A stretch of DNA of 20,000 bases, taken from IMG/VR virus record IMGVR_UViG_3300006924_000006, one strand, 5' to 3'. Numbering within the stretch: position 1 is the first letter of the stretch; each line of letters begins with the position of its first letter. Source of the stretch: an uncultured virus (IMG/VR IMGVR_UViG_3300006924_000006). Its lineage: Duplodnaviria; Heunggongvirae; Uroviricota; Caudoviricetes. The notes under the pieces are model-generated. The model did no database searches. It was not told the DNA's origin and worked only from the letters and a program-made list of their open reading frames with translations. The position numbers and the translations under genes are program-made. This document shows, piece by piece, positions 1 through 20,000 of the stretch.

Positions 1-167
1 GGATTATTTAAATCATACAGAACGTCTCTTCTGTCGCCCCACTCTTTACCAAAATATTTTCTATACTTTAGCCTGACAGTGGTCGATACTCTAATCGGTA
101 GCTGACTTTTGCTATCAGTTACACCCGACTCTTCTAGCCCAGCCTTTTTTATAAACCCTTTCTTCAT
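1..167 (-). CDS. Partial hypothetical protein (N-terminus MKKGFIKKAGLEESGVTDSK..., runs off the window start)
   Basis: Manual translation: ATG at 167, open for 55 codons to the window edge; follows the terminator at 206-241. Not in the ORF track. Confidence 0.65.
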   Translation of the reverse strand, partial: MKKGFIKKAGLEESGVTDSKSQLPIRVSTTVRLKYRKYFGKEWGDRRDVLYDLNN

Positions 168-205
168 AAAACTGCCTTATGCCTTATGTGACCATATTAC
201 TAGAT

Positions 206-241
206 AAAAAAAGGGCTTCGGCAAATTGCCGAAGCCCTTTT
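206..241 (-). terminator. Rho-independent terminator
   Basis: Perfect inverted repeat AAAAGGGCTTCGGCAA (209-224) / TTGCCGAAGCCCTTTT (226-241); 7-nt U tract on the minus strand (A7 at 206-212); lies just downstream of the 260..532 stop. Confidence 0.9.
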
Positions 242-259
242 CGATAGGCTCTTTGTTAA

Positions 260-532
260 TTAAAGAGCAACATAGTAAGCTAGCATCTTGTATACAGAAT
301 CCACATCTTCAAATTTCGGATTCCTCACTGGCTTAGGAGGAGCCTTGAGCCCTAGCCTTACCTCGGCTACTCCTTCGCTCTTATAAAAAGGCTCAACTTT
401 ATTTCGAGCAACTGCCATAATTGAGCCATCAAAACTGATTAGTAGCGTATCGCTAATCTCCGGATTCTCATCCCACGCAAATTTTCCAAAGTAATTCTTA
501 TGAACAGGTTCTTCCAACCAAATATATTCCAC
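260..532 (-). CDS. Hypothetical protein, 90 aa
   Basis: ORF track; GTG start; fills the gap between 566 and the terminator. Confidence 0.65.
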   Translation of the reverse strand: MEYIWLEEPVHKNYFGKFAWDENPEISDTLLISFDGSIMAVARNKVEPFYKSEGVAEVRLGLKAPPKPVRNPKFEDVDSVYKMLAYYVAL

Positions 533-565
533 GTTTTTCCCAATCTTAATATCTAAATATTGAGC

Positions 566-1420
566 CTAAAAAGGCACATCGTTATTCTTCTCCTGCAATC
601 TCTCGCGCTCTTTCATTCTCCGCTCAATGGCATTAAGCACATATTGTGACTGTGTTCCCATAATAGACGTCAAAAGATGAATCGGAAGCTCTTTCGCTAG
701 CAAATGAAGAACCTGTTCATATTTAGAATCGCTAATAGAGAGAAGCAGCTCATCGTAGTTTGGATACAAAGACTTGTTAGCGATAATTGCCCTAACTCCA
801 TCGTAAGAAGCACTAGAACTTGATTCGCTTCGTATCTTTCTCGCCTGCTTCTTTGTAAGAGAACCTGTCTTTATATATTCCCTGTACCAAATCGACCGCC
901 ACGAATGATGTGGCTTTGGTACTTGTGAAAATAATTCTTTTTCCGCCAACTCCTTAATTGCTTTTGGGTTCTCCACTATACACTTTGCAAGAATGCCGCG
1001 TATTCCTCTTGGAATCCAAGTTGCGGACCTTCCTGCTCCGGAAGAATAAACCTTATTAAAAAGATCAAGCCACACAAATTCCGAGACTTTTTCCGCCGCA
1101 ATATGCGTATACGATGAAGAGTCATTCGCAATTTCTCTAAGATTAGATTTAATATATTCGCTAGAAGTATATTTCTCTATAGCATTCTTCAGAAAAGAAG
1201 ATTTAAAGACCTCTTCTTCTGGAACTAGCTTTATTAGAACCCTGAAGATATCCCCTGTCGCCTTATCGTCTAGAGAAAGGGAGTTCAGAAATACATCTAA
1301 ATGCCCGGTTTTAAACGCTGACAGCCTAATCTCCGAGAGATTCAAATGGTTATTAGCATAATTAGATCTTCCAAAAAGTCTTTCTGCGCCAATCCCTGCA
1401 AGCTCACTGAGAACATCCAT
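566..1420 (-). CDS. Hypothetical helical protein, 284 aa, ending in NNDVPF
   Basis: Long ORF with GGAGG SD; C-terminal region resembles 10393..11178. Confidence 0.8.
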   Translation of the reverse strand: MDVLSELAGIGAERLFGRSNYANNHLNLSEIRLSAFKTGHLDVFLNSLSLDDKATGDIFRVLIKLVPEEEVFKSSFLKNAIEKYTSSEYIKSNLREIANDSSSYTHIAAEKVSEFVWLDLFNKVYSSGAGRSATWIPRGIRGILAKCIVENPKAIKELAEKELFSQVPKPHHSWRSIWYREYIKTGSLTKKQARKIRSESSSSASYDGVRAIIANKSLYPNYDELLLSISDSKYEQVLHLLAKELPIHLLTSIMGTQSQYVLNAIERRMKERERLQEKNNDVPF

Positions 1421-1667
1421 TTAGAACCTCCTTAACTGCAGCGTCAAATACAAGCCTATTATCCTTTAATACCCGAACCTTGCTTTCGTCAGAAAGCCAC
1501 TCCCAGGATTTGAGAATTTCCGGAAGAGGAAGTGTGAAAAACTCCTCTCGAAGAGTTTTATGTTCGCTATTATAAGCGTTTTGAATGGAGTTGATAGCAA
1601 TAGCTACCAACATACTTCTGACATCCTCTGTACTGCGTAATTTTGCGGATTCTACTTCCCTTGACAT
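1404..1667 (-). CDS. Hypothetical protein, 87 aa
   Basis: ORF track; overlaps the start of the next gene; preceded by the conserved intergenic element. Confidence 0.75.
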   Translation of the reverse strand: MSREVESAKLRSTEDVRSMLVAIAINSIQNAYNSEHKTLREEFFTLPLPEILKSWEWLSDESKVRVLKDNRLVFDAAVKEVLNGCSQ

Positions 1668-1695
1668 ATTTTCCCTTTCTTCTTCATAAGTGTCT

Positions 1696-1743
1696 GCCCA
1701 GATATAGTATAGGGCAAGAGCATATTACAATTTTTTTGAAACC
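1696..1743 (-). promoter_or_regulatory. Conserved intergenic element, copy 1 (putative phage promoter A7-GTAATAT-N13-ACTATATCT)
   Basis: 26/33 identity to 10009-10041, followed by the same T7 run on the plus strand; ACTATAT lies about 35 nt upstream of the ATG at 1667. Confidence 0.7.
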
Positions 1744-3341
1744 TAATCTGCCGGCGAATCATAAATCGCTACTTCCGTAGTAAGCAGAATTCCGCCAGAT
1801 GAAGCAGCGTTTTCAAGGCCGGTCCGAACGACCTTGACCGGATCGATGATTCCAGCCTCTACCATATCCTCTTTGAGAGAGCCCTCTAGGGCGTCAAATC
1901 CCATTAGAGCTGAACCAGAACTGATAATCTTTTCCATATGCAAATGATATTCCATTCCAGCATTTTTTAGAATCTGTATAAAAGGAGCCCTCATTGCATA
2001 CCCCACAACCTCGCATCCAACGATCTCCTCTGTAGTCAAATTCGACGTTAGCTTAAAGGCCTCTAGAGCAGGTAGACAGTGAAGCAGTGCCGCGCCGCCA
2101 CCAGGGACAATTCCCTCTTCAATTGCCGCCTTAACAGCATTAATTGCGTCTTCCACCCTATCCTTCTTCTCTTTGACTTCCGCCTCAGATACTCCGCCTA
2201 CTTTAAAGATAGCAATGGAACCAGTTAGAGCAGACAACCTTTGCTTAATCGCAGCAATCTCATACCCCTCAAGCCTTGAGTCTTCCGCTCTAACCTTAAT
2301 GGAATTAACACGCTCCTCTACAGAGGCTTCTGTTCCCGCTCCATCTACAATCGTTGTGTCGTCCCTAGAGACAACAACTCTTCGAGCAGAGCCTAGATCT
2401 GCTATCGTAACAGACTCAAGCGGAGAGCCTGCTTCGTTTGTAAGCAATGTAGCGTTGCAGACTGTGGCAATATCTCCGAGAATATCTCTTCGCATATCTC
2501 CAAACCCCGGCGCCCTAACCGCACAAGACTCCAAGGTCTTGCGTGCCTTATTTAAGACTAAGGTCTGCAGAGCCTCTCCCTCTACAGTTTGTGCAATAAT
2601 AAGAAGCGGCCTTGCCGACTCTGCCGCTGCTTGTGCAACTGACATTATCTCAGATGTAAGAGCAATTCTTCCATCATACACCAGTATTAGCGGATTAGCA
2701 AACTCCACTGTCATTCTGTCTAAATTCGTTGAAAAAATAGGAGAGATATAACCTCGGTCAAATGAAAGACCTTCGGAATAAGAAACACTAGTTTCTGCTC
2801 CTGCAGACTCCTCTACCGAAATCAAGCCATGATCTCCAACCGCAGAGACAACCTTTCCAATCAAGCCTCCTAGCTTCTCATCATTATTTGCCGAGATAAC
2901 CGCAACACTATTTATAATTTCCTCGCTTGAAACTTCCTTGGAAAGCTCTTTGAGCCTTGCGGATACAACTTCTACCGCCCTATCTATACCTCGCTTTATT
3001 AAGACTGGATTGTGTCCTGCTGCGACCATCTTCGAGCCTTCAGTGTAAATAGCTTGAGCCAAAACAGTAGCAGTAGTAGTTCCATCTCCTGCAAGGGAGT
3101 TTGTAGAAGAGGCAACGCTCTTGATTAACTCCGCTCCCATATTCTGTACTCTATCGCCAAGCGTAATTGCCCTAGCAACTGTTACTCCGTCTTTGGTAAT
3201 TAGCGGCGGACCAAACGCCCTCTCTATTGCAGCGTGCCTGCCTCTCGGACCAAGAGTGGCCTTAACTGCGTTCGCAAGTATATCTAGCCCTTCCTGTAAA
3301 CCAGCCCTAGCCTTTGTATCAAACTCAACCTCTTTAGACAT
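1743..3341 (-). CDS. groEL: Group I chaperonin GroEL (Cpn60)
   Basis: TLGPRGR, ITKDGVTVA, AGDGTTTATVLA, APGFGD, EEGIVPGGG and GIIDPVKV motifs; AAGGAG SD; lacks the C-terminal GGM tail. Confidence 0.97.
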   Translation of the reverse strand: MSKEVEFDTKARAGLQEGLDILANAVKATLGPRGRHAAIERAFGPPLITKDGVTVARAITLGDRVQNMGAELIKSVASSTNSLAGDGTTTATVLAQAIYTEGSKMVAAGHNPVLIKRGIDRAVEVVSARLKELSKEVSSEEIINSVAVISANNDEKLGGLIGKVVSAVGDHGLISVEESAGAETSVSYSEGLSFDRGYISPIFSTNLDRMTVEFANPLILVYDGRIALTSEIMSVAQAAAESARPLLIIAQTVEGEALQTLVLNKARKTLESCAVRAPGFGDMRRDILGDIATVCNATLLTNEAGSPLESVTIADLGSARRVVVSRDDTTIVDGAGTEASVEERVNSIKVRAEDSRLEGYEIAAIKQRLSALTGSIAIFKVGGVSEAEVKEKKDRVEDAINAVKAAIEEGIVPGGGAALLHCLPALEAFKLTSNLTTEEIVGCEVVGYAMRAPFIQILKNAGMEYHLHMEKIISSGSALMGFDALEGSLKEDMVEAGIIDPVKVVRTGLENAASSGGILLTTEVAIYDSPAD

Positions 3342-3361
3342 GCGTCTTCTCCTTTAACCTC

Positions 3362-3390
3362 ATATTACCTATAGGTCGTGCGCTTCTCAA
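3362..3390 (-). promoter_or_regulatory. Putative sigma70-type promoter for groEL
   Basis: Minus strand TTGAGA (3390-3385), 17-nt spacer, TAATAT (3367-3362), about 20 nt upstream of the ATG; 10-bp palindrome ACCTATAGGT at 3367-3376. Confidence 0.6.
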
Positions 3391-3734
3391 GCTCCCTCTG
3401 GGGCTTCTGCCTCTTTTTCTATAAGAGACTCCTCTTTCGCCTGAGCTTCTTTCGCGGCCTTCTCTTTGGCCTTTTGCTCTTCCGCTCTTTCAATTCTCTT
3501 AATTCGACCTGTAATTCTCTCTGTAGCAAAAACAAGCTCGTCTTCGTCAAGCTCATCTGCAAAAAAATAAAAAATAGCCTTTCCACCTTCTGTAAGAGAG
3601 GCTTCAAGAGTCTCAAGCTCTTCCTTTATAACATTAATTCTCATCATCTCCCTCAAAAGGGTCTGCCCGGACTCTAACAGAGTCTTATCATCGATACCGT
3701 TAATCATATCCCGAAAGTCATTAAGTTTTGGCAT
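3387..3734 (-). CDS. Hypothetical acidic/coiled-coil protein, 115 aa
   Basis: ORF track; AAGGAAG upstream; E/K/A-rich C-terminus; not GroES-like. Confidence 0.75.
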   Translation of the reverse strand: MPKLNDFRDMINGIDDKTLLESGQTLLREMMRINVIKEELETLEASLTEGGKAIFYFFADELDEDELVFATERITGRIKRIERAEEQKAKEKAAKEAQAKEESLIEKEAEAPEGA

Positions 3735-3795
3735 TTTCTTCCTTTTCTGTACTGCTACTAATAATCTTTCCTTCTATACAAAGGAATAAGTTAAT

Positions 3796-4758
3796 ATGCT
3801 TAATAGATTAAACTCTTTGGAAGCCTATCTCGATGAAGTAGGTCAAAAAGATTCCTCTAATGCTGTTGGATCTCTCTTAAAAATCTGCGAAGCAAATAGC
3901 CTCTCTCTCTTCGATATAAGCAATCCTCAGCTAAAAGCGTGGGATGACTTGCTCCTCAAAATGTATCGTCCTTCGTCGCTTGTCTTTGAAATAAAAGAAG
4001 TTGGAAAGGCCTTATCTGTTCCAGCAAGCAAGCTTTCCGCCTCACTTGAGAAGCTGAACGTCCCAAAGGACGTAGCAAAAAAAGAAGAGCTAATACAAAC
4101 GCTGGCCTCAATTAAGCTAGAAAAAAAATTTGACGAAATTGTCAAATCGGCTGACTGGAAATCTATGCTCTTAAAGGGAGACAGCACAAAGATTAAACCA
4201 AAGTTTTTCGGAAGAGCAGTTCCAGTCGCCGGCGCCCTCATTACTATTGGCGCAGCCACAAAAAATATAACAGAAGCAATTGGCAATGCCAAAGTTATTA
4301 TGAACGAACTTCCTTTGGAGAAATACAATCTATCTCTCACTAAGATATTTTCCCCTGCAGCAGTTGCAATTGGAAGCATTCTATCTGATCAGATCGAACA
4401 AAATAAAGATAATCCAGAGAATCTCTCGGAACTTCTAGACGTTTGCAGAGTTATATCCGCCTTTTATATGGATTTTATATTTGCTCTATCAAATAGTGTT
4501 ATGATGGTAATTGACATTCTAACCGCGCTCTCTGCTCTTCTCGATGGCCCACTTCCAATTGCAGATGTACTTGCTGGTTTGGTTGGGTTCGTATTGAGCA
4601 TGGGAATCATCGGAGCAGAACTCGGAAGCGAATACCTATCCGAAAAATACTGGAAGAATCATTTTGCCAAGATTAAATCTATAGCGATTGAAAATATCCA
4701 GAGGATAGAGAAGTCTTTCTCTACTGCTGAGGATGCTCAGTTGGAGCCTGCTTCCTAG
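3796..4758 (+). CDS. Hypothetical protein with hydrophobic C-terminal helices, 320 aa (possible virion or membrane-inserting protein)
   Basis: Only substantial plus-strand ORF; AAGGA SD; hydrophobic segments RAVPVAGALITIGAA and ILTALSALLDGPLPIADVLAGLVGFVLSMGIIGA. Confidence 0.8.
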   Translation: MLNRLNSLEAYLDEVGQKDSSNAVGSLLKICEANSLSLFDISNPQLKAWDDLLLKMYRPSSLVFEIKEVGKALSVPASKLSASLEKLNVPKDVAKKEELIQTLASIKLEKKFDEIVKSADWKSMLLKGDSTKIKPKFFGRAVPVAGALITIGAATKNITEAIGNAKVIMNELPLEKYNLSLTKIFSPAAVAIGSILSDQIEQNKDNPENLSELLDVCRVISAFYMDFIFALSNSVMMVIDILTALSALLDGPLPIADVLAGLVGFVLSMGIIGAELGSEYLSEKYWKNHFAKIKSIAIENIQRIEKSFSTAEDAQLEPAS

Positions 4759-4888
4759 CAAGAGAGCCTTTCCGGTTCCACCAACTAAGCCACTCTCGCT
4801 CCCACTCTTCGCGATTAACGCGAATTTTGCGCGTTCCTCTTTTCACAAAATAAACAGTAACAGGCCCAACTTCTTCTTCATTTGTCAT
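4721..4888 (-). CDS. Small Trp/Arg-rich hypothetical protein, 55 aa (not in ORF track)
   Basis: ATG 4888 with AGGAG SD, just after the SpoU stop; MTNEEEVGPVTVYFVKRGTRKIRVNREEWEREWLSWWNRKGSLARKQAPTEHPQQ, TAG at 4723-4721. Confidence 0.6.
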   Translation of the reverse strand: MTNEEEVGPVTVYFVKRGTRKIRVNREEWEREWLSWWNRKGSLARKQAPTEHPQQ

Positions 4889-4898
4889 ATACTATCTC

Positions 4899-5447
4899 CT
4901 ATTTGTTCTGAAAAAACTGTCTGCAGTATTCACTCATAACCGCAGTTCCAGCGTGACTAACATTTAGACAATAACCGAGACCATTCATTGGAATAAAAAT
5001 AGAATCATTCTTTAGCGAAATCTCAGCCGGAACACCCGTCTCTTCATTTCCTAAGACAAGCACGATTTTCTCTTCAAAGTTGAACTTGTAATCGAAAACA
5101 CTTTCTGCATCTTCAGTCAGTTCAACCGCAACTCTTTTATATGAGTTATTGTCGCAGAACTCATTAAAGTACATCGGATTAGAAAATGTCTTAAATCGCA
5201 TATAATCATATAGCGAACCGGACCTCGGATTTAGAAAGCTTCTATCCGGCAATGAGCCCATTACGAATATGTCTCTAACCCCAAAACATGCCGCACTTCT
5301 TATTAGAAACGCTAAATTTTCATCAAAAGAAAAACTGACCGTAGCTATTGCCAGCGGAACCTCTATAGCATCCTTTATCTTCTCGCTATATCGCTCACGC
5401 CTTGTTTTGCTTCTTTTTGTGTCTAGAAACATCGGACTTCCAATCAT
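4899..5447 (-). CDS. SpoU/TrmH-family (SPOUT) RNA 2'-O-methyltransferase
   Basis: Motif 1 ENLAFLIRSAACFG, motif 2 LVLGNEETG, motif 3 IPMNG..CLNVSHA. Confidence 0.9.
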   Translation of the reverse strand: MIGSPMFLDTKRSKTRRERYSEKIKDAIEVPLAIATVSFSFDENLAFLIRSAACFGVRDIFVMGSLPDRSFLNPRSGSLYDYMRFKTFSNPMYFNEFCDNNSYKRVAVELTEDAESVFDYKFNFEEKIVLVLGNEETGVPAEISLKNDSIFIPMNGLGYCLNVSHAGTAVMSEYCRQFFQNK

Positions 5448-5906
5448 CTAATCGTTTGTAGAAATCACCTTATAAACTCTGCCAAACTTTGAGAACTTTT
5501 CTCCGAACGAAAGAAGTCTGGCCAGCTTTAAAGCGAAATCTCCCTCCTCATCCTTGTAAGAAGGATTCAGCGCTTTCATCGCAGACTCCAACTCCTCTTT
5601 TGAGGAGCTCCACTTTGCCACAAACTCTTCCGGACTCATATTTGCTGCGGCGAAAAAATAACTTCGATAATCACTCAGATTTGCCGCAGTTACCCCCTCC
5701 TCTTTCGACCACGCTCTTTCTTCTTCCGTTGTCTTTTTAGACTTAGACGCCGTAGAGAGAACTACATCTTGCGAAAGATCTAACACATCAGTGTCTGACC
5801 ACCCGAAATATATATTGGTTATATTATTCTCGGCAGGAACTCGCTCTTCTTTGTAGGCATAAAGTTTGCTAACTTTGTATTTAGACTTGAAATCTGCAAG
5901 CCCCAT
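5448..5906 (-). CDS. Hypothetical protein (probable start MGLADF at 5906)
   Basis: ORF track 5448..5951; ATG 5906 has a GGAGGAG SD and follows the glutamine synthetase stop. Confidence 0.7.
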   Translation of the reverse strand: MGLADFKSKYKVSKLYAYKEERVPAENNITNIYFGWSDTDVLDLSQDVVLSTASKSKKTTEEERAWSKEEGVTAANLSDYRSYFFAAANMSPEEFVAKWSSSKEELESAMKALNPSYKDEEGDFALKLARLLSFGEKFSKFGRVYKVISTND

Positions 5907-5907
5907 T

Positions 5908-6951
5908 CTACTCCTCCGCTGAGCACACCACAGAGATGAGAGTAGCCGCAACTCTATATGGATTTGCGTTTGAATTAGGACGCCTATCTTCGAAGTATCC
6001 CGCGCCGGCCCGCTTTACATGCCAAGGAATTCTGACTGACGCACTACGATCTGAGACTCCAACGCGAAACTCATCAAGGCTACAAGTCTCATGTTTGCCA
6101 GTAAGCCTTCTCTCTAAGCCGACTCCATAAGTGGACTTCGCCAAGTCAATCGCACTCTCTTCCGCTAAAGCCTCGCACGCTTTATTAATGGGAGTTATCC
6201 CACCAGCCTCACGCATAGATGCCGTACTAAAGTTGGAGTGCAAGCCGCTTCCATTCCAATCTCCGCAAACAGGCTTCGGGTCTAGACTTATGCTTACTTC
6301 CTGTAACTCACAGACTCTCTGCAAAATAAACCTAGCCACCCAAAGATGGTCACAAGCCTGCACTGCATTAGTTCCTGGGCCACCTATTTGGTACTCCCAC
6401 TGTCCAAGCGCAACCTCTGCGTTGATTCCTACGATTGAAAGCCCAGAATTAATACAGGAGTTAAGATGTAGCTCAGAAAGATTCCGGCCGACAACATTCT
6501 CTGCTCCTACTGCACAATAATAAGGACCTTGTGGCCTCATATCTTCAGAGTGGCCTAACGGCTCATCATCTTTCATCATAAAGTATTCTTGCTCAAATCC
6601 AATAACGGGGTCCTTATCATTGTGCTTGAGCATTTCGTCAATCAGCCTTGCCCTATAATTGGTCTCGTGTGGAGTCATATCCGTATTTAGAACATCACAA
6701 AGAACAAGGACTCCATTTTCACGATTTGAGTCTAAACACGCAAAAACTGGCCTTAAAACTAAATCTGATTCATTTGATTCCGCCTGCTTCGTGCTAGAGC
6801 CATCAAAGCTCCAAACTGGCAAATCCTTTAGAGAAAGGGTCCACTCTTTCTCTTCCGTTGAAAGGGTAAGAACCCTGGTCTTTGACCTTAACTCCTGAGT
6901 CTCATATCCGTCGAGCCAAATATATTCTGCCTTTATGGTAGTTCTGTTCAT
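5908..6951 (-). CDS. glnII: Glutamine synthetase type II
   Basis: AEYIWLDG, WSFDGSST, GFEQEY, PQGPYYC, INAEV, QWEYQIG, DWNGSGLH, RLTGKHET, RSASVRIP, YFEDRRP; 347 aa matches GSII length. Confidence 0.95.
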   Translation of the reverse strand: MNRTTIKAEYIWLDGYETQELRSKTRVLTLSTEEKEWTLSLKDLPVWSFDGSSTKQAESNESDLVLRPVFACLDSNRENGVLVLCDVLNTDMTPHETNYRARLIDEMLKHNDKDPVIGFEQEYFMMKDDEPLGHSEDMRPQGPYYCAVGAENVVGRNLSELHLNSCINSGLSIVGINAEVALGQWEYQIGGPGTNAVQACDHLWVARFILQRVCELQEVSISLDPKPVCGDWNGSGLHSNFSTASMREAGGITPINKACEALAEESAIDLAKSTYGVGLERRLTGKHETCSLDEFRVGVSDRSASVRIPWHVKRAGAGYFEDRRPNSNANPYRVAATLISVVCSAEE

Positions 6952-6958
6952 CTTTATC

Positions 6959-7816
6959 CTATTGTAAATTCAAAAAAGTTTCTTCATACTCATCTAATGT
7001 CTTTTGCTTTAGCATAGACGCAAAGCTCATAGAGTGAAAGTCATTAGAAATACTGCTCATGTCTAAAACAGATTTTGTATAAACGATCTTACTCTCTTCG
7101 CCCTTTAGATCAATAAACTTTATCAGGCTATAGCTTTTCTCATAAGCCTTGCGAAACGTATCATCCTTCAGCTTCTGACTCAAAAGGCCTTCTGTCTCCA
7201 ATATTTTAGAAGCAGTCTTCTTTCCGACTCCCCTTACCCCAGGAATATTGTCAGCCTTATCTCCCACCATTGCCTTCCAGGAAACATAATCATAGCTCGT
7301 ATTTTCACGATACTTTTTGGAAATAGGATTATAAAGCTTTACAGTGTCCGGATACTTATTAAGAAGCTGAATAAAATCAGTATCAGAAGAGATTATCGTT
7401 ACGTCATCGTCCCTATGAAAGTAATCAATAATATACTGAACTAAATCATCGCATTCTTGCTCTGGATGGAATACAGTTCTGATGGGATAATCCTTTTGAA
7501 CAGAAGAGATTATCTTTCTCTTCTGCCTATGGAAAGACTCCCAATATTTAACGATATCTGGATTATCCGTATCTATCTTGCGATTTCCCTTATAGTTGGG
7601 GTCTGCCTCCAACCTCGCTGCGGGCTTTCCGTCTAACGGAAAATAAACAATATCTGGAGAAAATCTAGATACAGTCGCCCTGAGAGTCCTAAAAAAGTTG
7701 TAAACAATCTGGTGCTCTCCGTCAGCCAAACCACCGCCCCACTGAAAGCGGCACCTATGAATCATATTATAGGCATCAATGATCAGAATTTTTTTAGATA
7801 ATGCTTTTGATATCAA
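6959..7816 (-). CDS. Stand-alone 5'-3' exonuclease / flap endonuclease (PolI N-terminal, T4 RNase H-like)
   Basis: LIIDAYN, YKGNR, ECDD, SSDTDFIQL, GDKADNIPGVRGVGKKTA (H3TH); probable TTG start at 7816 with GGAG SD (track start 7867). Confidence 0.92.
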   Translation of the reverse strand: MISKALSKKILIIDAYNMIHRCRFQWGGGLADGEHQIVYNFFRTLRATVSRFSPDIVYFPLDGKPAARLEADPNYKGNRKIDTDNPDIVKYWESFHRQKRKIISSVQKDYPIRTVFHPEQECDDLVQYIIDYFHRDDDVTIISSDTDFIQLLNKYPDTVKLYNPISKKYRENTSYDYVSWKAMVGDKADNIPGVRGVGKKTASKILETEGLLSQKLKDDTFRKAYEKSYSLIKFIDLKGEESKIVYTKSVLDMSSISNDFHSMSFASMLKQKTLDEYEETFLNLQ

Positions 7817-8471
7817 CTGCGTTCTCCTTGGCGTCCTTAACTGTCTTTCCACTGCCATGTACCTCAAACATTATGATGAGATCTTTAGTCTTATCATTAA
7901 CGGTACACATGGTACAGGTATTACAGGAAATATCGCTCTTGCCTTCAACTCCATGCCTTGCAGGACAAAGCACTGCCTTTTTTCCTGAAAGCTCCAAGCT
8001 TTTGGGAATCCCGCTTCCCTTTACAGCTAAGGAGGTAGACCATCCCATGGAAATTGCCTCGCTTAATTCTTCTAGAGAATTACAAGACGCCCTAAACCAC
8101 TTCTTGAGTGGTCGAGAGGACTTTTTCTTCCAGGCATGTGTATATCCAATATTAATTAGACCCTCTGCCTCAACCTGCTTGCACTCAGAAATGGTGTCTG
8201 GAACATCGCCAACGATATCTCCAGCGACTCTATGCCTAACAATCCTCGCAGACTTATGCCTCTTCTTCAAAGCTTCAGTCAAAGATTTGGCCTTAAGCTT
8301 TCCCGTCTCAATATTCTTTCCCAAGACCCTTAGGTAAAAAAGACCCCAAGCATAACAGCCGCCGCTCTTAAAAGAGCAGGAGTCTGGACACGAACTCAGG
8401 GGAGAATATGAGGCAAGCACTTTGCCTATCTTTTTATCTGAAGACCTCGAAACCCAATGAACAGTTCTCAT
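7794..8471 (-). CDS. Cys-rich phage protein (GP88/DUF7227-like), possible Fe-S or Zn binding
   Basis: SCPDSCSFKSGGCYA, RHRVAGD, GYTH, RASC, LCPA, SCNTCTMC; probable ATG 8471 with GGAG SD. Family name from recall. Confidence 0.65.
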   Translation of the reverse strand: MRTVHWVSRSSDKKIGKVLASYSPLSSCPDSCSFKSGGCYAWGLFYLRVLGKNIETGKLKAKSLTEALKKRHKSARIVRHRVAGDIVGDVPDTISECKQVEAEGLINIGYTHAWKKKSSRPLKKWFRASCNSLEELSEAISMGWSTSLAVKGSGIPKSLELSGKKAVLCPARHGVEGKSDISCNTCTMCTVNDKTKDLIIMFEVHGSGKTVKDAKENAVDIKSII

Positions 8472-8521
8472 ATTTACAACTCCAACAGCTAGTGGCACCT
8501 TTCGTTCGGATTAACGGACTA

Positions 8522-8553
8522 TGATGCTGCGGGAAGCATCTCCCGCAGCATCA
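8522..8553. repeat. 13-bp perfect inverted repeat (hairpin) in an intergenic gap
   Basis: TGATGCTGCGGGA (8522-8534) / TCCCGCAGCATCA (8541-8553), 6-nt loop; no U tract follows on the minus strand. Confidence 0.8.
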
Positions 8554-8575
8554 AAAGTATCAGCCGATACGACTC

Positions 8576-8773
8576 TTACTCAGAAAGAGTTTCGTTTAGA
8601 AAACTTCGTAGAGCCTGAGCTTCACGAATAGTCATATTGACAGCATGACTCGGAACTCGCCAGTCTTCTGATTGAACTACAATCTGAAGCCGATTGCTTC
8701 CGGCCTGCTTACGCGGGTCTCCATTTCGTAGGTTAAGAGTTAGCGACTTAGTCTTCTTAGTTCTATTTAGCAT
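8576..8773 (-). CDS. Small basic hypothetical protein (probable start MLNRTK at 8773)
   Basis: ORF track 8576..8791; ATG 8773 lies just inside the 3' end of the upstream gene. Confidence 0.7.
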   Translation of the reverse strand: MLNRTKKTKSLTLNLRNGDPRKQAGSNRLQIVVQSEDWRVPSHAVNMTIREAQALRSFLNETLSE

Positions 8774-8969
8774 CTGAATTTTCCTTTCCAAAAATCATTA
8801 CACTTGCTCTTTTTGGGGAGCGTTTCATTTTCTTTGCAGCCTTATTTCTCGGCTTACTCGTTGGATTACTTGCTGTCGCGGCAGATAATAGCACCGAAAC
8901 ATCATTCTCATCAAAAGGGGTCTTATCTATTCCGACTAGATCCTTTGATATGCTCTTCTCTACAACCAT
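8763..8969 (-). CDS. Small hypothetical protein, 68 aa
   Basis: ORF track; AAGGAAGGGA upstream. Confidence 0.65.
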   Translation of the reverse strand: MVVEKSISKDLVGIDKTPFDENDVSVLLSAATASNPTSKPRNKAAKKMKRSPKRASVMIFGKENSDAK

Positions 8970-8993
8970 CTATCCCTTCCTTTTAGATCTTAT

Positions 8994-9263
8994 TTACCCC
9001 TCTGCCAGCCAGCCTGAGCGCCGCTCCTCAAGAGAGATAATATCTTCAACAATTGCCATGCAGATACTTCCATCAGCAGTATGGTAATTAATGACGTTAG
9101 AGCTGTAATCAACAGACTCTACCACTCCCCTCTCTCGCTCTCCCTTTCGGGAGCGACTATTGACCCGGATGCAATCTCCGGCTTCAAAGTCCTTAATATG
9201 AAAGCAGTTAAACTCATCATACGGCCGACCATATAGCTTGGAAAACTCTACCTTATTACTCAT
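8994..9263 (-). CDS. Hypothetical protein, possible SH3/KOW-like barrel (probable start MSNKVE at 9263)
   Basis: FEAGDCIRV...RGVVESVD pattern; the longer track start runs through a hairpin-rich leader. Confidence 0.65.
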   Translation of the reverse strand: MSNKVEFSKLYGRPYDEFNCFHIKDFEAGDCIRVNSRSRKGERERGVVESVDYSSNVINYHTADGSICMAIVEDIISLEERRSGWLAEG

Positions 9264-9357
9264 CACATTCTCAATCGTTAAGGGTTCATCCTGCCAAAAT
9301 GGCAGAGCCCCGCATACCAACATGGTATTCGCGGAACAATTCGAGTCCAGAGATTAT

Positions 9358-9984
9358 TTAATCTCTATTCTCGTTTTCAATAATCTTCTTTCTCAGCACC
9401 TTATGGATACCCGGATTTACCCGCAAAGCACTTGGGAGCAAAACATGCCGGATATAGTTCCTCATATATGAGGTATTGGAGTTCGACGGGTCTTCCACAT
9501 AAGGGACGCCCTTTCTTTTGCACCAAGATAGTAACTCAGCCTTTCTAGTAGAAAGAAACGGTCTTACATAGTTGTCTCGACGCCTTGGGATTAGCCTTGG
9601 AGTCCCATGTAGCGAGGTAAAAATCCAAGTTTCAACCAAGTCGTCAAGATGGTGGCAGGTTACAATTGGGATACCCTTACCTACAGTCGAAGAGAACAGA
9701 TTGAAAAAAGCATAACGCTGCTCTCTCCAATAGCATTCCTTCGACTCTCTTGGGCGCAACTCTCGGGTCAACTTCCCAGCGAACAAAGGCAGCCCCTTTT
9801 CTTCGGCATATTCCCTTACGAAGCTTTCTGCTTCATCTGCGTGCTCCGACCCGTGATTAAAATGCAGAATGGTCACGCTTCTCTTCCCTCCATTATGAAG
9901 AAAGTCTAACGCGGCCATACTGTCTGCACCCCCCGATACTGCTACGGCAATGTTTTCGGGAATCTTTTCCAAGAGAGTAATCAT
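9358..9984 (-). CDS. tilS: tRNA(Ile)-lysidine synthetase, catalytic domain only
   Basis: PP-loop AVSGGADS, HFNHG, TCHHLDDLVET, VRPFL, EDPSN..YMRNYIR; 208 aa, no C-terminal domains. Confidence 0.92.
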   Translation of the reverse strand: MITLLEKIPENIAVAVSGGADSMAALDFLHNGGKRSVTILHFNHGSEHADEAESFVREYAEEKGLPLFAGKLTRELRPRESKECYWREQRYAFFNLFSSTVGKGIPIVTCHHLDDLVETWIFTSLHGTPRLIPRRRDNYVRPFLSTRKAELLSWCKRKGVPYVEDPSNSNTSYMRNYIRHVLLPSALRVNPGIHKVLRKKIIENENRD

Positions 9985-10008
9985 GCTCGCCCTTCGCGGC
10001 TGGGTTCC

Positions 10009-10055
10009 GCCTAGATATAGTGCAGGACAAAATTATATTACGTTTTTTTAGAACC
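10009..10055 (-). promoter_or_regulatory. Conserved intergenic element, copy 2 (putative phage promoter)
   Basis: Matches 1696-1743; ACTATAT about 31 nt upstream of the tilS ATG. Confidence 0.7.
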
Positions 10056-10103
10056 ACACCTATCCCCTTGCCCACCGTGCATTACCTGCCCTTGGCCCCT
10101 CTT

Positions 10104-10361
10104 CTAAGAAGAGAGTCTGTTTAATTCAAACAAAATAGGAGAAACCCCTCCTTCTACTAGCTCTACGATCTCCCACGTTAAAGCTTCATCTGCTTTATTT
10201 CCATATTCTATTTGCCTTTTAATAGCATTAACTGCATCGAACTTTCTTGTCCATATTGCACCACGACTAGTCCAAGATCCATAAGCTCCCTTTGTAAGAA
10301 ACTTTCCAATGCTTGGATCCCTGACTTTATATCCAAAAATTTTTTTCTTTTCTTTCTTCAA
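10104..10361 (-). CDS. Hypothetical protein, 85 aa
   Basis: TTG start with GAGGAG SD; phage-like YKVRD...FLTKG...W...G.IW pattern. Confidence 0.7.
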   Translation of the reverse strand: MKKEKKKIFGYKVRDPSIGKFLTKGAYGSWTSRGAIWTRKFDAVNAIKRQIEYGNKADEALTWEIVELVEGGVSPILFELNRLSS

Positions 10362-10392
10362 AATAACTCCTCAAGAGAGGTATTGTCTAACT

Positions 10393-11178
10393 CTAGTTCA
10401 CTTCAAAAATTCTCTTAATAGCGCTCTCGACCCTCTTGCTACCCCCCGCCCCTCCTAGGAAGAACATTGCCTCCTCCGGAGTAAGACGCTTAACTAGCTC
10501 CGTTAGAAATAAATCGTTAATAACTCCATGAGTTCCGGCCTTTAACTTAGAAATAAATGGCTCAAGATCACTTCGTGTCGCAGACCCCAAAGCTCTTCTC
10601 TCCAGATAAGAAATTCTTTGCCCAATATCTTTTGGAAGAAACTGCTTATAACAATTGTCAAATCCAATTCTCGTTATGAGTTTTGTTTGGACGTTTCTCT
10701 TTAGAGGACGAGAAACTTGATTTGTGAGCATTTTTTTGGCAATATTAACTGGCAAAATTGAAACGACTCTAGATCTAACTCTTTGGTCCCTAGAGTCTAT
10801 CAGCCTCTTAGACATCTTTATTCGCTCTTCTGACGATACAGAGTCTAGAACTATGATCGCGAAAATGCCCTGAGAATAATTAGTTAAAATCTTTCTATCA
10901 TTTTCATTATAACAGAAGGCTTTGACAAGGTTCTCAAATACGGCCCCAAACCCTTTCTTCTTATCTTTGTTAGAATAAGTCCAGCCAGGATAATGATTCC
11001 ATCTGGAATCGCTTACAATATCCTTCTTATGCTTATTAGACAACGTCTTCCAGTATTCTAAAACCCGAGGCTCGTCTGAATACTCGACTCTTGACCAGCG
11101 CCACCTCCTCTCCTTCTTGCTCAAGGTTAAAAGCAACTCCATGAACTTATCGTACGGCTTATTAGTTTTCTTCGGCAT
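10393..11178 (-). CDS. Hypothetical basic helical (HEAT-like) protein, 261 aa
   Basis: Long ORF with AAGGA SD; LIDSRDQRVRSRVVSILP is HEAT-like. Confidence 0.78.
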   Translation of the reverse strand: MPKKTNKPYDKFMELLLTLSKKERRWRWSRVEYSDEPRVLEYWKTLSNKHKKDIVSDSRWNHYPGWTYSNKDKKKGFGAVFENLVKAFCYNENDRKILTNYSQGIFAIIVLDSVSSEERIKMSKRLIDSRDQRVRSRVVSILPVNIAKKMLTNQVSRPLKRNVQTKLITRIGFDNCYKQFLPKDIGQRISYLERRALGSATRSDLEPFISKLKAGTHGVINDLFLTELVKRLTPEEAMFFLGGAGGSKRVESAIKRIFEVN

Positions 11179-11193
11179 ATTATATCCTTTCTT

Positions 11194-11538
11194 CTACAGT
11201 TGATGCAACACTGGCTGACGCTCTTCGCTCAGACAGACTAGAATAATTTTATTAAAAATAGCAATAGTATCCCCCGCTTCTCCGACAGAGGCTCTGACTT
11301 TCAGGGTCAAGCTCGTTTTTCCAGCCTTATAAAAGGAAGCGTCTATCACGACTATCTCTCCTAACTTTGGGCTAGAAACAAAATCTACTGACTCAATGTG
11401 CCGAATAACACATAAACGCTTCGATAATAACTGACCATATGTTTCGCACGCCTCACTAACCCATTTCATTAAGACTCCGCTGCGTAATATGTTTTGAGCG
11501 TTTATATCAGACTGAGTTATTGAGTGTCTAAACTTCAT
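11194..11538 (-). CDS. Hotdog-fold acyl-CoA thioesterase-like protein (YciA-like), possibly degenerate
   Basis: SDINAQNILRSGVLMKWVSEA, IESVDFVSSPKLGEIV, GKTSLTLKV; probable ATG 11538. Confidence 0.75.
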   Translation of the reverse strand: MKFRHSITQSDINAQNILRSGVLMKWVSEACETYGQLLSKRLCVIRHIESVDFVSSPKLGEIVVIDASFYKAGKTSLTLKVRASVGEAGDTIAIFNKIILVCLSEERQPVLHQL

Positions 11539-11545
11539 TTGTTTT

Positions 11546-12565
11546 CTAAAAGGGAATTGAGTCATAGTCAGCAGATGGAGCCGACTCCCCAAGGTAATCC
11601 TTAAGCCCTTTCAGGGAATCTGCTCTGTCAATCAGAAATATAGCATACTCTTCCTTAAAGCTTTTCATCTTAGTAAATTCGTCAAACATTCCTTCAAGTG
11701 AAGCTACCATGCCCCGAAACACCTTTGCGGTCGATCTTCGCAGGCCATAAGCACTCCTGATATACTCCATCTTTTCTTTATACGCATCAAAATCTACATC
11801 TTTAGCCTCATAGAAGACATTGAAGATATGGCCGGCAAGCTCTTGGCTGAAGTCAAGCCCGTATCTTCGACTATACTTAAATGCTCTTAGTGCATTGAAA
11901 ACTCTTGATGGCAGAGTTCCTTCGTTGTAAATATCATTTGAATTTAAGCGCAAAACTCCATCATTAAAACATGATAATAGTTCGGAATCATAATATAGTT
12001 CATCATCTTTCCAGCCAATCATACAATTTACAAAATCAAATCCTGAAATCAAATCTTCAACTGACTTAGCAGGCGTTCTCATAAACTGTTGAGAAACATC
12101 TTTCATTGACTTGGGGCTATCCCGGCTAATACTTGGAGAAAATGTATTTGCCCAACCTGTCGAATTAATAAGCTCAGACAGGCCCAGAGCTTCTATCGTC
12201 AGAGATAACTGTGCGTCCTTCATGTATCTCTGAAACACTCCTCCACCTCCCTCTACATACTTCTTTATAAGAAGATGTTCTCTTGAGTCAGGATTCGAAT
12301 GAACAATACTATCCTCTAGAAACCAGTAGTCAATATCAGAAAAGTCTCCGCCAATCAGCCCTCCCACCGACCGAATATTCTTTCTCTTAAGATTTTTTTC
12401 CAGAAGCCTCCACTGAAAGGGTTCTGCGCATGACCTCTCTACAAGATAGCAGAATAAAATGGAGCCTCCAGCAATGATGGGGTCCAAAGCCCTTAAGTTT
12501 TCATTGGGAACCAAATAAGTTTTGATTAAATAATTGAGTCTATCATTTTTTGTCTTTAAAATCAT
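11546..12565 (-). CDS. Nucleotidyltransferase related to class II CCA-adding enzyme / poly(A) polymerase head domain
   Basis: PIIAGGSI...DFSDIDYWF (GG + DxD), SGFDFVNCM (RRDFT equivalent), ALRAFKYSRRYGL (LRA.RF equivalent); probable ATG 12565 with GAGG SD. Confidence 0.65.
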   Translation of the reverse strand: MILKTKNDRLNYLIKTYLVPNENLRALDPIIAGGSILFCYLVERSCAEPFQWRLLEKNLKRKNIRSVGGLIGGDFSDIDYWFLEDSIVHSNPDSREHLLIKKYVEGGGGVFQRYMKDAQLSLTIEALGLSELINSTGWANTFSPSISRDSPKSMKDVSQQFMRTPAKSVEDLISGFDFVNCMIGWKDDELYYDSELLSCFNDGVLRLNSNDIYNEGTLPSRVFNALRAFKYSRRYGLDFSQELAGHIFNVFYEAKDVDFDAYKEKMEYIRSAYGLRRSTAKVFRGMVASLEGMFDEFTKMKSFKEEYAIFLIDRADSLKGLKDYLGESAPSADYDSIPF

Positions 12566-12578
12566 ATTGCGCCTCTTA

Positions 12579-13022
12579 TTAAGACAATTTGTATATGCAA
12601 AATTGCCCACTCTTACTCTTTACAATCGGTAAGTCTAATCGAACATCCCTCTGAAGCCCCCTGGAGGTCTCTCCGTCTGTTGCGACGTCTCTTCTTACCG
12701 TTAGAAATGCCGTACCTCCCGGAGTTAAGCGACTCCCAATATCTTTGATTACAGCCCTCATCTCTTTCTCAGGCAGAACATTTAAGACATATGTGCACAG
12801 GATTGTATCATATACTTTAGACCTTAGCTTTAATGGACCCCAATGTGGATCATATCCATCTGCAGCATAATTATTACGCTGAAGAAACCTGAGATCATCC
12901 CCTCGGCCACAACCGTAATCAAGCAGATCTCCCGAGAGTAAGCCTTCGGAAAGCAGGTAAGAAAGTGGGGCAGACGGCTTGCTCCGCTTAATAGCCGTCT
13001 TCCAGCTCGTTGTAGATGACAC
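12579..13022 (-). CDS. Class I SAM-dependent methyltransferase
   Basis: LLDYGCGRGDD, GYDP, YDTILCTYVLNV, LTPGG. Confidence 0.88.
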   Translation of the reverse strand: MSSTTSWKTAIKRSKPSAPLSYLLSEGLLSGDLLDYGCGRGDDLRFLQRNNYAADGYDPHWGPLKLRSKVYDTILCTYVLNVLPEKEMRAVIKDIGSRLTPGGTAFLTVRRDVATDGETSRGLQRDVRLDLPIVKSKSGQFCIYKLS

Positions 13023-13240
13023 TATATCTCTTTCTCAATCCATTCTTCTGCAATCATTTTTTCATAAGTAATAATTACACTTAGATTTAAGCCCCACTTC
13101 TTCTTGGAGTCCAGAACTGCTGCGTTAGCCATAGGGTATGACCCTCCAAGGGAGGCTACCTCTAGCCCCTCCCGAAACAAAGCAGAGGTCCATAGTCCGC
13201 GCTTATCCATATAAACATTTATAAAATCTTGCCTATCCAT
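13022..13240 (-). CDS. Hypothetical protein, 72 aa
   Basis: ORF track; GGAGG SD; stop overlaps the methyltransferase start by 1 nt. Confidence 0.7.
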   Translation of the reverse strand: MDRQDFINVYMDKRGLWTSALFREGLEVASLGGSYPMANAAVLDSKKKWGLNLSVIITYEKMIAEEWIEKEI

Positions 13241-13248
13241 AGGTCCTC

Positions 13249-14091
13249 CTAAAACTCCCTAATTCCATACTCGGAAGCTAGCCGCTTTTTTAGACGACTA
13301 ATCGCTCTGCTTTCAATCTCCCTTACCCACTCTCTTGAAATCCCCATATCTTTCGCTAGGTCCCTCAGAGTTCTCGGCTCCTCACAAAGCCTTCTGCTCT
13401 TGAGAATCTTCTTCTCTTCCTCTGGAAGCTTATCGATCAAAGATCTTAAGATAGAGCTCATAACATTGTGGTCAAAAGCAGCAGAGCCTATATCCTCGTT
13501 CGTTCTCTCGTCTGGCAATAAGTCTACCCTTAATGTCTGACTATCCTCTCCCTTTCCGACAGGAGTATCGAGCCTTACGTCATAACCTCGCAGAGAGCCT
13601 CTCATCATTTCTACAGAGGAAGGCTTTACGCTTAGGGTCTTTGCAATGAACATAGTCTTATCTCTGCCGATAAGGCCTTTTTCCTCCGCTATTTTCGACG
13701 TCTTCGAGAAAGAAGAGAATAAAATCCTGTCATCTTGTGTTCCTCCGAGCCTAACAATAGACCTATGCCTCATGACATGCTGCCTCATATTAACCCTTAC
13801 CCACCACATAGCGTATGTAAGAAACCCAACACCCCTCTCAGGGTCAAACATTCCTGCCGCCTTTAATAGGCCTGCCATACCCTCTTGCACCAAATCTCCA
13901 TAAGACAGATGCTTATTAAGCTTCTTAAATCGATAGGCCTCTTTCGTTACGATTCTCATATTTGAAAGGATAACTTTATCGAGAGCTGCCTTGTCTTTGC
14001 TTTCTTGCCACTTTTTCACTAGATCCAACTGACTCTCTGATGACAGTATTGGATTGTCTTTGATAATTTTGTCTATTAGCTCTGTATTCAT
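13249..14091 (-). CDS. Sigma70-family RNA polymerase sigma factor, RpoH (sigma32)-like
   Basis: Region 2 DLVQEGMAGLLKAAGMFDPERGVGFLTYAMWWVR; degenerate RpoH box IVRLGGTQDDRILF; region 4 HTH TLRDLAKDMGISREWVREIE; 280 aa. Confidence 0.92.
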   Translation of the reverse strand: MNTELIDKIIKDNPILSSESQLDLVKKWQESKDKAALDKVILSNMRIVTKEAYRFKKLNKHLSYGDLVQEGMAGLLKAAGMFDPERGVGFLTYAMWWVRVNMRQHVMRHRSIVRLGGTQDDRILFSSFSKTSKIAEEKGLIGRDKTMFIAKTLSVKPSSVEMMRGSLRGYDVRLDTPVGKGEDSQTLRVDLLPDERTNEDIGSAAFDHNVMSSILRSLIDKLPEEEKKILKSRRLCEEPRTLRDLAKDMGISREWVREIESRAISRLKKRLASEYGIREF

Positions 14092-14110
14092 TCATTGCTC
14101 CAGCGTTAAT

Positions 14111-14317
14111 CTATTTTTCGTAATTCTTACTTTCTCTTTGCGAAGCCTTCTTGGCCCTCCTTGCCTGCCTCTGGTCAAGTAGCTGATCGTATATATCGTC
14201 CCATCTATCATCATAATCAAAGTCATCATCTTTACTCTGACTCTTTTTGATATCTTTTGCGTTTAAAATAGCCCTCTTGCTGAGGTCTTTTACACTCTTA
14301 ATAGCGACTTTCGCCAT
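14111..14317 (-). CDS. Small charged hypothetical protein, 68 aa
   Basis: GGAG SD; basic-acidic-basic layout. Confidence 0.7.
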   Translation of the reverse strand: MAKVAIKSVKDLSKRAILNAKDIKKSQSKDDDFDYDDRWDDIYDQLLDQRQARRAKKASQRESKNYEK

Positions 14318-14379
14318 GAATATTCTCCGTCTATATCGTTATGTCTATTTTGTAGCTCAACATAGAGGTGGACTACCGC

Positions 14380-14646
14380 TTATGCCGGCCATGTGTGATA
14401 ATTGTCATAATCACATTCTTGCTCTTCCGCAATCCCTGTTACTACCCAGCCATAACTAAGCCATACCTTTTTGTTTGGACGCATAAGCCCCTGAAGTTTT
14501 ATTCGCCTTGAGCGAAATGACTCCTTTGCAATGAGGGAGGCATTCTCTCCAGAAGAAGGAAAGCACTTATACTTTGCTAGAAGCCCTACAGGGAATTCTC
14601 CAGAGCCTAAAACACTAAACTTATAAAGTGTATTGCCATCAAACAT
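14380..14646 (-). CDS. Phage-type hypothetical protein (probable start MFDGNT at 14646)
   Basis: FSVLGSGEFP...CFP...WLSYGW; AAGGAG SD; overlaps the upstream gene's 3' end. Confidence 0.7.
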   Translation of the reverse strand: MFDGNTLYKFSVLGSGEFPVGLLAKYKCFPSSGENASLIAKESFRSRRIKLQGLMRPNKKVWLSYGWVVTGIAEEQECDYDNYHTWPA

Positions 14647-14974
14647 ACGTCGGAATCTCCTTCCAAATAGCATTGCGATTATGAATATAAAGATATTTGC
14701 ACCCAAATGATAGTGCCATCAAAATCAGCAGCCTAAGCCCTTCGCTAAGCCTAAGGTCTGTAGTATGCTCCAAAGCCCTACTGTCTATCCTTACGGTTAA
14801 TCCGTCAGAAAAGACGGTCCCATAGCTTAGATTAAGCGCCTCTAATATAGAGAAATCTTTCTGAACTATATGTTTTGATGAAGCGTAAAGGCCATCTCTA
14901 TAATGCTCTTTAGTAATAAAGTCAGTTACTCCAGACGGTTTAGTAAAGCCCATTACCCGAGCTCCATTTGTCAT
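14639..14974 (-). CDS. Hypothetical protein (tentatively DUF5983-like), downstream member of a tandem paralog pair
   Basis: ASSKHI...LSEGLRLLILMALSFGCKYL...IPTY; ATG at 14974 or 14953, each with GGAG; the track's TTG 15034 lies inside the upstream paralog. Confidence 0.7.
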   Translation of the reverse strand: MTNGARVMGFTKPSGVTDFITKEHYRDGLYASSKHIVQKDFSILEALNLSYGTVFSDGLTVRIDSRALEHTTDLRLSEGLRLLILMALSFGCKYLYIHNRNAIWKEIPTYV

Positions 14975-15265
14975 ACCGAGGAACTCCCGGCCATACCTCT
15001 TCTTTCTTGGAGACATGTAAGGCCTTACAGTCAAATGATCTAGCCATAAAAAATAGCAGTTTAAATCCTTCGCTTAAGCCTCTCTCTTCTACTATAGAAG
15101 CCGAAAGGTCATTCACATGACAGGTGAAGCCATTTCCAAAACCCTTAGGTCTTCAAAGCTAGTTGTGTAATTTTCTGTTAGAAAGATAAAATAATCAGTC
15201 ATTTTCAAATGAACAGAAGAGGCTCTCATGATATCATCTTTTATGACCGGCCACTTATCGCTCAC
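14940..15265 (-). pseudogene. Frameshifted paralog of 14639..14974 (pseudogene, assembly error or -1 frameshift)
   Basis: Frame A 15265-15113 (GTG overlapping the ligase TGA; ...MRASSVHLKMTDY...) plus -1 frame B 15152-14940 (...GFGNGFTCHVND...LSEGFKLLFFMARSFDCKALH...WPGVPRYDKW...). Confidence 0.75.
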
Positions 15266-16410
15266 GACATATCCCACTCTGGCCTCAGACCAACGCCAAC
15301 GGGAAAACGTGGTACACCGTCCTCTGATAGCTCAAAGAATTCAACCGTAAGCTTCTCTCCGATATACTTTTCACCGTTCTCAAACAACTTAGCCCTCTCT
15401 TCGTGAGTTCCCTTTGGGCGAACGCCAAATTCTGTTCCGCCCTCAGTTACACAGCGCCAAACTACCAATCCAGACTCTCTTCCTTCGCCATCAGAGAATC
15501 CAACCACTTCGTATTCCTCAGAAGTAAAACGCTTAACCTTTTGCAGAGAATAACTTCGATTCTTGTAAACATAAGGGCTCCCAGCGTTTCTCGCCATCAG
15601 GCCTTCGTAGGAGGCGCTAACTGCCATCGCCTCATGTATGTTTAATTCATCTTCCGTGTTTGCAGTTAGAGTTTGTGCAATCACAATATTCGGAGCCTTT
15701 TCTGAAATGTCTTTAAAATTCTGATTATAGTCCGAATAAAAGGCAGCGCCCTCTCCATCTTGAATGACCATCCTATCTTCAAAGGGAAGAGTCTTATGTG
15801 GAAGGTCATAAATGTGATACTCTAACAGATCAGTATCTGGCCTCTGCTTTTTAGCAGCAGAAATAATCCTCTGAAAAGTCCAGCCATGGACATAGATCTC
15901 CCCGTCTGTACACTGGCCCTCTTCAAGAACCAGTTCTAGCTGACCTCTGATTTTTTCTAGAATATCTAAGACCTTTCCCTTTCTAGACCAAACTGTAACC
16001 TTGCCGTCTTTTTTTCTTGAAATACAACGAATTCCATCATACTTGAGCTGCGTATAACAGGGGAACTTTATCTTAGAAGAATGCTTATCATAACGGTGAG
16101 CGAGCATTGGAAGGAACAAGCCATCTGATGCGGATGGAATTTTAGCCTTATCCTCTACATAGCCTGAATCTTTCTTCCGACTATGGGCAGACTTAGCCTC
16201 AGAACATGCTTGCTCATAGCATGAAGTTTCATTTGCCCTTCCGATGTTCTTTCCTGCGCTGATATAACGCTGGTCAAGCTGCTTCTTTCCATCTTCGTAG
16301 CCATGCTCAGTTTCGAGATAGCAAGTTCCATCGCCCATCTTAAGAACAGAGATAGTCCACTGCTTAATCTTTCCGTTCTTTGACTTCCCATAAAGAGTTG
16401 ATAGCTTCAT
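15262..16410 (-). CDS. ATP-dependent DNA ligase with N-terminal extension
   Basis: Motif I QLKYDGIRC, III DGEIY, IIIa YHIYD, IV EGLMAR, V LQKVK, VI GVPRFPVGVGLR. Confidence 0.95.
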   Translation of the reverse strand: MKLSTLYGKSKNGKIKQWTISVLKMGDGTCYLETEHGYEDGKKQLDQRYISAGKNIGRANETSCYEQACSEAKSAHSRKKDSGYVEDKAKIPSASDGLFLPMLAHRYDKHSSKIKFPCYTQLKYDGIRCISRKKDGKVTVWSRKGKVLDILEKIRGQLELVLEEGQCTDGEIYVHGWTFQRIISAAKKQRPDTDLLEYHIYDLPHKTLPFEDRMVIQDGEGAAFYSDYNQNFKDISEKAPNIVIAQTLTANTEDELNIHEAMAVSASYEGLMARNAGSPYVYKNRSYSLQKVKRFTSEEYEVVGFSDGEGRESGLVVWRCVTEGGTEFGVRPKGTHEERAKLFENGEKYIGEKLTVEFFELSEDGVPRFPVGVGLRPEWDMS

Positions 16411-16456
16411 TTTTATCCAATTAAATTACAGAGTTATGTGATAAAAGCTAAAGTGT

Positions 16457-16532
16457 TGGTGGAGGCGACAGGAATCGAACCTGCGACCTGATGCTTGCAA
16501 AGCATCTGCTCTCCCGACTGAGCTACGCCCCC
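16457..16532 (-). tRNA. tRNA-Ala (anticodon UGC), CCA encoded
   Basis: 76-nt cloverleaf GGGGGCGTAGCTCAGTCGGGAGAGCAGATGCTTTGCAAGCATCAGGTCGCAGGTTCGATTCCTGTCGCCTCCACCA; G3:U70 pair and A73 discriminator. Confidence 0.97.
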
Positions 16533-16563
16533 AACACCTATATTTTACTTTAGAATGCAAATA

Positions 16564-17667
16564 TTATTCCGGCTTATTTAACATAAATTGCGCGGCGCTA
16601 TTCGCTTCGCTTCTCAAAAAGGTTTCGACAACAGTGCTAGTTCCATATCTATAAATTAGAATGTCACCATCATCGATTCCCCATTTCGCAGAGTATCCGC
16701 GAATCGTCTTGTCTTCTCGTCGTCCAAAAAACATAGAAAAGGTAACGAAGAACTCATTAGTCTCTCCGTTTTCTCGACTAAACTGCGAAGGATAGACGGT
16801 ACTTTGCGACCAGCCATCTAAATGATCTTCCTTATGATCAACTCTACCTATTTCGGCGGCAGCAAAAACAGACTCAAAGACAGAAAGGATTTTGTCTTCG
16901 CCTACTCGCTTTCTACGAGCGGCTGCAAATTCGCGTTGACGGAGAGTGTGAGCCTCTCTCTCTAAAGACACCTCTACTGATTCAAGAAAAGAGGGAACCG
17001 CCTTTCCTCTGCTTAAGTCAGGAGTAAGAGTAAGAACATTAATTGAAAAAACCTTTACGTCTTCATTCTCAATATCATCAAGTGTATCACAATCTTCTGT
17101 GCTTATATTGAACCTTACTTTGGGGATAACAAACTTATTATCTTTTGTCCAAAAAGCAGATTCGTTTAAGCTGGGGTATATTTCATCTGGAATATCATCC
17201 GAAGGATCATACTCAAGTTCCTTCAGACCCTTCGAAGGAGTTGTCGCATTAAACAAGCGCCACTCATAAGGACTGGCCCAATGACAGCCTCCGATTGCCA
17301 CCATCGTCTTGTCTGGGGATACTACAAACGGACCTGTTAGGCAGAACGAGTATCCGTCACCACGCCTAGAAAAAAGATCTCCGCTGGATAAATCAACTAA
17401 AGTATGACCCGTGTAAGTTTCCCCTCCAACAAACCAAGTTCCGCTAGCCAACTCTAGCACGCCCCATACAAACCAGCCGTAATTTCTTTTAATATCCGCA
17501 ATTTGCTTTCCATCGGAACTTGAGATAATTCCACGAGAATAATCCCAGCAACCTTTTTTTGTTCCGTAATACCGAACCTCAAGAGAGGCACCGTTTAGCA
17601 ACTCGTGCGTTTCCCGCTTTTCTTTTCTCTCATTATCATCAATGTAAAAATCTACTTCTTCAGTCAT
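16564..17667 (-). CDS. Hypothetical protein, 367 aa, beta-propeller-like N-terminal half
   Basis: Long ORF; VSPDKTMVAIGGCHWASPYEW resembles a WD40/TolB blade. Confidence 0.75.
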   Translation of the reverse strand: MTEEVDFYIDDNERKEKRETHELLNGASLEVRYYGTKKGCWDYSRGIISSSDGKQIADIKRNYGWFVWGVLELASGTWFVGGETYTGHTLVDLSSGDLFSRRGDGYSFCLTGPFVVSPDKTMVAIGGCHWASPYEWRLFNATTPSKGLKELEYDPSDDIPDEIYPSLNESAFWTKDNKFVIPKVRFNISTEDCDTLDDIENEDVKVFSINVLTLTPDLSRGKAVPSFLESVEVSLEREAHTLRQREFAAARRKRVGEDKILSVFESVFAAAEIGRVDHKEDHLDGWSQSTVYPSQFSRENGETNEFFVTFSMFFGRREDKTIRGYSAKWGIDDGDILIYRYGTSTVVETFLRSEANSAAQFMLNKPE

Positions 17668-17676
17668 CTTTCTTTC

Positions 17677-18294
17677 CTATCGAACAATGCTATCGGGGTG
17701 TACTTTGCATTCCCCGTGATGATGCCAGGACCACACCTTACAGGTCTCAATTCCGCAAGATTCAAACTGACCGTTTTTTGTCCAGTCTGATTGCTTGCAG
17801 GCGCAGCCATCCCAAGGAGAGCTTAGAACTTCTCCACCGAAATCACCCATAGAGACAAAGTGACTCTGCCTTAAGCTAAACCAGTGTCGGTCGCCAATTG
17901 GTCGCGGAACAGAATTCTTTGTATATCGAGAATTCTTTTTCTCGTCAGCACCCTCATGCTCACTGTTGTAATATTCGTGGTCGAACATAAACATTGCAGT
18001 CCAGCCAACTCCTTTTTTGAAGTCAACCTCTCCTACCGTTGCCGGACTGCCCTTGCGAAACAATAGGTCGCGTCCTGACCATCCATTCTTTGCAAGATAA
18101 GGGTTGTCTTCTTTGAAGACGACTCTATCTCCAGCGGCAAATGGAGAAGTTTCAAAGAACGCCTCAAGATATTCGTCAAGCCTTTCAAGCGCGTAAATAT
18201 AATCTCCAGTTTGAGTGGAGAGCGGGCCGCCTTGCGCCCAATCGATTACGTCTTTAATCTTTGAAAGATAAGAGTTATGCTTCATCTTGTCCAA
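17677..18294 (-). CDS. Hypothetical protein with Cys/His-rich C-terminus
   Basis: ORF track; CAC...SCG..TCK..WHHHGEC; the real start may be ATG 18285. Confidence 0.75.
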   Translation of the reverse strand: MDKMKHNSYLSKIKDVIDWAQGGPLSTQTGDYIYALERLDEYLEAFFETSPFAAGDRVVFKEDNPYLAKNGWSGRDLLFRKGSPATVGEVDFKKGVGWTAMFMFDHEYYNSEHEGADEKKNSRYTKNSVPRPIGDRHWFSLRQSHFVSMGDFGGEVLSSPWDGCACKQSDWTKNGQFESCGIETCKVWSWHHHGECKVHPDSIVR

Positions 18295-18463
18295 TCTTTA
18301 GCGCATCAGTAACTTGCTCATAAATCGAAACCATTGAACCAAACTTAGGAATCCCCTTATGCGTGGCAGCCAGAAACAAGGCTTTTAGAGCAGCATGAAG
18401 CTGCTTCTTTTCGGCCCTTAGCTCATCACAGGTTTCTTTTAAAATTTGAGCTTCCTTATCCAT
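18275..18463 (-). CDS. Small coiled-coil hypothetical protein, 62 aa
   Basis: ORF track; tight packing with neighbours. Confidence 0.65.
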   Translation of the reverse strand: MDKEAQILKETCDELRAEKKQLHAALKALFLAATHKGIPKFGSMVSIYEQVTDALKIGQDEA

Positions 18464-18466
18464 GTC

Positions 18467-18703
18467 TTAAGCCTTCTTCTTGTTAGTTATAGCCCAGCCA
18501 TTATCTGGACTCCATTCTACATTAGTTACAAACCTTAGCTCAAACTTACGGAACCAATAGATAGGCTCTATAAGAGATATAAAGAATGACCCATCTTTTC
18601 TCTCATATAAAAAATAATTTCTTCCAGTGACAGGCTCCATAGCCACTTGGGCCTCTCTAAGAGATTCCAAGACTTCTTTCTCCGTAAGAGTGTCTGAGTT
18701 CAT
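18467..18703 (-). CDS. DUF2452-like small protein
   Basis: EPVTGRNYFLYERKDGSFFISLIEP..W motif (family name from recall); TAATG coupling to the upstream gene. Confidence 0.6.
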   Translation of the reverse strand: MNSDTLTEKEVLESLREAQVAMEPVTGRNYFLYERKDGSFFISLIEPIYWFRKFELRFVTNVEWSPDNGWAITNKKKA

Positions 18704-18987
18704 TATTCTTCCGAAAACTCTCTAGGGGCGAACTCTGCCTCTGCGAACCACATATCCGCAGGGTCTCTTTCGTAACGAATGGTCTTCACCAGATATCTTG
18801 TCGTGTCCTCTTTGTTTTTCAGAATCAAAAAGTCTCCTTCTTCGATTCCTCGATGCCAACCGTAAAGAGAAATGGCCTGTCCACCATTCCGAACCTCTGT
18901 TACTCCATAGTTCTTTCCCCGGCCTTTAGAAGAAAGATCATGCTCACTTTTTTCGGAATTAATCATTTGGAGTTCCAAAAACATCAA
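18703..18987 (-). CDS. Hypothetical protein, about 90 aa
   Basis: ORF track; GIEEGDFLIL...TRYLVKTIRYERDPADMWFA. Confidence 0.7.
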   Translation of the reverse strand: MMFLELQMINSEKSEHDLSSKGRGKNYGVTEVRNGGQAISLYGWHRGIEEGDFLILKNKEDTTRYLVKTIRYERDPADMWFAEAEFAPREFSEE

Positions 18988-19189
18988 TAGTCTTCATTTC
19001 AGAATTATATGAATTGAAATCCTCCGAAGATCCGCAGTCAATAATATTGACCACCTCATATCCCTTGACATTGCTATGATCAAAACCGCACTTCATTCCA
19101 GAAATAACTTCACTAATATGCTCTGAGTTACATTCTTTCTCAAGAAAAACCTTGAGCATTACCAGGACCTGACTTCCAGTTTTACTCAT
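18959..19189 (-). CDS. Hypothetical protein, 76 aa
   Basis: ORF track; overlaps both neighbours slightly. Confidence 0.6.
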   Translation of the reverse strand: MSKTGSQVLVMLKVFLEKECNSEHISEVISGMKCGFDHSNVKGYEVVNIIDCGSSEDFNSYNSEMKTIDVFGTPND

Positions 19190-19394
19190 AATTTTTTAGT
19201 CCTATTCCGGGGTAATTAAAGCTTCCGCTTCGAACAGCTTTGGTCTCCGCTTTTCGCGCCTCACTATAGTCAGATCTTTCTGCCTCTCTCTTTGAACAAT
19301 TCAGGCAGATAAGCTGCTCATTGAACCACGACATAGAATATGAAGCAGTTTTCTCTAAGCATCTTTGGCAGAACCCATTCCAATTTATTTTCAT
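19182..19394 (-). CDS. Small CxxC...CxxC zinc-binding protein (probable start MKINWN at 19394)
   Basis: CQRC...MSWFNEQLICLNC...FNYPGIG; ATG immediately after the upstream stop. Confidence 0.72.
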   Translation of the reverse strand: MKINWNGFCQRCLEKTASYSMSWFNEQLICLNCSKREAERSDYSEARKAETKAVRSGSFNYPGIGLKNYE

Positions 19395-19395
19395 C

Positions 19396-19743
19396 TTAAT
19401 ATTCTGCCTGTTGCCTAATGTCCTCAAACCCTGGAGGCCAAGGATTAAGAAGGTGACTGGTTAGATAGCGAACAACATCTTTTGATGTACCTCCAATGTG
19501 CCATTCTGTTATGTCCTCAACCGCGAGACCTTCTTCTCCCAGGTAATTCCTTCCGTCCTTATAGTTATATATGGACGCAATATCGCCACCAACAAACTCC
19601 ACAGACCATTCTGCGTCGGTCTTATATCCGTCAGACTCTCCAGGCTCTCCAAGAGCTTCAACAAGCTTTGCGTAGCTAATATTGATATAGCCCTGAAGAC
19701 TGCCTCCGGCATAAACGACATTTACACTTCTAATCTTTGGCAT
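19396..19743 (-). CDS. Phage-type hypothetical protein (probable start MPKIRS at 19743)
   Basis: SLQGYI..SYAKLVEALGEP..DGYKTDAEW...SIYNYK...EWHIGG; GAGGAG SD. Confidence 0.75.
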   Translation of the reverse strand: MPKIRSVNVVYAGGSLQGYINISYAKLVEALGEPGESDGYKTDAEWSVEFVGGDIASIYNYKDGRNYLGEEGLAVEDITEWHIGGTSKDVVRYLTSHLLNPWPPGFEDIRQQAEY

Positions 19744-19768
19744 CACGTTCTCCTCAGAAAGACAGAAG

Positions 19769-19796
19769 GCCACTCTGGCATATTCTCCAGAGTGGC
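19769..19796 (-). terminator. 10-bp hairpin, possible terminator or attenuator
   Basis: GCCACTCTGG / CCAGAGTGGC with 8-nt loop, followed on the minus strand by the imperfect U-rich CTTCTGTCTTTCT. Confidence 0.5.
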
Positions 19797-19846
19797 AGCC
19801 TATCTCTAGTTTGTACAAATAAATTTCATCATAACCTTATGAACTC

Positions 19847-20000
19847 TCAAGAAATTTCCTCTGGGTCTACATAATTATCATCATTTTCTTTGCCCAAACA
19901 TCCACATTGCATTTTTCTCAAAGCCGGAGTATCACTTCGTCTCACAGGAACATGGTTCTCATCTATAAGATTTCCCTCTAAGCATTTACAAATTTCAATC
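19847..20000 (-). CDS. Partial hypothetical protein (C-terminus ...CKC...CGC...DPEEIS)
   Basis: Manual translation: 50 codons open from the window end to TGA at 19849-19847. Confidence 0.55.
   Translation of the reverse strand, partial: IEICKCLEGNLIDENHVPVRRSDTPALRKMQCGCLGKENDDNYVDPEEIS

Follow-up and report, generated by a model that had tools for sequence, protein, structure and literature searches.

Introduction

Jumbo phages that lack an RNA polymerase of their own likely use phage sigma factors at phage-specific promoters, according to two reviews (PMC13282480; PMC7824862), and matched sets of sigma and promoter have rarely been defined in these phages. The sigma factor of Salmonella phage 7-11, SaPh711_gp47, reads GTAAtg-(16)-aCTA and is encoded inside its own regulon; between 7-11 and phiEco32, promoter positions are conserved but promoter sequences are not, and the sigma was independently acquired (PMC8948821). 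Bacillus phage SPO1 has a cascade in which host sigma-A serves early, Gp28 middle and Gp34/Gp33 late transcription (PMC13401047). Among cellular heat-shock sigmas, E. coli sigma-32 reads CTTGAA at -35 to -30 together with A-11 (8HKC; PMC10216364), and the S. meliloti RpoH1 consensus is CTTGAA-N15-16-CCTATAT (PMC4843759).

Here we describe a repeated promoter-like element in an uncultured jumbo phage (IMG/VR IMGVR_UViG_3300006924_000006), starting from a stretch of 20,000 nucleotides, hereafter the window. A search of openly accessible literature returned nothing on promoters of this phage family.

Results

Two elements that open non-structural gene blocks

A preliminary description of the window had reported two intergenic repeats on the minus strand that share 26 of 33 nt. 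Positions and strand are correct when checked in the sequence, the 26/33 identity holds for the best in-register 33-nt window, and both elements read A7-(TT or C)-GTAATAT-N13-ACTATATCT-N-GGC. The elements, which we call class-B sites, and their neighbours are:

1695..1737, minus strand: class-B promoter-like site 1, with an A-tract (1737-1731), a -35-like GTAATA (1728-1723) and a -10 TATATC (1706-1701)
1715-1707, minus strand: extended block of site 1, GCCCTATAC
near 1695, minus strand: predicted start purine of site 1
1404..1667, minus strand: 87-aa ORF that comes first behind site 1, ahead of 566-1420 and 260-532
1743..3341, minus strand: groEL paralogue, its end adjoining site 1
10008..10049, minus strand: class-B promoter-like site 2, with an A-tract (10049-10043), GTAATA (10041-10036) and TATATC (10019-10014)
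10028-10020, minus strand: extended block of site 2, GTCCTGCAC
near 10008, minus strand: predicted start purine of site 2
9358..9984, minus strand: tilS, tRNA lysidine synthetase (N-terminal domain; TIGR02432 above cut-off, and Pfam), the first gene behind site 2
8576..8791, minus strand: small protein of 65-71 aa with a predicted PUR/PC4-like fold, found family-wide, in the block behind site 2

Site 1 starts immediately past the groEL stop codon and faces an ATG at 1667; the groEL paralogue lies upstream of it and is not driven by it. The 87-aa ORF belongs to a family of 17 members across the relatives, for which Pfam, PHROG and Atlas searches gave no match and Foldseek no clear family. Downstream of site 2, the block begins with tilS (ATG at 9984) and runs on through a 5'-3' exonuclease and glutamine synthetase. 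For each of these two first genes, the orthologue is preceded by a site in 6 other genomes.

Eleven copies with one orientation and fixed spacing

A search of the full genome and of relatives extended the motif well beyond the two window copies. This phage has 11, eight in G001 (a 211-kb record whose sigma is 100% identical to that of the window) and three from L149, a contig overlapping G001 at 99.98%. All are intergenic, on the coding strand and in the non-structural arm, and their consensus is GTAATA-N16-TATATC with a CCCT-n-CAC block ahead of the -10. The repeats are not chance: when a matrix is derived solely from the window pair, the 3rd and 4th best of 144,938 windows in the 72.5-kb genome are two additional sites. 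The eight G001 sites, every one on the coding strand, score 42-59 bits against 9.1 for the next best match; 60 shuffles gave 0 matches, and searching G001 with variable spacers added no sites. All 11 copies lie in the arm at 147-224 kb, and the 147 kb of G001 given over to structure and replication contain none. Compared without gaps, G000 and G001 show 3,501 apparent differences in 72,514 positions; the sigma is the same in both, as are the four sites that they share. A strict form of the pattern has 38 viral matches, mostly low-scoring outside G001, G013, G014 and G017.

The idea that such sites are operators, or replication or recombination sites, rather than promoters is very improbable. 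It is at odds with the strict orientation, the fixed spacing of the two boxes, the core T-12 A-11 and the YR step 4 nt past the hexamer, and the sites stand before genes and tRNAs (23 and 58 nt from tRNA-Tyr and tRNA-Arg) and are retained at orthologous operon heads. The proposal of a private, phage-specific promoter-like class is well supported by 11 copies in one orientation and with fixed spacing, at operon heads and in tRNA leaders, with orthologous positions in relatives. The repeats are likely promoters from which non-structural gene blocks start; we infer their activity and timing from sequence. A look-up of RNA data for positions 1000-10500 returned no entry, which counts neither for nor against promoter activity.

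Concerted turnover and three promoter classes

Relatives hold sites before the same genes, but with sequences rewritten genome-wide. Class-B sites within a genome are 0.72 identical (n=24), whereas sites at the same locus in different genomes are 0.41 identical (n=32), as are unrelated sites (0.41, n=97); the nearest neighbour of a site is one from its own genome in 15 of 18 cases. That sites resemble others of their own genome more than their orthologues points to a lineage-specific reader. In 12 of these lineages a single-copy TTGATA-N17-TATA promoter stays unchanged, so that the turnover is not accounted for by differences between hosts only.

The family has three promoter classes: early cassettes (class A), class B and a late word, CTAYTAWT, which is invariant. 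Early cassettes, 15-30 per genome, are near-identical across 30-45 bp and have their -10 half in common with class B. The sharing covers about -26 to -5 wherever both classes are seen, and is not explained by one class-specific sigma. In G001-G007 and G010, class B lies in the register of the sigma-32 word (CTTGAA at -35 to -30). Early cassettes sit one base upstream of the class-B register, with G at -33 in 14/15 versus 0/15 sites (G007) and 14/19 versus 0/10 (G005). For G005, G007 and G008, the line between classes A and B was drawn by position once the sites had been seen. One G013 class-B site falls in class A under the rule applied. Intragenic rows and opposite-strand palindrome partners were removed before counting (one each in G001, G002, G004 and G005, two in G010, and three each in G003, G006 and G008).

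Could the host holoenzyme alone read these sites as strong phage promoters, the extra consensus arising from homogenisation of cassettes, as in PeSL, or from differing hosts? The abundance and near-identity of the early cassettes would fit. T4 early promoters carry consensus beyond the sigma-70 elements (PMC2988021), PeSL cassettes recombine (PMC4122927), S. meliloti RpoH and RpoD motifs overlap (PMC3616915), and the G010 sites read TTGACn-N16-TATAnT with T-7 in 14/15. However, GTAATA is a poor match to TTGACA, only 3/11 sites have T-7 and none has TGn; neither window site passes a sigma-70 scan on its own strand (TTGACA-N17-TATAAT, at least 4/6 per hexamer plus T-7), although the consensus of the host itself may differ. 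In G001 the conserved positions come in blocks and a stretch at -28 to -22 varies, the pattern of a reader more than of a conversion tract, and the invariant single-copy promoter argues that host-type signals do not drift in this way. We consider reading by the host enzyme alone improbable. In comparisons aimed at the host, phage EF-Tu shared 54-60% identity with its top matches in 8 of 9 diverse genomes, and KhpA homologues pointed to no clear lineage.

An RpoH-like sigma factor in the window

The candidate reader is encoded in the window:

13249..14091, minus strand: RpoH-like sigma-70-family factor, 280 aa (Pfam regions 2 and 4; NCBIfam; PDB 8HKC)

Both sigma regions are present, and the phage encodes an intact sigma. 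Its top three NCBIfam models are RpoH, all under their cut-offs (203.8/315, 183.2/323.1 and 176.4/241 bits), and its top PDB match is chain 8HKC_E; judged by these matches, RpoH is the nearest known sigma group. The RpoH box is not conserved, DRILFSSFS aligning with QRKLFFNLR. Of the RpoH specificity positions, H107, K130, R266 and Q269 are W, Q, W and E here and the HW wedge is WW; E265 and R268 are retained in the 8HKC alignment. No sigma above 32% identity was found in cultured phages, and a scan of genome contigs returned cellular sigmas only, at 31% or less; the sigma tree was a quick tree.

Region 4.2 does read REWVREIE, as had been reported, but the tryptophan of REWVR is not peculiar. 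W255 is invariant in 47/47 aligned clade members and is therefore rejected as an explanation for the unusual -35 word; in that stretch only E258 is unusual. E258 and Q119 are peculiar to this phage's sigma, E258 occurring in 1 of 92 matched homologues (93 examined; the others have K in 61, R in 25 and Q in 5). It aligns with the Q269/Q589 position, and Q589 makes no direct base contact in a sigma-70 structure (bioRxiv 2022.11.29.518332). E258 is accompanied by G-34, which like T-33 is present in 11/11 sites, compared with 1/6 and 0/8 in the sister phages G002 and G003, a link that represents a single event on a long branch.

Other sigmas and relatives lacking the RpoH-like gene

The phage encodes a second sigma factor, outside the window:

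12239-13057 of G000: second phage sigma, 272 aa, with regions 2 and 4 (TIGR02937, 61 bits, cut-off 42.9)

All 13 genomes in which its block was covered have this gene, among them the three that lack the RpoH-like one, and it might be proposed to read class B, late genes being served otherwise. We regard this as quite improbable. Its recognition helices are nearly invariant while class B varies, and the invariant late word fits them better; 30 kb separate the gene from the last class-B site ahead of it, and motif distance does not significantly follow distance between second sigmas (r 0.23, p 0.14).

The RpoH-like gene is absent from G052 (99% complete), G053 (100%) and G054 (a 158-kb record spanning the syntenic region), and all three have equivalent sites, so that class B and the gene do not co-occur strictly. 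G052 has 19 sites, 3 at orthologous operon heads; G054 has WTRATA-N16-TATA sites whose profile is nearest those of the sigma-bearing G002 and G005; in G053, searching de novo recovered no distinct class B and three candidate sites were picked by eye only. The three genomes form one split in a core tree (FastTree on 9 genes from 18 genomes, G008 and G013 not among them), which indicates one event. G052 and G053 carry a third, ECF-like sigma and have a changed -10, G-TAA(T/C), which together fit sigma replacement; it is possible that the third sigma replaced the RpoH-like one there. Each of the four records covering both loci (G008, G031, G052 and G053) has either the RpoH-like or the ECF-like sigma. 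The third sigma was also considered as a universal reader and ruled out, being absent at the syntenic site of G013.

The 16-nt spacer is weakened as a signature of the RpoH-like sigma because G052 and G054 share the register and the sigma-bearing G031, in which TTGATA stands 18 nt from the -10, does not. The helix REW(V/I)RK accompanies several -35 words (CTRATA, TTGCAY, TTGACn and GTGATC). In partial Mantel tests over 8 lineages, neither whole motif versus RpoH-like sigma (r 0.36, p 0.10) nor -35 versus region 4.2 (r -0.07, p 0.62) was significant.

These relatives bring in an arrangement like that of T4 middle promoters, in which a host -10 is paired with a phage box centred on the -30 region (PMC2988021). 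The host primary sigma would read the shared TATA -10, a phage protein at -34 to -13 would add the lineage-specific part, and the RpoH-like sigma would serve other targets, such as the hsp20 operon or host heat-shock genes. The architecture survives in the three relatives without the sigma, and classes A and B have the -10 half in common and differ in the upstream box. Moreover, of the 13 genomes on the side of the tree that bears the sigma, 12 have an invariant TTGATA-N15-AGTA promoter ahead of the orf110-hsp20-khpA block, and G052 and G053 lack it; however, sigma-less G054 has it too and sigma-bearing G010 does not. The conserved blocks lie at differing offsets between lineages, and the new -10 and third sigma of G052 and G053 look like sigma replacement. 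No cofactor was found: Pfam scans of 209 proteins, few of the small early ORFs among them, gave no match to MotA or AsiA, and the family-wide candidates, a 146-aa HTH protein and the PUR/PC4-like protein, are conserved rather than fast-evolving. The latter (18 members, sigma-less relatives included) is a weak candidate. A model of the G002 orthologue (pLDDT 82) best matches Pur-alpha (Z 6.4, rmsd 2.6, 57 aligned), which is in the range of common arrangements, and Atlas and Foldseek gave no clear family. Overall, we think a T4-like arrangement unlikely.

Discussion

Who reads class B? The preliminary description assigned it to the RpoH-like sigma of the window. This is plausible but not established, given the second sigma, the equivalent sites in three relatives without the gene, the single REWVRK helix found with several -35 words, and motif distances that do not track region 4.2. 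We infer which protein reads which promoter class. Our preferred reading, held tentatively and at somewhat less than even chances, is that class-B sites are middle-phase promoters read by host core enzyme with the RpoH-like sigma. Two sigmas match two non-early classes, near-invariance is common to the late word and the helices of the second sigma, class-B geometry is sigma-32-like, and the unique E258 of the RpoH-like sigma goes with the fixed G-34. Region 4.2 would contact the word at -35 to -30, (C/T)GTAAT, in the register of sigma-32's CTTGAA; regions 2.4-3.0 would bind the CCCT-n-CAC block and TATATC; melting would occur at A-11, and transcription would start at a purine 5-6 nt downstream. 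In all 9 genomes checked, class-B sites stand ahead of the gene for this sigma, here at a distance of 11 kb, which suggests that the sigma may first be produced by read-through from early cassettes and later amplify itself. The second sigma, encoded in a downstream block of the same arm, would read the late word, and the whole would form a two-sigma cascade like that of SPO1.

A more far-reaching version, which we rate as unlikely, is that this large family of phage-G-like jumbo phages keeps middle promoters at fixed operon heads and swaps the sigma that reads them. A captured RpoH would have displaced the ECF-like sigma in one branch, every promoter copy would have been rewritten in step in each lineage, and a K-to-E change at 258 would have re-specified the first -35 base to G in this phage. 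If so, the family would provide a natural library of orthogonal sigma-promoter pairs with a heat-shock sigma as their origin.

One uncultured jumbo-phage family here supplies three promoter classes, three sigma families and one natural loss, and its exact templates and residues make it testable in vitro without growing a phage. Should the reader prove to be the RpoH-like protein, it would show how a heat-shock sigma is re-targeted and yield orthogonal parts; if not, a lineage-specific reader of the spacer is still to be identified.

How does this locus compare with known systems? RpoH/sigma-32 is the best family and structure match and has the same register and a CTATAT -10 core, but the -35 word here is GTAAT rather than TTGAA, the targets are phage operons and the model scores fall below cut-off. 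As in T4 middle promoters and PeSL (PMC2988021; PMC4122927), the -10 is common to early and middle classes and the upstream word differs, and the early cassettes are repeated, dense and in a variable region; unlike T4, this phage has a phage-G-like capsid protein (53%) and DnaE. With SPO1, it has in common three promoter classes, two phage sigmas and a late sigma gene in the middle region. In contrast, gp28 is early in SPO1, whereas the candidate middle sigma here lies behind class-B sites, is RpoH-derived and is dispensable in part of the family.

The gp47 system of phage 7-11 is the closest precedent, although the protein is unrelated: gp47 is a 185-aa ECF-type protein that aligns significantly with neither of the two sigmas here. 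Spacing in 7-11 is 2 nt longer, GTAA-N19-CTA (13 matches in 50 kb, 5.4 expected) compared with GTAA-N17-CTA here (0 in that 50-kb stretch), and its promoters are late, whereas class B heads non-structural blocks. Both systems have a phage sigma and a private two-box promoter of near-identical words (GTAAT ... ACTA), both have the sigma gene deep in its own regulon, with read-through and feedback proposed, and in both promoter positions are kept across relatives while sequences and sigmas differ.

The repeated elements form a probable phage-specific promoter class

The two repeats noted in the preliminary description are present in the window, with 26/33 identity in the best 33-nt stretch:

1695..1737 (-): site 1, beginning directly after the groEL stop, 39 nt upstream of an 87-aa ORF (1404..1667)
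10008..10049 (-): site 2, 35 nt upstream of tilS (9358..9984)

With the T of TATATC numbered -12, both consist of an A-tract followed by GTAATA (-34..-29), (G)CCCT-n-(C/T)AC (-21..-13) and TATATC (-12..-7). We call this element class B. The phage's own 72.5-kb genome (G000) holds four copies, and a matrix built from the two window sites alone puts the remaining pair in 3rd and 4th place among 144,938 windows. G001, a 211-kb record with an identical RpoH-like sigma, holds eight (42-59 bits, coding strand in 8/8; next match 9.1 bits), and 60 shuffled sequences gave no match. An overlapping contig (99.98% identity in the overlap) adds three. G-34 and T-33 are invariant in all 11 copies, T-7 occurs in 3/11, and a YR step lies 4 nt past the -10 hexamer. 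All copies fall in the arm where metabolic and small genes lie; the first 147 kb, with the structural and replication genes, has none; tRNAs lie directly downstream of two sites, at 23 and 58 nt. The proposed motif check in the genome and relatives thus yielded more than two copies (11), oriented upstream of genes and recurring in relatives. We consider these sites very probably phage-specific promoters of a non-late class, and it is most improbable that they are not promoters. A sigma-70 scan, with a consensus that may not be that of the host, picked up neither of the two window sites on its own strand; reading by a host sigma alone is unlikely.

A degenerate second class-B site lies at G000 C1:43388 (-), 100 nt below an AAA-ATPase site; the tandem pair is intact in the sister phages G002 and G003. 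A tmRNA-like gene (L066 near 12230) lies downstream of a class-B site in G004-G006.

Gene content of the family

The capsid protein has 53% identity to Bacillus phage G gp27, and the phage encodes DnaE and two GroELs; the sigma comparison returned no cultured relative. Its EF-Tu (G001 204300-205487) is just 54-60% like cellular EF-Tu. A family-wide 65-aa protein (window 8576-8791, minus strand) is predicted, on a weak match (Z 6.4), to adopt a PUR/PC4-like fold. The relative G013 carries a PrkA-YeaH-SpoVR block (16-24 kb) and a Tad6 anti-Thoeris match (41796-42254). Assemblies break at an array of paralogous repeat-protein genes that start M(S/T)KPICKT and have a common upstream stretch (G001 199-211 kb, G013 70-88 kb, G010 73-80 kb).

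Three promoter classes and concerted turnover of class B

De novo motif searches found the same three-class plan in relatives; the names A, B and L and their early, middle and late timing are our own labels, inferred from gene content. Class A is a set of 15-30 cassettes, nearly identical to one another, within a densely packed island of small genes on both strands; it is described for the G001 lineage from G013, a close relative with a GTAAT-type class B. Class B comprises scattered sites at operon heads. Class L is the word CTAYTAWT, found within 90 nt of 32/251 structural-block ORFs in six genomes (reverse strand, 7; coding windows, 15/3,149), with no upstream element; it also occurs in G031, G052 and G053, nine genomes altogether. 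This late word may resemble the streptococcal ComX box.

G001 1-98 kb, for instance before 41873-45154 and 1971-6560: CTAYTAWT, invariant late-type word, no upstream element
G013 58-77 kb; G007 4-35 kb; G005 109-128 kb; G008 25-52 kb; G001 132103: GGGCAAAA-n2-TTKACA-like box, both orientations
G000 C1:27826 (-); G001 132041: single-copy TTGATA-N15-AG-TATA promoter-like site upstream of the orf110-hsp20-khpA block

Several early islands carry the TTKACA-like box in 15-46 copies; class-A cassettes often lie downstream of one, in many cases with the box at about -56..-41. G054 has a GGGAGAAAAAG variant. At the G028 sites 2682, 10821, 17931, 25316 and 25424, conservation lies in TTTCGGATCT (-22..-13), and it is the -10 hexamer that varies. 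A hairpin upstream of the ruvC-like gene (G001 101808-102347) has a constant loop, AGTA(T/A)AAT, and a variable stem in six genomes, and differs in G052 and G053.

Class-B sites precede tilS in seven genomes and the 87-aa ORF in seven. Over -36..-13, identity is 0.72 between sites of the same genome (n=24) but 0.41 between orthologous sites across genomes (n=32), no better than background (0.41, n=97). The -35-like words differ accordingly:

G001: GTAATA
G002, G003: YTRATA
G004-G006: TTnAAA
G007: TTGCAY
G010: TTGACn

Among the 16 genomes covering the hsp20 block, its TTGATA-N15-AG-TATA site is invariant in 12, degenerate in G054 and absent from G010, G052 and G053. Set against this invariant promoter, the rewriting of class B genome by genome leads us to infer a lineage-specific reader. 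The RpoH-like sigma may act at the hsp20-block site instead, or that site may be a promoter of host type.

Sigma factors and candidate readers of class B

Window 13249..14091 (-): RpoH-like sigma, 280 aa
G000 C1:12239-13057 (-); G001 116454-117272: second sigma, sigma-70 family, 272 aa, replication block
G008 129733-130308; G031 223171-223710; G052 32644-33246; G053 226210-226800: third sigma, ECF-like, fast-evolving
G001 97427-97867 (-): stand-alone sigma-4-like HTH protein, 146 aa, family-wide (67-90% identity)

The RpoH-like protein has regions 2 and 4; RpoH models score best, below cut-off, and the best PDB match is 8HKC. Its clade numbers 93 proteins. The REWVREIE helix previously described as odd is real, but W255 is not peculiar, being invariant among aligned clade members (47/47); E258 alone is unusual (K 61, R 25, Q 5, E 1 among 92 matched homologues). 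The K130 equivalent is Q, mostly R in other members. The third sigma gene is flanked by ribonucleotide reductase on one side and a gene with a DisA/DAC domain on the other, and is lost from its syntenic site in G013.

The preliminary description assigned a private promoter class to the phage's own RpoH-like sigma; the class is very probably phage-specific, and this sigma is one candidate reader, which we favor tentatively, at somewhat less than an even chance. Sigma-32 reads CTTGAA at -35..-30 and A-11 (in the portion consulted of PMC10216364), and the RpoH1 consensus is CTTGAA-N15-16-CCTATAT (excerpt of PMC4843759); the -35 word of class B is in the same register as in sigma-32 promoters. E258 accompanies a fixed G-34 in the G001 lineage, and the sister phages G002 and G003 have G-34 in 1/6 and 0/8 sites. 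The second sigma, present in 13/13 genomes covering its block, has near-invariant helices and is a candidate late sigma for CTAYTAWT; some lineages carry a Cys-rich insertion in this protein. Two sigmas would then match two non-early classes, and the fit of invariant sigma to invariant late word argues for the RpoH-like protein on class B; that the second sigma reads class B is correspondingly improbable.

Several observations count against the RpoH-like sigma. Among 29 further records searched, its gene is absent from G052 (99% complete) and G053 (100%), as it is from G054 across the syntenic span, and a six-frame search returned solely the third sigma. G052, G053 and G054 form one split (support 0.999; FastTree, 9 genes, 18 genomes, G008 and G013 left out). 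G052 nevertheless keeps 19 CTYARA-N16-G-TAAT sites, 3 at orthologous heads, and in G054 four orthologous heads retain WTRATA-N16-TATA sites, with a profile nearest G002 and G005. A single region 4.2 helix sequence pairs with several -35 words across relatives, and in G031 TTGATA lies 18 nt from the -10. Partial Mantel tests over eight lineages gave r 0.36, p 0.10 (whole motif versus sigma) and r -0.07, p 0.62 (-35 versus region 4.2). In the section consulted of bioRxiv 2022.11.29.518332, sigma-70 Q589 makes no direct base contact, and a redesigned residue there touches G-34 in models.

A host sigma with a phage cofactor is a less probable reader. Within one genome, classes A and B are alike over about -26..-5 and unlike further upstream, and this common -10 half, a further point against the RpoH-like sigma, recalls T4 middle promoters, as described in part of PMC2988021. 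G-33 occurs in 14/15 class-A and 0/15 class-B sites in G007, and in 14/19 and 0/10 in G005, which places the class-A TTG one base farther from the -10.

Comparison with known systems

Our literature search, which covered sources other than subscription journals, found neither this phage family, its motif set, the RpoH origin nor the sigma turnover. The kind of system is already known from SPO1 (excerpt of PMC13401047) and phage 7-11. The RpoH-like gene lies downstream of class-B sites in 9/9 genomes checked, an objection answered by 7-11, a precedent that has been tested, whose gp47 reads GTAAtg-(16)-aCTA and is encoded within its own regulon (relevant part of PMC8948821). According to the same part, 7-11 and phiEco32 have promoter positions in common but not sequences, and the phiEco32 sigma was independently acquired. 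Since 7-11 spacing is 2 nt longer than in class B and gp47 is unrelated to the sigmas of the present phage, the likeness of the promoter words is best viewed as convergence.
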